Shown: positions 1 to 64,000 of the stretch, piece by piece | Layout of the letters: every line of letters begins with the position of its first letter | Position numbering within the stretch: position 1 is the stretch's first letter | Assembly (NCBI GenBank): GCA_963663165.1 | Contig: OY760175.1 | Location: 5,952,001 to 6,016,000, forward strand | Length of the DNA stretch: 64,000 nucleotides | Direction: 5' to 3' | Source of the DNA: an uncultured Desulfospira sp. | GTDB taxonomy: Bacteria > Desulfobacterota > Desulfobacteria > Desulfobacterales > Desulfobacteraceae | Notes under the pieces: model-generated | The model's database searches: none | The model's input: the letters and a program-made list of their open reading frames with translations, nothing else | What the model was told of the DNA's origin: nothing | Made by a program: the position numbers and the translations under genes

Positions 1-964
1 CCAGTTCAAAACCGTTTTCTTTTCTCTGGGTTTTGCTCCAGAACTGGTTGAGCCGTTCAATCAGGTTTTGGGATGCGGTCTGGGCGGCCTTGTCAATGGC
101 TTGGGAATTGCCCTGGTCTTCCATGGTGCTGGTGGCCACTTCCTTGACGCCGAATTGAAAGGCCAGGGCGCCTGACTTGACATCATAGGCGTTGATTTCA
201 ACCATGCCGTCAAAGGCCCGCTGGTCCCCCATGCGGTTAATGGACTCAGATGACTTGACCCGGCCGATGATCACCATGTCGGCATCCAGGGACTCCCCTA
301 GATTGATGGCGGCCTGCTCATCGTAAATGGTGGCAAACTCGACCTTGTAGTTGGCCGGGTCCGGGTGCTGCCCGGGGTCGAGAACCGATTTGAACCGGTT
401 TTCAGCAAGGGTGTTCAACAAAATGGATTCGGCTGCCGAGTGATAGGGCTCAGGGTTTCTGCCCCACCAGTATCGGGGAAGAATCTCCTGGGAAGTCTGT
501 TCGGCAATCAGGAACAGCAGGCTCGGGTTGCTGTGTTCCGTGTTGATGAGCCGGGCTTTGGTCAACCGCTCTTCAAGCAGGTTCAGGCTGACCTGGGATT
601 CCACGCTGACCAGATAGTTTCCGCCGTATGAGGTACCCCCCAGGACTTTGTAGGTAATGATAAACTTATCGGTATCGGCCAGGATATGGTCATGGATGAA
701 CTCAAGGCTTGCGGCCATGGCCTGGCCGGGTATCAATAAGGCAACGGCGTGTTCCACTGCTTTTTCAAGGGCCTGGGATACGGCTTGTTGTTTGGCCCCG
801 GGGATATCCTGTCCGGATATTTCTTTTTCCCCTAAAGTTATAAATTCTTTTTGGCTGTTCTTTTGGGCCAGTACCGCGGGACAATAACAGGTTGTGACCA
901 GGAAAATGGAACCAAGAATCAAAATGATCTGTCTGGTTCTCCAATTATTCAGTGTTCGGACCAT
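1..964 (-). CDS. Secreted protein with FlgT-N-like domain (runs off the window edge)
   Basis: Manual translation from ATG at 964: MVRTLNNWRTRQIILILGSIFLVTTCYCPAVLAQK...AKQQAVSQALEKAVEHAV...LLFLIAEQ. Signal-peptide-like N-terminus; directly downstream of ispB. Absent from the ORF track because it is truncated. Confidence 0.6.
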   Translation of the reverse strand, partial: MVRTLNNWRTRQIILILGSIFLVTTCYCPAVLAQKNSQKEFITLGEKEISGQDIPGAKQQAVSQALEKAVEHAVALLIPGQAMAASLEFIHDHILADTDKFIITYKVLGGTSYGGNYLVSVESQVSLNLLEERLTKARLINTEHSNPSLLFLIAEQTSQEILPRYWWGRNPEPYHSAAESILLNTLAENRFKSVLDPGQHPDPANYKVEFATIYDEQAAINLGESLDADMVIIGRVKSSESINRMGDQRAFDGMVEINAYDVKSGALAFQFGVKEVATSTMEDQGNSQAIDKAAQTASQNLIERLNQFWSKTQRKENGFEL

Positions 965-966
965 TT

Positions 967-1950
967 TTATACCTTTCTTTGAACCGCATAATCAGCAATC
1001 ATTTCCAATAAGGATTTAGAATCACAATTTTCAAAAAGGGCCAGGTTTTCTTTTGCTTTTTTGATATGATCTATTGCCAGGGACTGGGTATATTCGATGC
1101 CCTTGAGATCTGTAATTTTTTGTTTCAAGGTTTCAAATTTGTCCGGATCAAATTCCGGTTCAAAAACAAGTTCCAGCATCTTTTTCCGGTCACCTTGGGA
1201 TGCCTTGGCAAGGCTGTGGATCAGGGGCAGGGTAAGCTTGCCCTCCCGCATGTCTGCACCGGGGTTTTTGCCCAGTTCCTTTGCCGTTGCCGTATAGTCC
1301 AGAAGGTCGTCGGCCATCTGAAAGGCCATGCCGATATGGTAGCCGAACCGCTTTAACGCCTCCTGCCGTTCATGATTCGCCCCGGCAATGAGGGCGCCGC
1401 TCTGGCAGGCCCCCTGGATCAGGACCGCGGTTTTCCTCCGGATAATTTCAAAATAGTCTTCCGGGCTTAAATCCGCCTTTCCTTTGTGGTTGAGCTGGTC
1501 GATTTCCCCCTGGGACATGTCCCGTGTAATGCCCGCAATCACGGAGATTACTCTGGGGTTTTCGGTCCGGGCCGACAGCTCCAGGGCCTTGGCTAAAAGA
1601 AAGTCACCGGTCAGCACCACCTTGGGCGCAGACCATTGGTGATGGGCGGCCACCCGGCCCCGCCGGATGTCGGCTTCATCCACCACATCATCATGGAGAA
1701 GGGTGGCGGCGTGCAGGTATTCAAAAATCGTGGAGAACAGGATTTCAAACCCATTGGCATACCCGCATATTCTGGCACTGTGGATCATGAGCAGCGGACG
1801 AAGCCGCTTTCCCCCGCTGAACAGCAGGTGGGAGGCAATTTGCCTGACCAGATCGAGATGGGGGTCCAGATTTTCGGCCAGGGCCTGCTCCACCTTTTCC
1901 AGATCAGGTGCGGCAATTTCCAGGATTCGGGCCTTTAAATCAGATGTCAT
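967..1950 (-). CDS. ispB: Polyprenyl (octaprenyl) diphosphate synthase
   Basis: GGKRLRP, LLHDDVVD..RRG, KTA, FQMADDLLD, GK..G.D..EGK.TLP motifs. Confidence 0.92.
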   Translation of the reverse strand: MTSDLKARILEIAAPDLEKVEQALAENLDPHLDLVRQIASHLLFSGGKRLRPLLMIHSARICGYANGFEILFSTIFEYLHAATLLHDDVVDEADIRRGRVAAHHQWSAPKVVLTGDFLLAKALELSARTENPRVISVIAGITRDMSQGEIDQLNHKGKADLSPEDYFEIIRRKTAVLIQGACQSGALIAGANHERQEALKRFGYHIGMAFQMADDLLDYTATAKELGKNPGADMREGKLTLPLIHSLAKASQGDRKKMLELVFEPEFDPDKFETLKQKITDLKGIEYTQSLAIDHIKKAKENLALFENCDSKSLLEMIADYAVQRKV

Positions 1951-3284
1951 GCAAGTTCTCCGGCAATGTCATATTCAAAAACATCTGTTATCTTTACATG
2001 AAACCGGGCGCCGATTTCAAGAGCGTTTGCATAAATAAAGGTGACCCCGTCCACTTCAGGGGCCTGGAACATGGTCCGGCCTATGTAGACGCCGGGCTCC
2101 GGGTTCTCCTCCACCATGACCGGGTAGATCCTGTCAAGGTGCTTTTCATTGACCTGCTTTGAAATACCGGCCTGGGCCGCCATGATCCGGTCGTGGCGTT
2201 CTTCGGCCAGTTTTTCAGGGACATAGTTTTTTAATATGTGGGAGGGCAGGTCGTCAGCATCTGAATAAGTGAATACCCCGAGATGGTCGAACTTAATTTC
2301 ATGAATAAAGTCCATGAGCGCTTTGAATTCATCATCTGTTTCCCCGGGGAACCCGACAATGACCGTGGTCCGCAGCGCGGCATCGGGATCAATTTCCCGG
2401 ATCAGTTTGAACAGGTGTGTAAGATCTTTGCGGCCATATGGCCGGCCCATCCGTTTGAGCATTGAAGCGGATGCGTGCTGAATGGGGACATCATAATAAG
2501 AACAGATATTGTCATGGGCCTTGACCGTTTCAATGACGGCCCGGTCAAGGGAGCTTGGATGGGTGTATAAAAAGCGAAGCCAGGCCAAAGGGTCTCTGGC
2601 TGCCATGGTTTCAGCCACGGCCGACAGGACATGGTGAAACCCTGAGTCCTCGGCAAGGTCAAGGCCGTAATCGGTGGTGTTTTCCGCGGTCAGGATGATT
2701 TCCGGTACCCCTCTGGACAGCAGCTGCCCGGCTTCCCGGCAGATATCTGTGACGGGCCTTGACCGCTGCTTTCCCCGAAGTTCGGGGATGATGCAGTAGG
2801 TGCAGTGCCGGCCGCACCCTTCAGAAACCTTAATGTAGGAAAAGTTGTCTAAAGCAGGGGCCCTGGCGATGGAAAGGTCCTGAAAGTGTCTGGCGTTGGG
2901 ATCAGGGAACAGGGTCAGGGGGCCGCGGCTGTTGTTGTTTTCAACAGCCTCCACAATGGCATCGCAGGCCCCGGTTCCCAGAAAGGCGTCCACCTCGGGC
3001 AGGCTTAAAATCAGGTCTTTGTCGGTGCTGTACCGCTGGGCCAGGCAGCCGGTTACGACCAGTCTTGTACAGGTTCCCCGCTCTTTATACCCGGCCATGT
3101 CTAAAATCACATCAACCGCCTCCTGGGAGGCGGTTGATATAAATCCGCAGGTATTGACAACGATGACTTCAGCTGAAGCCGGATCATCCACAGGGGTGTG
3201 GCCGGCATGGATCAGGCGGCCCAGCATAATTTCGCTGTCCACCTGGTTCCGGGAACACCCCAGGGTTTCGATATAGATCTTCAT
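1947..3284 (-). CDS. rimO: Ribosomal protein S12 methylthiotransferase
   Basis: [24 protein letters not shown], radical-[12 protein letters not shown]-terminal TRAM (APEVDG). Confidence 0.95.
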
Positions 3285-5203
3285 ATGGCCTTGGCCATGA
3301 GATCTCCTAAAAGTTTGGAAAACCGGGCCGGATTGTCCAGCTTCCCGCCTTCGCTGATCACGGCCGCATCATAGAGCAGATCGCAGTAGTCCGTCAGCAC
3401 CGGGTTGGTGGTGTCGGTTTCAAACACCTCTTTGATCTTTGTCATGACCGGGTGGCTGATGTTGACTTCCATGGTCCGTTTCTGTTCCGGTGTTTTCTGG
3501 CCCGAGGCCTTCAGGATTTTTTCCATGTAGGCGCTCATGCCCCAGTCATCGCCGGACAGGCAGGATACGGAATCTTTAAGCCGGCTGGATACGGTGACAT
3601 CCTTGACCTTGTCTTCAAGCTTTCCTTTAAGAAAGGAAAGAAGGGCGGAAAATTCATTTTTCTTTTCATCATCCACCTTTGCCAACTCCAGGTCACCTTT
3701 TTCAGCACTCTTGAGTTTCTTTTCCTTGTATTCCGTTAGGGACTGAACCACCCACTCATCAATGGGATCCACCATGAGAAGGACTTCATAATCCTTTTCC
3801 TTCAGGGCTTCGATCAGGGGCGAGTTCATCAGGGAGGTTAAATTCTCTCCGGTCAGATAGTAGATCTCTTTTTGGTCTTCCTTCATGTTTTCAATGTATT
3901 CATCAAGGGAAACCCATTTGTCGCCGGATTTTGTGGTCTTGTACCGAAGCAGGGCGGCAATCCGTTCCTTGTTCTCAAAATCCGTGGGGATACCCGCTTT
4001 TAAGGCCTGGCCGAATTCCACGTAGAATGCTTCGTATTTTTCCTTTTCCATGCCTTCCAGCACGGAAAAGATCTGTTTGACCAGGTTCTTTCTGATGTTT
4101 CTGACCAGCCGGTCTTCCTGGAGGATTTCCCGGCTCACGTTAAGGTTCAGGTCCGGGGCATCCACAACCCCCTGGACAAAGCCTAAGTATTCGGGAAGCA
4201 GTTCTTTGCAGTCATCCATGATGAACACCCGTTTGCAGTAAAGCTGCATCCCGTGCTTTCTTTCGGGCCGGAACAGGTCAAAGGGCGCTTTTTCCGGAAT
4301 GTACATGAGGACATCATATTCCGTGACCCCTTCAAATTTTTTATGGATGGTCTCCATGGGCTTGTCCCAGTTGTGGGAAATATGCTTGTAAAACTCCTCA
4401 TGCTCCTTTTCCGTGACATCGTCTTTGGCCTTGGCCCAGATGGCTTTCATGGAGTTTAAGGTTTCATCTTTTTTAACCTTCCTGTAGGTATCCCCGATGG
4501 GTTTTCCCTTGGAATCCTTGATAATTTCATTTTCAGGGATGGGCTCGCTTTTTTCCACATTCATGATCACGGGGTAGGTGACGAAATCCGAATGCTTTTT
4601 GACAATGTGCTGGATGGTGTAGTCTTCGGTGAAATCCTGGTCGCCTTCCTCCGGGTCTTTGAGGTAAAGGGTGATGGTGGTGCCCCGGCTGTCTTTTTCA
4701 ATTTCTTCAATAGAGTAAGTGCCAAGACCGTCAGATTCCCACCGGGTCCCCTTTTCCTGCCCTGCGGCCCGGGTTTCCAGGCAGACCTTGTCCGCCACGA
4801 TAAAGGCGGAGTAAAATCCCACGCCGAACTGGCCGATGAGTTCCGGGGTCAGGGAGGTTTCATTTTTTGATTTTTCCAGGGCTTCCATAAAGGCCGCCGT
4901 GCCGGACTTGGCAATGGTCCCGATGTTGTCGTTGACTTCATCATAGGTCATGCCGATCCCGTTGTCTGAGATCACAAAGGTTTTTTCCTCGGGGTTCACG
5001 GCCAGGCGGATGTGGTAGTCATTGTCGTCGGCAAACAGTTCAGGCTCGGTCTGCTCTTTGAACTTTGCCTTGTCAATGGCGTCAGATGCATTGGAAATCA
5101 ACTCTCTGACAAAGATTTCCTTGTTGGAATAAAGCGAGTGGATGATCAGGTTCAGCAGCTGCTGAACTTCAGTCTTAAATTCATGTGTTTGCTTGGTTCC
5201 CAT
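3281..5203 (-). CDS. htpG: Chaperone HtpG (Hsp90)
   Basis: [40 protein letters not shown]. Start placed at ATG 5203 ([10 protein letters not shown]) behind a GGAG RBS. Confidence 0.97.
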
Positions 5204-5243
5204 TTTAACCTTAGCTCCTGTTTTAAATCTGAACAATATTTAC

Positions 5244-5333
5244 ATGAAAGTCTCACTAACATATTGAGAATACTTTCATTATTCATTGTGGGCGGTTCTT
5301 GGCCGGATAACCAAGACGGCCCGTGGCCGTTAT
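5244..5333. repeat. 90-bp structured dispersed repeat, copy A
   Basis: atgaaagtctcactaacat...gtgggcggttcttgg...ataaccaagacggcccgtggccgttat; similar copies at 19496, 50529, 50705, 51713 and 51803. Confidence 0.9.
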
Positions 5334-5741
5334 TGCCGGCCGGAACGTCAACTCCCGGAATGTTTAAGTTTTAAAAAAAAGGCCCTTAAATTTCCAGCTG
5401 CTTTGGCTCCGGCTCAGCCTTAAGTTTTTAAATATAATTGTCGCAAAAAGCAGATTGTCAAGATAAAGGCCGCCCTCAAAAAATGCAGGGAGACCAGAAA
5501 CCGGAGACGGGAGACCGGAATGCGGTTACCCGGGGGAGTCGCGATTTCCGGCCTCCCTTCCTCCGGTTTCCGTTTTTTTCATTGGAATTTACAAACAATA
5601 CCCCAATATCATGCCGGATTGCAAATGCGGCTACCCTGAAAAGAAACTTTTGATTTATTTCCAGGTGTGATCTAATATGACAAAATTTGGAAAGGTTCGC
5701 TTAGATCAACCATTCACCATAATGAGACCCATAGGAATGAT

Positions 5742-6386
5742 ATGAACATCATCGAACAAGGATATCAGATTATCAGCCTGCCGGATGAGCTTTTGGAAAC
5801 TTTGGAGCAGGCCGGACGGACCTGCTATAAATCCGAACACCGGATTACCCCGGAATCCGCTCCCAAATTTGTAAAGATGCTCAGGGACCGTGGCCACCAT
5901 GCCATGATCGAGTTCGGGGATATCATGGTCAAATTTATCACCAACCGGGGGGTGACCCATGAACTGGTCCGCCACCGGCATTGCAGTTTTGCCCAGGAAT
6001 CCACCCGGTATGTGCATTACAAAGGGGACATGGCCTTTATCAAACCGGTTTGGTGTTCAGACAATATTTTAGGCCAGTGGGGACCTGAACCATGGGAAAA
6101 GGAAACCGCCCTTGAACCGAGCGAGCGGTTATGGCTCAAATCCATGAAAAGAGCGGAGCTTGAATATGGCCAGCTGAGCAAAGAAGGCTGGAAGCCCCAG
6201 CAGGCCAGGGAAGTGCTGCCCAATTCGTTGAAAACCGAAATCGTGGTCAAGGCCAATATCCGGGAATGGCGGCATATTTTTTCTCTTCGCTGCGCCAAGG
6301 CGGCCCATCCTCAGATCCGGGCGCTTATGGCCTCTTTTCTTCAAGAGCTTAAGACCCGTCTGCCGGTTGTATTTGATGACATTTAG
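5742..6386 (+). CDS. thyX: FAD-dependent thymidylate synthase
   Basis: ThyX motif RHRHCSFAQESTRY; AREVLP; NIREWRH...LRC. Confidence 0.93.
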   Translation: MNIIEQGYQIISLPDELLETLEQAGRTCYKSEHRITPESAPKFVKMLRDRGHHAMIEFGDIMVKFITNRGVTHELVRHRHCSFAQESTRYVHYKGDMAFIKPVWCSDNILGQWGPEPWEKETALEPSERLWLKSMKRAELEYGQLSKEGWKPQQAREVLPNSLKTEIVVKANIREWRHIFSLRCAKAAHPQIRALMASFLQELKTRLPVVFDDI

Positions 6387-6508
6387 CCGGGCCGCCAGAC
6401 AGGGACTATATTGACTTTAATTTTTTAACGGTGATTGCCTGTTCCTGTCATGGGTAAACAGTTCATGACAGGGCTAATCTGATAATTCAAAATGTAAGGA
6501 GAACCACC

Positions 6509-6754
6509 ATGAAAAAAGGATTGTTTCTGATAGTATTAACGGTGTTTCTAACCGCTTTTCTGGCTTCCTGTGGAAGCTATTATAAGATCACCGAACCCAC
6601 GACCCAGAAAGTCTATTATGCCACAGATATTGACAAAGTGGATTCCGGTGCCGTCAGCTTCAAAGACGAGATCACCCAGAAGAAAGTCACCATTCAAAAC
6701 TCAGAGATTTCCGAAATCTCAAAAGAGGAATTTAATCTCAAGACCGCTAAATAG
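6509..6754 (+). CDS. Small lipoprotein (YgdI/YgdR-like)
   Basis: AGGAG RBS; signal peptide with lipobox LASC; short beta-rich body. Confidence 0.65.
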   Translation: MKKGLFLIVLTVFLTAFLASCGSYYKITEPTTQKVYYATDIDKVDSGAVSFKDEITQKKVTIQNSEISEISKEEFNLKTAK

Positions 6755-6782
6755 AGGACACAGGTTCGCTTAGTTTTCAGCA

Positions 6783-7231
6783 GAAATTACATTCCAGGAT
6801 CTTTTCAATCTCAATGATATTCAGCGCTTTCAGGACCAGTTTGCCGAAGCCACCGGAGTGGCCTCCATCATCACAGACACCAACGGAACACCCATTACCA
6901 GACCCAGTAATTTTTGCCGTCTGTGCAGCCGTATCATTCGGGAGACGAAAAAAGGCCGGATTAATTGTTATAAAAAGGTGAAATAAATGGTGCTTTTGGG
7001 GTTGCCAGGGATATTACCGAAGCCAAAGCCAGAGAAAAAGAACACCTTGACCTTATCAGCCAGCTGCAGCAGGCCCAGAAGATGGAAGCTGTAGGCCGTT
7101 TGGCCGGCGGTGTGGCCCATGATTTTAATAATATGCTGGGCATCATCCGCAGTCATGCAGAACTGGCTCTGGATGAGGTTGACCCGGGGCACGACCTCTT
7201 TGATCATCTCCAGAAAATAAAGAAAAATTAA
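6783..7231 (+). pseudogene. Remnant of a PocR-domain/PAS sensor histidine kinase
   Basis: [41 protein letters not shown] (PocR-like). After a frame change, GVARDITE...[26 protein letters not shown] (PAC + HisKA H-box). No start codon; ends at the mobile-element junction. Confidence 0.8.
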
Positions 7232-7323
7232 TGGTAACTGTTCAGCAGTGCCCCATCTTCGCTCATTCAGGCCTTCTCACATAGCAACAGTATGCTACGA
7301 AGGCCTGACGGGTGCATTCCCAT

Positions 7324-8724
7324 TTAGTGGCCTAAGCAAAGTGACCGAATTTGTATGAAGATATTGTCAGTCAAGATGTTCCACCTCCCGGAAAGGAGCT
7401 GACTCCTTAAGAACAACATTGATTCGGATGTTTCCGGTTTCCAGAATATACCCGGTGATTTCATTCTGAGATTTATAACCCGACGTATTGCACTTTCAAC
7501 ACAGCCGCTGCCAGTAGGTATTTTCAGGCTGCGGAACTGGCGATACTGCATTCTGTTTCGATTTTTCACGAAGTAACTTTTAAATTTGGATAGTGCTTCT
7601 ATGCGCCTTTTAGGGTACGTAATGTGTTTTACAATTTCTTTTCTAAGGTCTTTGAATCTGCCATCCCAAAGGAGGTTCTTCCAAGATTCTGCTATCCGGT
7701 TTCTTTCTTTTATAGGGATTCTCTTTGGCAATTTGTCCACGATTTCATGTAAATTCTGTTTTGCATGGGTGTAGTCGATTACCTCATAATAGGATTCGAT
7801 TTCAAGCCGTTTGGCCAGCGGGCCTGTTCGCTTCCAATAGCTACGTGCACCGTCACAGCAGAAAACAACACGCTTGGCTTTGGGAATATCTAATTCACGC
7901 AAGTAGATCTCAAGAATATCAAAAGCGGCATCAATACCGCCCATTGTGGCATCATAAACCGGCAAGTGTTTTTTGGATATTGTGCCGTCCGGATCGACAA
8001 TATGTATGACAAACTGAATGGGTTCTTTCCATTCAGTATGATATCCCTGCCGCTTTTGGCCTTTTGATTTACGTCCCCGTTTTGGCCTCCGTTCTCGAAG
8101 GCGACCGCCGTCGATACAAACCAGAACCGTTTTGCCACCAACGCGATCAGTATCTCCAAAAGATACCCGGCCACGCAGGGGCATAGCTTCCTGTGCAAGA
8201 TTCATTGTTATGCGGCGTATGGTTTTGACATTTAAGTTGATTGCATGGTTTTCCAGGGATCTTCGGGCAATTTCAAAAGAGGGGCAGAGCAATGCTGCAT
8301 GGACCACCGACGAAGCGAACAGCGTTGAACACCTGCCGATAAAACCAAGGTAATCAAGCCCAAAATGGCGGCCTGTCCCCTTTTGTCGTTTTTTTGTTTT
8401 AGGGCCTGGCCGTTGTTTGGAAACAACTTTTGAAAAGTAAGGGGATCGGATGCTCAGGGTAGTTCCTGTCAATAATCGAATGCTGCTGGGGCGGTATCCG
8501 TTGAAACGCAGTCCCTTTTTACCGGCACCAATTTTCAGTTCAGATAAAAGATCCGGGTCAGACAGTGCCTTTTCAATGACGGGAACCAGAAATGCTTCCA
8601 CAATAATGAAGAGGCCGTTCCGTAACTGCTCACACAGGATATTAGCATTTTGATGGTTTTGGAAATCAGCTACGGCTTTTGTTAGAAGGGTTCGAATATC
8701 CCTTATAGTGGAAGCAAGTTTCAT
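7324..8724 (-). CDS. DDE transposase, ISKra4/ISLre2-like
   Basis: CIDGGR, WKEP, CCDGARSYW, IDYTHAKQ, TGSGCVESAIR...RMK..G..W motifs; the stop codon lies inside the terminal IR. Confidence 0.88.
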   Translation of the reverse strand: MKLASTIRDIRTLLTKAVADFQNHQNANILCEQLRNGLFIIVEAFLVPVIEKALSDPDLLSELKIGAGKKGLRFNGYRPSSIRLLTGTTLSIRSPYFSKVVSKQRPGPKTKKRQKGTGRHFGLDYLGFIGRCSTLFASSVVHAALLCPSFEIARRSLENHAINLNVKTIRRITMNLAQEAMPLRGRVSFGDTDRVGGKTVLVCIDGGRLRERRPKRGRKSKGQKRQGYHTEWKEPIQFVIHIVDPDGTISKKHLPVYDATMGGIDAAFDILEIYLRELDIPKAKRVVFCCDGARSYWKRTGPLAKRLEIESYYEVIDYTHAKQNLHEIVDKLPKRIPIKERNRIAESWKNLLWDGRFKDLRKEIVKHITYPKRRIEALSKFKSYFVKNRNRMQYRQFRSLKIPTGSGCVESAIRRVINLRMKSPGIFWKPETSESMLFLRSQLLSGRWNILTDNIFIQIRSLCLGH

Positions 8725-8781
8725 GATCAGTCCTCGAATTGCAGGTTGAAAAATTACCTGTCATTTCGATGACTGAAACCC

Positions 8782-9654
8782 TCAAGTTTGTGTGCATAGC
8801 TGCTTTTTATAATTGGAAGTCAACGGGTATACATAGATGTCTTTTATCGGCACCTGAAGTCTGTGGTGCCTGTCTTGACGGCTTCGCCCTTTGCTTTGAC
8901 CAATTTTTTGCCAATTTGCCGCCTGGTAGCAAGTTCCGGCAAAGCGTGATCGATCCACGAAAGTTTCTACCAGACAGATATCGTGACCATATTTAGCTGT
9001 CCAGTCCCGGCTCAGCCGCCTAAGACATGAACCCAGAATATGACTGGCAAGATGGGGAATTCGAATCCATGGCAAAATCAAAAATCGGGTATTGTTGGTC
9101 GTCATATGCAGGTTCCTGCGACGAGCCGACCTATCCCAACCGATGAATCGGTCACGAGGGGCCGTTTTCCATGCTGCTGAGCCAAAAAGCAGGCAGGCAA
9201 CCGGACGAGAATTGCGATCAAAAGCCATATACTTCATATGTTCTCCGACATACCCTTTACACCCAAGGTAATGATATCGATCCATAAGGCAATGGAATAA
9301 ATCATCAATATCTCCACGGCCCGATACCGGTATCAATTGTATCGGGCGGATCTTACGCAAAGTGGTTTCTATCGGCTTACAATCATGGGGGACATCGGGA
9401 ATACGCCGCTGACGGTTACCGCTATGACGGGCAACGGGAAGTGTGACCATCCCTTTTTGCTCAAGTTTTCTCAGCATGCTTCGACAGGCCATGTCCTTGA
9501 GCAGACCTTTTTCCGTGCGCCAATCCCAGCGAGCACACAATTCTTTGGATAAACGAGTGCGGTGCCAGGCGGGATTGTCGTTAATCAAATGGCGTATCGT
9601 TTGTATATCAACTTCTGAAAATTCACGTCCTTGAATGGTTAAAGTCCTGCTCAT
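8782..9654 (-). CDS. DUF4338 (DruA-like) domain protein
   Basis: R..LS..LC..W.W, YHYLG, RDRFIGW, NNTRFLILPW...HLASHIL, ETFVD..RF.GTCYQAANW...G..KG motifs. Confidence 0.85.
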   Translation of the reverse strand: MSRTLTIQGREFSEVDIQTIRHLINDNPAWHRTRLSKELCARWDWRTEKGLLKDMACRSMLRKLEQKGMVTLPVARHSGNRQRRIPDVPHDCKPIETTLRKIRPIQLIPVSGRGDIDDLFHCLMDRYHYLGCKGYVGEHMKYMAFDRNSRPVACLLFGSAAWKTAPRDRFIGWDRSARRRNLHMTTNNTRFLILPWIRIPHLASHILGSCLRRLSRDWTAKYGHDICLVETFVDRSRFAGTCYQAANWQKIGQSKGRSRQDRHHRLQVPIKDIYVYPLTSNYKKQLCTQT

Positions 9655-9904
9655 GCAAATCTATATAACCTTTCATGAGCCAGGAGTCCAGCTTTTTTTG
9701 GGAGGGCAGAGTATTCAATGCAGCATGAAAAACGGAAAAATTGGATACATGTCAGTTCATGCCACTAAATGGGATTGCACCCAGGCCTGACTAAACAAAT
9801 ATGAAGCACTGATGAACAGTTACGGACCCTTGTTTTGCTTAGTTTTCAGCATTAGCTGAATAGTTACAATTAATGTTTCGTTATGGGCGAATTTGGGATG
9901 TTGA

Positions 9905-9961
9905 GAGTCAAACCTTGATGATTGTATCTTAACCGTTATTGCAAACATCAAGGTTTGACTC
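9905..9961. repeat. Long hairpin (16-bp perfect stem), REP-like or terminator, downstream of the phosphoesterase gene
   Basis: gagtcaaaccttgatg ... catcaaggtttgactc; the loop resembles that of the 15088-15154 hairpin. Confidence 0.7.
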
Positions 9962-9995
9962 ATTTTTCACAAGGGTGTCTATCCGTTATTCCAAA

Positions 9996-11732
9996 TTAAG
10001 GACATGCACACCCACCGCAAGTGCATTGGATTATCAGTTTCCTGGCGTCTCTTACGGTAATTTTTCCATCTGCGTCCATATCGCATTCAGGACAGGCATC
10101 GGCCGATGCCCTCAGATATTGCCTGAGGATTTGAATATCACTTTTATCCACGGTCCCGTCATCATTCAGATCCCCCTTTAGGGGTGCCATATCGACAACC
10201 GCGAATTTTCCATCATGATCCAGGACAGCCCAGACTGTGTTAGCGGCTGTATCAACGCCATATGAACCCAGGCCGTAACCGGATTCCCAGGGCCCCTGGA
10301 CCAGGCCGGGAGTGCTTTGGGATGCATTGGCGGCCACCGCCCGTTCCCAGGTATTGCCGTTAAATCCTGCCAGCCGGAGCCCGGATTCGTCATCCATCAG
10401 GGTGTCGTCATAGGAGACTTGAAGCACAAAGGTGTCGGTGGGCGTATCCGGGCTGTCTGACATCCCGTTAAGGACAAGGATATCCCCGGCAGGGGTACGG
10501 CCGCTTTCGGCGTCCTCTATAGCGCCGGCGGTCTGCCATCCAAAAGAAACCAGATTGCCCATCTGGCTGGTAACCGGCGTGATTCCTTCATCCGGATCCG
10601 TGGTGACTTCTTCATAGGTTGTATTTGTTCCCTCCAGAATGACCGCTTGGGTTCCGGCAAACCCGTCACCCTCCTGGATTTCACTTCCAAGCTGTGCATA
10701 GGAGCCATTGGCCTGTACCGCATACTGGCTGCCGTTGGTCGAATAAACTGTCCGGTCGACAATGGTCCATTCCGGGGTCCAGACCTCGTTGGGATCCTGG
10801 GGATCGGGATGGGCAGAGGAATAGTGTTCGATGGTGACAAAAGATCCGTCAACGGTTACGATGGTGTAACCAACCTGGTCGTTGATCTGCTTGAAACCAA
10901 CTTCATCGCCGGTGTTGATTTCATATTCAAACCGGTAATATTTTTCAGCGTTGGAGCCGGTGATCAAATGCTGGAGCAAAAAATTTTCGTCTTTAATCGC
11001 CGCAGACCGGCTGTACTGGTGGTCATGGCCGGAAAAATATGCTTCGGCACCGTTGGCTGCCATGCCTTCTATCAGTATCATCCGGTAGGCCGTGGCGTCC
11101 AGAACCCCTTCTCTTGCACGGCCAAAAAGGGGTTCATGGGCAAAGACAAACATGTGATCATTGTCCCCAATTTCAATGGAGAGTATCCAGTTCATCAGGG
11201 CACTGGGGGCGGCACCGTATAAATCTATGGCTACAAATCGGACGTTGTTATAATCAAAGATATAGGAAGCCCCGGGGCCGCGCTGCACGATGGGGTTGTA
11301 TTCACTGCTGCCAGGATCAAGATAGGGGAATTTGCTGTCCCAGATGTCGGTCAGCGCGATGTCTACGTCACCATAAAGGGGATCAGCAATTTGAGTCTCT
11401 TCCTCTGATCCGTCATCATGATTTCCCCTGATGGGGAATACGTCAATTCCGGCATCGTATAGCGGGGCGGCTGTCGTAAGCCACTGGTCGAATTCAGTTG
11501 AACCGCCCTTGTCGGTTAAATCCCCGACATGCATCATCATGTCCACCTGATGAACATTGACCATTCTGTCCACCACAGGCCCCATCAACCGGACCGAAAC
11601 CCCGTTCAGGCTCACGCCTGCGGCCCCGCCTGACTGGGTATCCGCCATAATGCCAAACCGCCATTGGGCACCGGCCTGGGCCGGAAACCACAATCCAAAG
11701 ATACACATAAAAACAATGAACAATTTTTTCAT
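9996..11732 (-). CDS. Secreted calcineurin-like metallophosphoesterase with C-terminal dockerin
   Basis: Signal peptide; ADTQ, GDL, GNHD, AHEP, GHDH motifs; C-terminal GDLNDDGTVDKSD...DMDADGKITVRDAR (duplicated Ca-binding loop-helix). Confidence 0.85.
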   Translation of the reverse strand: MKKLFIVFMCIFGLWFPAQAGAQWRFGIMADTQSGGAAGVSLNGVSVRLMGPVVDRMVNVHQVDMMMHVGDLTDKGGSTEFDQWLTTAAPLYDAGIDVFPIRGNHDDGSEEETQIADPLYGDVDIALTDIWDSKFPYLDPGSSEYNPIVQRGPGASYIFDYNNVRFVAIDLYGAAPSALMNWILSIEIGDNDHMFVFAHEPLFGRAREGVLDATAYRMILIEGMAANGAEAYFSGHDHQYSRSAAIKDENFLLQHLITGSNAEKYYRFEYEINTGDEVGFKQINDQVGYTIVTVDGSFVTIEHYSSAHPDPQDPNEVWTPEWTIVDRTVYSTNGSQYAVQANGSYAQLGSEIQEGDGFAGTQAVILEGTNTTYEEVTTDPDEGITPVTSQMGNLVSFGWQTAGAIEDAESGRTPAGDILVLNGMSDSPDTPTDTFVLQVSYDDTLMDDESGLRLAGFNGNTWERAVAANASQSTPGLVQGPWESGYGLGSYGVDTAANTVWAVLDHDGKFAVVDMAPLKGDLNDDGTVDKSDIQILRQYLRASADACPECDMDADGKITVRDARKLIIQCTCGGCACP

Positions 11733-11789
11733 TTGTCCCTCCTCAATTTAATATTAATATTTTCGTTTAAAATTGAATAATCGATATGC

Positions 11790-11817
11790 GTTAGTCCCGA
11801 ATTAGAAAATCATTAAA
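11790..11817 (-). promoter_or_regulatory. 11-bp-periodic direct-repeat box (PhoB/OmpR-type candidate)
   Basis: Minus strand tttaat-N5-tctaat-N5-actaac; a 20-bp stretch is 19/20 identical to 19849-19868. Confidence 0.6.
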
Positions 11818-11968
11818 AGAATGATATAACGGACAATGGAGGATGCTTTGAGGGATCACATATTTTCGGTGCGCCTGTCTGTAAGAACAGATGGCTCAAC
11901 ACGGGGGAAACCATCAGGTTCTCCAAAGGAAATTTTATTTTTAAAACAACTCATATTCCTTACATCAA

Positions 11969-12007
11969 TCTAGTATTTTTCTATCTGGATTCAAATTAAT
12001 TTCTAAC
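11969..12007 (+). promoter_or_regulatory. 11-bp-periodic direct-repeat box (PhoB/OmpR-type candidate)
   Basis: tctagt-N5-tctatc-N5-tcaaat-N5-tctaac upstream of 12291. Confidence 0.5.
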
Positions 12008-12290
12008 CGCCGACATATACATTTTTACCTGATCATCTTTAATTTGAAGACAGCAGCCATTAAGATACCGATATTATTGGTTCGAAACCGGGAACGGATT
12101 AATATCCACTTCCTTAACCTGCCATGAAAGCCATAATGTATTCTGCATTAAGCTTTTGTTATAAAACAAAATATTTTAATAAAGGGGGTGGTATTCCACA
12201 TTTATATTAACCAAATCCTTCCCAAAGTCCGGGAAGTTGTTTTTAAACCGTTCAAGTTTATATTTTTATTTATTCTAAGGAGAGTTTATC

Positions 12291-12812
12291 ATGAAAAAAT
12301 TTAAGATTGTCCATGTATTACTGTTTGTATTCCTTATGGGTTTGATTTCCTCAACTTCCGCATCTGCAGCAAGTATTTCTTACTCGTTTACCGATCTGGG
12401 AGACCAGCAATGGCAGATTGACTATCAGCTGACGGATTTTAATTCAGATGTCTATGACGGGGTTACCATTTATTTTGATTACAGCCTCTATGGGTCCATT
12501 GGTCTGACCAGCTATGACGAAGAGGCCTGGGATATTTTGGTTGTTCAGTCGGAGGAGGATATCCTGGGTGTCAGCGACGATGGATACGTTGATGTGCAAC
12601 CACTGAACCATGGCGGTATACTGACCGGAACCTTTTCCGTTACGGTAACCCTGCTCTCAGATGAACAACCCGGTTCCCAGGGATTTGAATTGTATAACGA
12701 AAACAACTGGGATGAGGTTGCCACCGGCACAACCTCTCCGGTGCCTGTCCCCGGTGCCCTGAGCCTTTTGATGGCCGGTCTTTGCGTCCTGGCCATGGGC
12801 AAAAGAAACTAA
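12291..12812 (+). CDS. PEP-CTERM/VPLPA-CTERM surface protein of unknown function
   Basis: Signal peptide, acidic beta-rich body, C-terminal VPVPGALSLLMAGLCVLAMGKRN (motif + TM helix + basic tail). Confidence 0.85.
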   Translation: MKKFKIVHVLLFVFLMGLISSTSASAASISYSFTDLGDQQWQIDYQLTDFNSDVYDGVTIYFDYSLYGSIGLTSYDEEAWDILVVQSEEDILGVSDDGYVDVQPLNHGGILTGTFSVTVTLLSDEQPGSQGFELYNENNWDEVATGTTSPVPVPGALSLLMAGLCVLAMGKRN

Positions 12813-12836
12813 TTCACAATTTTAAGGAGAAACATC

Positions 12837-14996
12837 ATGAAAAAAAATATTGTTTATCTTCTGATTGTCCTTTTGAGCTTAACGTTTGGGGCCTCCATTG
12901 CCGCTGCGGATTTTTCCATTGAAAATTATACCCTGCAGAGCAAAAAACGGGTAAGCCGGACCGAATTTCTTTATACCTTTAAAGCAGATATTGTCAATTC
13001 CGGAGAAAACGCTGGCGGCGTAACCGCCACCCTTTCCAGCAGCGTTTCGAGCACCGTTGTTGTAGACGGCGAACTGGCCTTTGGCGATATTCAGGGCGGC
13101 CAGACCGCACAAAGCGAAGATACCTTCAGCATTCGCCAGAACCGCAGGGTTGCCTTTGATGCGTCCGCCCTTGCCTGGACATTTAATCAGACCAGCGACC
13201 ATATCCCGGTTGTGGTTAAACTCATCCACACCAACGACCATCATTCTCATCTGGACAGCTCCACCTATGAACTGACCCTTAACGGCACCGCCACCCAGGT
13301 GGAAATGGGCGGGTTTGCAAGCCTTGCCACCATTATCCAGGAAGAACGCAATGACAACAGCATCGTGGTCAACAACGGTGAACTTAACGGTACCCTGTAT
13401 TTTTCTCTTTTCAAGGGAGTTCCCGACTTCGAGGTGTTTAATCTGCTTGGCCTTGACGGATATGCTTTGGGCAACCACGAATTTGATGAAGGGGATGAGG
13501 GCCTGGCCGATTTGATCAAGATTGCCAACTTCCCCATTCTTTCCGCCAACATCGCCCCCCAGGAAGAAAGCCCCCTTTATGAAGTCAAAGACCGGATTCT
13601 GCCCTATGTCATCAAGGAAATTGACGGGGAACAGGTCGGTGTGATCGGCCTGCTCAAGGTCGAAAAGACCAAAAACTCCTCTCTTGTTTCCGATTATGTC
13701 ACCTTTACCGATGAAATTGAAGCGGCCAACAATGCGGTTGCCGAACTGCAGGCACAGGGAATCAACAAGATCATCATGGTTTCCCATGTGGGATATTACA
13801 ATGACATCCTTCTTGCCAAAAACATCCCCGGCCTTGACGTGATCGTGGGCGGTGACACCCACTCGCTTTTGGGGGATCAGACCGACCTTGAGGCCATCGG
13901 CCTGAGCCAGGATTATGATGGCCAGACCGGCCCCTTTGACGGGTATACCCATGACGGCATTGAAGAAGAAGAAACCCTGGGCGAATACCCCACCACCGTC
14001 ACCGGTGCTGACGGGAACCCTGTTCACGTGGTCCAGGCCTGGTGCTATGCCTATGGCGTTGGAATCCTGAACATTGAGTTTGATGCCGATGGTGCTGCCA
14101 CTGCTGCCCAGGGCAACATCCACATCCCTGTGGCAGGCCCCTTTCTCCAGAAAGATGAAGAATCCAACAGCATGGTGGAAGTTTCCGATGAGGTCAATAC
14201 CCAGTTGCTGGCCGCCATTGCTGCGTCCCCCATCCTGACCGAGGGTGAGGTGGACTCACAAGTGGATGCCCTTTTGGCCCCCTACCGCGTGGATATGGAA
14301 GAGTCCATGAATACGGTGATCGGTTACATTTCCGTAACCATGCCTTATACCAGAATCCCCACGGCATTTGCCCAGGGTGAAACCCCCACGGGCAGTTATG
14401 CTGCCCAGGTGGTCAGCAATGCTTTTAAAAGCACCAACCCCGGAATTGACTTTGCCATTCAGAATGCCGGCGGTGTGAGAACCCAGCTTCTTCAAGGCGA
14501 ATTTACGGTTGCCGAAGCCCTGGAGTGCCTGCCCTTTTCCAACACCGTTGTCACCATCGAAATGACCGGTGCTGAAATCCGCCAGGTCCTCAATGAAGCG
14601 GCCTGGTATTCTCTGACCTCCGGTTCCACCGGTTCATTTCCCTATTCATCCGGGCTGCGGTACGATGTAAATATAAGCAATGCAGATGCCGATAAGACCG
14701 CAGAAGAGTGCGGGGTCATCTACAACATTGAAATGCTGGATGAAGAAACCGGCACCTGGGTTGCGCTGGATGAAACCCAAAGCTATACCGTTGCCACCAA
14801 TTCATTTACAGCCCTGGGCAAGGACAATTACCTGACCTTTAAAACGGTTCGGGATGCTGACCCCACAAAGTTTGAAGATACTTATATCAACTACTACCTG
14901 CCCCTTAAAGAGTACATTGAGGAGCTGCCCAACCAGACACTGCCCGCACTTGATAAAGACTCATACTGCCTGAAGTCCGTCATCGATGAAGACTAA
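12837..14996 (+). CDS. Secreted 5'-nucleotidase (UshA/NadN-like) with an extra N-terminal domain of about 95 aa
   Basis: HTNDHHSH, LGNHEFD, SHVG, GGDTH, QNAGGVR, LPFSN, 5'-nucleotidase C-terminal domain; signal peptide. Confidence 0.9.
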   Translation: MKKNIVYLLIVLLSLTFGASIAAADFSIENYTLQSKKRVSRTEFLYTFKADIVNSGENAGGVTATLSSSVSSTVVVDGELAFGDIQGGQTAQSEDTFSIRQNRRVAFDASALAWTFNQTSDHIPVVVKLIHTNDHHSHLDSSTYELTLNGTATQVEMGGFASLATIIQEERNDNSIVVNNGELNGTLYFSLFKGVPDFEVFNLLGLDGYALGNHEFDEGDEGLADLIKIANFPILSANIAPQEESPLYEVKDRILPYVIKEIDGEQVGVIGLLKVEKTKNSSLVSDYVTFTDEIEAANNAVAELQAQGINKIIMVSHVGYYNDILLAKNIPGLDVIVGGDTHSLLGDQTDLEAIGLSQDYDGQTGPFDGYTHDGIEEEETLGEYPTTVTGADGNPVHVVQAWCYAYGVGILNIEFDADGAATAAQGNIHIPVAGPFLQKDEESNSMVEVSDEVNTQLLAAIAASPILTEGEVDSQVDALLAPYRVDMEESMNTVIGYISVTMPYTRIPTAFAQGETPTGSYAAQVVSNAFKSTNPGIDFAIQNAGGVRTQLLQGEFTVAEALECLPFSNTVVTIEMTGAEIRQVLNEAAWYSLTSGSTGSFPYSSGLRYDVNISNADADKTAEECGVIYNIEMLDEETGTWVALDETQSYTVATNSFTALGKDNYLTFKTVRDADPTKFEDTYINYYLPLKEYIEELPNQTLPALDKDSYCLKSVIDED

Positions 14997-15031
14997 GGGT
15001 ACTTGAAAGAAAAAGTCTTTAATTTTTAATT

Positions 15032-15080
15032 AGCAAAGGAGCAGGGGGGACATTGTCCTTTCTGCTCCTTTGCTTTTTTT
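15032..15080 (+). terminator. Intrinsic terminator of the nucleotidase gene
   Basis: agcaaaggagcag...ctgctcctttgct followed by a T-run. Confidence 0.8.
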
Positions 15081-15087
15081 CCTTAAC

Positions 15088-15154
15088 AAGTGGTGTCAAC
15101 CCTTTATTATTGTATCATAATCGGTATTCCAATAATCACGGGTTGACACCACTT
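15088..15154. repeat. Long hairpin (15-bp perfect stem), REP-like
   Basis: aagtggtgtcaaccc ... gggttgacaccactt, with inner attattg/caataat pairing. Confidence 0.7.
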
Positions 15155-15179
15155 TCCCCTATCTTTATGCCACTCGGCT

Positions 15180-15214
15180 TAAAAAAAATATCCCGGGCCA
15201 GACGGCCCGGGATA
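15180..15214 (-). terminator. Intrinsic terminator of the cohesin gene
   Basis: tatcccgggcc-agac-ggcccgggata preceded by an A-run on + (a U-run on -). Confidence 0.75.
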
Positions 15215-15252
15215 AGGAATCCATTAAATTTTCGGAATCGGGAATTTAAAGC

Positions 15253-15774
15253 TTAGGCGTCTTTTCTGGCCAGTCCGGCCAGGCCCAGCATACCCAAACC
15301 CAGAAGAACAATAGCCGAAGGAACAGGAACCGCTTCTACACTCAGGTCTTGATGATCAATGCTGAAGGCAGCGGTCCCGTTATCAATGGCGGTAAAAGAC
15401 AAGGTTGCCAGGGTAAAGGAATCTGGCTGGGATGCCAGCAGCTCGGAAGCGGACAGGTAGGATATCACACAAAGATTGACAAGGCCGTCCACGTATTCTC
15501 CTTCACTATAGTCATCGGCTTCAAAATCATCAATGCTTCCAAGCCAGTCAGAAAGCGTGTAATCGCCAAATGCAAGAACGCCGGAATCAAAGGCAACATC
15601 AATGTCAAAACCCCCCAGGATGGTGGTGCCGTCAAGCCCTGAGATAACCAGGTCCAGCGTAATTACATCGTCTGTAGAAACGGTTGCAGAATCAATGGAA
15701 AGAGACAAAGTGGCGGCCTGGGCGGAAACCGCTAAAACCAGGAAAGCAATGGTGGTTAACATAAATTTTTTCAT
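15253..15774 (-). CDS. Cohesin-like domain protein with PEP-CTERM/VPLPA-CTERM anchor
   Basis: Signal peptide; cohesin-like strands ITLDLVISG...LGGFDIDVAFDSGVLAF...FTLATLSFTAI..GTA; tail VPVPSAIVLLGLGMLGLAGLARKDA. Confidence 0.8.
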   Translation of the reverse strand: MKKFMLTTIAFLVLAVSAQAATLSLSIDSATVSTDDVITLDLVISGLDGTTILGGFDIDVAFDSGVLAFGDYTLSDWLGSIDDFEADDYSEGEYVDGLVNLCVISYLSASELLASQPDSFTLATLSFTAIDNGTAAFSIDHQDLSVEAVPVPSAIVLLGLGMLGLAGLARKDA

Positions 15775-15905
15775 GGGACTTCTCCTTTTTTAATTTTTTT
15801 TCATGGGTCCTCTCTTCATCACTTGAAGAGTGAATTTTACAGTTTATAATATCCGGGCTTTATGATCCCCGTAATAGCCGAATGTTATAATTTGGTTTGA
15901 TTTGT

Positions 15906-15937
15906 ATTCAAGGTCCCGGATGGCCGGGACCTTGAAT
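15906..15937 (-). terminator. Hairpin between the large phosphoesterase and cohesin genes
   Basis: attcaaggtcccgg-atgg-ccgggaccttgaat, perfect 14-bp stem. Confidence 0.6.
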
Positions 15938-15973
15938 TTTCAATGGGTTATCTTAACCGTTCCGGTGCGGCTG

Positions 15974-18900
15974 TTAATCCAGCTGAAACTGGTCCATGAT
16001 ATAGACATCAGTATCCGGATCATCCGTATCATAGGCATAGGTGGTCACCGTACCGTCTTCCGTGTTCAAAATGGTGAAGGCCGTTACCGTGTTGCTTGAA
16101 AGATAGGGCAGGTAACCCAGCGCATCTTCCTGGGGTGCAACATTGGGCGTAATCGGTTCAAGGCCGTAAGGGTCATCATACGCATCATAATCATCGGCAT
16201 TCCAAGGAGAACCCGGTGTCCCGGAACGGGAAGACCGGCCGGTAACGTAAGAACCATAGGAATTTCCAACATTGGAGGTTTCCAGGTAGTTCACGCCGGT
16301 AGCGCCCTTGAAGCGGTTCCAGACATGGTCATGGCCATTAAATACCAGGTCCACCCCGGCCTCTTCGAGCAGGGGCTCGATATCCCGGATCAGGTGGCTG
16401 CCGCTTTTGGGGTACTCATACCGGATGCTGGTGATATTGCCGTCATCATCGGTTTCCACTGTCCGCACAGGGTCTGTAAATGCGGGAACAATATTGTCTC
16501 CCAGGCTGTGCAGGGGATGATGAAGCATCACAATCGTATATTTGGCCGCCTTGAATTCATCACTGGCCAGTTCATTTTTAAGCCATTCATACTGATCGGA
16601 ACCTTCTTTGATGGGCTCAAAAATGTGGCGGCCCCAGCCTTGTTCCATCTGATCATCATAGTTGGAAGATGACTCGACATAGGTGCTGGTACCGGTGGCA
16701 ACCGTGCTTTTCCCCCGCCAGATACGAGTGACATACAATGAAATCAACCGTACATCCCCAAAGGTAACCGCGTAATATTTTTCATTGCCTTTGTCGTTTT
16801 CAGGCAGGGTGAAGATCTCCTGGTAGGTATCGGTATTAAAGGTATTGTCTTTTATCCACGCTTCCTTAACGGCTTCACTGCCGGAGGGGTTCACTGTGTC
16901 CGCCACGGTTTCATAAGCTGCTTGCGCCACTGCCACAGGTTTGGGGTCGTTGAACTGGGTGCTTAAGCTATTGCCGTTTTTGACCCGGCCCATGACTTCA
17001 TGGTTTCCGATTACAGGATAAATCGGGGCATTCTGAATGATCTTGCCGCCTTTATAGGTGGTGGTGAATCCGTTGGATTCCAGGGTCCGGGCCGCGGTTC
17101 CCTGAAGACCCGGGAAAAATGCGCCGCCCACAGTGTTGTCAAACCACTCTGACGCCCGGTCAGGGACGTTGACCAGGTCACCGGCAAAAAATACCGCATC
17201 CACGGTACCAAACATCTCTTCTACTTTCTGCATGTTGGCTGGGGTCATGGGTTTGGACTGATGATCAGAGGTCAGAAGGATCAGGTTGGATGTGCCGGTT
17301 GCCGGTTTGGGGGTCATGGTGTACCCGTCACTGACAATCATGGCACCGCAGTCATTAAAACTAATGACCGCATAGGGAACACGCACGCCTTGTACAAGCC
17401 CTGCGGCGACAGCTTCATGCCGCCAGATTTGCCGGTCCGTCACATCGGTATAGGTCTTATCCGGCACGCTGGAGCTTGCATCCTCCCGGGTCCGGCTCAG
17501 CGCCATGGTCTGGGCACTGGCAATCTGAATATCGGCATGGTCCGCAGCAAACGCCTGAATATCAGACCAGTCCAGATCCTCTTGAACCAAAAGCGCCTCT
17601 AAGCCGTTTCCGTAAATCAGGGCATGATCGTCACCCTCATATTCCGTAAACCAGACAACATTAACGGAATTTTCAGAAGGGAGCTGCAAAAAGGGCTGTG
17701 TCAGCAGTTCAGCATTTTCACAGCACTTTTTCAGAGTACAGTTTGTAACCACAATTCTGGCATCCCGGGTATTAATTTTGCCATCCCCATTCAGGTCATA
17801 AAGGGGATAATCTTCTGCAGACTGGCGCAGGTACTGGCGAATGAGGGCCACATCATCACAATCCGTGTCCCCGTCGTCATCCAGATCCGTTACACTGCGG
17901 GTCAGGACGGTTACATCATCATAGGTTCTTCTCTCATACATGGGCAGGCCATTTTCATCCCGCCGTACATCCCCGTTTTCGTCCATAAGGGGAAACACAT
18001 AGACCGGGGTGAGTTGGGCCTGCCATTCGCCATTTTCCAGGTGAACGTTGACTTCCAGGTGACCGTAATGTTTTCCACCGTCAACCAGCTGGCTGCCGGA
18101 CCAGGTTTCAGGGGCGTTCAGATGGGCCAGAAACACCTGGTGATCATTGTTGCTGGGCAGGTCATATAATCCATCTTCGCCCATGTAAGGTCCGCGCAGG
18201 CCGTCGCCGCCAATGCCCACATCGAAAAAGTGGATGCCCTCCACCAGGGAATGTTCATACATCTCGTCGTGGCCATTAAACACGGCATCCACGCCATAGG
18301 TTTTAAACAAAGCGGTCAGTGTCCGCATGGGCACGCCGGACTGGGTATCCTCTCCGCCGCTCTGGCCGGCACTGCCGGCTTTAAATCCGTGGGGGCCTAC
18401 AGAGTAGGGGGAGTGGTGGAACTGGACAAAGATAAAGCGGCTGGTCTCTTTGGCGTCTGCCAGCTGGGCCTCAAGCCAGGTGTACTGGTCGGAACCGGGG
18501 TTGAAGTCCGGGGCCTCGCCCTCGCCCCAGGCTTCGTTATCCTCTGAAGACTCACCTTGGCCCAGCAGGTACCAGTTGGTGTCCTGTCCGGTTTTGTTGG
18601 GGCTGCCGTTGCTGGAATCAATGGTAATATAGGTGATGGGGCCGTAATCTACACGGTAGTAACGTCCCTGGAGTTCTGCCTTGCCGGAGCTGTTGTCCGG
18701 GGTTGAAAAATAGGTGCGGTACCGGGCCATGGCCTCTTTGGCCAGGGGCGTGGTGTAGGAACCGCCGCCACCGTCGCCGCCGGCATGGTTCTCATGATTT
18801 CCCACGGCAGGCAGGATGGGCACATGTCCTGCAATGTCATTGTAAGAACCGGCATTATGGCGCCAGAATTCGTCCCAGTCCCGCTGCTCGTTGCCGGCTT

Positions 18901-19473
18901 CCACAATGTCACCGGCAATGGCAATGAAATCAGGGTTTCTGTCTTCCATGGTCTGGATATTGATCTTATACCCGTCGGTCTGGTCCAGCCAGTACTGGCG
19001 GTCGTAATCTCCGTAAGGCTCGGAGCAGCGCCGGGTTTTACCGGTGGATTCGGGTTCGGTTTCCGAATCGGCATATACTATGAACCGGACATCTCCGTCT
19101 GCCAACGGTGCGGTTTTCATGGTGCTGCTGTAGGTTGAGTCCCCCTGGGTCACCGTATAGGTGTAGGTGGTTCCGGCGCTCAGCCCTTCAACAACAACCC
19201 GGTGCAGGTACGGGGCACCCGGATCAGTACCGCCATAATATTTGTAATCTCAGTGGAATAATAGGCCAGATCCGAAGCCAGTACCGGGGCGCTGGAAAAG
19301 GTTCCCACCCCCTGAACGGTGATTGACCCGGCCTGGCTGGATTCAGACAGCCAGGTTACGGTCATGGCATCTGTCTTGGGATTCTGAAGATAGGGGGTGA
19401 CCCGGAAATCTTCAGCCCAGCAGACAGAGGCGGTGATTAAGGCGACAATAAGAACAACAAAAAGCTTTCTCAT
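15974..19473 (-). CDS. Large secreted double purple-acid-phosphatase-like metallophosphoesterase with central dockerin; frameshifted at about 19242 (pseudogene or sequencing error)
   Basis: ORF 19180-19473 supplies the signal peptide and PYLQNP. A one-base shift joins it to YYGGTDPGAPYLHRVVVEGL and ORF 15974-19153. Two catalytic motif sets (ADSE/GDI/GNHE/HH/GHDE and SDHQ/GDL/GNHE/HHP/GHDH) flank DLDDDGDTDCDD...DLNGDGKINTRDAR. Confidence 0.85.
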
Positions 19474-19495
19474 AATATTTTCTCTCTCTTTTTTT

Positions 19496-19586
19496 GTGAA
19501 AGTCTCACTAACATCTTGAGAAGACGTTCATTTTTTGTTGTGGACGGTTCTTGGTTGGATAATTCAAGCTGTCCGTGACGGTTTAT
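19496..19586. repeat. 90-bp structured dispersed repeat, copy B
   Basis: gtgaaagtctcactaacatcttgagaagacgttc...gtggacggttcttggttggataattcaagctgtccgtgacgg. Confidence 0.9.
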
Positions 19587-19839
19587 AAAAATGGAATCAT
19601 CCGCTGTTGTTTGCCCTGGAACGGCCAGATCCATTCCGGGCTTGATGGCACAGCGGCAGGCCATAACACATGTAAAATTTACAAATGGGGTTTTAAGCGG
19701 GGTAAAAAGAAACAACAAACTTAAATTTTTTAGCCTACCACCTCCTTTCACTAATGATCAGCAGGATAGGAACTCCTCCTTATTTTTCTTAAAAGCGAGC
19801 CGTACGAAGATCGACCTTTATTTTTTTTACAGGACAAAC

Positions 19840-19867
19840 ACTAGATGGGAATTAGAAAATGATTAAA
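19840..19867 (-). promoter_or_regulatory. 11-bp-periodic direct-repeat box (PhoB/OmpR-type candidate)
   Basis: Minus strand tttaat-N5-tctaat-N5-tctagt; near-identical to the 11790-11817 box. Confidence 0.6.
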
Positions 19868-20069
19868 ATTAAAAACAGTGATGGAAAAAGGATGGAAACC
19901 CGCTTTAGTCCTGGCATTGTTTGCCATTATAGTTCATCCCTGAAGCAGGGCGGCAACCGTTAAAAATTGATTGCCGAACCGGAATGCCCCTTTATTCGGA
20001 CAATTGCGGGCCCCCATAACGGTCTCATTGTTTGCTCATCGAATTGTAGTTTTTTAGCAGCATGTGAGC

Positions 20070-20114
20070 AAAAAAAATCGGGCTGCCCTGGGAAAAAATC
20101 CCAAGGCAGCCCGG
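20070..20114 (-). terminator. Intrinsic terminator on the minus strand with no credible upstream CDS
   Basis: Minus strand ccgggctgccttggga-tttt-tcccagggcagcccga followed by T8. Confidence 0.65.
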
Positions 20115-20213
20115 ATAAAATTTGAGGGGGCATCCCGATTATCGGCCGGGGCCATATTCCCGGCTTTTGTTAGTTTTGCATCCTTTGGTTGACACAGAGG
20201 AAGTTCCTGGCTT

Positions 20214-21260
20214 ATGGTCATAATTGTTTTGCAGCCAACCATTACGGAGGCCGGGATGAACAAGATGGCAGGAAAGCCAGGGATTTGGGCAGGAACCTAT
20301 AAGGTATTCGGCCTGGGATTTCTGATTTTGGCCATTGCTTTTTTATCCGGCCCAAAGGTGGTCATGGATACCCGGTTACAGCCTGTACACCTTCCCAAAG
20401 ATCTTGATGCATATGTGGCGGATTCTGAATCTGCCTTTGACGACATTGTCCCGGGGGCGGAAAAACGGATTTTTTGGGCAGGAGAGACGCATGTTCAGAC
20501 CCCGTTCTCGGTGATTTATCTTCACGGGTTCTCCGCCACTCGCCAGGAGACGGCCCCGCTGCCGGAGATGATCGCAAAACGGCTGGGCGCCAACCTGTTC
20601 TGCACCCGCTTTACCGGCCATGGACGTACTGGCCAGGCCATGCTGAACGGCAGTGTCAACGCATGGCTCAATGATGCTGTGGAGGCCTTGAAAATCGGGC
20701 AGCGGATCGGTGAAAAGGTCATTGTAACCGGGACCTCAACCGGCGGCACCGTGGCCGCCTGGCTGGCGGCTCAGCCGGTGGCAGCGGATGTTGCGGCATT
20801 TATCCTGATCTCCCCCAATTTCGGCCTTGCCAACAGGATGTCCAAAATTCTGCTCTGGCCATGGGGCAGACATCTTGCCGAGCTTATTATTGGTAAGGAA
20901 AGGTCTTTTGAACCGGATAATCCCGCCCATGGAAAATTTTGGACCCACCGGTATCCTACCCGGGCCCTGCTGCCCATGATGGGGCTGGTCAGCCTGGCCG
21001 GGGATTTGGATATGTCCCGGATTAAAGCGCCGGTACTGGTCATTTACTCCCCTGCCGACCGTGTGGTAGATCCTGCCCGGACAAAAAAGGTATTCAAAAA
21101 ACTGGGCTCAAAACAAAAACAATTGATCCCCTATACCGGGTCAGATGACCCGGATCAGCATGTGCTGGCCGGCGACATTCTGTCTGCCAGTTCAACAAAG
21201 GCCCTGGAAACCATGATCGTTGATTTTATTGCCGGGAAAACCCAAAGCAGTAATCCGTAG
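20214..21260 (+). CDS. Alpha/beta hydrolase (esterase/lysophospholipase-like); true start may be 20256
   Basis: YLHGFS oxyanion motif, GTSTGG nucleophile, DRVVD, QHVL; N-terminal hydrophobic helix. Confidence 0.85.
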   Translation: MVIIVLQPTITEAGMNKMAGKPGIWAGTYKVFGLGFLILAIAFLSGPKVVMDTRLQPVHLPKDLDAYVADSESAFDDIVPGAEKRIFWAGETHVQTPFSVIYLHGFSATRQETAPLPEMIAKRLGANLFCTRFTGHGRTGQAMLNGSVNAWLNDAVEALKIGQRIGEKVIVTGTSTGGTVAAWLAAQPVAADVAAFILISPNFGLANRMSKILLWPWGRHLAELIIGKERSFEPDNPAHGKFWTHRYPTRALLPMMGLVSLAGDLDMSRIKAPVLVIYSPADRVVDPARTKKVFKKLGSKQKQLIPYTGSDDPDQHVLAGDILSASSTKALETMIVDFIAGKTQSSNP

Positions 21261-21843
21261 GAAATCGGCCCGTGGAGGGCTATTGGCAACCTGGCTCCGG
21301 AGCGTCTTAATTCCCTTAAACATGTCACCACCATTGAATCTATTGGGTTATCTACTCGCATTGAGGGGGGTGAAACTAACGTCTCGGGAGGTCGAGGCTT
21401 TGTTGGCCGGGCTTTACAGGAAATCATAAGGCTCCAGGGATAAGCAGGCGGTGGCCGGGTATGCGGATGTGATGAATACCGTATTAAAGTCCTTTAGCGA
21501 AATTTTTTTATTATCTGGCTTTGAGAAGGACCCAAGGGTCACTTTAGTCTGATGATCCGGACTACAATCCCTGGGTTCTTTTTTTCTTGAACGCTCTGGA
21601 CGCTCTAAAAAATATGTTATCCCGGAAAATAGAACGGGAAAACCTTTTTGTGAAACTAACCCAGGTGTCCCTGCAGATTATTGAACTGGTGAAGGTGCAT
21701 GGAAAGCGTTCTATTTCTGAGATTGAAGCCACTACAAAAGTCAACCGCAACACCCATAAAAAAGCGGCTGGCAGACCTTGCCTAAGATAAATACCTGGTT
21801 CAGCCGGGGCAGGGCAAGGGGACCCGTTATTCGCTTGGGTTGA
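21261..21843 (+). pseudogene. Fic-family protein remnant
   Basis: Fragments WRAIGNLAPERLNSLKHVTTIESIGLSTRIEG / VKLTSREVEALL / RDKQAVAGYADVM / PWVLFFL...wHTH tail GQGKGTRY, with frameshifts, stops and no catalytic HPFxxGNGR region. Confidence 0.75.
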
Positions 21844-22135
21844 AATAATTTTTGATAGTCTGGCCGGTCAGCTTCAATTAAAGCTGATCTCTCATATCGA
21901 CACAAGATCTTGTGGTAAAGTGATGTCAGAAAAAGCGTTAAATCATACCATTATGTTGCGAGTGGGTCTAACCTGTTAAATTTAAAGGCGATTTTAGCTA
22001 TTCACATTGCAAATCAATATTGTATTAAAATTCAACACGTTAAAAGTTATTTTAGAAATTTTAAAGATCAGTGGCAACATAATTTTTTGTTTTACTACAT
22101 ACCCCTCCAAAGCTAGCAAAAGCTGCTTCAGTGGT

Positions 22136-23155
22136 TCATAAACTGTCAAGCCAGGCGAGGATTTCAGCACTATTTCCCCAGTCGATTAACTCATCAATTT
22201 TTTTGTCATGAGTTATTTTCGATTGCATGTATTCCATGAGCGTATTTTGGACTTCCCGTTTTTTTGACAGATCCAGCTGCAGATAGGTCATTGTTGATTC
22301 AATACTTTGATGACCAAGACGATTTTTGATATCCGATACCGGAGCACCTGAACTGACCATGTTGACCGCGCACGAATGCCTGAAGCAGTGAGCCGGGCTC
22401 AGTCCTTTCAGCCGTTTTTCCGGCAAGGCCAAGGTCAAATACTTCCTGCAAATTTTATTAATTCCATGTCTGGTCATTTCCCGCTTCCGTTGATTGATAA
22501 ACAGCCTATGGGCAAATAAAGGGATGGGATCTACCCTGTGATTGCTGATATAGTCCGAGATCAAGGAGGCGGTTCTGGAGCATAGATTAATCAACCGGTA
22601 TCGGTTTCCCTTTCCCAGGACCGCAATGGTTTCGTTTTCGGGGTCAAAATAATCAAATTCCAATGTGGCAATTTCACTGGCCCGGGCACCGGAGTCATAA
22701 AGCAGATGGAGAATGGTAAAATCCCTCATGCCTTCTTTCTTTTTCAGATCAACGGCACTGAAGACTTTCATGATTTCTTCAGGATATAAAAATCCCATCA
22801 CCTTTTTTTGAGCTCTTTTCTGAGGGATGTTCAGGAGCCTATCGGCAATTCGTTTTTTATCCGGATGCATGAAGCGGATCATCTTGGCCAAAGACTTAAT
22901 CACGGCCAGGCGTTGGTTTCGAGTCTGCACGCTATTTTTTCGGTTTTTTTCCAGATGCTGGAGAAAGGCAAGCACTGCATCCACCGTTAAGTGTTCGATT
23001 TTCAATGACTTGATTTTTATTGAGTGATGATTCGCCAGAAAATGCAGAAATAACGACAGGCTCTGCTGGTAAGCTTGAACACTTTGTTTGCTCGTCCCTT
23101 TTATCGAGGGCAAGTATTCATAAAAATACTGGTGCAGGCAACTTGTCAATCTCAT
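22136..23155 (-). CDS. Tyrosine recombinase (RitC-like)
   Basis: TRNQRLAVIKS, SGARASE, GKG, HCFRHS, LGHQSIESTMTY. Confidence 0.92.
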   Translation of the reverse strand: MRLTSCLHQYFYEYLPSIKGTSKQSVQAYQQSLSLFLHFLANHHSIKIKSLKIEHLTVDAVLAFLQHLEKNRKNSVQTRNQRLAVIKSLAKMIRFMHPDKKRIADRLLNIPQKRAQKKVMGFLYPEEIMKVFSAVDLKKKEGMRDFTILHLLYDSGARASEIATLEFDYFDPENETIAVLGKGNRYRLINLCSRTASLISDYISNHRVDPIPLFAHRLFINQRKREMTRHGINKICRKYLTLALPEKRLKGLSPAHCFRHSCAVNMVSSGAPVSDIKNRLGHQSIESTMTYLQLDLSKKREVQNTLMEYMQSKITHDKKIDELIDWGNSAEILAWLDSL

Positions 23156-24129
23156 GCACCCTCGCTTTTTGATTTCGAAAAATCAAACAGTTGCCAACGG
23201 TGCTCAGCATCCAGTACCTTCAAATAATAGGTTGTGTATTTGTATTTGCTGTGCCCCATATAAGCCGCCAGTACAGGCAGGGCATTTTGGCAGGATTTTC
23301 CTTGCTGTTTTATCCTTTTCAGCGTGTTCACAGCAAACGAATGCCGCAGGGAATGATGTGAAGGCTGGCTGAAGTTTGTAGTACCGATTATTTTCCGGGA
23401 GTGATCAAAATTAATATCTGTGAGAGCCTGTTTAAATCTGCGATTTATAAACATACGTACCAGTTTTTTCCCTTTCACCTTTACCAGCAAAAAAGGGCTG
23501 TCATCCTCATCAGGGAATAACCGGCGAACTTTTAGCAGGTTGTTGATTTCATAGGCTACGGCTTTGGGTATAGGGATCAATCGATCTTTTCTAAATTTTG
23601 TCTTTTCAATATAGATTGTTCTTTCTTCGGGCCTGTAATGGGTTTTCAATAAATTAAGTGTCTCCGAGGTTCTAAGTCCGCACCGGGCCATCAACAAAAA
23701 GGCTATATAAGCACTGAAATCTGACACATAGAATCTCTGGCTTGTCCGCATCGACTTGATTACAGCTTTGAGAAAACGGTCTGTTTCTTCCGGAGAAAAT
23801 ATAAAAGGAATAACGTGATTTTCCTGTAGCTCAGTGATTTCCTGCAACGGATTTTCCAGGATCACATCTTTGCGTATAAGATAATTGAAAAAGATCTTGA
23901 GCATTCTAAAAATCGTATTTATGGACCGGGGTTCAAGATCAAGTTCTGCTCTGAACCGGATAAAAAACAGCGGATCAAAGGATGTCCAAGTCACTTGTTT
24001 TTCAGACACATATCGATCAAGTACCCTAAGACCGTACATCATTGAGGTGTTTGAGTACCCCAGTTGAAAACGATATGTGATAAAATCCTCCATTTGTTCA
24101 GCCAAGAAACTTTTAAAACGTTTCATCAA
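23152..24129 (-). CDS. Tyrosine recombinase (RitB-like)
   Basis: CGLRTSE, TKFRKDRLIP, HSLRHSFAV, LPVLAAYMGH...TTYYL. Confidence 0.92.
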   Translation of the reverse strand: MMKRFKSFLAEQMEDFITYRFQLGYSNTSMMYGLRVLDRYVSEKQVTWTSFDPLFFIRFRAELDLEPRSINTIFRMLKIFFNYLIRKDVILENPLQEITELQENHVIPFIFSPEETDRFLKAVIKSMRTSQRFYVSDFSAYIAFLLMARCGLRTSETLNLLKTHYRPEERTIYIEKTKFRKDRLIPIPKAVAYEINNLLKVRRLFPDEDDSPFLLVKVKGKKLVRMFINRRFKQALTDINFDHSRKIIGTTNFSQPSHHSLRHSFAVNTLKRIKQQGKSCQNALPVLAAYMGHSKYKYTTYYLKVLDAEHRWQLFDFSKSKSEGA

Positions 24130-25000
24130 GGATAACCTCCCGCATCAGGCCGATATGAATGCTCAGATACTTTTTTGTCGAATCGAGGCTTTTATGTCCC
24201 ATCATTTCTTTGATTTCATAGATGGACATACCGGACTCCAACATATTCTGGGCAAATGAATGCCGCAGCCAGTATGTGCTTGATCCAAGATTGTTTTTCG
24301 TCATGCATTCTTTTATATCTCGGGGGATATCGCTCCTGTTGGCCGGTTTATAAGGTGGTGTCAACTGTAAAAATAGAACTCGGGATTGAGTTTCAGGTCT
24401 CCCGCCCACAATATAGGCAGTGATCGCTTTGATTATGTTATCGGGAAGGGGAAGATGAGCAGGATTGCAATTTTTTCTTGAACGGATAAAAATCTCTTTC
24501 TGTCTAAATGAGATGTCATCCAGAGTTAGCAACCTGATTTCTTTCGGCCTTAACCCCAGATAACATGCCAGATGCAGGGTGGCATTGGTGCGAAGGTCTT
24601 TTGCTGTTGACAGGTCCAGACTGTCAAACAACTTTTGAATTTCATGAGTGCGCAAAAATTTGGGCGGCTTTGGTGGTCCGAACTCCGGAGGGCTTACCAC
24701 TAAAGCGCCAAGGTCCTTTTTAAGATCTCCGTGTTGATAAAGGTACTTTAAAAATCTTCGTACATGTGACCGGTGCGTCCTGCATGTCCCGGGAGCACGC
24801 CCCTTGTTGCAGACTGCTAAAAATTGATCGACCTGGTCAATGGATATGTTGCCCAAAGAGGTGTTTTCCCCCTGAAGATAGGCCGCAAAATTTGTTAATG
24901 TCCTTTTTGTATAGGACACCGCATCCCCGGAAGCTTGATCTCGACAGTAGTCCAGGTATTTCTCCACTGCTTTGGTGACCTTATTGTCAACTTCCATCAT
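24113..25000 (-). CDS. Tyrosine recombinase (RitA-like)
   Basis: LGLRPKE, YWLRHSFA, MGHKSLDSTKKY; start placed at ATG 25000 behind GGAGG. Confidence 0.88.
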   Translation of the reverse strand: MMEVDNKVTKAVEKYLDYCRDQASGDAVSYTKRTLTNFAAYLQGENTSLGNISIDQVDQFLAVCNKGRAPGTCRTHRSHVRRFLKYLYQHGDLKKDLGALVVSPPEFGPPKPPKFLRTHEIQKLFDSLDLSTAKDLRTNATLHLACYLGLRPKEIRLLTLDDISFRQKEIFIRSRKNCNPAHLPLPDNIIKAITAYIVGGRPETQSRVLFLQLTPPYKPANRSDIPRDIKECMTKNNLGSSTYWLRHSFAQNMLESGMSIYEIKEMMGHKSLDSTKKYLSIHIGLMREVILDETF

Positions 25001-25472
25001 GGCTGCCTCCAAAAGATTGCAGGACAAGGCTGCGGATGGTTGCCGGATCGTGCAGTTCCATGTCTTTTTGGCTTTGAAGGGGGGCTGCTGAGGGCAGAGC
25101 CACTCTTTCCGGAAGGGACAATACTTGGAAAAGGTTGCCGTCAAATGCGACCAGGTTCTTGTCAATCAAGGCATTCCTGGCAAGGATGTAGTCATCAACA
25201 CAAATCCTGAGCAGGGTGCAGATTTTATCATAGCCGTAATAGGACAGCCCATGACGATCCGCCACGATAATCAAAAACAGGTACAGCAGGAGCTGATGAT
25301 GATCCAGGCTTGCCCAGAATCCGTCCCGCAGGAACCGGTGTTCGATAAAAGCAAAGCTTCCTGCAATTTTTCTGATGCGGCAGGGATCTATGGGATTTTT
25401 TGCAATGGACGCACGAAAACGGCGTTGGGGCTTTTGATTCCGATTTTTGGCTTTATTTTGTCCGGTCTCCAT
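24987..25472 (-). CDS. Mobile-element-associated putative helix-turn-helix protein
   Basis: RIRKIAGSFAFIEHRF...LLYLFLIIVADRHGLSYY...FQVLSL; RBS present; overlaps the downstream recombinase. Confidence 0.7.
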   Translation of the reverse strand: METGQNKAKNRNQKPQRRFRASIAKNPIDPCRIRKIAGSFAFIEHRFLRDGFWASLDHHQLLLYLFLIIVADRHGLSYYGYDKICTLLRICVDDYILARNALIDKNLVAFDGNLFQVLSLPERVALPSAAPLQSQKDMELHDPATIRSLVLQSFGGSHDGS

Positions 25473-25519
25473 GGCATTGCCTCCTTGAAATGATCGTTAA
25501 AGGCAATTTACCCTTTTTC

Positions 25520-26128
25520 TCAGGGGGGATCAGGCCCCGTTTGTTGTTGGAACCGGCTTTTTCCATGATGTTTTTTTTGAGGGCGAGGGCCAAACCCTAA
25601 CGGCGGTGGCAGGATATCCAAATGTGAAGCGGCAAGTTCCCGGAGATGGGGTAAAACAAACTCAACCCCAAGTGCAGATCTCAATGATGATAAGGTTGCC
25701 TGACCATCATTGGATAAGGACGGAATCAGGTCGATTAATAAAATCAAACTTACATGAATCAAAAACAGTCTGTGCCTCATCCATCGCAAGACACCAGGCA
25801 GGCCGATATCTGGACGCATATTGTCTGCTGCGGCCTCCTGGCTTGGTGCTGCTTCGATCTGATTGATGACCGTTTCCGCCTCCATCAGTGTCCCTGGCAG
25901 ACGTGAGGACAGGCAATCGGGCAACAGCCCGAAGGTGGTCCTGCCATCCGGACAATACCACCGGGCGATTTTTGCACCGTCGGGATACTTTCTGCAATAG
26001 GTCCCATGCCTGGCAAATTTGCAGCCACCTTCCGGATGTAACGGGCACCGATCCAGTTTTGCATCTTTCCATGCCTCCTCCTCTATATATTGTTCAACAG
26101 GAATGTCGGTGGCGAATCGGAGCTGCAC
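25520..26128 (-). CDS. Cys/His-rich (putative zinc-binding) mobile-element protein
   Basis: CPLHPEGGCKFARHGTYCRK...RWYCP....TFGLLPDCL; GTG start. Confidence 0.7.
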   Translation of the reverse strand: MQLRFATDIPVEQYIEEEAWKDAKLDRCPLHPEGGCKFARHGTYCRKYPDGAKIARWYCPDGRTTFGLLPDCLSSRLPGTLMEAETVINQIEAAPSQEAAADNMRPDIGLPGVLRWMRHRLFLIHVSLILLIDLIPSLSNDGQATLSSLRSALGVEFVLPHLRELAASHLDILPPPLGFGPRPQKKHHGKSRFQQQTGPDPP

Positions 26129-26157
26129 GACTTTAACCTTGCGTTAAAATTCAAAAT

Positions 26158-26583
26158 ATGAAACATTTTCCCATGGCAAAGATCGGTCGCAATACACCAT
26201 GCCCTTGCGGCAGCGGTAAGAAATATAAGAAGTGTTGTTTGTCGTTGCAGTCAGCGGGAACTCAACCCAAGCCCTATCCTGCCGGGTTTACACCAGTTTA
26301 CACGGAATTGGATCTGCTTTCAAACAGTGTGATTGATCTGATCGATGAAAACAAATTCGACGAGGCAGAAGCTGTATCAAAGAGATTATTGCATGAATAT
26401 CCAAATCAGATTGACGGCTTTCACAGGTTGGGACAGGTCTATGAAGCTCAGGGAAAAAAGCATGAAGCGGGAGAATACTATCAAAAAGCCGCAGATTTTG
26501 CCCGGACAATGCCGGGTTTTGATCCGGAAACTGTTGAACGCTTCCTTTTAAAAGCAAAGAAATATAGGGAAGAAGCAAAGTAG
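26158..26583 (+). CDS. SEC-C motif + TPR-like protein
   Basis: [20 protein letters not shown] followed by a helical TPR-like region. Confidence 0.85.
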
Positions 26584-26786
26584 AAAAACTATATCCAAAG
26601 AAAATAACTCATTTAGAACTTTTTATAGAAGAAAATCTCGCTACAAAAAAAAGTCGCAACATAAATACCATAAATCCTCAGTCAGTTTTATCCGGTAATA
26701 AATTAATTATTCTTGCATTTCCCTTTCGGAGATGATTACTATCCAGAATCATTGTGTTTTAGAACCTCATCTAACTCAGAGCAAAG

Positions 26787-27080
26787 ACCCCGGAGGGGTC
26801 ACGGAATATAGCCCCGGGTGTGAACCCGGGGTCTTATAATGCAGTATTCATAATAACTCCGAAGGAGTGACAGAACTTATATAGAAAACCAGACTGAACA
26901 CCATAGGAAAAAAACATTTGAAGAGGAATTAGTTGAAATATTGGAGAAACATGGTGTTAACTTTGATCCAAAATATCTTTGGGGCTGAAATCAATTCTGT
27001 CGCTCCTTCGGAGCTTGGGGTGACTGTTCTGAATCCCCCGGGTTCACACCCGGGGCTATAATCCCGGCCTCCTTCGGAGG
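26787..27080. mobile_element. Internally deleted IS200/RAYT-like element with inverted REP-like flanks
   Basis: Flanks tatagccccgggtgtgaacccgggg...ctccgaaggag.gacagaa in inverted orientation. Between them, 26878-26988 encodes YIENQTEHHRKKTFEEEL...FDPKYLWG*, a Y1 transposase C-terminus. Confidence 0.8.
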
Positions 27081-27352
27081 CAAACCATCCGCCACAAACC
27101 AAATTTATTTCAGCTTCAAATTACCTAATTTTGCCCTATAAATTTTCGTTTTATTCTGGATCAGAGTAAATGTTGACTATGATTGTTCGTTTTCCCGATA
27201 AATGACCCGGCACTGTATCTTGTGGTCACTTCCTTTTGTTGAAGGGCCAGGCGTATATATTGAATTTAGCACGGCGGTGGCCCCCAAAAATACATGCTTG
27301 GGTTGCAGCTGTGCGGTATGGTGGTCTATTGGTTTTCCGTCCGGTAGATCGG

Positions 27353-28036
27353 TCAGATCAGGCCCAGAACCATGGACAGGGTCCCGAGAAGGGAGTGAGA
27401 CAGCGCAATTGCCCAGATATTGGGTTTTTTAATGAAGATGATTCCCCAGGAAAGTCCGCTGATCAGGGCGATAACGATCAGGGGCGGGTGGTGGTAAATG
27501 ATATGAAGCAGGCCAAAGGAAAGGGTGGATATAAATAGAAAAAAGCCGTTTCCCGCCTCCGTGATCCGCTTGATTTCCGAGCGTAAAATGGCCCTGAAGA
27601 TCAGCTCCTGAACCGGTCCCAGGAAAAAAATATAAAACAGATACACATGGGGAAGATAGCTTTGCGCCTTTGGCCTTGAAAAGCCGGCCTTGTGCATGAA
27701 TACAAGCCCGATGCCGCCGATAACACAAAAACATAAATTCCAGATCAGGGAACTTTTCAGGTTATCGGTCCTAAAGCCAAGTTCAAGACGGCTGTACTGC
27801 CGGTAAAAATAAACCCAGGCAAACCCGGGCAGGGTGCTGAAAAAAGCGAAAAACCGGTATTCAAAGGGAATGATTTCAAGCCAGATCAGAAAAACCGGCG
27901 CATAACAAAGGAACAGCAGCAAAAGCAGGGGCCGGTAGGGGGTATAAAATTCATAAGCCGCCTGTCCATGAACATGGATTCCTTTTCTGGTTTCAACAAT
28001 AGAAAAAGAATCCAATATCGCCTGTTTCTGATTCAT
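27353..28036 (-). CDS. CPBP (CAAX/Abi-like) intramembrane metalloprotease-family protein
   Basis: Multi-TM; QELIFR (variant of EExxxR), FGLLH, LSHSLL motifs. Confidence 0.8.
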   Translation of the reverse strand: MNQKQAILDSFSIVETRKGIHVHGQAAYEFYTPYRPLLLLLFLCYAPVFLIWLEIIPFEYRFFAFFSTLPGFAWVYFYRQYSRLELGFRTDNLKSSLIWNLCFCVIGGIGLVFMHKAGFSRPKAQSYLPHVYLFYIFFLGPVQELIFRAILRSEIKRITEAGNGFFLFISTLSFGLLHIIYHHPPLIVIALISGLSWGIIFIKKPNIWAIALSHSLLGTLSMVLGLI

Positions 28037-28395
28037 TGATTCGCCCTGGGTCCTTGTGTGTCCTTTGGGGGTTAACCGAGATACCCCGATACACTAACAT
28101 AATTTTAATAAAAATAAAATTTATTACACATTATTTTAGTTAATATATTGATATTAAAGATAGAATCGTATCTAATGATTTGCTAATTATTTGGGGGATT
28201 GCGGTTTTCCGGGGACTTGTCCGTACCGGTGGGCTGGGCGTCGATAGCCCCGGGTGATCGCATGCAGCTTGCCCGCCGGTGTCGTTGATCCAAACAAATA
28301 TGAGGCACTGGTGGACAGTTACGGACCCCGGGATTTTCATTTTCCGGCATCAGCTGAATAGGGCCTGAATTTTTTATAAAATAAAGAAAAAAACC

Positions 28396-28462
28396 TTGAC
28401 TAATGCCCTTGGGGTGTTGCAAAGTATTTTTCAAACACTAAACTAATGAAAAATTTATTTCA
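28396..28462 (+). promoter_or_regulatory. Promoter/operator region of the RpiR operon
   Basis: ttgact -35-like hexamer at 28396; two 16-bp pseudo-palindromes tgcaaagtatttttca (28418-28433) and tgaaaaatttatttca (28447-28462). Confidence 0.5.
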
Positions 28463-29341
28463 ATGAGCCATAAATCAAATTTTTATAAGCGGATCACCCA
28501 AAACCAGGCGGCATTCAGCCCGAACGATAAAAAGATAGCCGAGTATCTGCTCCACTCATATCCGGGCGGACTGCTTGAAACCGCTTCGGCGATTGCGGGT
28601 AAGCTGGATTTGAGTGTTGCAACGATTACACGATTTTTCCCGAAAATCGGTTTCAACAGTATCCGGGACGCACAAGAGGAATTCAAAAACAGGTTCGACT
28701 TTTTAAAGGATTCCCCACTGGACCGGTATCAGAAAAAGAGAACTGCTGAAGAAAACAAAACCATATTCGACAAGGCCTGGGATCTGGATATGGCCAACAT
28801 TCAGCAAACCGCCGCCAACATAGACAAAAAAGATGTCCAACAGTTTGTGGACCTGATCTGCAGTAAAGACAGAACCATTTACATTGTCGGCGAACGCAAA
28901 ATGTTTGCCATGTCCTTTTATCTTTATGTTCAGCTCAACTCACTTCATCCGAACATTGTCCATATCCGGACCGATCAGTCCCTGATTGCGGATACGGTGG
29001 CCAAAGCCCGCCCCGAAGATGTGTTGATCCTCTTTGACTTCAGGCGCTACCCAAAGGCAAGCATCCGGCTTGCGGATATCTTTCGGACCATGGGGTGCAA
29101 AATTGTCGTCATCGGGGACTCTCCGATTTCCCCTAGTATCGGATATGCCGATATCTCCTTTTTAGTGGAGACCAAGGGCGTTTCCATTTTTGATTCCTAT
29201 ACACCGGGCATGACCTTAATTAACGCCCTGGTTGCCGAGGTGGCCCAGAAATCCGGGGATTATGTCATAGCGCACCATGAAAAATTAGAGGAATGCTACC
29301 GGAAACTGGAATTGTTCACCAATTATCAGGATAAGACATGA
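28463..29341 (+). CDS. MurR/RpiR-family transcriptional regulator
   Basis: N-terminal HTH (IAGKLDLSVATITRF..KIGF) plus SIS domain. Confidence 0.9.
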   Translation: MSHKSNFYKRITQNQAAFSPNDKKIAEYLLHSYPGGLLETASAIAGKLDLSVATITRFFPKIGFNSIRDAQEEFKNRFDFLKDSPLDRYQKKRTAEENKTIFDKAWDLDMANIQQTAANIDKKDVQQFVDLICSKDRTIYIVGERKMFAMSFYLYVQLNSLHPNIVHIRTDQSLIADTVAKARPEDVLILFDFRRYPKASIRLADIFRTMGCKIVVIGDSPISPSIGYADISFLVETKGVSIFDSYTPGMTLINALVAEVAQKSGDYVIAHHEKLEECYRKLELFTNYQDKT

Positions 29342-30924
29342 TGGATTATTTAATTAAAGACGCAACCCTTGTAGATGGTTCGGGGGATCCCGCTTTCAGG
29401 GCGGATATTGCTGTATCCGGCGATAGAATCAGCATGGTTAAAGCGTGCAGCGGTGCATCGGCCCGGACGGTCATCGAGGCTGCCGGAAAAATTGTCTGTC
29501 CCGGTTTTATTGATATGCACAGCCACTCTGATGTTCTGTTTTCCAACGGGGATCTGATCTCCCATAAAGTTTTTCAAGGCGTTACAACCGAGATCATCGG
29601 CCAGGACGGCATCTCCGCAGCGCCCCTCACCAGCGAATCCATTGACTTTATGGCCGAAATCATTGAGCCCTTGGGCGGAAAGGTTGAGGGCGGATGGCAG
29701 CCCTGGGATATGGACGGCTTTCTATGTGCCATTGCCCGCCGAAAAGCCGATCTGAACGTCATGACCCTGACCGGCCACTGCAACCTGAGGATGGCGGCAA
29801 TGGGCCACACCATGGCCGCCGCCTCCGACCAGGACCTGAAGCTTATGGGCAGCCTGCTGGCCAAAAGTTTTGAACAGGGGTCTGCAGGGCTTTCCCTGGG
29901 GTTGATTTATCCGCCCAGCAGCTATTCAAATGTCGATGAATTGATCCATCTTGGGAAAACAGTGAAGCAATACGACGGCATCATGGTTTCCCATATTCGC
30001 AATGAGATGGACAAGGTCCTGGATGCCCTGGAAGAGATGATCGCCATCGGTGAGGAGAGCGGCTGTAAAATTCATATTTCCCATTTAAAGTGCATGGGCA
30101 AAAGCAACTGGGGCAAGATGCCCCAGATCCTGGCACGCATTGACAAGGCTCTGAATCAGGGGGTTGCCATCTCCTTTGACCAATACCCTTATGATGCATC
30201 AAGCACCTCGCTTTCCCTTTTACTGCCGGGCTGGGCCATGGAAGGCGGGTGGCAGGGATTTAAAAAAACGGCCGGTGATCCGGCCCATAAAAGCAACATT
30301 TTGTCCCAGATTCAACAGACCATCCATCAAAGAGGGGGCGCCGGAGCCATCACCATTGCCTCGGTTCAAAGCGATAATGCCCCGAACCTGACCGGCAGAA
30401 CCATTTTGGAATTGTCCCGGAGCCGGGGGATTTCCGAAGCGGAGACGGTTTTTGACATTTTGTACCAGGAACAACTGCGGGTCATTGCCATTTATCATGC
30501 CATGGATGAAACGGATGTGGAATGTGCCATGACCCATCCCTTGCATACCGTTGGCAGTGACGGTGTCCTCGGGGATTTTCCCCACCCCCGGGCATATGGC
30601 ACCTTTCCGCGAATTCTACAGCATTATTGCGGTGAAAGGCGATTGTTCCCTCTGGAAAAGGCCATCCGGAAAATGACCTCAACCCCGGCGAAGGTCATGG
30701 GCATTAAGGATCGCGGCTGCATTAAAGAGGGCCAATATGCCGATCTGCTGATTTTTGAAAAAGACAAATTTATTGGAAACGCCACTTATAATGAGCCCAA
30801 ACAATTTGCTTCCGGGCTTGAATGGGTATTTCTCAACGGAAAGCCCCTGATCGAAAACGGGGTTAGACAAAAGAGTTTTCCAGGATATGTCCTTAAAAAG
30901 GAATCATTAATAATTAACCAATAG
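29338..30924 (+). CDS. N-acyl-D-amino-acid deacylase (D-aminoacylase)
   Basis: PGFIDMHSHSD, SHIRNE, HISHLK, DQYPY, GSDG...HPRAYGTFPR. Confidence 0.9.
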   Translation: MMDYLIKDATLVDGSGDPAFRADIAVSGDRISMVKACSGASARTVIEAAGKIVCPGFIDMHSHSDVLFSNGDLISHKVFQGVTTEIIGQDGISAAPLTSESIDFMAEIIEPLGGKVEGGWQPWDMDGFLCAIARRKADLNVMTLTGHCNLRMAAMGHTMAAASDQDLKLMGSLLAKSFEQGSAGLSLGLIYPPSSYSNVDELIHLGKTVKQYDGIMVSHIRNEMDKVLDALEEMIAIGEESGCKIHISHLKCMGKSNWGKMPQILARIDKALNQGVAISFDQYPYDASSTSLSLLLPGWAMEGGWQGFKKTAGDPAHKSNILSQIQQTIHQRGGAGAITIASVQSDNAPNLTGRTILELSRSRGISEAETVFDILYQEQLRVIAIYHAMDETDVECAMTHPLHTVGSDGVLGDFPHPRAYGTFPRILQHYCGERRLFPLEKAIRKMTSTPAKVMGIKDRGCIKEGQYADLLIFEKDKFIGNATYNEPKQFASGLEWVFLNGKPLIENGVRQKSFPGYVLKKESLIINQ

Positions 30925-30934
30925 GAGGTAAGCA

Positions 30935-32002
30935 ATGTTCAGAAGAAAGACATCCAACTGCCGGTTCACCTGGTTGGTCAGTATGCTTGTTGTTTTTTGT
31001 GTGGCCGGGGGCATGGCCAATGCCAAACCCATCACGTTGACTTTGGCAGACTCTACCGCTCCCGTGGGGCTCAGGGGCGAGGGGGTGAAAATTCTTGTGG
31101 AAGAAATTGAAAAACAGACAAATGGTCAGGTAAAAATCCATGTCCACTGGGGAAATTCACTGCTGAAGGCAAAAGAAATACTGGGCGGCATACAGAACGG
31201 CATCGTTGACGTGGGGTTTGTCAATCCCAACTATTATCCCAAACAGATGATTGTCAGCGGCGCTTTTTCACTGTTCCCCCAGGGGCCTAAAGCGTTCAGC
31301 AACATGGCCTGGTTTTATGAACAATGCTTTAATAACATCCCTCAGTTGAAAGCCGAATTTGAAAAACTCAAGTTAAAACCCATTTATACCAACACCGTTT
31401 TACCCGTATCCATTGTCTCTACCCAGCCGTTTACGAAATTTGAAGATTTTAAGGGGAAACGGATTCGTGCGGCCAGCCGCTGGTGGCTTGGGCAATTGAA
31501 AGGCGCCGGTGCCGTCCCTGTGTCCATTCCCTGGGGCGACTGCTACATGGCCCTGCAGACCGGTTCCATAGAAGGGGTATACACCAACCGGGATGGTGAA
31601 CACAGGACCAAACTCGATGAGGTGGCCAAACATGTCTATACCTGCAGGGAGTTGTGGGTGGGCGCCCCTTTTATTTACGCCATGAAAACCGATAAGTGGA
31701 ACGCTCTTTCAAAAGAGATCCAGGATCAGATCACCGCGGCCGGAAACTCCGCTGCCAAAAGATTTCAGGATTTGTATGAATCTGAATGGGCCAAGACCGA
31801 AGCCGCCCAAAAAGAGATGGGATGCACCATTACGGCGGCTTCTGCCGGCGATATTGAAAAATGGGTCACCATGCCCGTCATTAAAGAGCTTCAGGATGAA
31901 TGGGTAAAAGAGACCGGGGATGCCGGTGTTTCCCACCCGGAGCAAGTCATTGCAGAAATGAATGCCTTTCTGGAACAAGCCATTGCAAAGGACAATCCAT
32001 AA
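30935..32002 (+). CDS. dctP: TRAP transporter substrate-binding protein
   Basis: Signal peptide; EDFKGKRIR, YMALQTGSIEG motifs. Confidence 0.88.
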   Translation: MFRRKTSNCRFTWLVSMLVVFCVAGGMANAKPITLTLADSTAPVGLRGEGVKILVEEIEKQTNGQVKIHVHWGNSLLKAKEILGGIQNGIVDVGFVNPNYYPKQMIVSGAFSLFPQGPKAFSNMAWFYEQCFNNIPQLKAEFEKLKLKPIYTNTVLPVSIVSTQPFTKFEDFKGKRIRAASRWWLGQLKGAGAVPVSIPWGDCYMALQTGSIEGVYTNRDGEHRTKLDEVAKHVYTCRELWVGAPFIYAMKTDKWNALSKEIQDQITAAGNSAAKRFQDLYESEWAKTEAAQKEMGCTITAASAGDIEKWVTMPVIKELQDEWVKETGDAGVSHPEQVIAEMNAFLEQAIAKDNP

Positions 32003-32073
32003 ATTAAATTGCCCGGCATAGAAAAGAGCAACCGCTTTTTTATGCCGGGTTCAATGATGTCGGGAAAATAAAA

Positions 32074-32559
32074 ATGATAAAGAAAATCATGGACAGCATC
32101 TGTGACATTTTTGCAGAGATAAGCGGATGGCTTTTAAGCGCCATAATGGTCCTGCTTATCATTGATTTTGCCGGGCGGGGCCTGTCAATGCCTGTTCAGG
32201 GCGTGGGAGAACTGGCCGTGTTTGTGATGGTATCTGTTGTCTATCTTGGCCTTGCCCACGCAGAGAAAAAAAAGGGGCATGTCAGGGTAAACGCCATCAT
32301 TTCAAGGTGTCCCCCTGAAGCCGAAAAATGGTTTGATATACTTGTCCATCTCATCAGCCTTGCCACGGTGGTGATCATTGTCTGGGCGGTAAGCCGGAAT
32401 GCGTTTGAGGCCTATCTATCGGGAGAGGCGGTGGCCGGCACCGTTCCCCTTCCCGTCTGGCCGGTTAAATTTATCATTGTCATCGGCTGTCTGTTTTACC
32501 TGATCCAGGTTGTTTTCAATACCATTGGACTGTTTCAGAAACCAGACACCAAACCTTAA
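32074..32559 (+). CDS. dctQ: TRAP transporter small permease
   Basis: Four TM helices; GHVRV motif; operon position. Confidence 0.88.
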   Translation: MIKKIMDSICDIFAEISGWLLSAIMVLLIIDFAGRGLSMPVQGVGELAVFVMVSVVYLGLAHAEKKKGHVRVNAIISRCPPEAEKWFDILVHLISLATVVIIVWAVSRNAFEAYLSGEAVAGTVPLPVWPVKFIIVIGCLFYLIQVVFNTIGLFQKPDTKP

Positions 32560-32610
32560 CTCACTCAGTTTTGCCGTATTCATTCGGCTGATTGTTCAAA
32601 AGCATAGGAG

Positions 32611-33939
32611 ATGCCGCTTATGGAACCTGTGACCATTGGGATACTTTCGATCCTCCTCTTGTTCATCATGCTTGCAGCCAGTCTGCCCATTGCCGTCAAT
32701 TTTATTTTTGTCGGCTTTATGGCCACGGCACTGATGTTAAGCCTGGACAGCGCCCTGTCATTTTTAGGGCAGACCATGTACTATTCTCTGGCCAGCCCAA
32801 GTTTTACGGCCCTGCCTCTTTTTGTCCTCATGGGCGCCTTTGCTTCAAGCGGCGGTTTTGCCAAACGGGTTTATGACGGGGTTCATTCAGCGGCTGCCGG
32901 GCTGCCGGGGTCACTGGGAATCACCACCTGTTTCGGTTGTGCCGCCTTCGGGGCGGTATCCGGATCATCCCTGGCAGCATCGGCCATTTTCGGGAAGCTG
33001 GCGCTCCCGGAAATGAAACGCCATAATTATGATAAAAAATTTTCATTGGGAACCATCGCGGCTGCCGGAACCTTCGCGGCCATGATCCCCCCGAGCGCCC
33101 TGTTCATTATCTATGCTATTTTTACGGAACAGTCTGTTGGAAAACTGTTTATCGCCGGTATCATCCCCGGTGGGGTTACAGCCATTGTTTATTCCCTTGC
33201 CATTATCATCCGTGTCCGGTTGAATCCGTCCCTTGCACCTCAAATTATGACGGAAAAACAAATCAGTATTCAGAAAAGACTTTCTTCCCTGGTTCAGATC
33301 TGGCCGGTGGCGGTACTGGCCCTCGTTGTTCTCGGCGGCATCTACAGCGGCATCTTCACCCCCACGGAAGCCGGTGCCGCCGGGGCGTTTGCCACCCTTA
33401 TCTTTGGCATATTTCTAGGAAAACTCAATCAGGTAAAATATATCAAATCCGCCCTGAAGGAGTCGGCACAAACCACATCAATGGTATTTTTTATCATTGT
33501 GGGGGCGCTGTTCTTCACACGGGTGCTGACAGTATCCAGAATTCCTGTTGAACTGACCCAACTGATACTGAGCTGGAACCTGCCCAATTCAGTGGTCCTT
33601 TTTTCCATCCTGCTGTTATGGTTTCTGCTGGGCATGATTATCATCCCCACCGGTATCTGTGCATTGACCCTGCCCATTGTTTATCCCATCATTATCCAGT
33701 TAGGGTATGACCCCATCTGGTTTGGCGTGATTATCCTGAAACTTGTGGAAATTGCTGCCGTGACACCGCCCATCGGCCTGAATGTGTTTACCTTAAAAGG
33801 GGTGGCGGGTGAAGATACAACCCTGGAAGATATTTATCAAGGCATCTGGCCCTTCATTATCTGTGATCTGATTGTCCTCATACTGCTCATCATGTTTCCG
33901 CAGATATCCTTGTTCCTTCCAAACCTGATGATGCAATAA
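32611..33939 (+). CDS. dctM: TRAP transporter large permease
   Basis: ALPLFVLMG, SGSSLA, MIPPS, GIFTPTEA, TPPIGLN motifs. Confidence 0.92.
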   Translation: MPLMEPVTIGILSILLLFIMLAASLPIAVNFIFVGFMATALMLSLDSALSFLGQTMYYSLASPSFTALPLFVLMGAFASSGGFAKRVYDGVHSAAAGLPGSLGITTCFGCAAFGAVSGSSLAASAIFGKLALPEMKRHNYDKKFSLGTIAAAGTFAAMIPPSALFIIYAIFTEQSVGKLFIAGIIPGGVTAIVYSLAIIIRVRLNPSLAPQIMTEKQISIQKRLSSLVQIWPVAVLALVVLGGIYSGIFTPTEAGAAGAFATLIFGIFLGKLNQVKYIKSALKESAQTTSMVFFIIVGALFFTRVLTVSRIPVELTQLILSWNLPNSVVLFSILLLWFLLGMIIIPTGICALTLPIVYPIIIQLGYDPIWFGVIILKLVEIAAVTPPIGLNVFTLKGVAGEDTTLEDIYQGIWPFIICDLIVLILLIMFPQISLFLPNLMMQ

Positions 33940-34010
33940 CCGGTGTTTAATTTGCCTGTATCGGTGGCCCGCTCCAACAACGTGGCCTTTACAACGCAGC
34001 CCTTATGGAT

Positions 34011-34904
34011 TCAATGCGAACTTGCCGGCATCATCCGGGACAATTGGGTCAGGAAATTCCATTCATGGTTCACTTTCTCTTGAACCTGTTCATAATCGGC
34101 ATCGGACAGGTGGCGGAACCGGCCCTGGGGTTTAAAATAATCCTGTACAGGGATGGGGGGCGGGTCCTGGGTGATCCGGTAATCTTCCCCATTATAAACT
34201 TCGTACAGAGGAAACACCCTGGACCGGGTGGCCAGCCTGGAAATTTCAATGGATTTTTCCGACGGGATCTTCCAGCCCGACGGGCAGGCGGACAGGGCAT
34301 GGATGAATGTGGTGCCGCGGGTTTTGGCCGCTGTTTTAACCTTTTTGATAAAATCATCCAGATAGGCAATATTGGCGGTGGCACAATAGGGGATTTTGTG
34401 GCCTGCCATGATCCGGATGATATCTTTTTTGTTGCTGGATTTGGGCCCTGTTACCGGCGTGGTGGTGGTCCAGGCTTTTTCCGGGGTGGCTGAAGAACGC
34501 TGAACACCGGTGTTCATGTAAGCTTCGTTGTCATAGCAGATGTAAATGATGTCTTCGTTTCGTTCTGCTGCACCGGACAGGGACTGGATGCCGATATCAA
34601 AGGTGCCGCCGTCACCGGCAAAGGCCAGGACTTTGGTGTCCTGCTTTCCTTGAAGATCAAGCCCTGCCCGGACCCCTGAGGCGGCGGCCCCGGTGGTGGC
34701 AAAGGCGGTGTGAAGCAAGGGAACATTCAGGTTGGAATAGGGAAACGGACCCGGGATAATGGCCCAGCAGCAAGCCGGGATGACCACGACGATGTCGGGG
34801 CCGATGGCCGCTAAGGCATGTTTCATTATAATCGTTCCGGCGCACCCCTGGCAGGCCAGGTGGCCGGGCATCATTAGTTCATCGTGGGCAAATTCGAATG
34901 TCAT
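34011..34904 (-). CDS. 2-oxoacid:acceptor oxidoreductase beta subunit (TPP-binding)
   Basis: GHLACQGC, AGDGGTFDIG, DNEAYMNTGVQRS. Confidence 0.92.
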   Translation of the reverse strand: MTFEFAHDELMMPGHLACQGCAGTIIMKHALAAIGPDIVVVIPACCWAIIPGPFPYSNLNVPLLHTAFATTGAAASGVRAGLDLQGKQDTKVLAFAGDGGTFDIGIQSLSGAAERNEDIIYICYDNEAYMNTGVQRSSATPEKAWTTTTPVTGPKSSNKKDIIRIMAGHKIPYCATANIAYLDDFIKKVKTAAKTRGTTFIHALSACPSGWKIPSEKSIEISRLATRSRVFPLYEVYNGEDYRITQDPPPIPVQDYFKPQGRFRHLSDADYEQVQEKVNHEWNFLTQLSRMMPASSH

Positions 34905-36055
34905 GGTTTTAATCCTTTCCAGATGGACTGTCCGTCGGACTGATCCTGACTTAAGGTTTGCTTAACCATTTCCATGATATGGTCCGGGGTGATGCTCCGG
35001 CCGCCAAGACCGGCAATATAGGAAAATATCTGGGGACCATCCGGCTGATGGGCCAGGGCCCCTTTGAGTTCATCGGCAAAGATGCCGCCTTTTCCCCAGG
35101 AGCAGTTCCGGTCGATCACCAGAACCTTTTTGCAGGATTTAAGGGCCGTTTGAACGGCGTTTACCGGAAAGGGCCTGAAGGCGCGCATTTTTAATAATCC
35201 GGCTTTGATTCCTTTGCCTCTCAGTTCTTCTAAAACCAGCCGGGCCGGGCTTGTAATGGTGCTGGACGTGACCATGACCAGATCGGCGTCATCGCACTGG
35301 ACCGCCTCCACAAGCCCGTAATGCCTGCCAAACATCTCTCCAAACTGCTGCCCGGTCTCTTCAATCACATCAATGGCCTTGATATGGGCCTGGTTGAAGT
35401 GGTACCGGATCTCCATAAAATTGTCGGGCATGACCAGGGGATAAAAGGTCTTGGGCGCATCCGGGGTAAGGTAAACTTCAGGGGTGTAGGCGGGTAAAAA
35501 ATCATCCACAGTTTCCTGGGACGGGATATCCACGGGCTCATAAGTGTGGCTTAAGAAAAAAGCATCATAGCAGATCATGACCGGCAGATTGACCTGCTCG
35601 GCGATCCGGTATGCCTGGATAACGGAATCCAGTACCTCCTGGTTGTCTTCCACATAGATCTGGATCCATCCGGTATCCCGCTGGGCCAGGGAATCTCCCT
35701 GGTCAGCCCAGATGTTCCACCCGGGCGCCAGGGCCCGGTTAACGTTGACCATGACGATGGGCAGTCGGGCCCCGGCGGCCCAGTGAAGCATTTCGTGCAT
35801 CAGGGCAAGTCCGTTGGAGGAGCTTGCCGTAAAAGAGCGGACCCCTGTGGCCTGGGCCGCGATCACCGAAGCCATGGCCGAGTGTTCGGATTCCACTTTC
35901 AGGAATTTGGCATCCATGCTGCCGTTGGAACACATCTCGGATAATTCCTCTACAATATGGGTCTGGGGGGTAATGGGGTAGGCCGCGATCATCTTTACCC
36001 TTGAAAGCTGGACTCCCCAGCTGGCCGCATGGTTTCCCATCAGCACTTTTTTCAT
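34901..36055 (-). CDS. 2-oxoacid:acceptor oxidoreductase alpha subunit
   Basis: AAYPITPQT, VESEHSAM, GLGGR; start placed at ATG 36055 behind GGAGG. Confidence 0.92.
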   Translation of the reverse strand: MKKVLMGNHAASWGVQLSRVKMIAAYPITPQTHIVEELSEMCSNGSMDAKFLKVESEHSAMASVIAAQATGVRSFTASSSNGLALMHEMLHWAAGARLPIVMVNVNRALAPGWNIWADQGDSLAQRDTGWIQIYVEDNQEVLDSVIQAYRIAEQVNLPVMICYDAFFLSHTYEPVDIPSQETVDDFLPAYTPEVYLTPDAPKTFYPLVMPDNFMEIRYHFNQAHIKAIDVIEETGQQFGEMFGRHYGLVEAVQCDDADLVMVTSSTITSPARLVLEELRGKGIKAGLLKMRAFRPFPVNAVQTALKSCKKVLVIDRNCSWGKGGIFADELKGALAHQPDGPQIFSYIAGLGGRSITPDHIMEMVKQTLSQDQSDGQSIWKGLKP

Positions 36056-37812
36056 ATGTCCTCCTCCATGGTCATGGCGGATCTGGGGCATTCATTAACG
36101 CAGATTCCGCATCCCTTGCAGTAATCCAGGTCAATGTCATACCCGGTGCCGTCCAGGCGTTTGATGACCGACAAATCCGGGCAAAAGGCAAGGCAGTTGT
36201 CACACTGGGTACACACCCCGCAATGAAAGCAGCGGTCCGCTTCTGAAAGGGCCGCATCTTCTGCAAGGGCGCTGGCCACTTCGTCAAACCCGGCAAGGCG
36301 CTGCTGAACCGGCAGTTTGTTTTTTTTGATCCGGTCCTGCCGGGTAAAATAGGCTGTATTGATGTCCTTAAATTCAGGCACCTGTTTGGAGACCCGCCGG
36401 GATTCGGTATGGGTTTTGGCCATGATGTATTTGGATGCTGAGATCCGGTCTGTGTTGCCAATGCCGATCCAGTCTTTGATGGACCGGATATCCAGGCTTT
36501 CAAAATCCGCATCAATGGTGCAGGCTGCGGCCTTTCCCGACCCGATGGCCTCGGCGATATTGTGGTCTTCCAGGGCGGCATCGCCCCCGGCATACACATT
36601 TTTAAGGGCTGTTGCCCCAAAGCCGTCAATAAGGACTTTTTTGTGGCCCCCGGAAAGTTCCTGGGGGACCAGGTCAAGGTCAAGGGTTTCCCCCACGGCC
36701 GTGATCACGGTATCGGCGTCAACCAGAAATTCAGATCCATCTACGGGAACAGGACGCCTTCGGCCGGATTCGTCCGGATCTCCCAGCCGGGTCCGGATAA
36801 ACCGGACCTGTGTGACCCTGCCGTCTTCCACCACCAGATCAAGAGGTTTGGCCAGGAATTCAAAGAGAACCCCTTCGGTTTTGGCATCTTCAATTTCCTC
36901 CTCAAAGGCCGGCATTTCCGTCTGGGTCCGGTGGTAATAAACGGTGACCGTACCGCCTGACCTCAGTGCGGTTCGGGCCGCGTCAATGGCAGAGTTGCCG
37001 CCGCCGATAACGACGGTTTTGCCGGGGTTGGCCTTAATTTTTCCCCGGGCCGCAAGGGTCAGAAAGTCCAGAGAGCCATAAAGGCCCAAGGCCTTTGGCT
37101 GATCCCCAAACAGGTTACGCTCCTTGTGGCAGCCCACACCCACAAAAACGGCGTCAAATTTTTCCAGGGCCTGCCAGGGCAGGTCTTTGCCAATGGTAGT
37201 GCTGCATTGAATTTCAACGCCTAAGCTCAGGATATCGTTAATCTCCAGATCAAGGATGTCTTTTGGCAGGCGGTAGGCGGGGATGCCGTATCGTAAGATC
37301 CCGCCGGGCCGGTCATCCTTTTCATAAATGGTGACGCTGTGGCCGAATCTTGCCAGATGCCAGGCACAGGACAGGCCGGCAGGGCCCGAGCCCACCACCG
37401 CGATGGTTCTGCCGGACGGGGAAAAGACCGGTTCGGCCCGGTATCCGTCCCGCCCTTTATCTGAAACAAACCGTTCCAGGGAATTGATGGAAAGGCCCTG
37501 GTCAAAATACTGTCGGTTGCAGGCCTTTTCACAGGGGTGAAAGCAGACCCTTCCGCAGACGGCGCTTAACGGGTTTTCCTGTTTGATCAGGTTCAGGGCG
37601 GCGGTATAGTTTTTTTCCCGGGCAAGCTTGATAAATCCTTCGACATTGCTTCCTGCAGGACAGCCGTTGTTGCAGGGCGGGGTCATCTGCCGGTATACCG
37701 GCCGCAGGTAGCGCCATGACCCGGTTTTGTTCCAGAGCATGCTCCCTTTGGCGATGACAAAGGCAGGGACTTCATCAAGGGTTTGATAAACTATGGGGTT
37801 TCGATGGGGCAT
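36052..37812 (-). CDS. Delta-subunit/GltD-like FAD/NAD(P) oxidoreductase fusion with 4Fe-4S clusters
   Basis: KTGSWRYLRPV (delta N-terminus), PCNNGCP, CGRVCFHPCE, GSGPAG, GGGNSA, CFHCGVCTQCDNC, YCKGCGICVNECP. Confidence 0.88.
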   Translation of the reverse strand: MPHRNPIVYQTLDEVPAFVIAKGSMLWNKTGSWRYLRPVYRQMTPPCNNGCPAGSNVEGFIKLAREKNYTAALNLIKQENPLSAVCGRVCFHPCEKACNRQYFDQGLSINSLERFVSDKGRDGYRAEPVFSPSGRTIAVVGSGPAGLSCAWHLARFGHSVTIYEKDDRPGGILRYGIPAYRLPKDILDLEINDILSLGVEIQCSTTIGKDLPWQALEKFDAVFVGVGCHKERNLFGDQPKALGLYGSLDFLTLAARGKIKANPGKTVVIGGGNSAIDAARTALRSGGTVTVYYHRTQTEMPAFEEEIEDAKTEGVLFEFLAKPLDLVVEDGRVTQVRFIRTRLGDPDESGRRRPVPVDGSEFLVDADTVITAVGETLDLDLVPQELSGGHKKVLIDGFGATALKNVYAGGDAALEDHNIAEAIGSGKAAACTIDADFESLDIRSIKDWIGIGNTDRISASKYIMAKTHTESRRVSKQVPEFKDINTAYFTRQDRIKKNKLPVQQRLAGFDEVASALAEDAALSEADRCFHCGVCTQCDNCLAFCPDLSVIKRLDGTGYDIDLDYCKGCGICVNECPRSAMTMEEDI

Positions 37813-37874
37813 GATCTGCCTCCTTTGGCTGTTAGCAGTTAGCTTTTAGCTGTTGGCTTGTTGGCTTTTAGCGG

Positions 37875-38426
37875 TTAGCTGAAAATGACAGCGTCAAAGG
37901 CCATTTTCGCGGCAGCACTGTTTTTTTCGGGCTTGATGGGAACTTCTTTTTCCACGGCCCGGCAGACAGCGTCAATCCCCACCAGGCCCGAACTTTTCGC
38001 AAAAGCGCCGCAAATGGCCGTATTGACAATGGGGGCGGTCAAAGAACCTAACCCATGGTCAGCGGCAATCTTAGAGGCGTCCACACAATGAACCCGATAC
38101 CCGTCGGGCAGGTTCAGCTCACGGGGCGTTAAGGACGTGTTGATCAGGATAGAGCCGTTTTCTTTAAGGCCCAGTGTAAAATCAATTACCTCAATCAAAG
38201 ACGGGTCAAGGACCACCACAAAATCAGGGGCGGTGACTTCACTTCTAATGAGAATCTTGTCCGCTGCGATTCGCAAGAATGCCTCGACCGGCGCCCCTCT
38301 TCGTTCAACGCCGAATTTTGGAAAAGATTGAACCCAGTTGCCTTCTTCAAACGCGGCTACGGCCAGAATTTTTGATGCGATAACCGAACCCTGCCCGCCG
38401 CGGCCGTGCAATCGGATCTCTTTCAT
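37875..38426 (-). CDS. 2-oxoacid:acceptor oxidoreductase gamma subunit
   Basis: EIRLHGRGGQG, FGVERRGAPV, PIVNTA. Confidence 0.92.
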   Translation of the reverse strand: MKEIRLHGRGGQGSVIASKILAVAAFEEGNWVQSFPKFGVERRGAPVEAFLRIAADKILIRSEVTAPDFVVVLDPSLIEVIDFTLGLKENGSILINTSLTPRELNLPDGYRVHCVDASKIAADHGLGSLTAPIVNTAICGAFAKSSGLVGIDAVCRAVEKEVPIKPEKNSAAAKMAFDAVIFS

Positions 38427-38451
38427 AGCAGATACCCTCCTTTATAGAAAG

Positions 38452-38547
38452 GTTAAGTATTTCTATACTCTGTTTGACGAGAGTGAAAAAGTCAAGGGTT
38501 TTTTATATTCATTTTTGGGTTGACATTGGCGTTTAGTAGGTATACAC
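38452..38547. promoter_or_regulatory. Divergent promoter region with two 17-bp candidate MarR operators
   Basis: gttaag-N5-ctatac (38452-38468) and gtttag-N5-atacac (38531-38547); TTGACA at 38520; a third site at 39036-39052. Confidence 0.55.
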
Positions 38548-38558
38548 TATGACCCATT

Positions 38559-39020
38559 ATGGATAAAGTAAAGTTGCTTATACTCAAAAAATTTCGTTCC
38601 ATCATGGATCTGGCCATGGAATTGGAACAAACCCCCCAGAAATTCGGGACCCAGGAGCTGCTCTCCCAAACCGAGATTCATCTGATCGAAATCATCGGTG
38701 ATATCGAAGGGCTCAGTGTGACGGATATCAGCAAGTATCTGGGCATTACCAAGGGGGCGGTTTCCCAGAGTTTAAAGCGGCTTGAAACCAAGGGATTTAC
38801 ATTAAAAGAGACAGATCCACAGAATTTATCCAGAGCCATTGTGATGCTGACCGCCAAGGGCCAGACCGCATACTGGGCCCATAAACACTGGCATGAAACC
38901 ATGGACGGCGGATTTATCGGATACCTGGAAAACCTGGATGACGCATCCTTAAAAATTATTATTGAGTTCATGGAAAGAAGCGAGACGTTTTTAAGCGTGA
39001 TGCTTAAATCAAGAATATAA
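38559..39020 (+). CDS. MarR-family transcriptional regulator
   Basis: wHTH LSVTDISKYLGITKGAVSQSLKRLETKG...LTAKG. Confidence 0.9.
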   Translation: MDKVKLLILKKFRSIMDLAMELEQTPQKFGTQELLSQTEIHLIEIIGDIEGLSVTDISKYLGITKGAVSQSLKRLETKGFTLKETDPQNLSRAIVMLTAKGQTAYWAHKHWHETMDGGFIGYLENLDDASLKIIIEFMERSETFLSVMLKSRI

Positions 39021-39077
39021 AAAATTTTATTAAAAGTGTATAGTGCATAAACGCAATCCTGACAGGAGAATAAAAAA

Positions 39078-39647
39078 ATGAGCCATAAACCATACAGCAA
39101 AGATGTGTGCCCCCCTTCCCATTCATTTGCCCTGGATAATATTATCCGGCGCTGGTTCCAGAACCCGGGTAAAATAGTGGGAGAGTACATCCGTCCCGGG
39201 GACACGGTCATCGACTTAGGGTGCGGTCCTGGATTTTTCACCATGGACATGGCCAGGATGGTTGAGGATTCAGGCATGGTATATTCGGTGGACCTTCAAA
39301 CACAGATGCTGGAGAAAGTAAAGAAAAAAGCCCATAAGCTGGGCCTGGCAGACCGGATCCGGTTCCACGAATGTGCCGAAGATACCATTGGGCTGGACCC
39401 GGATGTCAAAGCCGACTTTATCCTGGCCTATTACATGGTTCATGAGGTGCCGGACCCGGTGTCCTTTCTTGGGGAGGTCAAACAGCTGTTAAAAGCAGGG
39501 GGCCGGTTTCTTCTGGTGGAGCCCGTGTTTCATGTGAGCCGGGCCGCCTTTGAAGCCCTTGAGCAGACCGTCCGGACCCTTGGTTTTTCCGTACAGGAGA
39601 CCCCCGCCAAAAAGGGAGGCCGCTGCCTGCTGTTGTCTGCCGGTTAA
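39078..39647 (+). CDS. Class I SAM-dependent methyltransferase
   Basis: VIDLGCGPG motif; LKAGGRFLLVE. Confidence 0.88.
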   Translation: MSHKPYSKDVCPPSHSFALDNIIRRWFQNPGKIVGEYIRPGDTVIDLGCGPGFFTMDMARMVEDSGMVYSVDLQTQMLEKVKKKAHKLGLADRIRFHECAEDTIGLDPDVKADFILAYYMVHEVPDPVSFLGEVKQLLKAGGRFLLVEPVFHVSRAAFEALEQTVRTLGFSVQETPAKKGGRCLLLSAG

Positions 39648-40303
39648 TCCATATATTCCCCCATGAGCAGCCGGTTTTTGGGGGTGATGGTTCCGGGAAT
39701 TTTCTGGGTAAAAATCCGGTATCCGTTTTGCCGGAGCCGGAAGGCCCGGACCGCATCCACGGCAAGGGATGTGCCCATCCAGCCGTCAAGGGACCCGGTA
39801 TCTGACCTGGCGGCATCATGGCAGCAGGGCATGACCGCCACCCTTGCCCGGCCCTTTACGGCCTTGTCAATTACCAGGTCGGTAAGGTCACCGCAGGCAT
39901 GGGCGGAGACCACCAGATCTTCCGGAAAAATTTCAATCTCCTGAAGGGGCTGTTCCAGGTAATGGACCCGGTGTTTCAGCCGGGGCCAGGTGTCGGTCAG
40001 CATTTCAGACAGTGCTGCGGCATTGGAAGGGATGTGGCGGTCAACGGCAAGGGCGGTCTGGGAAGAATCGTCCAGGATCAGCAGAATATGGGCCAGAAGC
40101 CCGTGGCCGCAGGCCAGGTCCAGGACTCGGCCGCCCCGGAATTTTCGCCTTACCCGCCGGGCCAGTTCCCAGGATTCGTACAGTTCTTTTCTGGGCAGGG
40201 TCCCGGCCCGGCACACGGCCCGGGCAATTTTATGGAACAGGCTGTTGCCAGGAAACAGGTCCTGCTGCCCGGGAGTCAGCCGGTTTTTGGATGATTTTTT
40301 CAA
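39644..40303 (-). CDS. Putative SAM-dependent methyltransferase
   Basis: VLDLACGHG, HACGDLTD, PCCH, TPKNR motifs. Confidence 0.8.
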   Translation of the reverse strand: MKKSSKNRLTPGQQDLFPGNSLFHKIARAVCRAGTLPRKELYESWELARRVRRKFRGGRVLDLACGHGLLAHILLILDDSSQTALAVDRHIPSNAAALSEMLTDTWPRLKHRVHYLEQPLQEIEIFPEDLVVSAHACGDLTDLVIDKAVKGRARVAVMPCCHDAARSDTGSLDGWMGTSLAVDAVRAFRLRQNGYRIFTQKIPGTITPKNRLLMGEYMD

Positions 40304-40321
40304 GAAACCAGGGGCGGGATT

Positions 40322-41302
40322 CTAAGATCCAAAGATGATTTTCCGGATGACATGGGCCAGTTTCAAGGGGTCATGCCGGATGATGAAGCCGTTTTCATCT
40401 AAAAGGTCTGAGATCAGAACGTTCCGGCCTTCCCAGCAGGGGTCTGTTTCATCCACCTGGACAAAATCGGATTTTTGTTCATGGTAGATGGAAAGGACAT
40501 TGGGGCCGGGTTTGTTGTTATTGCCGATGACCCCGTCCACCTGCCGGTCTAAGCGGTCTTCAAGCCCGGAAACAAAATCCTTGCCTGAAAAGTTATGGGT
40601 TTCACCGAATTTGGTCATGATGTTGATGATGTAATAAATCTTTGCGCGGGTCAGGCGGAGGGCTTCTTTGACCCCGGGAACCAGTAGGTTGGGGATAATG
40701 CTGGTAAACAGGTCGCCGGGGCCGATGAAAATATAATCGGCATTTTCGATGGCGTCCAGGACCGGGGGGAAAACGGAAATGGTGTCATGGTGGTGGGGAA
40801 CCAGAAAGACATCTTTTATCTGTTCTCTCTGGGTGCCCCGGGGAAGATCGATGGCCTCTTCTCCGTAAATCCGGCTGCCGTCGGTCAGTTCGGCCACAAG
40901 GGTGGCCCGGTCAATGGTGACCGGCAGGATGGTGCCCTCCACTTCAAGGATTTCCGCAAGGGCGGCCACCCCGGTGGGAAAATTTCCCGTGTACCTGGAC
41001 AGCATGGTCAAGAGCATGTTCCCGGCGGTATGTCCGGCCAGACGCCGGTCTTTCTTAAACCGTTTGAGCAAAATAGAGCGGCAGGCCTGCTGATAAGGGG
41101 ACAGGGCCAGGATACATTTTAGAATATCCCCGGGCGGCAGGATCCCGAGTTCATCCCTGAGCCGACCAGTGCTGCCCCCGGAGTCCACCATGGACACCAC
41201 GGCCGTGGTATGGGTGTCTTCCAAATCCCTTAATCCTGACAGCAGCACAAACTGGCCGCTGCCTCCGCCAATCGTAACGATCTGTTTATTTTGTTCTTTC
41301 AT
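40322..41302 (-). CDS. YvcK/GlmR (CofD-like) family protein
   Basis: IGGGSG, DSGGSTGRLR...PPGD, GHTAGN, GPGDLFTSIIPNL, RHDP. Confidence 0.9.
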   Translation of the reverse strand: MKEQNKQIVTIGGGSGQFVLLSGLRDLEDTHTTAVVSMVDSGGSTGRLRDELGILPPGDILKCILALSPYQQACRSILLKRFKKDRRLAGHTAGNMLLTMLSRYTGNFPTGVAALAEILEVEGTILPVTIDRATLVAELTDGSRIYGEEAIDLPRGTQREQIKDVFLVPHHHDTISVFPPVLDAIENADYIFIGPGDLFTSIIPNLLVPGVKEALRLTRAKIYYIINIMTKFGETHNFSGKDFVSGLEDRLDRQVDGVIGNNNKPGPNVLSIYHEQKSDFVQVDETDPCWEGRNVLISDLLDENGFIIRHDPLKLAHVIRKIIFGS

Positions 41303-41374
41303 GAAGAATCCTGTATTGGGTATAAACCGGCTTACCGGATAAGCCTATATCAGATCAGAAGGCAAATGTAACCT

Positions 41375-41422
41375 AAAAAAACCGCCCGGCCCGGGAAAAA
41401 TCCCGGGCCGGGCAGTTTTTTT
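41375..41422. terminator. Bidirectional intrinsic terminator downstream of ackA
   Basis: A-run, gcccggcccggga...tcccgggccgggc, T-run. Confidence 0.75.
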
Positions 41423-41528
41423 TAGGTGATTAGGCTGAAGGCTGAAGACGGTTAGGTTGAAAGGAAGGCAGACCAATTAATGGCGCTTCCTTTTGCCCTT
41501 CAGCCTAAACTCCTCCAGCCTAAATCCC

Positions 41529-42737
41529 TCAGGCCGCTGTCAGTTTTTTGCAGGCCATGGCAATTTCAAGTTCTTCGTTGGTGGGGACTACCCAGACCTG
41601 TACCGGGCTGTCTTCTGTGGAGATCTGGGCCTCTTTGCCGCGCAGACCGGCATTGGCCTGCCGGTCTATGACAATGCCCAGGGATTCCAGGCCTTCCAGG
41701 CTTTTGGCCCGGGCCACCGGATCATTTTCCCCGATACCGGCGGTAAAGGCAATGGCGTCCAGGCGGCCTAAGACCGCATAATAGGCCCCGATATATTTTT
41801 TGATCCCGTGGCAGAGCATGTCAAGGGCAAGCCTGGCCCGGTCATCCCCTTTTTCAATGGCCGAGTGGATGTCCCGCATGTCGTTCATGCCGCAAATGCC
41901 CATAAGTCCGCTTTCCCGGTCCAGAACCGATTGAACTTCCGTTATGGATCTGCCGGTCACATCGGTCAGGTAGGAGGGCAGGGCAGGGTCGATATCACCG
42001 CACCTTGTTCCCATGATCAGGCCGGCTGTGGGGGTCATGCCCATGGAGGTTTCCTTGCAGGTCCCGCCAGCCACGGCGGTCATGGAACTGCCGTTGCCCA
42101 GGTGGCAGACAATGTTGTTCATTTTGGCAGGGTCCAGTCGGGCCAGCTGTGCCAGGCGCCGTGTCACGAACCGGTGGGACGTGCCGTGGTAGCCGTAGCG
42201 GCGGACCTTGTGATCGGTATAATAGGCTTCTGGGACGGCATACCGGAAGGCATAATCGGGCAGGTCCTTGGCAAACTGAGTGTCAAACACCGCCACGGAA
42301 GGGACGGCAGGAAACAGTTTCAAGGCCGCCTTGATTCCGTCCAGGTTGGCCGGGTTGTGCAGGGGGGCCAGGACACTGTTTTCCTTGATGCCTTCAATAA
42401 CGGTATTGTCCACGATGCAGTTTTCCTTGAAGGTTTCTCCGCCCTGAACCACCCGGTGGCCAATGGCCTGAAGTTCCGAAGGGTTTTTAATCAAGGGGCT
42501 TTCTCCTTCCAGGAGCAGATGGGAGACCTTTTCAATGGCCTGGTCGTGATTTTCAAAGGCCTGGTTAATTTGGATTTTTTCTTTGTTGTCCGATTCCGGG
42601 TTCAGGGTATGGGTCAAGGTGGCATCAGGGCTGCCGATCCGTTCCACAAGGCCCGAACAGATGGCCCGGGTATCGGTCATATCAAATAGTTTATATTTCA
42701 GGGATGACGACCCTGAATTAATTACCAAAACTTTCAT
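41529..42737 (-). CDS. ackA: Acetate kinase
   Basis: VINSGSSSLKY, GHRVVQGG, APLHNP, RRYGYHGTSH, HLGNGSS, FTAGIGEN, PTNEE. Confidence 0.96.
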   Translation of the reverse strand: MKVLVINSGSSSLKYKLFDMTDTRAICSGLVERIGSPDATLTHTLNPESDNKEKIQINQAFENHDQAIEKVSHLLLEGESPLIKNPSELQAIGHRVVQGGETFKENCIVDNTVIEGIKENSVLAPLHNPANLDGIKAALKLFPAVPSVAVFDTQFAKDLPDYAFRYAVPEAYYTDHKVRRYGYHGTSHRFVTRRLAQLARLDPAKMNNIVCHLGNGSSMTAVAGGTCKETSMGMTPTAGLIMGTRCGDIDPALPSYLTDVTGRSITEVQSVLDRESGLMGICGMNDMRDIHSAIEKGDDRARLALDMLCHGIKKYIGAYYAVLGRLDAIAFTAGIGENDPVARAKSLEGLESLGIVIDRQANAGLRGKEAQISTEDSPVQVWVVPTNEELEIAMACKKLTAA

Positions 42738-43143
42738 TTTTCATCTTTCTAAATATGGTTAATTTTTAAGCAGGTTCCTCCCACAGGAGCGGGGATTCTA
42801 TGTCCTTGGCAGACTGGGGACCGCGTCGTTAGGGCGCCGGCGTCAAAGGAGCCTGGAAACACACCAAATATCCTCTCAGACAAGAACCGATTTATCAAGT
42901 GTTTTTTGCGTTTGGATTGGCTGGCGCAAGTTCCCTGTCCGGCTTTTTTTAGTTGACAACAGGCAAAATCCTGTCTTACAACAACGGTAACCCAATGTTA
43001 AAAGGTGTTTGGGATATTTAATTTATCGTAATCCAGGGCTTTCACGTCTTGTTTGGGTCGGTCTATTCGGGTTCCGCTAAGATTTTCGGCACTATATATA
43101 AACATCGTCTTTAACCGATTAACCGCATAAAGTACGAAAAAAA

Positions 43144-46100
43144 ATGATCACTCGGATAAGAAAATTCAAACAACATATGTGGCAGACCATTGCCACCCGC
43201 TTGTTCATATGGGTTTGTTCCATTTATCTTGTGGTTTCCTTGTTTGCCACGGCCTGTTATCTGGCCGGGGTATACTCCAATGCCCAGAAAAACATCATCG
43301 CCGAAATGGAGGCGATCAACAACACCTTTTCCGACGGCATATCGCGGGCCCTCTGGATGATCAGCCCTGGCCAGCTGAGGGCCCAGGTAAAAGGGATCCC
43401 CAATATTCCCTTTATTGTCGGTGTCACCGTGGAATCGGATACGTCCCAGACGGTTTCCTACGGCCTTACACCGGATACAATCCCCGAAAAATCTGATACC
43501 TCAAGGACCATTGATCGGTTTTCCCGGCATTTCTCCCTGTTTCAGTATACGGCCCCCCTGATATATAAAGGGGATGGACAGGGGGATGCACAGGATACTG
43601 TTGTGGGCCGGATCACCTTTTATTCCGACCATGCAGCGGTCTGGCAGCGGGTTAAATACAGTTTTATTTCCATTATCGTTATTGTGCTGATCCTCATGGT
43701 TGCCCTGTTTCTGGTGTTTTTTAATGTCAGCCATGTCCTGTTGAGCCGCCCCCTTCACAAGCTGACAGAGGCGTGCCGGAAACTGGATATTAAGAATCTG
43801 GGCAACATCGCCGTTGACCTGGATATGTCAAGGTCCGACGAGTTGTCGGTTCTGGGCAGAACCTTTAACGCCATGGTGAAAAATCTTGACCAATCCAACC
43901 GGGAACTCAACGAGATTCATCAAAAGTATACGGCAAGGCTCGAACACCAGGTCGAAGAGCGGACCGCTGAACTTCAAAAAGCCAATGTGGAACTGGATAC
44001 CATTTTCCAGAACAGCCAGGTGGGCATGATGTTGATCCGGGGGGGACGGACCATAGTCCGGGCCAACCAGCGCCTTGCGGATATTTTCGGGTATGAGTCC
44101 GCCGATGAGATGATCGGATTTTCCACCCAGGGGGGGCACCTGTCTGAAATCCATTATCAGGATTTTGGCAACCGGTTTTATAACACCCTTAAACTCGGGG
44201 ATCAGATACAGGTGGAATACCAGTTCCGCCGGGCAGACCAGTCCATAATCTGGTGCCTGCTTTACGGCAAGGCCCTTGATACAGCCCATCCCCCGGACCT
44301 GAACAAAGGCGTTGTCTGGGTGGTGGATGATATCACCTCCCGGAAAATCATGGAGCAGGAGGTGATCCGGGAGCGGGAACGGGCGGAAGAGGCCAGAAAG
44401 GAAGCGGAAACGGCCAATCAGTATAAAAGCGATTTTCTGGCCAATATGAGCCATGAGATCAGAACGCCCATGAACGCCATTATCGGGATGACCTATCTGT
44501 TGAAACAAAAGGCCCTGACCCCTGAGCAGGCAGAGTATGTCCGGAAAATAGAAAGCTCGTCCAACGCCCTTTTACGGCTGATCAACGATATTCTGGATTT
44601 TTCGAAAATCGAAGCCGGCAAACTGGAAATAGAACAGGTAAAGTTTGACCTTCATACCGTTATTGAGAGTGTCACCAATTTATTGGAAATAAAGGCCGTG
44701 GAAAAGGGGCTTGATTTTATTGTCTCCTACGATCCCGGGCTGAACATGAACCGGTATGGCGATCCCTTGCGCATCGGGCAGATCTTGACCAATCTGGCCG
44801 GCAATTCCATCAAGTTCACGGAAAAAGGGGAGGTGGGGATTTATATCAGCTGGGCCCAAGAGGACCGGGTCCGGTTTGAGGTGCGGGACACGGGGATCGG
44901 CATGACCCCGGAACAGCAGGCAAAGCTGTTTCAATCCTTTTCCCAGGCCGATACCAGCACCACCCGGAAATACGGGGGAACCGGCCTGGGGCTGGCCATC
45001 TCAAGGCAGCTGGCCAGCATGATGGGCGGAGAAATCCAGGCCAAAAGCCAATTGGGCAAAGGCAGCACCTTTCTTTTTGAGCTGTCCCTTAAAGAACAGC
45101 AGGAAGTTAAGGTCCCGGAGCAGCTGTTCAAGAATAAGCGGGTGCTGATTGTGGAAGATACACCGTCATGGCAGGAGGTCCTTTCCCGGATGATCGGCCA
45201 TTATGGCATTGAGCCCGAAGTGGTGGGCACCGGGGAGGAAGCCCTGGCCCTCATGTCCCGTGCGGGCCAGGGCTTTGACCTGGTATTGATGGACTGGCTT
45301 TTGCCCGGCATGGACGGCATTGAAACCACCAAACGGATCAAAACAGACTGTGCCGTGCTGCCGGAAACCATCATCATGATATCGGCCTATGGGAAAGAGA
45401 CCATTGCCCGGGCCGCAAAGGCAGTGGGCATTGATATATTCCTTGAAAAGCCGGTGAATCCTTCGGTGTTGAATGATGTCCTCATTGAAACCTTTGGTGA
45501 GGGCGTAAAAACCGATAAACACTGGCTGCTCAGTGCATCTTCCTTAAAAGATGAGATCACATCCCTTAAGGGGAGCACCATTCTCCTGGTGGAAGACAAT
45601 GCCATGAACCGGGAAATTATTCACGGCATGCTCGACCACAGCGGTCTCCATATTGAGGATGCCGAGGATGGGCGAAAAGGGGTCGAGGTGTATCAGGCAG
45701 ATCCTGACCGGTACGAATTGATCCTGATGGATATTCAGATGCCTGAAATGGACGGGTATGAGGCGACCCGAAGGATACGGATGCTGGATACAAAGATTCC
45801 CATTGTCGCCCTGACGGCCAACGCCATGACCCAGGATATTCGCCGTACCCAGCAGGCCGGGATGAACGAACATTTGAACAAGCCTGTTGATGTGGAAAAA
45901 CTGTTTACGGCCCTGCTGACCTATATTCCCAAAAAGTGTGAGCCGGTGATCAGCACGGAGTCACAGCGGCTTGAAGACTATGCCGCCCAATTCTCAGGAT
46001 TTAAATTTGTTGACACAGAATCAGGGCTTGGTAGAATCATGGGTGACACAAAGCTGTATATTAAACTCCTGAATGATTTTGTGGAACAATATGAAGATGC

Positions 46101-46563
46101 GGGGAACAGGCTGCCCGGTTTGATCGGAAAAGACCGGGGCGAGGCCCGGCGCCTGGTCCATACCATCAAAGGACTGTCTGCAGGCATCGGCGCGGGATCA
46201 CTTCACAAAGCCGCTGAGAAACTGGAGGCTGACTGGACCGACGAATTGATTTCGCAATTTGGCAGGCACCTGGCCGAAATCATAACGGACATTAAGGAAA
46301 ATATCCCTGTATCCGGCGATGAAACGGCACCGGCAGCGGCTAAGCAGCCCCTGGATCAGCAAACCCGCCGGGATTTAATAGGGCGTTTAATGGATGGGGT
46401 GAAACGAAAAAGGCCGCGGTTGATCCATCCGGTGATAGAAGAATTTGAAGCCTATGCGCTGTCCGGTGAAGACAGTCAAATGATGGCGGATCTCAAATCA
46501 TGGACCGGCAAGTATAAATTTAAAGAGGCCCTGGCCGTTCTGGAAGGATGTGACGATGAATGA
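43144..46563 (+). CDS. Hybrid sensor histidine kinase (TM-HAMP-PAS-HisKA-HATPase-REC-REC-Hpt)
   Basis: [16 protein letters not shown]1/F/G2 boxes, two receiver domains (MDW, MDIQMP), HTIKGLS Hpt. Confidence 0.93.
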
Positions 46564-47449
46564 TGAAAAGAGTCAGAAAACCGTTCTGGTGGTAGATGAT
46601 ACAGAAAGCAATCTGGATATGGTTCTGGCAATTCTTCAGGATTATGATGTGATTCCGTGTACGTCGGGTGCAGACGCGCTGAGCATTATTAAGGAGGAAC
46701 CCGTCGACCTGGTCCTTTTGGATATTCTCATGCCTGAAATGGACGGGTATACGGTTTGCACCAGATTAAAATCCGATGTGTCAACCCAGGAGATCCCGAT
46801 TATCTTTATCACGGCCAAAACCGACGAGGAAAGCATTGAAAAGGCCTATGAACTGGGCGGGGCGGATTATGTGACCAAGCCCTTTAAACCCAAGGAGCTG
46901 CTGGCCAGGGTAAAGGTCCAGCTCAGGCTTCAGGACGTGATCCGGGAACTGGATTTCCTGGCCACACGGGATAATCTGACCGGCCTTTATAACCGGAGAA
47001 AGTTTTTTGAACTCGGGGAAGTGCTGTTTAATGACGCTACCGAAAATTTGTATGCCCTGATGATCGATATCGATCATTTCAAGAAGATCAACGATCAATA
47101 CGGGCACAGCGTGGGGGACATTGCCTTGAAAAAGGTGACGTCGGTGATTTCAGATATGGTGCCGCCAGATGCTGTGTTCGGCCGCCTGGGCGGCGAAGAG
47201 TTTGCCGTGCTGTTTTTGTCTGAAAACCATGACACCACCAAGGAGATAACGTCTAAAATTCTAAAGGCCGTTGCCGAGGCCACTATTCCCTTAAAAGACG
47301 GCGGCTCATTTTCCTGTACCATTTCCATCGGCGTGGCCTGTAAACAGGAAAGTACATCTTCCATAGACGGGCTGCTCAAAGATGCCGATATGACCCTTTA
47401 TGAAGCCAAGGAAAGCGGCCGGAACAAGAGCATCTTCCGGGAGCGTTAA
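46550..47449 (+). CDS. Response-regulator diguanylate cyclase (REC-GGDEF)
   Basis: LDILMP receiver; [31 protein letters not shown]. Confidence 0.93.
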
Positions 47450-47757
47450 GGGACCGGATTGAATATCTGTTCTTTCCCTGTGGCATAATAAACCACAGGC
47501 TGGTCTTTATCATCCACCACGGTTATGTTGACCATACTGCCTTCGGAAATGCCCTCTTCGGCGGGTTTGCCGGCCATGGACAGTTTCCATGCGTACCGCC
47601 AGGCCCTGACATCAGAGTCAAACAGTTTTTCTTCGGCAGTGGGCAGGACATCTGTTTCAAGCTTGCCGTCTTTCATCTGCTGGAACCGGACCTTGAATCC
47701 CCCGGGTTTGACGATCCAGCTGTTGTTAACCAATTCCTGTGCCTGGGAAAGTTTCAT
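47446..47757 (-). CDS. Hypothetical protein
   Basis: 103-aa ORF overlapping the mscS stop, with a GGAG RBS. Confidence 0.65.
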   Translation of the reverse strand: MKLSQAQELVNNSWIVKPGGFKVRFQQMKDGKLETDVLPTAEEKLFDSDVRAWRYAWKLSMAGKPAEEGISEGSMVNITVVDDKDQPVVYYATGKEQIFNPVP

Positions 47758-48602
47758 AATTCATCTCCTGGGGTTTCGTCCATAAAGGGGGGCGAAATTG
47801 AGCCGCCTTGTTTCCGGTCAAAATGGACATCCAGCTGGGGATAGGCAAACTGGATGCCTTCATGGTCAAACCGGAGTTTGATTTTTTCAAGCATTTCACA
47901 CCGGGTGGCCCAGTATTTGATGTTATCGACCCAGCAGCGGCCGCCCATCCTCACCCCGCTGGAATCCAGTTCCAATACATAGACCTTTGGCAGGGGTTTG
48001 ATTTTTATTCTGGCATCCGCTCTCATCAATGCTTCTAAGGTCTGTTTTGCCTTTAAGATATCCTGGTCGTAACGGATGGTAAAATCCAGTTTTATTCGCC
48101 GGGTCTGGGTAAAGTGGTAATTAATGACAATATCATCTAAAATCTGACGGTTGGGCACAAAAAATGTTTTTCCGTCAAAGGTCCTTAACCGGGTATTAAG
48201 AACCGTGGTGGCCTCCACTTTGCCTAAAAGATCGCCGATCATCACGGTATTGCCCACCTTGAAGGGCAGGGTTGGCAAAAGGGGACGAAACACCACGATA
48301 ATGCCGATAGCAGACAGGACCAGGATCATCATAAAGGTAATCAGGGGGCCCGGTTTGGCACCGATTTCCATGGCCGCCGCAGTAATGACTACCGATAAAA
48401 GAAAAATGCCCATACTGTTGGCGATAATGGAAATTATAGCGGGTTTTTGAGTGAATCGGCCCACCAGGTTTTTTAGCCCTTTGATGGCCCATTTGGTCAA
48501 AAAAAGGCCGGCGATCAGGATGGCCAGGGCCACTATCATTTCAAGGCCGTGGTTCTGCATCAACTGCCCCATTTCCCTGTATCGAGCAAAGCGATCTTCC
48601 AT
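47754..48602 (-). CDS. Small-conductance mechanosensitive channel (MscS family)
   Basis: Three TM helices; PFKVG..V.IG...GKV, T.DGK..FVPN, GIQFAYPQLDVH. Confidence 0.88.
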   Translation of the reverse strand: MEDRFARYREMGQLMQNHGLEMIVALAILIAGLFLTKWAIKGLKNLVGRFTQKPAIISIIANSMGIFLLSVVITAAAMEIGAKPGPLITFMMILVLSAIGIIVVFRPLLPTLPFKVGNTVMIGDLLGKVEATTVLNTRLRTFDGKTFFVPNRQILDDIVINYHFTQTRRIKLDFTIRYDQDILKAKQTLEALMRADARIKIKPLPKVYVLELDSSGVRMGGRCWVDNIKYWATRCEMLEKIKLRFDHEGIQFAYPQLDVHFDRKQGGSISPPFMDETPGDEL

Positions 48603-48818
48603 TGGTTATCCTAAATTTAAATTCCGGGTTGGTTTGGGTGTCTATGGATTAATGTCCTATAAGGCAATCCCGGCTGAGTGTCAAGAAAAACACAGCAGGA
48701 ATTTACTGTGGGTGATGTTGCAGTCCCGGAGTTGGAAAAATATGGTGGTTACCGGTCATGGCGGGAAAGAGGCTGAAGGATAAAGGATATCCTGAATACC
48801 TTCAGCCTTAAAAAAAGT

Positions 48819-50288
48819 TTACAGCTGTTTCATGGCGCTCATGTAGGACCGGAGTTTTTTGCCCACCGTTTCCACGCTGGTGGAACGGATGGCCTCGTTG
48901 ACCTGGATGAGCCGGACATTGTCCACGCCGGTGTCTTTGGAATTCAGGCCCTTGCCGATCACATCGGTATCAATGCCTTTCATAAAGGCTTCAAGCAGCG
49001 GCACGGCCTTGTGGGAGAACAGGTAGCAGCCGTATTCCGCCGTATCTGAAATGACCACGTTCATTTCGTAGAGTTTTTTCCGGGCAATGAGATTGGAAAT
49101 CAGGGGCACTTCATGGAGGGATTCGTAATAGGCGGATTCTTCAATGATGCCGGCCGCCACCATGGTGTCGTAGGCCAGTTCCACGCCGGCCTTTATCATG
49201 GCCACCATCAGAATGCCGTTGTCAAAATATTCCTGTTCCGGGATATCCATATCACCGGACTCGGACGTCTCAAAGGCCGTTTTAGCCGTTTCAGCCCGCC
49301 ATCTGAGCAGGTCGGCGTCATCATTGGCCCAGTCTTCCATCATGGTTTTGGAGAAATGGCCGCTCATGATGTCGTCCATGTGCTTGTTGAACAGCGGGGC
49401 CAGGATCTCCTTGAGCTGTTCGCAAAGGTCAAAGGCCCGGATCTTGGCCGGGTTGGACAGCCGGTCCATCATATTGGTGATGCCGCCGTGTTTCAGGGCC
49501 TCGGTAATGGTTTCCCACCCGTACTGGACCAGTTTGGAGGCGTACCCTGCTTCCACGCCTTTTTCAATCATTTTATCATAGCAGAGCAAAGAGCCCATCT
49601 GGAGAACCCCGCAAAGGATGGTCTGCTCGCCCATGAGGTCGGATTTCACTTCAGCCACAAAAGAAGACTTCAGCACCCCGGCCCGGTGTCCGCCGGTCCC
49701 GGCGGCGTAGGCTTTGGCCATTTCCCAGCCCTTGCCTTCCGGGTCGTTTTCCCGGTGAACGGCAATGAGGGTGGGAACCCCGAACCCTCTTTTGTACTCT
49801 TCTCTGACCTCTGTCCCCGGGGACTTGGGGGCCACCATGATCACGGTAAGGTCTTTTCTGATCTGCATGCCCTCTTCAACAATGTTGAAGCCATGGGAAT
49901 AGGACAGGCATGCCCCCTGTTTCATCAGCGGCATGACACTCTCAATTACATTTGTGTGCTGTTTATCCGGGGTCAGGTTGATGACCAGGTCCGCCTGGGG
50001 CAGCATGGTCTTGTAAGTATCAACGGTAAAGCCGTTCTCGCTGGCATTTTTGAAGGACTGCCGTTTTTCCTTTATGGCCGATTCTCTCAATGCATATGAC
50101 ACATCAAGGCCCGAGTCCCTGAGATTGAGTCCCTGGTGAAGTCCCTGGGCCCCGCAGCCGACAATAACGATTTTTTTGCCTTTCAGGGCCTCAACACCGT
50201 TGAATTCTGACTGGTCCATGAAACGGCACTGGGAAAGTTCTTCAAGCTGAAGTCTCAGGGGCAGGGTATTAAAATAATTGTTGCCCAT
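48819..50288 (-). CDS. ilvC: Ketol-acid reductoisomerase (long, class II)
   Basis: [49 protein letters not shown]. Confidence 0.96.
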
Positions 50289-50528
50289 GATGAATGGTCT
50301 CCTTTAATTTTGCTGTACCATGAACAATGGCGGGAGGTTTTTTCCCTTTAACAATGACCCGGATTCATGGCAGGTTCAAAAATAATACCGGATATTTCTC
50401 CAAATATCCGGGTGCACTAACATGGCCGATTTTTGCCGCTTCGTCAAATATTTTTTGTTATCTGCATTATCATATGCCAGGACCTGTGCCTCAAAAAAAC
50501 GGGTTGTCCGGATCCTGAAAATTTTTAT

Positions 50529-50618
50529 ATGAAAGACTCAGCAACCTTTTGAGTTCTTGCAATATTTGTTGTGGGCGGTTCTGGGTTGGATAACCAGGGC
50601 GGCCCGTGGCCGTTTTAT
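50529..50618. repeat. 90-bp structured dispersed repeat, copy C (diverged)
   Basis: atgaaagactcagcaacc...gtgggcggttctgggttggataaccagggcggcccgtggccgtt. Confidence 0.85.
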
Positions 50619-50704
50619 AAGAAACTGGAGACAAGAAACAAGAGACAAGAGGGCGAAGCACCTGCGGTGCCCAATTTATAGTCTACCGTTGCTGGTATCT
50701 TCAG

Positions 50705-50763
50705 TTTCATTATTTGTTGTGGGCGGTTCTGGGTTGGATAACCAAGACGGCCCGTGGCCGTTA
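50705..50763. repeat. 90-bp repeat, partial copy D
   Basis: tttcattatttgttgtgggcggttctgggttggataaccaagacggcccgtggccgtta. Confidence 0.85.
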
Positions 50764-51117
50764 GTTGGCACCAAGCCCATAACGGGCCCCATTGGTCCGT
50801 TCTTTCTTAACACCGATCCGGGGCCTGATTATCAATGCCCCCCAAACGCCTTTAAATTCGTATGTTTTTGAGAGGTTGACCCCTTCACTGGCCCTGCCGG
50901 CTTTTTCCCTTCCGCATATCGACAATGGTGATGGCGTTGCATTCATCGGAATATGTTTAAATGCATATGGCATAAGAGAACCAGAGAATCTGTAAAAGCG
51001 GTATTCGGTGAGACCGGAGACAAAGCTCTGCTTGACAGGGGAATATGGATTCGGTTAAGGGTGCCCTGAACAGAATTTGCATTTTATTGACAGGATTTTA
51101 ACCCATAGGATAATCAA

Positions 51118-51654
51118 GTGGCCCTTAAACCCACCATTTTTAAAGCAAAGATCACCTTGGCCGATGTGGACCGAAATGTTTACGATACCTTGAACCTTAC
51201 CCTTGCCCAGCACCCTTCTGAATCTGTTGAGCGCATGATGGCAAGAGTGATCGCATTCTGCATGAATGCCACTGAAGCCCTGACCATGACCCGAGGGCTT
51301 TCCACCGTGGAGGAGCCGGATATCTGGGAGAAAACCCTGGACGGCAGGATTGCCCTCTGGGTTGAGGTGGGAGAACCTTCCTTTGACCGGATCAAAAAGG
51401 CCGGACGGCTCTCTTCTGCGGTGCGGGTATATTCCTTTAACCTCAAGTCAGACAGCTGGTGGGAGAAAGAAGGGGAAAAGTTCCAGGGGTTAAGTGCCGA
51501 GGTCTTTAAGCTCCAATGGAAAGGCATACAGGAACTGGCTGGATTGGCCAACAGGACAATGGACCTTTCCGTTACGGTTTCAGGCGGTGTAATTTATGTT
51601 TCCGGGAATACCGGGGAGTGCGAAATTTTCTGGAAGCCCCTTAAGGCGGTTTAA
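51118..51654 (+). CDS. yaeQ: YaeQ family protein
   Basis: MALKPTIFKA...LAQHPSESVERMM...GLS..EEPDIW...WVEVGEP. Confidence 0.92.
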   Translation: MALKPTIFKAKITLADVDRNVYDTLNLTLAQHPSESVERMMARVIAFCMNATEALTMTRGLSTVEEPDIWEKTLDGRIALWVEVGEPSFDRIKKAGRLSSAVRVYSFNLKSDSWWEKEGEKFQGLSAEVFKLQWKGIQELAGLANRTMDLSVTVSGGVIYVSGNTGECEIFWKPLKAV

Positions 51655-51712
51655 CCGGGGCAAGGGTCTGGCGGATTTTATTGGCCAGCTGGTAGCTGGA
51701 AAAGAGTTTCTG

Positions 51713-51892
51713 TATAACCGTCACGGACGGCTTGGATTATCCAACCAAGAACCGTCCACAACAAAAAACGAAAGTCTTCTCAGGATGTTAGTGAGACTTT
51801 CATATAACGGCCACGGGCCGCTTTGGTTATCCAACCAAGAGCCGCCCACAACAAATATTGAAAGTCTTTTCAGGACCTTAGTGAGACTTTCA
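51713..51892. repeat. 90-bp repeat, tandem copies E and F (reverse orientation)
   Basis: Two head-to-tail 90-bp units, tataac...gtgagactttca, at 51713 and 51803. Confidence 0.9.
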
Positions 51893-52175
51893 TATAAAAA
51901 CATAATTTCTATGGTATCCATTCAGATGAAAAACATAGGCTGGCCGACATGTAGTCCTCGCCTTCAACCCCATTTGTCCGCAATTCTTTTTCCAGACCTT
52001 AGCCCCCCCCATAGTTCAAGGGCAAGCTTTAGCGTTTGTAGTCTCTATCTCCTTTCTATTGTCGGGATTGGCCCTTCTCCAATTTCCTTCGAAATTTTAT
52101 AAACTAAACAACATTCCTAACCCCTGAAATCTGTGAGATACTGGGTGGGCATTGATACCGAATAAAGGACCATGA

Positions 52176-52871
52176 ATGATTCCTTGGGAAGAAATCGACC
52201 GGGCAACGGTGCCGGGCCGGAAAAATGAATTGATTCTCCGGAGGCGGGGCGAGGAGTTTTCCATCCGCACCGGCGGAACAGAACTGATGAACAGCCGGAT
52301 GCACGGGTCAGAAGAGGCCCTGGCCAACCTGGCCTTTGAGCATATTGGGCAGAAAACGGTAGGGCAGGGATCGGGATTGCGTATCCTGGTGGGCGGCCTG
52401 GGCATGGGCTATACCCTGGCCAGGACCCTGGCACTGGCGCCTTCGGATGCAAGGATTCTGGTGGCTGAACTGATCCCGGAGGTAATTGCCTGGAACAGGT
52501 CGGTCTTCGGACACTTGGCCGGAATGCCCTTGAATGATCCCAGGGTGAAGGTGGACGCTTTGGATGTCAGGGCGGCGATCCATCGGCAGACAGACGCTTT
52601 TGACGCTATTCTCCTGGATGTAGACAACGGTCCTGCAGGGCTGACCCAGGACGTCAATAACCGCCTTTATGCCGAAAACGGACTGAAAGCCGCCTTCAGA
52701 GCCTTGACCCCGGGCGGTGTCCTCGGCATCTGGTCCGCCGGGGATGATCCCGTCTTTACCCGCCGCCTCGCCAACTGCGGATTCAAGGCAAGGGCTGTCT
52801 CGGTCAGCGCCGTTGCCCCGGGCAGGGGCGGCCGGCATGTGGTATGGATCGCCGTCAAACCGGAAGAATAG
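52176..52871 (+). CDS. Spermidine-synthase-like SAM-dependent transferase
   Basis: ELMNSRMHGSEEALA, LVGGLGMGYTL, ILLDVDNGP. Confidence 0.85.
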   Translation: MIPWEEIDRATVPGRKNELILRRRGEEFSIRTGGTELMNSRMHGSEEALANLAFEHIGQKTVGQGSGLRILVGGLGMGYTLARTLALAPSDARILVAELIPEVIAWNRSVFGHLAGMPLNDPRVKVDALDVRAAIHRQTDAFDAILLDVDNGPAGLTQDVNNRLYAENGLKAAFRALTPGGVLGIWSAGDDPVFTRRLANCGFKARAVSVSAVAPGRGGRHVVWIAVKPEE

Positions 52872-52876
52872 CCAGG

Positions 52877-52930
52877 ATGAACGACGAACGAATCGGAACC
52901 TTGAAATCAAGATCGCCTTTTAGGAAAAGG
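52877..52930 (+). pseudogene. SlyX-like N-terminal fragment
   Basis: MNDERI.. then, frameshifted, NLEIKIAF*EK. Confidence 0.5.
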
Positions 52931-53048
52931 CCTTCGGTGACGGTCTCCCTGAGTATCCGGGTGCCGGTACGGGCATAGATGCCGCCATTTCCCCTTCGCT
53001 CATGTCAAAGGCGTAGCGCAGGCGCCTTAAAACATCGTTGTTCGTCAT
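52920..53048 (-). pseudogene. DUF1456 (YehS-like) N-terminal fragment
   Basis: MTNNDVLRRLRYAFDMSEGEMA, then frameshift and truncation; start overlaps the stop of the CvfB-like gene. Confidence 0.7.
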
Positions 53049-53989
53049 GATATGAGACGGAGCCCGTCGGTTCCGAGCAGCGCAATCCGGCCCTCTTTGT
53101 ACAACTTGCCCACGGCCCGCTTGAACTCCTTCTTGCTCATGGAAAAGGCGGCCTGGATCTCTTCGGGCCGGCTTTTGTCATGGCAGGGGCTGGCGCCGCC
53201 ATTGGCAGAAAGGACCGCTATTATTTTTTCGGCCGATCCCCCCACCGAGGCATAGCCCGGCTGTTTGAGGGTCAGGTCCACCTTGCCGTCCTCCCGGATC
53301 CGCAGGACATATCCTTTGCATGTGTCGCCCACGGCCAGGTCTTCAAACGTCTCGGTTTTATAGAGCAGTCCTGTGCGGGAACGGTTGATAACGGCGGTAT
53401 AGCCGATGGGGCTGATGCTGTGGATGATGAGATCCACCTTTTGCCCTGCTGCCAGATCCCGGGCATCGGCGTCGCAGAATCCTGCCGTCAGGGTGGAGCC
53501 AAAAATCCTGTGGGAAGACTTGTCCAGGCATATCTTTACCAGATGGGTTTCCCCGGGTTCCATCCGGTCTTCCTGTTCGCTTCGGGGAACCAGCAGGTCT
53601 TTTTCAAGGCCCCAGTCCATGAAGATGCCAAAGGCCGCCGTATCCCGGACTTTCAGCCCCACGATATCCCCCACCACCCCGGCCGGGGTCAGGGTCGTGG
53701 CCACGGGCCGGTCCTCGGAATCGGTATGAACAAAGACGCGGATGATCTGCCCGACGGCAACGCCTTCCGGCACGTACTTATTGGGGAGGAGAACCCTGTC
53801 ACGGCCAAAGCTCAGATAGACCCCGTAATCCGAGAGGTTTTCAACGGGCAGATCGTGGAACTGGCCCACGACCGCCTTGGGATCCTGGGCCAGAAAGGGA
53901 TGGGATTGCCTGGACGAGGAACGTTTCTGGCCGGCTGCACGTTTTTTTTCTGCCTGTTTCCAGGGGGGAGTATATGCTGACGCTGACAT
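53045..53989 (-). CDS. CvfB-family S1 RNA-binding protein
   Basis: VLLPNKY, DSEDRPVATT, FMDWGLEKDLLVP, REDGKVDL, MSKKEFKRAVGKLYK. Confidence 0.9.
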   Translation of the reverse strand: MSASAYTPPWKQAEKKRAAGQKRSSSRQSHPFLAQDPKAVVGQFHDLPVENLSDYGVYLSFGRDRVLLPNKYVPEGVAVGQIIRVFVHTDSEDRPVATTLTPAGVVGDIVGLKVRDTAAFGIFMDWGLEKDLLVPRSEQEDRMEPGETHLVKICLDKSSHRIFGSTLTAGFCDADARDLAAGQKVDLIIHSISPIGYTAVINRSRTGLLYKTETFEDLAVGDTCKGYVLRIREDGKVDLTLKQPGYASVGGSAEKIIAVLSANGGASPCHDKSRPEEIQAAFSMSKKEFKRAVGKLYKEGRIALLGTDGLRLIS

Positions 53990-54142
53990 GGTGGTTATGG
54001 TTCTTTCTTGAAGGGTTGATGAAATGTAATACTCAATTATAGCATATTCATGTCTGCATATCCATGGCCGGCGTCACCGGATGTGCCGGTAATATTCCTG
54101 CATCACAGTTTCTGGTACCATGCCATCCCCCGCTGCCCAGGC

Positions 54143-54194
54143 ATCGGGGGACACCTTACATAATTCCTAATAATTAAATAAGATGTCCCCCGAT
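54143..54194. repeat. Hairpin at the island boundary
   Basis: atcgggggaca ... tgtcccccgat enclosing an AT-rich interior. Confidence 0.55.
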
Positions 54195-54369
54195 TTTCGG
54201 CCCTAATGTGGGGCCAGTGAATTTATAGCGGCTATGCGTTTGCTAACCCTTAATCCCTGTTTTGGGGCCTAAAAAGGGCTGATTAAGGCGGAAATAGGGG
54301 CAGAAATTAAGGCTGTTTATTGTATTTTAAATACATTAGCGTGGCCCGACCCCATTTCAATTTCATACC

Positions 54370-54507
54370 CGTGTTACTTCCGATACATCCCGCTTGCCGA
54401 ACTCTTTTTGGAATACCGCCAGGAAGTACCGGTAATTTTGAATGGTGTTTTTTTGAATTGAGCTTTTGATACGCCAGAAAATTTTTAATTGCCTGTGAAA
54501 TTTTCAT
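54370..54507 (-). pseudogene. Tyrosine integrase N-terminal fragment
   Basis: GGAGG RBS; MKISQAIKNFLAYQKLNSKK, then in a shifted frame TIQNYRYFLAVFQKEFG (integrase N-terminal-like); truncated. Confidence 0.6.
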
Positions 54508-54565
54508 GATAATACCCTCCTTCTAATGGTGCTATTGAATAACCTATTAAAAGGTGCTATTATTT

Positions 54566-54581
54566 GGTCTATTAATAGACC
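54566..54581. promoter_or_regulatory. Candidate TA operator
   Basis: Perfect 16-bp palindrome ggtctattaatagacc, 20 bp upstream of the antitoxin start. Confidence 0.6.
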
Positions 54582-54601
54582 TAAAATATAAAAGGTGGAT
54601 A

Positions 54602-54871
54602 ATGAAAGCAAAATTTTCAGAGGATATTGTTCCGATAAGCGACCTTAAAGCGAATCCCGGGAGAATTGTTCGACAGGTTCAGGAAGGTCACCGGCCAGTT
54701 GTTTTAACAAATCGTGGCCGGGGTGTCGCAGTCGTTCAATCTCTTAGTGATTTTGAGGCCGAGTCTGAGGAACGTTCCTTCATGAAAGGTGTCCTTAAAG
54801 GCATGGTTGACTTAGAAGAAGGAAGAGAGTTTAGCCTTCAAGATGTGAAAAAACGTCTTAATCTTAAATAA
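54602..54871 (+). CDS. Phd/YefM-family antitoxin
   Basis: DIVPISDLKANPGRIV...RPVVLTNRGRGVAVV; start placed at ATG 54602. Confidence 0.88.
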   Translation: MKAKFSEDIVPISDLKANPGRIVRQVQEGHRPVVLTNRGRGVAVVQSLSDFEAESEERSFMKGVLKGMVDLEEGREFSLQDVKKRLNLK

Positions 54872-54872
54872 T

Positions 54873-55172
54873 ATGCCGAAACATTTAAAAATTTCGTTTG
54901 CTCTCTCGGCTGTTACTGATCTGGAAGATGTTCTTGAATTTTACAAAGAGCAAAAAGTTCCTCATGTTGGTGAAAGACTTGTTCAAAAAATTTTTCAAGA
55001 CATAGAGATTCTTTCAGAACAACCTGACATTGGAAGAATTGTTCCCGAGTTCGATTTAACACACTTAAGGGAATTGATACGCCCGCCCTTTAGAATAGTT
55101 TATCGCAGGGATACGGACAAAATCAGAATAGTCAGGGTTTGGCGCAGTGAAAGATTATTAATTTTGCCTTAA
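54873..55172 (+). CDS. RelE/ParE-family toxin
   Basis: SAVTDLEDV, P.IGRIVPE, LRELI..PFRIVYR, IVRVW; immediately follows the antitoxin. Confidence 0.88.
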   Translation: MPKHLKISFALSAVTDLEDVLEFYKEQKVPHVGERLVQKIFQDIEILSEQPDIGRIVPEFDLTHLRELIRPPFRIVYRRDTDKIRIVRVWRSERLLILP

Positions 55173-55525
55173 AGCAATAAACCTGCATTTCTTAGCATCG
55201 ACATTGCTATCCTGAAAACACTGACGTTACAATAGCTCGAAAAAGTCTGTGCCGGGGCCATGCGTACTTGATCTGTTATTGCTGATGGGGCTGAAGCTCG
55301 GAAATGAGTTTTTTGATACCATAATTGCGGTCTGCTAAAAAAATTGAATTAGTAGGAATCGGAAACTCCAGGATACACGTAATATTGCTCGCCGGTTTGA
55401 TGATTTAAAACGTATGGAAGTACAGGGAACGTCTGAGGTCTTTATTCTCCTGAAAAATGGGCTGTCTTGGGGATAGTCCTCTCTATAAAAATAATTCTAT
55501 ATGTCATTTTTAGACCACTGGTCGA

Positions 55526-56692
55526 TCATGAGGCCATGCGCATAATAATGCACTTGAACAGATTGCCCTCACGATCATCAATGAAGTCAATATCCGGGTA
55601 CTTTTCAAGAGCACGCAGGATACCTGACCCAAAGCCACGGTAGGGTAAAATCTGATAAGCAAAAGAGGCTAAAACAGGATTGCGGGTGTTCGAATTTCCT
55701 GATTTTATATTGACCACGGTCAAATTGTTGGGAAGATGTCCCGGACTAATGATCTCGATACGATCAGAGAAAACAAACACCCGAATTGGAGCCTGAACAA
55801 AATAGTCTCGGTGAACCAGTGCATTTGTTACAAGTTCCTCCAGGACGATCTTAGGTATTTCAGGTTGCCCGGGACTGTTTATTCCCTGTTCGCCCTGAAC
55901 CTGCTTGGTATTCGAAAGAATGAAACCTACTGTTTGCTGAAAAATATCGGAGATCTTTCCCGTGATATCACGACTATCAATATAAGACTCAGTTGTTATG
56001 GATAGGCCAGGAAATGCAGCCGCTTTCACAATGTATGAGGGCAACCGGTTTGAAGGAGTCTGAGAAAACAGCAATGCTCCCGTAAGATTCAAATTGCCGT
56101 TTTCACCCAGGTTTAAATTTGTTATCAACTGCTCAAGCCCAATCTGTTGTTCATCTAAAGGCTTGTCATAGCGTTTTTGAAAGAATGCCCTAAAATATGG
56201 CATATCAAGATCCGAAACAGTTATTCCGTTAGCCGGGATAATATCGGCATGAAGCATTCCGGATGATTGAAACAGACGTTGTAATTCTTCCCTTGAAGTT
56301 GCCTTTCGTTTATCGGCTCCGTTCTTCACCCAGATGGCTCCGTTTTTATCCTGGTATGGTTTATTGATCCCTTTGGGGACATCAATAATCAGAATTCGTT
56401 TGCCGTCTATTGTCACAATTTCTGTGAGCGGATTGATAGCTGGCTTAACATTTTGGCTGGCTGCATTGGAAATCAGTTGATTTATGCGGTGCAAATCCAG
56501 TGATGAAAGCCCAACAATTTCGCCTTTTTTTTCGGCGTTTTCGTCTACGCCAACAAATATTTTACCTCCAAGTGTATTGCTGAAGGCAATTAGCTCAATG
56601 GCCAATGAATCGATATTATTTACATCCTTTTTGAACTGATTTCGGCTGTCTTCACCCTGGGCCAGGATCTGTAATATTTCTACGGTTTCCAT
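55526..56692 (-). CDS. AlbA_2 (Schlafen-like) + HATPase_c_4 domain protein
   Basis: GEDSRNQFK, AFSNTLGGKIFVGVD, ELVTNALVHRDY, DRIEIISPGHLP, RNPVLA, GSGI. Confidence 0.88.
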   Translation of the reverse strand: METVEILQILAQGEDSRNQFKKDVNNIDSLAIELIAFSNTLGGKIFVGVDENAEKKGEIVGLSSLDLHRINQLISNAASQNVKPAINPLTEIVTIDGKRILIIDVPKGINKPYQDKNGAIWVKNGADKRKATSREELQRLFQSSGMLHADIIPANGITVSDLDMPYFRAFFQKRYDKPLDEQQIGLEQLITNLNLGENGNLNLTGALLFSQTPSNRLPSYIVKAAAFPGLSITTESYIDSRDITGKISDIFQQTVGFILSNTKQVQGEQGINSPGQPEIPKIVLEELVTNALVHRDYFVQAPIRVFVFSDRIEIISPGHLPNNLTVVNIKSGNSNTRNPVLASFAYQILPYRGFGSGILRALEKYPDIDFIDDREGNLFKCIIMRMAS

Positions 56693-59331
56693 ATCTGATA
56701 AATCTCCTTACGACGATCAAAGGCTTCTTTACCGCCTTCCATGATTTTAACGATTGTCTTTTGAGTCGCATTATTATCAATGCTGCCACTGAGAATGGTT
56801 CCCTTGTTATCCATAAAGGAACAGGCATGGACCAGGTCAGCGTCTCCCAACACGGGAATATTCGGGTTGTGAGTGGCAAAAATAAACTGAACCTCTGATT
56901 TCATCCCCTGAATCAACTTAATGACGTCTTCGTAGATCGTCTGGTTATCGAGATCATCTTCTGGTTGGTCGATTATGATCACATCATTCTCTTTCTGACT
57001 GAGAACAAAAAGAATCAATGCGGAAGCTCGCTGTCCTAAAGAATGGTCCTGCAATTCTTTGCCTCGGTATAGAATCGCAAACTTATTAGGCGTTTGGAAA
57101 GTCAGCAGACTCTTCAAATTTTTCAAAAACAGATCAGTGAGCGTCTGTGGATTGCTGCCAAAATAAAGTTTTGCATTTTCAAAATCCTTGTATATGGCTA
57201 CAAAATCTACATATTGCTCTGCTATTCCCTGGTAGGTCGTTTCTCGGATACCACTTCCTTTAAACATATCCTTCATGAATGATATGAAGGCTGCCTTATC
57301 CCCTTTGTAGTCGGAAGTAATGGATATTGATGAGCTATCAGTTCCAACCTTATCCAGTTCATCCTTGATCAAATTAAATTCCTGCAACCAAAGCTCATTA
57401 AGTTTTTTCAACTCCACCAACAGTTGGTCTTGAAGCGATTTCTTCTGATCACCCTGTTTTTCCATTGCGGTAATAAGCTGGGTTGCCGTAGCTAATTTTC
57501 TTTTCAAGTTCAGAAATTCATCTGAGCTAATGTTTTGGGTTCCGCTGCTCTTCAGATCTTCGGCAAGCTTACGTTCGATCTGTGCAAATTCCTCTACCAT
57601 CCCTTTACGGATATCAGACAGCTTGGCCTGGCCGGCAACCAATAGCTGTTTTGTAGTCTTTTCATTTACCAGCCAGTTTTTAACAGATTCAATAAAAGAA
57701 ATATACGACTCATACTGCTGATAGAACTTTTGAAATAACTCATTATTGTGCTTGGACTGATAGCCACGGAAATTACGCATGTCATCTTCATGCTGTGCCA
57801 GCAAGCTTTCCAGGTCGGAAACAAAATGTGATGCAAGCTGAACCCCTTTTTGCATCAAACGCACATCGCTGTCAAAATCGAGACGTTTCTGAAGCTTTTC
57901 CTCTACACCATGCTCCTTGTAAAAATTCAGTCGATGCTGTGTATCCTGTTTAATCTGCTTTTGCTCGGCAATCTGATCCTGAACGTTATTTACCTTCAAC
58001 AGACGATCAACTGCCTCCGTAACATTTCCTTTTTGTAGCGCTATCTGGCGTCGTACCCCATCCAGCTTTGAACCAAGCAGTTTATAAACCAAATCCTTTT
58101 CAAAGCCTTCTCCGGTATTAGACAGATCCTTTTGCCCAAAGTAGATGGGCTTGCGCAATACGGTTTCACGGATCGAGACACCCGGCTGCAATTTACCGTC
58201 TATCAATACTTCGGAAAAAGGTTCCTTCCATACCCTTCGAATAGTATATAGCTGGCTGTAACGGTCAACGGCCTCAATCTCAACCTTGCCACCACTGCCA
58301 AGCGTGAAACCTACCAGTTTTTGCTTATAATCCTGATCCCCTGCTTTTTCTCCAAATGGAATTTCCAATGCATAGCGAAACACTTCCAGCACAGATGATT
58401 TCCCGCTGCCACGGATTCCGATCAGTGTGTTTAATTCCGCAGAGAAATGAAGTTGCTGATCTTTCAGCGTACCCCCTGTAAAGCGTATAGAACGAATGCG
58501 GGAATGTTTATGCTGAACCGGTTCATCAGAAACCCGGTTATCCTTATCAATCAAAGCAAATTTAACCGCATCAAATGAAAAGGCGCCCAGCTTTAAATAA
58601 CATTTTTTGCCATTTCCGATATCAGCTATGGATTTGCAATCAGATCCTTCTACTTCTGCCGGATACCAATTCCCAAGCCATCCTTTTACTTTGATTCGAC
58701 ATACTGCGTTAGGTTTGTCGTGAGTTTGAACCTTCTGAAACCCAAGAGTCCTGCGACGTACCGATTCATATCTTTTATCTTTGAAATCCCCAAGCTTTCC
58801 GCCCCCCATTTCGCTCCATAAGCCACTTCTCTGCTCTACATGGGCGAAAACCAGAAAATAATCGCGCCCCGTCTTCTCCAGTTCCTCAACCGCCTGAAGG
58901 ATGTTTTTATCACTTCTGCCATTTTCGTTCTGATACTCTAATTCGGCTTTCCCGGGAAACATGGTGGTAATGAAAGGCGATATATAATCGTTGCCGTTCT
59001 CAAGCCACTGATCACTGAAAACAATCAAGGTATGAACACCGTTTGATCCGTCATTTACGGACAACTCAACCCCCGGAAGCAAACAGATGTCTCTGTTTTT
59101 TGCTGTCTTCCTGAGTGCGTTGAATTCACCGGCATCAAACTTATTGTGGTTGGTTATTACACCAAGTCGAATCCCGGCCTTGTTCAACCCTTTTATATAA
59201 TTTGAATAATAATAGTCTTTATCCTCAGAATATTTGAATTCCTGATCCGCATTGGTGTGAAGATGAAAATCAGCCCTGAGCCAGGTAGCGCCATATATAA
59301 ATATCTCAGAAGTTTTTGAATCATTGCTCAT
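56680..59331 (-). CDS. PHP phosphoesterase + ABC/SMC-type ATPase (TrlF/Ppl-like putative defence protein)
   Basis: DFHLHT, ITNHN, GVEL, FAHV, GSD (PHP); GIRGSGKS, coiled coil, SLGQR, IIIDQPEDDLD, ATHN. Start placed at ATG 59331 behind GGAGG. Confidence 0.88.
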   Translation of the reverse strand: MSNDSKTSEIFIYGATWLRADFHLHTNADQEFKYSEDKDYYYSNYIKGLNKAGIRLGVITNHNKFDAGEFNALRKTAKNRDICLLPGVELSVNDGSNGVHTLIVFSDQWLENGNDYISPFITTMFPGKAELEYQNENGRSDKNILQAVEELEKTGRDYFLVFAHVEQRSGLWSEMGGGKLGDFKDKRYESVRRRTLGFQKVQTHDKPNAVCRIKVKGWLGNWYPAEVEGSDCKSIADIGNGKKCYLKLGAFSFDAVKFALIDKDNRVSDEPVQHKHSRIRSIRFTGGTLKDQQLHFSAELNTLIGIRGSGKSSVLEVFRYALEIPFGEKAGDQDYKQKLVGFTLGSGGKVEIEAVDRYSQLYTIRRVWKEPFSEVLIDGKLQPGVSIRETVLRKPIYFGQKDLSNTGEGFEKDLVYKLLGSKLDGVRRQIALQKGNVTEAVDRLLKVNNVQDQIAEQKQIKQDTQHRLNFYKEHGVEEKLQKRLDFDSDVRLMQKGVQLASHFVSDLESLLAQHEDDMRNFRGYQSKHNNELFQKFYQQYESYISFIESVKNWLVNEKTTKQLLVAGQAKLSDIRKGMVEEFAQIERKLAEDLKSSGTQNISSDEFLNLKRKLATATQLITAMEKQGDQKKSLQDQLLVELKKLNELWLQEFNLIKDELDKVGTDSSSISITSDYKGDKAAFISFMKDMFKGSGIRETTYQGIAEQYVDFVAIYKDFENAKLYFGSNPQTLTDLFLKNLKSLLTFQTPNKFAILYRGKELQDHSLGQRASALILFVLSQKENDVIIIDQPEDDLDNQTIYEDVIKLIQGMKSEVQFIFATHNPNIPVLGDADLVHACSFMDNKGTILSGSIDNNATQKTIVKIMEGGKEAFDRRKEIYQIWKP

Positions 59332-59510
59332 TTCTAAAACCTCCCTTTCTGTATATTCCGTGTGTTCTATTCTGTGTTTTACGGCGCCTTGTCTTTGGTA
59401 GAACCATAATCTTCTCCCTACCAATCCGCATTCAGGTACTTTTTGAGTTGTCCTGCATTGAGTACCTCGTAAACACCAAGTTCTGTTGTATTATCCAGCC
59501 GCTCCATTGT

Positions 59511-59708
59511 TTACTGTTCTTTTCTTTCCGGTTTGTCCACCGCGCCACCGGAATGAACCCATTCATCAACCTCCTCCTTTTTAAACTTCCAAAGGCGTCC
59601 GACTTTGTGGGCAGGAATAATTCTTTTAGAAAGCCACTTATAGATCGTGTCCTTCTTAACCCCCAAATACTCAGATATGTCAGCTACAGACAACCACCTG
59701 TCATCCAT
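59511..59708 (-). CDS. Excisionase-like HTH DNA-binding protein
   Basis: MDDRWLSVADISEYLGVKKDTIYKW...PAHKVGRLWKFKKEEVDEWV. Confidence 0.88.
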   Translation of the reverse strand: MDDRWLSVADISEYLGVKKDTIYKWLSKRIIPAHKVGRLWKFKKEEVDEWVHSGGAVDKPERKEQ

Positions 59709-59843
59709 TGACTTTCCTTTAAAAAATATCAATAAATCCGAATAAATCATATTTAATCATAATAATTTTTAGTAGATAGAAGATATATTAACTATAGTCA
59801 ACGAAAAATCAAAAAATCTGTATTAGCATTTTTTACTGAGGAT

Positions 59844-60585
59844 TATGTCAAAAACGAAAGCTCCAGTCGCTAAATTCAAAACCCCGGACTAATTATTAAC
59901 ATTCAACACTTTGATATTATTTGTTTTTCTGGGTTTTTGATTTGGATAATGAGCGAGCCCTATGTCTATGACCTGTCGCTATTGTCCCGAAAAGGACCGT
60001 AAGCACTGGCGTTTCTATTGTTGGGGATTGGATTCATTCCAATCCCCTTCGAATTTTACCGGTAAATATTCTCAATCCAATACATGGCCTCAGTGTCGCT
60101 GATTTTGCCCAGATACCGTTGGGTGGTAGACAGGTTGGAATGCCGAAGAATGATTTTTGACACGATTTCAATCGGAACTCCTGATCGGCTGGCATATGTG
60201 GCGGCATGTCTCCGAAGATCATGAGGTTTTACATCTATACCTATTTTCTTCCCGGCATTTTTAACGATCTCCCGGGCTCGGGTATATCCTAAAGGGAAAA
60301 CACGCTTATTATCCTGGATATTTTCAGCGGCAATGTATTCACGTAGTCGGTCCGCTACCTTTTGGGGAATAAAAACGACTTCAGATGCCCGGCCACTTTT
60401 GGGATTGGGCAAATGAAGTTTCCGATCCTGGACATCCTGGGGTTTCAACTTCAGGACTTCACCGATCGAATCAGCATTCAATTACAGAAGTATTGTTGGG
60501 GGGGGATTAAAAATTCCTGACGGGGGACTATGTCAAAAATAAAATGCAGTGACGCCCGGATTCAAAACCCCGGACTATTTATTAA
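59844..60585. repeat. Imperfect direct repeats of about 56 bp flanking the integrase fragment
   Basis: tatgtcaaaaa...attcaaaaccccggacta.ttattaa at 59844-59899 and 60529-60585. Confidence 0.75.
60056..60470 (-). pseudogene. Tyrosine integrase C-terminal fragment
   Basis: IGEVLKL, PKSG, HDLRRHAAT, LRHSNLSTTQRY; the first catalytic Arg and the N-terminal domain are absent. Confidence 0.85.
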
Positions 60586-60666
60586 TAGTCATACCCCATT
60601 CTAAGCCCTATAAAGTAAACTCGCTTATGGGGTAAATGCCGGACGGCTCCCTTTCGGTTTTGTTTT

Positions 60667-60705
60667 TTTACATCTTTTTTACAACTTGTTTACCTCCTGG
60701 TGACA
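60667..60705 (+). promoter_or_regulatory. 11-bp-periodic direct repeats (OmpR/PhoB-type box) upstream of the vWA gene
   Basis: tttaca-N5-tttaca-N5-tttacc-N5-gtgaca. Confidence 0.6.
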
Positions 60706-60807
60706 CATCCGCAGGAAGGATCGTGTAGGCTTGAGCCCAACAGATAAAAATTGCCTTTTGCTTGCAGTTTTTATGAAAATTGACTAACTCAATTAAACAG
60801 GAGAAAC

Positions 60808-62175
60808 ATGATGAAAAAGTCAGCCTTTAAATTGGTTTTCGCGGCAATCGCCGGAATGATGGTTTGTTTTTTTTCGGATGCCGGGACTATCCCTGCCGCC
60901 GCCAATGCCGCTTCTTCCGGCAAAGTCTCCTGCCGGGTGGAAACGGACCGGTCTGTTTTTTATTCCGGGCAGTCCCAGACCGCGGTGCTCAAGGTTACCC
61001 TTGAAGCCCCGGCCCCGCCCATGGAACAGAACCGGCCCCGGGTCAACCTGTGCCTGGTCCTTGACCGGTCCGGCTCCATGAGCGGCGCCAAGATTGAAAA
61101 AACCAAATCCGCCGCCATTGAGGCGGTCCGGCGGCTGGGGTCCGGCGACATCTTTTCCCTGGTGGTCTATGATTCCAATGTCCAGACCCTTATCCCTGCC
61201 GGAAGGGTCAGGGATATCAACCAGATTGTCCGGACCATTGAACGGATTGAGTCCGGCGGAAACACGGCCCTGTTCGGTGGGGTCAGCCAGGGCGCGGCCG
61301 AGATCCGGAAATATCTGGAAGGCGATTACGTTAACCGGATTATTCTCTTGTCCGACGGTCTGGCCAATGTGGGGCCGGGGCTTCCCGAAGACCTTGGCCG
61401 GTTAGGGGCGGCCCTGCTCAAGGAAGATATCAGTGTTTCCACCATCGGGGTGGGCACCGATTATAACGAAGACCTCATGGCAAAGCTTTCCCAGAAAAGC
61501 GACGGCAATACCTATTTTGTGGAGTCGGAGAGAGATCTGCCCCGGATTTTCACGGCTGAGCTCGGGGATGTGTTAAACGTGGTGGCCAAACGGGTGGCGG
61601 TTAAGATCAATTTGGAAGACGGGGTCAAACCGGTTAAAATTATCGGCCGGGAAGGCCGAATCCGGGGGAATACCATCGAACTGTTCATGAATCAGCTTTA
61701 CGGCAGCCAGGAGAAATACGGCCTTATCGAAGTGACCCTGCCGGCTGCGGCTGAAGGCGCAACCCTCCAGGCGGCCAGGGCAACGGTCAGTTATGAAGAC
61801 CCGTTTACCCGGAAAAATGAAAGCGTTGAAGGCATCTCCCGGATATCCTTCAGCAAAGACCCGGGCCGTGTGGAAAAATCGGCCAATGTGGATGTGGTCA
61901 GAGAATACCAGCTCAACCTCAATGCCCTGGCCCAGGAAAAAGCCATTGAACTGTCTGACAAGGGGAAAACAAAGGAGGCCGCCCAATACCTGAAACAATC
62001 CGTTGACCAGCTTAAAAAAATCGGCCAGAAGTATGAAGACAAGGAACTTCTCCAGGAGGCTGAAGCCTCAGAAGTTCAGGCGGACGCCATTGAAGCCGAG
62101 GGCATGAGTAAAACCAGCCGGAAGGCCTTGAGGACCAAGGCCTACCAGATGAAAAACCAGCAGCAGACCAAATAA
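60808..62175 (+). CDS. Secreted vWA-domain protein
   Basis: Signal peptide; MIDAS DRSGSM, GGNTAL, LLSDGLANVG. Confidence 0.9.
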   Translation: MMKKSAFKLVFAAIAGMMVCFFSDAGTIPAAANAASSGKVSCRVETDRSVFYSGQSQTAVLKVTLEAPAPPMEQNRPRVNLCLVLDRSGSMSGAKIEKTKSAAIEAVRRLGSGDIFSLVVYDSNVQTLIPAGRVRDINQIVRTIERIESGGNTALFGGVSQGAAEIRKYLEGDYVNRIILLSDGLANVGPGLPEDLGRLGAALLKEDISVSTIGVGTDYNEDLMAKLSQKSDGNTYFVESERDLPRIFTAELGDVLNVVAKRVAVKINLEDGVKPVKIIGREGRIRGNTIELFMNQLYGSQEKYGLIEVTLPAAAEGATLQAARATVSYEDPFTRKNESVEGISRISFSKDPGRVEKSANVDVVREYQLNLNALAQEKAIELSDKGKTKEAAQYLKQSVDQLKKIGQKYEDKELLQEAEASEVQADAIEAEGMSKTSRKALRTKAYQMKNQQQTK

Positions 62176-62293
62176 CCTGAACCGGACAGGGCCCGGAACT
62201 CCGGGCCCTGTCTTGTTATTAACCAATAGGGACCAAACCACTACAACAAACCATGAAAACCAAGGGCTAACAGCTAAGAGCTAACAGCTAAAC

Positions 62294-64000
62294 ATGACTC
62301 TAAAAAAATTTCATATCAGCCTCATGGGCAGCCGGTGGATCATCATCCTGTTCTGGGTGATGTTTCTGCTGCCGGCGGTTCTCCTGGCAGCCGGTGCCTT
62401 CAAGCTGCTGCTCATGGAACAGGACCGGATTGTCCAAAGGTCGGCCGATGCCCTGGCCGACCGGGCTGCGGCGGCTTGTGAAAGCTTTCATTTTACCATT
62501 GAGGCCATTGAGGCCAACATGACCCGGTCCCTGACCGGCATTGACCCGGACCGCTTAGAGCAGACCCTGGCCCTGTGGGAGGCACAAAACCCCCTGGTGC
62601 GCAACGTGTTTGTCTATCACCCCGGCAAAGGGCTTGAATACCCGGTGTCCGGAATGGCCGCGACGTCAGAGGAACGGCAGTTTGCAGCACGGTATGCCCC
62701 GCTGTTTTCAGGAAAGATTCCCTTTGAGTTTAACAGCCGTACCGGGGAAACCCGGTTAACCGGCCCCGGGCTTGCCCAAAAAGGAGAAAACGGAATGGCC
62801 CAGCTTGAAAGAAGCGATCAGACACAAACGTCTTCAAAACGATCCCTGGTCGCTCTTTCAAAGGCCGTTGAAAATCAGAAGATAATGGAAACCGGGGTTT
62901 CCCGGTCCCAGTCGGAAAACCCCTTGTCCGGCTGGGTTCCCTGGTTCAGTGAAAATCGGCTTTATATTTTGGGGTGGGTGAGGCTTGCCGGGCAGGAACC
63001 CGCCAGCGGACCCGCCAACGAAACCGTTTACGGCGTGGAACTGGAATGGATGACCATTTTATCCCGGCTGATTACGGATTTCCCCAAAGTTGACCAGGAC
63101 GGGGCCGCCCTGGTTCTCATGGACAGTTTCGGGAACACCATACACCAGACAGGCCCTCTGGAGCTGCCGCCTTCCCTGAATCCGGTCAGGGAAATTCCGG
63201 TCTCCCGGTTGATTCCCCACTGGCACATGGCGGTTTTTCTTGACCCGGGAAAGGCCGGGACCCAACGGCAGTTTATGGCCCTGTCCCTGACCCTGGTGGG
63301 AATTTTGTTGACCGCCATCATCAGTGCCGGAATTCTGGTCACCCGGATGACCCTGGAAAAGATCAAAGATGCCCGGCAGAAAACCTCTTTTGTCTCCTCG
63401 GTTTCCCATGAGCTCAAAACCCCTTTGACCAGCATCCGCATGTATGCCGAGCTTCTGCTGTATAAGCGGACAACCAGTGAAGACAAGCAGCACAAATACT
63501 TGTCTGTGATTGTGGATGAAAGCTCCCGGCTGACCCGGCTGATCAATAATGTCCTGGATTTCAGCCGGCTGGAGCAGGGGAGAAAGAACTATCAGCGAAA
63601 GCCTCTGGACCTTTCGGTCTGGTTAAGGCAGTTCATATCGGTCCATGCCGTCCGGATTGAAAAATGCGGTCTTAAAATTTTAACCCGGATCAGTGACGGC
63701 CGGTATGGGGTCAACACGGACCAGGATGCCCTTGAACAGGTGGTCTTGAACCTGGTGGACAATGCCCTTAAATATGCGGGCAAGGGCCGGTTTATCAAGT
63801 TTTGCCTTAAGAAAGACCAAAACCATATCCAGCTCATGGTGCAGGACGACGGCCCGGGCATTGAAACGGCGCACCGGGAACGGATTTTCGAAAAATTTTA
63901 CAGGGCCGATAATTCATTAACCGCGGCCCAGCCCGGATCAGGCTTAGGACTGAGCATTGCCCGGCAGATCATGGCGGATCTTGGGGGAGATCTGTCCCTG
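62294..64000 (+). CDS. Sensor histidine kinase (runs off the window edge)
   Basis: Manual translation from ATG 62294: TM, periplasmic region, TM, in-frame FVSSVSHELKTPLTSIRMYAE, NLVDNALKY, DDGPGI, GSGLGLSI. Confidence 0.88.
   Translation, partial: MTLKKFHISLMGSRWIIILFWVMFLLPAVLLAAGAFKLLLMEQDRIVQRSADALADRAAAACESFHFTIEAIEANMTRSLTGIDPDRLEQTLALWEAQNPLVRNVFVYHPGKGLEYPVSGMAATSEERQFAARYAPLFSGKIPFEFNSRTGETRLTGPGLAQKGENGMAQLERSDQTQTSSKRSLVALSKAVENQKIMETGVSRSQSENPLSGWVPWFSENRLYILGWVRLAGQEPASGPANETVYGVELEWMTILSRLITDFPKVDQDGAALVLMDSFGNTIHQTGPLELPPSLNPVREIPVSRLIPHWHMAVFLDPGKAGTQRQFMALSLTLVGILLTAIISAGILVTRMTLEKIKDARQKTSFVSSVSHELKTPLTSIRMYAELLLYKRTTSEDKQHKYLSVIVDESSRLTRLINNVLDFSRLEQGRKNYQRKPLDLSVWLRQFISVHAVRIEKCGLKILTRISDGRYGVNTDQDALEQVVLNLVDNALKYAGKGRFIKFCLKKDQNHIQLMVQDDGPGIETAHRERIFEKFYRADNSLTAAQPGSGLGLSIARQIMADLGGDLSL

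Follow-up and report, generated by a model that had tools for sequence, protein, structure and literature searches.

Within the window, the whole 64,000-nucleotide stretch analysed from the genome of an uncultured Desulfospira sp. (contig OY760175.1; genome G000 below), five genes lie at the locus, on strands -, +, +, - and - in order (Table 1). All five encoded proteins were acidic (pI 4.05-4.41) and had hydrophobic N-termini, which were taken as putative signal peptides by eye. An earlier note on this DNA had described five adjacent secreted acidic proteins, among them a 5'-nucleotidase, and this description agreed with our results, with secretion judged by eye only.

Table 1. Genes and modules at the locus (positions in the window).
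Feature	Position	Strand	Remarks
Metallophosphoesterase, putatively secreted	9996..11732	-	Metallophos + C-terminal class-A dockerin; inside 5.25-kb block missing from G001
Class-A dockerin of 9996-11732	10032..10178	-	Followed by Cys-rich tail; weakly predicted cohesin binder
Acidic PEP-CTERM-type protein, unnamed non-cohesin family; candidate second "socket"	12291..12812	+	Directly 5' of N-module gene
5'-Nucleotidase, NadN/UshA-like, without dockerin	12837..14996	+	Starts 24 bp downstream of 12291-12812
Unnamed N-terminal nucleotidase module (N-module), ~95 aa; candidate second "plug"	12909..13196	+	Other cargo in other genomes
Single-cohesin "socket" with VPVP-TM-basic (VPLPA/PEP-CTERM) tail	15253..15774	-	Fold model, family alignment
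PEP-CTERM/VPLPA-type sorting tail of cohesin	15262..15333	-	PF07589 23 bits; TIGR03370 18 bits, below cut-off
Large tandem calcineurin-like (purple-acid-phosphatase-like) phosphoesterase, putatively secreted	15974..19473	-	Central class-A dockerin
Class-A dockerin in large phosphoesterase	17750..17890	-	Dockerin_1 over cut-off

The window copy of the large phosphoesterase gene is split by a frameshift near 19243. The contigs of runs X1 and X2 carried one extra base at this point and were otherwise identical over 9841-19526, the relative run X3 also had the extra base, and the ortholog in the closest relative, G001, is an intact 1166-aa ORF; therefore, the frameshift is an assembly error and 15974-19473 is one gene. 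Pseudogenisation was ruled out by the same three contigs, and dN/dS of the gene against G001 was 0.06. Shiga-B matches on the 97-aa N-terminal fragment were weak (E 0.016-0.025) and were treated as chance. The synteny check suggested in the earlier note went against the cluster as a unit: 9928-15181, and with it three of the five genes, is missing from both G001 and X3, and the cluster is therefore not conserved.

The domain searches bore out the claim that two calcineurin-like phosphoesterases each carry a dockerin. Dockerin_1 (PF00404, cut-off 22.9 bits) scored 36.6 bits in the smaller enzyme and 25.6 bits in the large one, which has two Metallophos domains with GD/GNH/GHxH-type motifs in both. 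Both dockerins showed the duplicated Ca2+-loop/helix repeat with an invariant Asp in both loops. The PDB matches of the two proteins included dockerins, and the sole PDB match of the G001 ortholog of the large enzyme was a clostridial dockerin (E 1.7e-4). Profile search detected no dockerin in the 5'-nucleotidase. All five class-A dockerin proteins of G000 and all four intact class-A cargo loci of G001 were of the phosphoesterase or choice-of-anchor-I type, the latter presumably linked to alkaline phosphatase; PMC10434189 deals with choice-of-anchor J. Outside this genus, class-A cargo comprised Ig/PKD, RHS, VWA, transglutaminase and lipase-like proteins, and also nucleases and PhoD. The earlier note had recognised no glycoside hydrolase at the locus, and no glycoside hydrolase catalytic family was found among the scanned dockerin proteins of G000 either (no information came from a 66-aa fragment and a short neighbour).

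Pfam Cohesin (PF00963) matched 15253-15774 at 22 bits (E 2e-4), under the curated cut-off of 24.1, and a paralog at 5634927 in G000 cleared the cut-off with 29.9 bits. The AlphaFold2 model built on a 146-row alignment had a pLDDT of 92.6 (an earlier alignment-free fold, pLDDT 38.9, was discarded). Foldseek with this model gave a top E of 7.4e-7, the best 18 rows of the VIA comparison were all cohesins (top Z 12.9, rmsd 2.5, 122 residues aligned), and the family profile matched the ScaB cohesin (E 1.8e-6). As modelled, 15253-15774 has the jelly-roll beta-sandwich cohesin fold, as the earlier note had proposed. It does not form a complete nine-strand domain: it is approximately 15-20 residues shorter than 142 of the 146 family members and the last strand is missing. 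The stretch T124 to P150 comprises 26 residues, against at least 41 in those 142 rows, and the structural alignments stop at residue ~129-131 of 140-144. The conserved Glu at position 103, found in 83% of the family, is absent as well. Purifying selection was indicated for both the cohesin domain (dN/dS 0.42) and the dockerin (0.21), relaxed for the cohesin relative to housekeeping genes (0.05-0.09). Cohesin net charge ranged from -17 to -27, and that of dockerin helix 3 from 0 to +6. G000 encodes three further class-A cohesins, four in total; these paralogs, too, are trimmed and seem to be without strand 1. Each G000 cohesin match was a single-domain protein of at most 232 aa, and no multi-cohesin scaffoldin was found among the G000 proteins. 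Multi-cohesin matches (P0031 and others) were a separate set of large proteins that lack a PEP tail, and the analysis did not use them.

The cohesin ends in the VPVP-TM-basic sequence reported in the earlier note, modelled as a C-terminal helix. The tail is of the PEP-CTERM/VPLPA-CTERM exosortase-target type; PF07589 (cut-off 20.7 bits) was exceeded in one scan (Table 1) and gave 19.4 bits in another. The search for exosortases that the note had called for was positive, with three PF09721 matches in G000, XrtD at 601 bits (cut-off 400), and a TIGR02602 match of 197 bits, over its cut-off. An EpsH-family enzyme sits in an XrtA-type EPS locus with PrsT. Targets are many (64 Pfam matches to PEP-CTERM in G000), and an exosortase was present in all five cassette genomes checked.

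We then compared the distribution of the two partners. Among 30 relatives, the cohesin was found in G001 and G004 and a strong dockerin in the same two, with a weak dockerin match in G027. Across 250 genomes of Desulfobacterota, class-A dockerins occurred in 7 and this cohesin family in 8, so that 7 of 7 dockerin-class genomes carried the cohesin; the overlap represents 4 of 5 genera, and includes kin rather than independent cases, as 4 of the 7 come from one genus. Six of 349 Gammaproteobacteria had a dockerin of at least 50 bits, all six with an adjacent cohesin (that of G440 by local HMM). When loci were gathered by dockerin alone, a class-A cohesin lay in the flank of 6 of 14 class-A loci and at 0 of 40 other-class dockerin loci above 30 bits; the 8 class-A loci without a cohesin in the retrieved flank were mostly on short or cut contigs. 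Class-B dockerins lie directly upstream of class-B cohesins at two G000 loci, from which the class-B profiles were built, and independently in G228. The class-B profile matched no PDB sequence, and class B was tied to class A only through hhalign (96%). In G227 the class-A dockerins number at least 23 and the cohesins 2, an excess that fits binding in trans. Cohesins without a class-A dockerin were seen in G122, G421 and G449; in G449 the cohesin precedes a nuclease in which no dockerin was detected, and Dockerin_1 had no match in G421, although Pfam also missed the true dockerin of G279. The co-variation of cohesin Glu103 with dockerin Arg26 amounts to a single loss event in this genus, and elsewhere Glu103 pairs with Leu/Ile in four loci and non-Glu residues with Arg in three. 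As judged from co-occurrence in genomes, the class-matched cohesin-dockerin plug-and-socket cassette holds and the pair travels together across phyla.

Multimer modelling, which the earlier note had recommended, gave 0.42 for cohesin and dockerin vs 0.00 for the best control. The runs agreed in at least 93% of contacts, with a partner pLDDT of at least 66. In the benchmark, 116 of 157 solved pairs and 2 of 215 mismatched ones attained the mark for a complex; 18 of the solved pairs and both mismatches did so with 0.60 or under. The pass is a low one that cohesin-dockerin complexes already solved may explain, and the model lends weak support to binding at the locus.

The second VPVP-tailed protein, 12291-12812, indeed carried a PEP-CTERM-type tail; a cohesin identity was rejected (hhalign probability 0.1%), and it had no match in the PDB. 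The N-module is near-neutral with conserved Arg/Lys patches and had no match in plasmids or viral contigs. Atlas look-ups for the two modules gave leads under 0.9 only, CARDB-like in the case of the N-module, and neither member of the pair had a Pfam, NCBIfam or PDB assignment. Among 105 genomes searched, four had one or other of the two families, Cellvibrio among them, and in all four the families adjoined, with a member of the 12291-12812 family directly preceding the N-module gene; Cellvibrio fontiphilus has this cassette and the cohesin-dockerin one; the N-module was fused to differing cargo in other genomes. Whether this pair follows the same tether logic with different, non-cohesin modules is, in our judgement from gene neighbourhoods, evenly balanced. 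If it does, the two families would make up a protein-protein docking module not recognised before, kept between Desulfobacterota and Gammaproteobacteria.

We consider it probable that the locus encodes exosortase-sorted plug-and-socket tethers for secreted phosphoesterases. The cohesin and the phosphoesterases would both be exported by Sec; an exosortase, probably XrtD, would cleave the tail and the cohesin would become attached to the envelope or exopolysaccharide layer, the post-cleavage fate of PEP-CTERM proteins being itself a proposal (PMC1569441). Each cohesin would hold one Ca2+-loaded dockerin, probably via the dockerin's basic, conserved second helix, and the enzymes would thereby stay close to the cell, which would prevent loss of the phosphate and nucleosides they release. 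Cross-binding in trans may occur between the genome's four class-A cohesins and its five class-A enzymes. Since the anchor has a single cohesin, each tether would be 1:1, and together they would form an array and no multi-enzyme machine built on a scaffoldin. More tentatively, and with somewhat less than an even chance, part of the large PEP-CTERM repertoire could serve as sockets, orthogonal to one another, for tagged proteins that are secreted separately, with two unrelated kinds, cohesin-dockerin and the non-cohesin pair, at this locus.

This cohesin may be partly degenerate, because its last strand is gone (in only 4 of 146 members), the Glu is lost and dN/dS is relaxed. It is conceivable, if unlikely, that the class-A system is real and this truncated copy does not bind, the enzymes being held by the three paralogs or free, and the low complex score would agree with this. 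However, G001 has retained the truncated form together with its partner gene (86% identity, purifying selection), the AlphaFold2 model is confident, and the paralogs are trimmed too. Moreover, the canonical dockerin-binding sheet of cohesins consists of strands 8-3-6-5, with strand 9 outside. We give a slightly smaller chance to co-location without binding, in which cohesin-fold PEP-CTERM proteins are matrix or carbohydrate binders and dockerins are Ca2+ EF-hand tails that share secreted-protein islands. Such islands cluster anyway, as a dockerin is found no more than 4 kb from 13 of the 70 non-cohesin PEP genes of G000, and both the lone cohesins and several further G000 dockerin-like matches without a nearby cohesin fit this reading; it accords poorly with the matching by class (A-A, B-B), the lack of class-A cohesins at other-class dockerin loci and an overlap of the two partners that is nearly complete by genome in two phyla, where the cargo is unrelated.

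The "phosphatosome" of the earlier note was supported in the co-occurrence of cohesin and dockerin and not as a multi-enzyme complex, given one cohesin, a nucleotidase without dockerin, an unconserved cluster and diverse cargo. The uniform class-A cargo of G000 and G001 and the recurrence of PhoD and nuclease cargo elsewhere speak for a true multi-enzyme, phosphate-regulated assembly for synergistic organophosphate scavenging, yet we regard it as highly improbable: G000 yielded no protein with several cohesins, and the Pho boxes were not convincing. Of 9 upstream regions related to class A, 4 contained a loose pattern from one pstS promoter, as did 244 of 1616 background regions; the pattern missed phoA, and the best PhoB-like protein in the genome was below cut-off. 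A single sigma-54-like site lay only upstream of an orphan cohesin, and sigma-70 promoters were as frequent as expected by chance.

The tether design favoured here resembles OlpA and OlpC of C. thermocellum and ScaE of R. flavefaciens, in which one cohesin with a C-terminal envelope anchor catches dockerin-tagged proteins singly; all three were fold matches of the cohesin model (Z 11.4, 11.1 and 9.0, respectively). OlpA and OlpC are anchored via SLH and ScaE via sortase. A "nonSLH-anchoring" scaffoldin class is defined in PMC11557425. Unlike these Gram-positive anchors, the present system has a diderm host, a VPLPA/PEP-CTERM exosortase tail, a trimmed cohesin, a dockerin with a Cys-rich tail, and cargo of phosphoesterases, nucleases and adhesin-like proteins instead of glycoside hydrolases. 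It differs from a cellulosome in that neither a multi-cohesin scaffoldin nor dockerin-bearing glycoside hydrolases were found among the G000 proteins scanned. Non-cellulosomal cohesin-dockerin use is described, in the accessible portions of the sources, for C. perfringens NagJ/NanJ and A. fulgidus cohesins, the hypothetical "planctosome" (PMC6461901) and the dockerin/cohesin-like ORFs of Saccharophagus (PMC2386152), all outside cellulose degradation and in part in diderms, with fold matches in this group; those portions describe a PEP-CTERM anchor for none of them, and the planctosome model, as given there, has a lamin-tail anchor and multi-domain adaptors for peptidases. The tripartite tail, exosortases and many targets are shared with the PEP-CTERM/exosortase system (PMC1569441, PMC3237569; PepA of floc formers, PMC9850573), whose descriptions, in the available excerpts, do not include a receptor for separately secreted tagged proteins; PMC1569441 mentions neither "cohesin" nor "dockerin". 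Our literature search found no description of PEP-CTERM with cohesin, dockerin or nucleotidase, while key PEP-CTERM papers outside the search may mention such proteins. Exosortase and dockerin were listed together for work on methanotrophic archaea.

Together, the sequence comparisons point to a putative and undescribed means by which double-membraned bacteria would keep enzymes at their surface. Surface display by cohesin and dockerin would then reach diderm bacteria, with an anchor sorted by exosortase, and there would be a concrete function for part of the PEP-CTERM/exosortase repertoire, little explained since its description in 2006. It also suggests how sediment sulfate reducers keep secreted phosphoesterases near the cell, and the orthogonal natural tag pairs (class A, class B and the non-cohesin pair) could serve enzyme display.

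Rather than the cellulosome-like "phosphatosome" proposed in the earlier note, the locus probably encodes a genuine cohesin-dockerin tether, class-matched and exosortase-linked, which is specialized for phosphoesterases in this genus and resembles OlpA and ScaE in its way of working, without being a cellulosome. No description of PEP-CTERM cohesin cassettes was found in the literature surveyed; Peer 2009, Haft 2012 or paper supplements could mention them. The five ORFs of the locus were found, on mixed strands, and ORF and domain matches bore out the description of adjacent genes including two dockerin-bearing phosphoesterases and a 5'-nucleotidase.

Annotated genes of the locus (window coordinates)
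Gene product	Position	Features
Metallophosphoesterase	9996-11732	Metallophos and C-terminal dockerin
5'-Nucleotidase, NadN/UshA-like	12837-14996	
Cohesin-like protein	15253-15774	Cohesin match below threshold and PEP-CTERM tail
Large phosphoesterase	15974-19473	Dockerin between two Metallophos domains

The large phosphoesterase gene is frameshifted in the window sequence. Contigs from sequencing runs X1 and X2, which share a sample that may have yielded the window assembly, were identical to window 9841-19526 except for one added base behind 19243, which was likewise carried by run X3 from a relative, and the ortholog in the closest relative, G001, is unbroken (1166 aa). Therefore, we conclude that the frameshift is an assembly error. 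The segment 9928-15181 is absent from G001 and X3, indicating that the five-gene block is composite, with a conserved core of large phosphoesterase and cohesin.

The Pfam match of the putative cohesin was sub-threshold, but the family profile and the predicted fold matched cohesins, as the earlier note had supposed. A 29-sequence family profile matched the A. cellulolyticus ScaB cohesin (E 1.8e-6), and Foldseek and VIA placed cohesins top for the structure model (pLDDT 92.6, 146-row alignment; best Z 12.9, rmsd 2.5, 122 aligned). This is a large family, with 1665 clusters at E 1e-30 for a tail-including profile, and a PEP-like tail was detected by regex in 137 of 154 short family matches. The C-terminus of the window cohesin is approximately 15-20 residues short (26 residues versus at least 41 in 142 of 146 rows), and it lacks a Glu present in 83% of family rows. 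Strand 9 presumably lies off the dockerin-binding sheet, and we take D57 to be the counterpart of the key Asp in type I cohesins. The dN/dS against G001 was 0.42 for the cohesin domain and 0.05-0.09 for htpG and thyX. Cohesin paralogs seem to begin at strand 2: the class-A paralogs of the genus (L034:10175-10720, L035:10866-11402 and L051:7986-8516) apparently lack strand 1 and the window cohesin lacks strand 9, eight strands being kept in each.

The modeled complex of cohesin residues 21-148 with the 9996-11732 dockerin scored 0.42 versus 0.00 for the best control (contact agreement at least 93%, partner pLDDT at least 66). Of 157 solved pairs, 116 attained this mark, as did 2 of 215 mismatched ones; 18 of the former and both of the latter did so at 0.60 or below. 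The prediction weakly suggests that the two may bind; because similar complexes have already been solved, the pass may reflect likeness alone.

The source genome, G000, contained 27 dockerin matches in 23 ORFs, 3 Pfam cohesin matches and 64 PEP-CTERM matches. The exosortase sought there was found in three matches, one being XrtD (above cut-off) and another lying in an XrtA-type EPS locus with PrsT. With dockerin classes assigned by eye, all five class-A proteins carried Metallophos, purple-acid-phosphatase-N or choice-of-anchor-I domains, and four had a class-A cohesin within about 5 kb; Metallophos was absent from all other G000 dockerin proteins scanned. The choice-of-anchor-I domain is, we assume, linked to alkaline phosphatase. 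Six of 76 PEP proteins were cohesin-like at ≥99%, including two class-B cohesins belonging to their own search profile, and five of the six lay ≤3.6 kb from a matching-class dockerin; a dockerin within 4 kb was also found for 13 of the remaining 70. LRR/fn3/choice-of-anchor-I dockerin genes were broken into two ORFs at L035:7246-10742 (G000) and L050:3373-6963 (one G001 copy), a break that may be genuine or due to assembly error.

Class-A cohesins and dockerins also occurred together elsewhere. Among 30 relatives, only G001 and G004 had the cohesin; both also had the dockerin, for which one further, weak match was obtained. Co-location was seen at 5 of 6 cohesin sites (two L050 copies counted apart). 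Fetching by dockerin alone gave 54 loci, 14 of them class A; a flanking cohesin was present in six of these, among them the loci of Cellvibrio fontiphilus and Desulfobacula, and no class-A cohesin exceeded 30 bits in the 40 loci of other classes. Across 250 phylum genomes (at most 24 first-look candidates each), eight carried the cohesin; the dockerin turned up in seven of these eight and in no other genome, giving overlap in 4 of 5 genera. Among 349 other Gammaproteobacteria (one further genome left unscored), 8 had the cohesin and 6 a dockerin of ≥50 bits; five of these six overlapped, the sixth (G440) had an adjacent cohesin at 61.7 bits, and six genomes with weaker dockerins gave no cohesin match. 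Naive hypergeometric p-values, in which kinship is ignored, were <1e-6. Lone cohesins occurred in G122, G421 and G449. Exosortase was present in 5/5 cassette genomes checked, and cargo in other genomes included nucleases, PhoD, RHS, PKD/Ig, VWA, transglutaminase and lipase-like proteins. In G227 (also L121), class-A dockerin proteins numbered at least 23, many being 1500-4700 aa long, versus only 2 cohesins.

A second dockerin class (B) has its own PEP-cohesin family directly downstream (L038:9558-11235, L039:5081-6864, L135:3-2082, L104 and L060), and G228 provides an independent case of this order. A third class-B cohesin (L134:7991-8719) has no neighboring dockerin. Further dockerin genes at L040:4525-6760, L041:5174-6645 and L042 (subtilase cargo) are directly followed by PEP-CTERM genes that score as cohesins against neither profile and possibly represent further socket classes.

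The 12291-12812 protein was ruled out as a cohesin by profile comparison and had no PDB or family match. The nucleotidase N-terminus is a ~95-aa module, also fused to purple acid phosphatase, alkaline-phosphatase-superfamily and PKD proteins. Among 101 family genomes, both occurred in the same three (G000, G705 twice, and G709), the 12291-12812-type gene directly upstream of the module gene at every site. Of four more genomes picked in advance, only C. fontiphilus held both, again adjacent, preceding an unrelated 1499-aa frame. The core of the former protein has a net charge between -15 and -23; seven of eight modules are close to neutral and the eighth has -10, with strongly acidic cargo attached. 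From these sequence patterns in a small sample, the two may make up, next to the cohesin-dockerin tether, a docking pair that has no family name. The domain attached to purple-acid-phosphatase-like enzymes is a dockerin in G000 and G001 and the module in G709, which fits interchangeable tags. A YibE/F membrane gene adjoins purple-acid-phosphatase cassettes of both tag types (L034:8833-9993, Pfam-confirmed; L051:6740-7894 and L137:30-974, by resemblance). C. fontiphilus G279 carries both cassette types (C2:67587-68298 and 628254-629047; L059, L144) and is a candidate test organism.

An ISKra4-like transposase (106 bits, under cut-off) and a DruA-domain ORF at 7324-9654 directly adjoin the locus, where the depth of the runs points to a multi-copy element. 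Short dispersed MITE- or REP-like repeats at 9783-9870 and 19497-19591 (74 and 247 blastn pieces genome-wide) bracket the region, and three ORFs in series at 22136-25165 appear tyrosine-recombinase-like by eye (RIT-like element).
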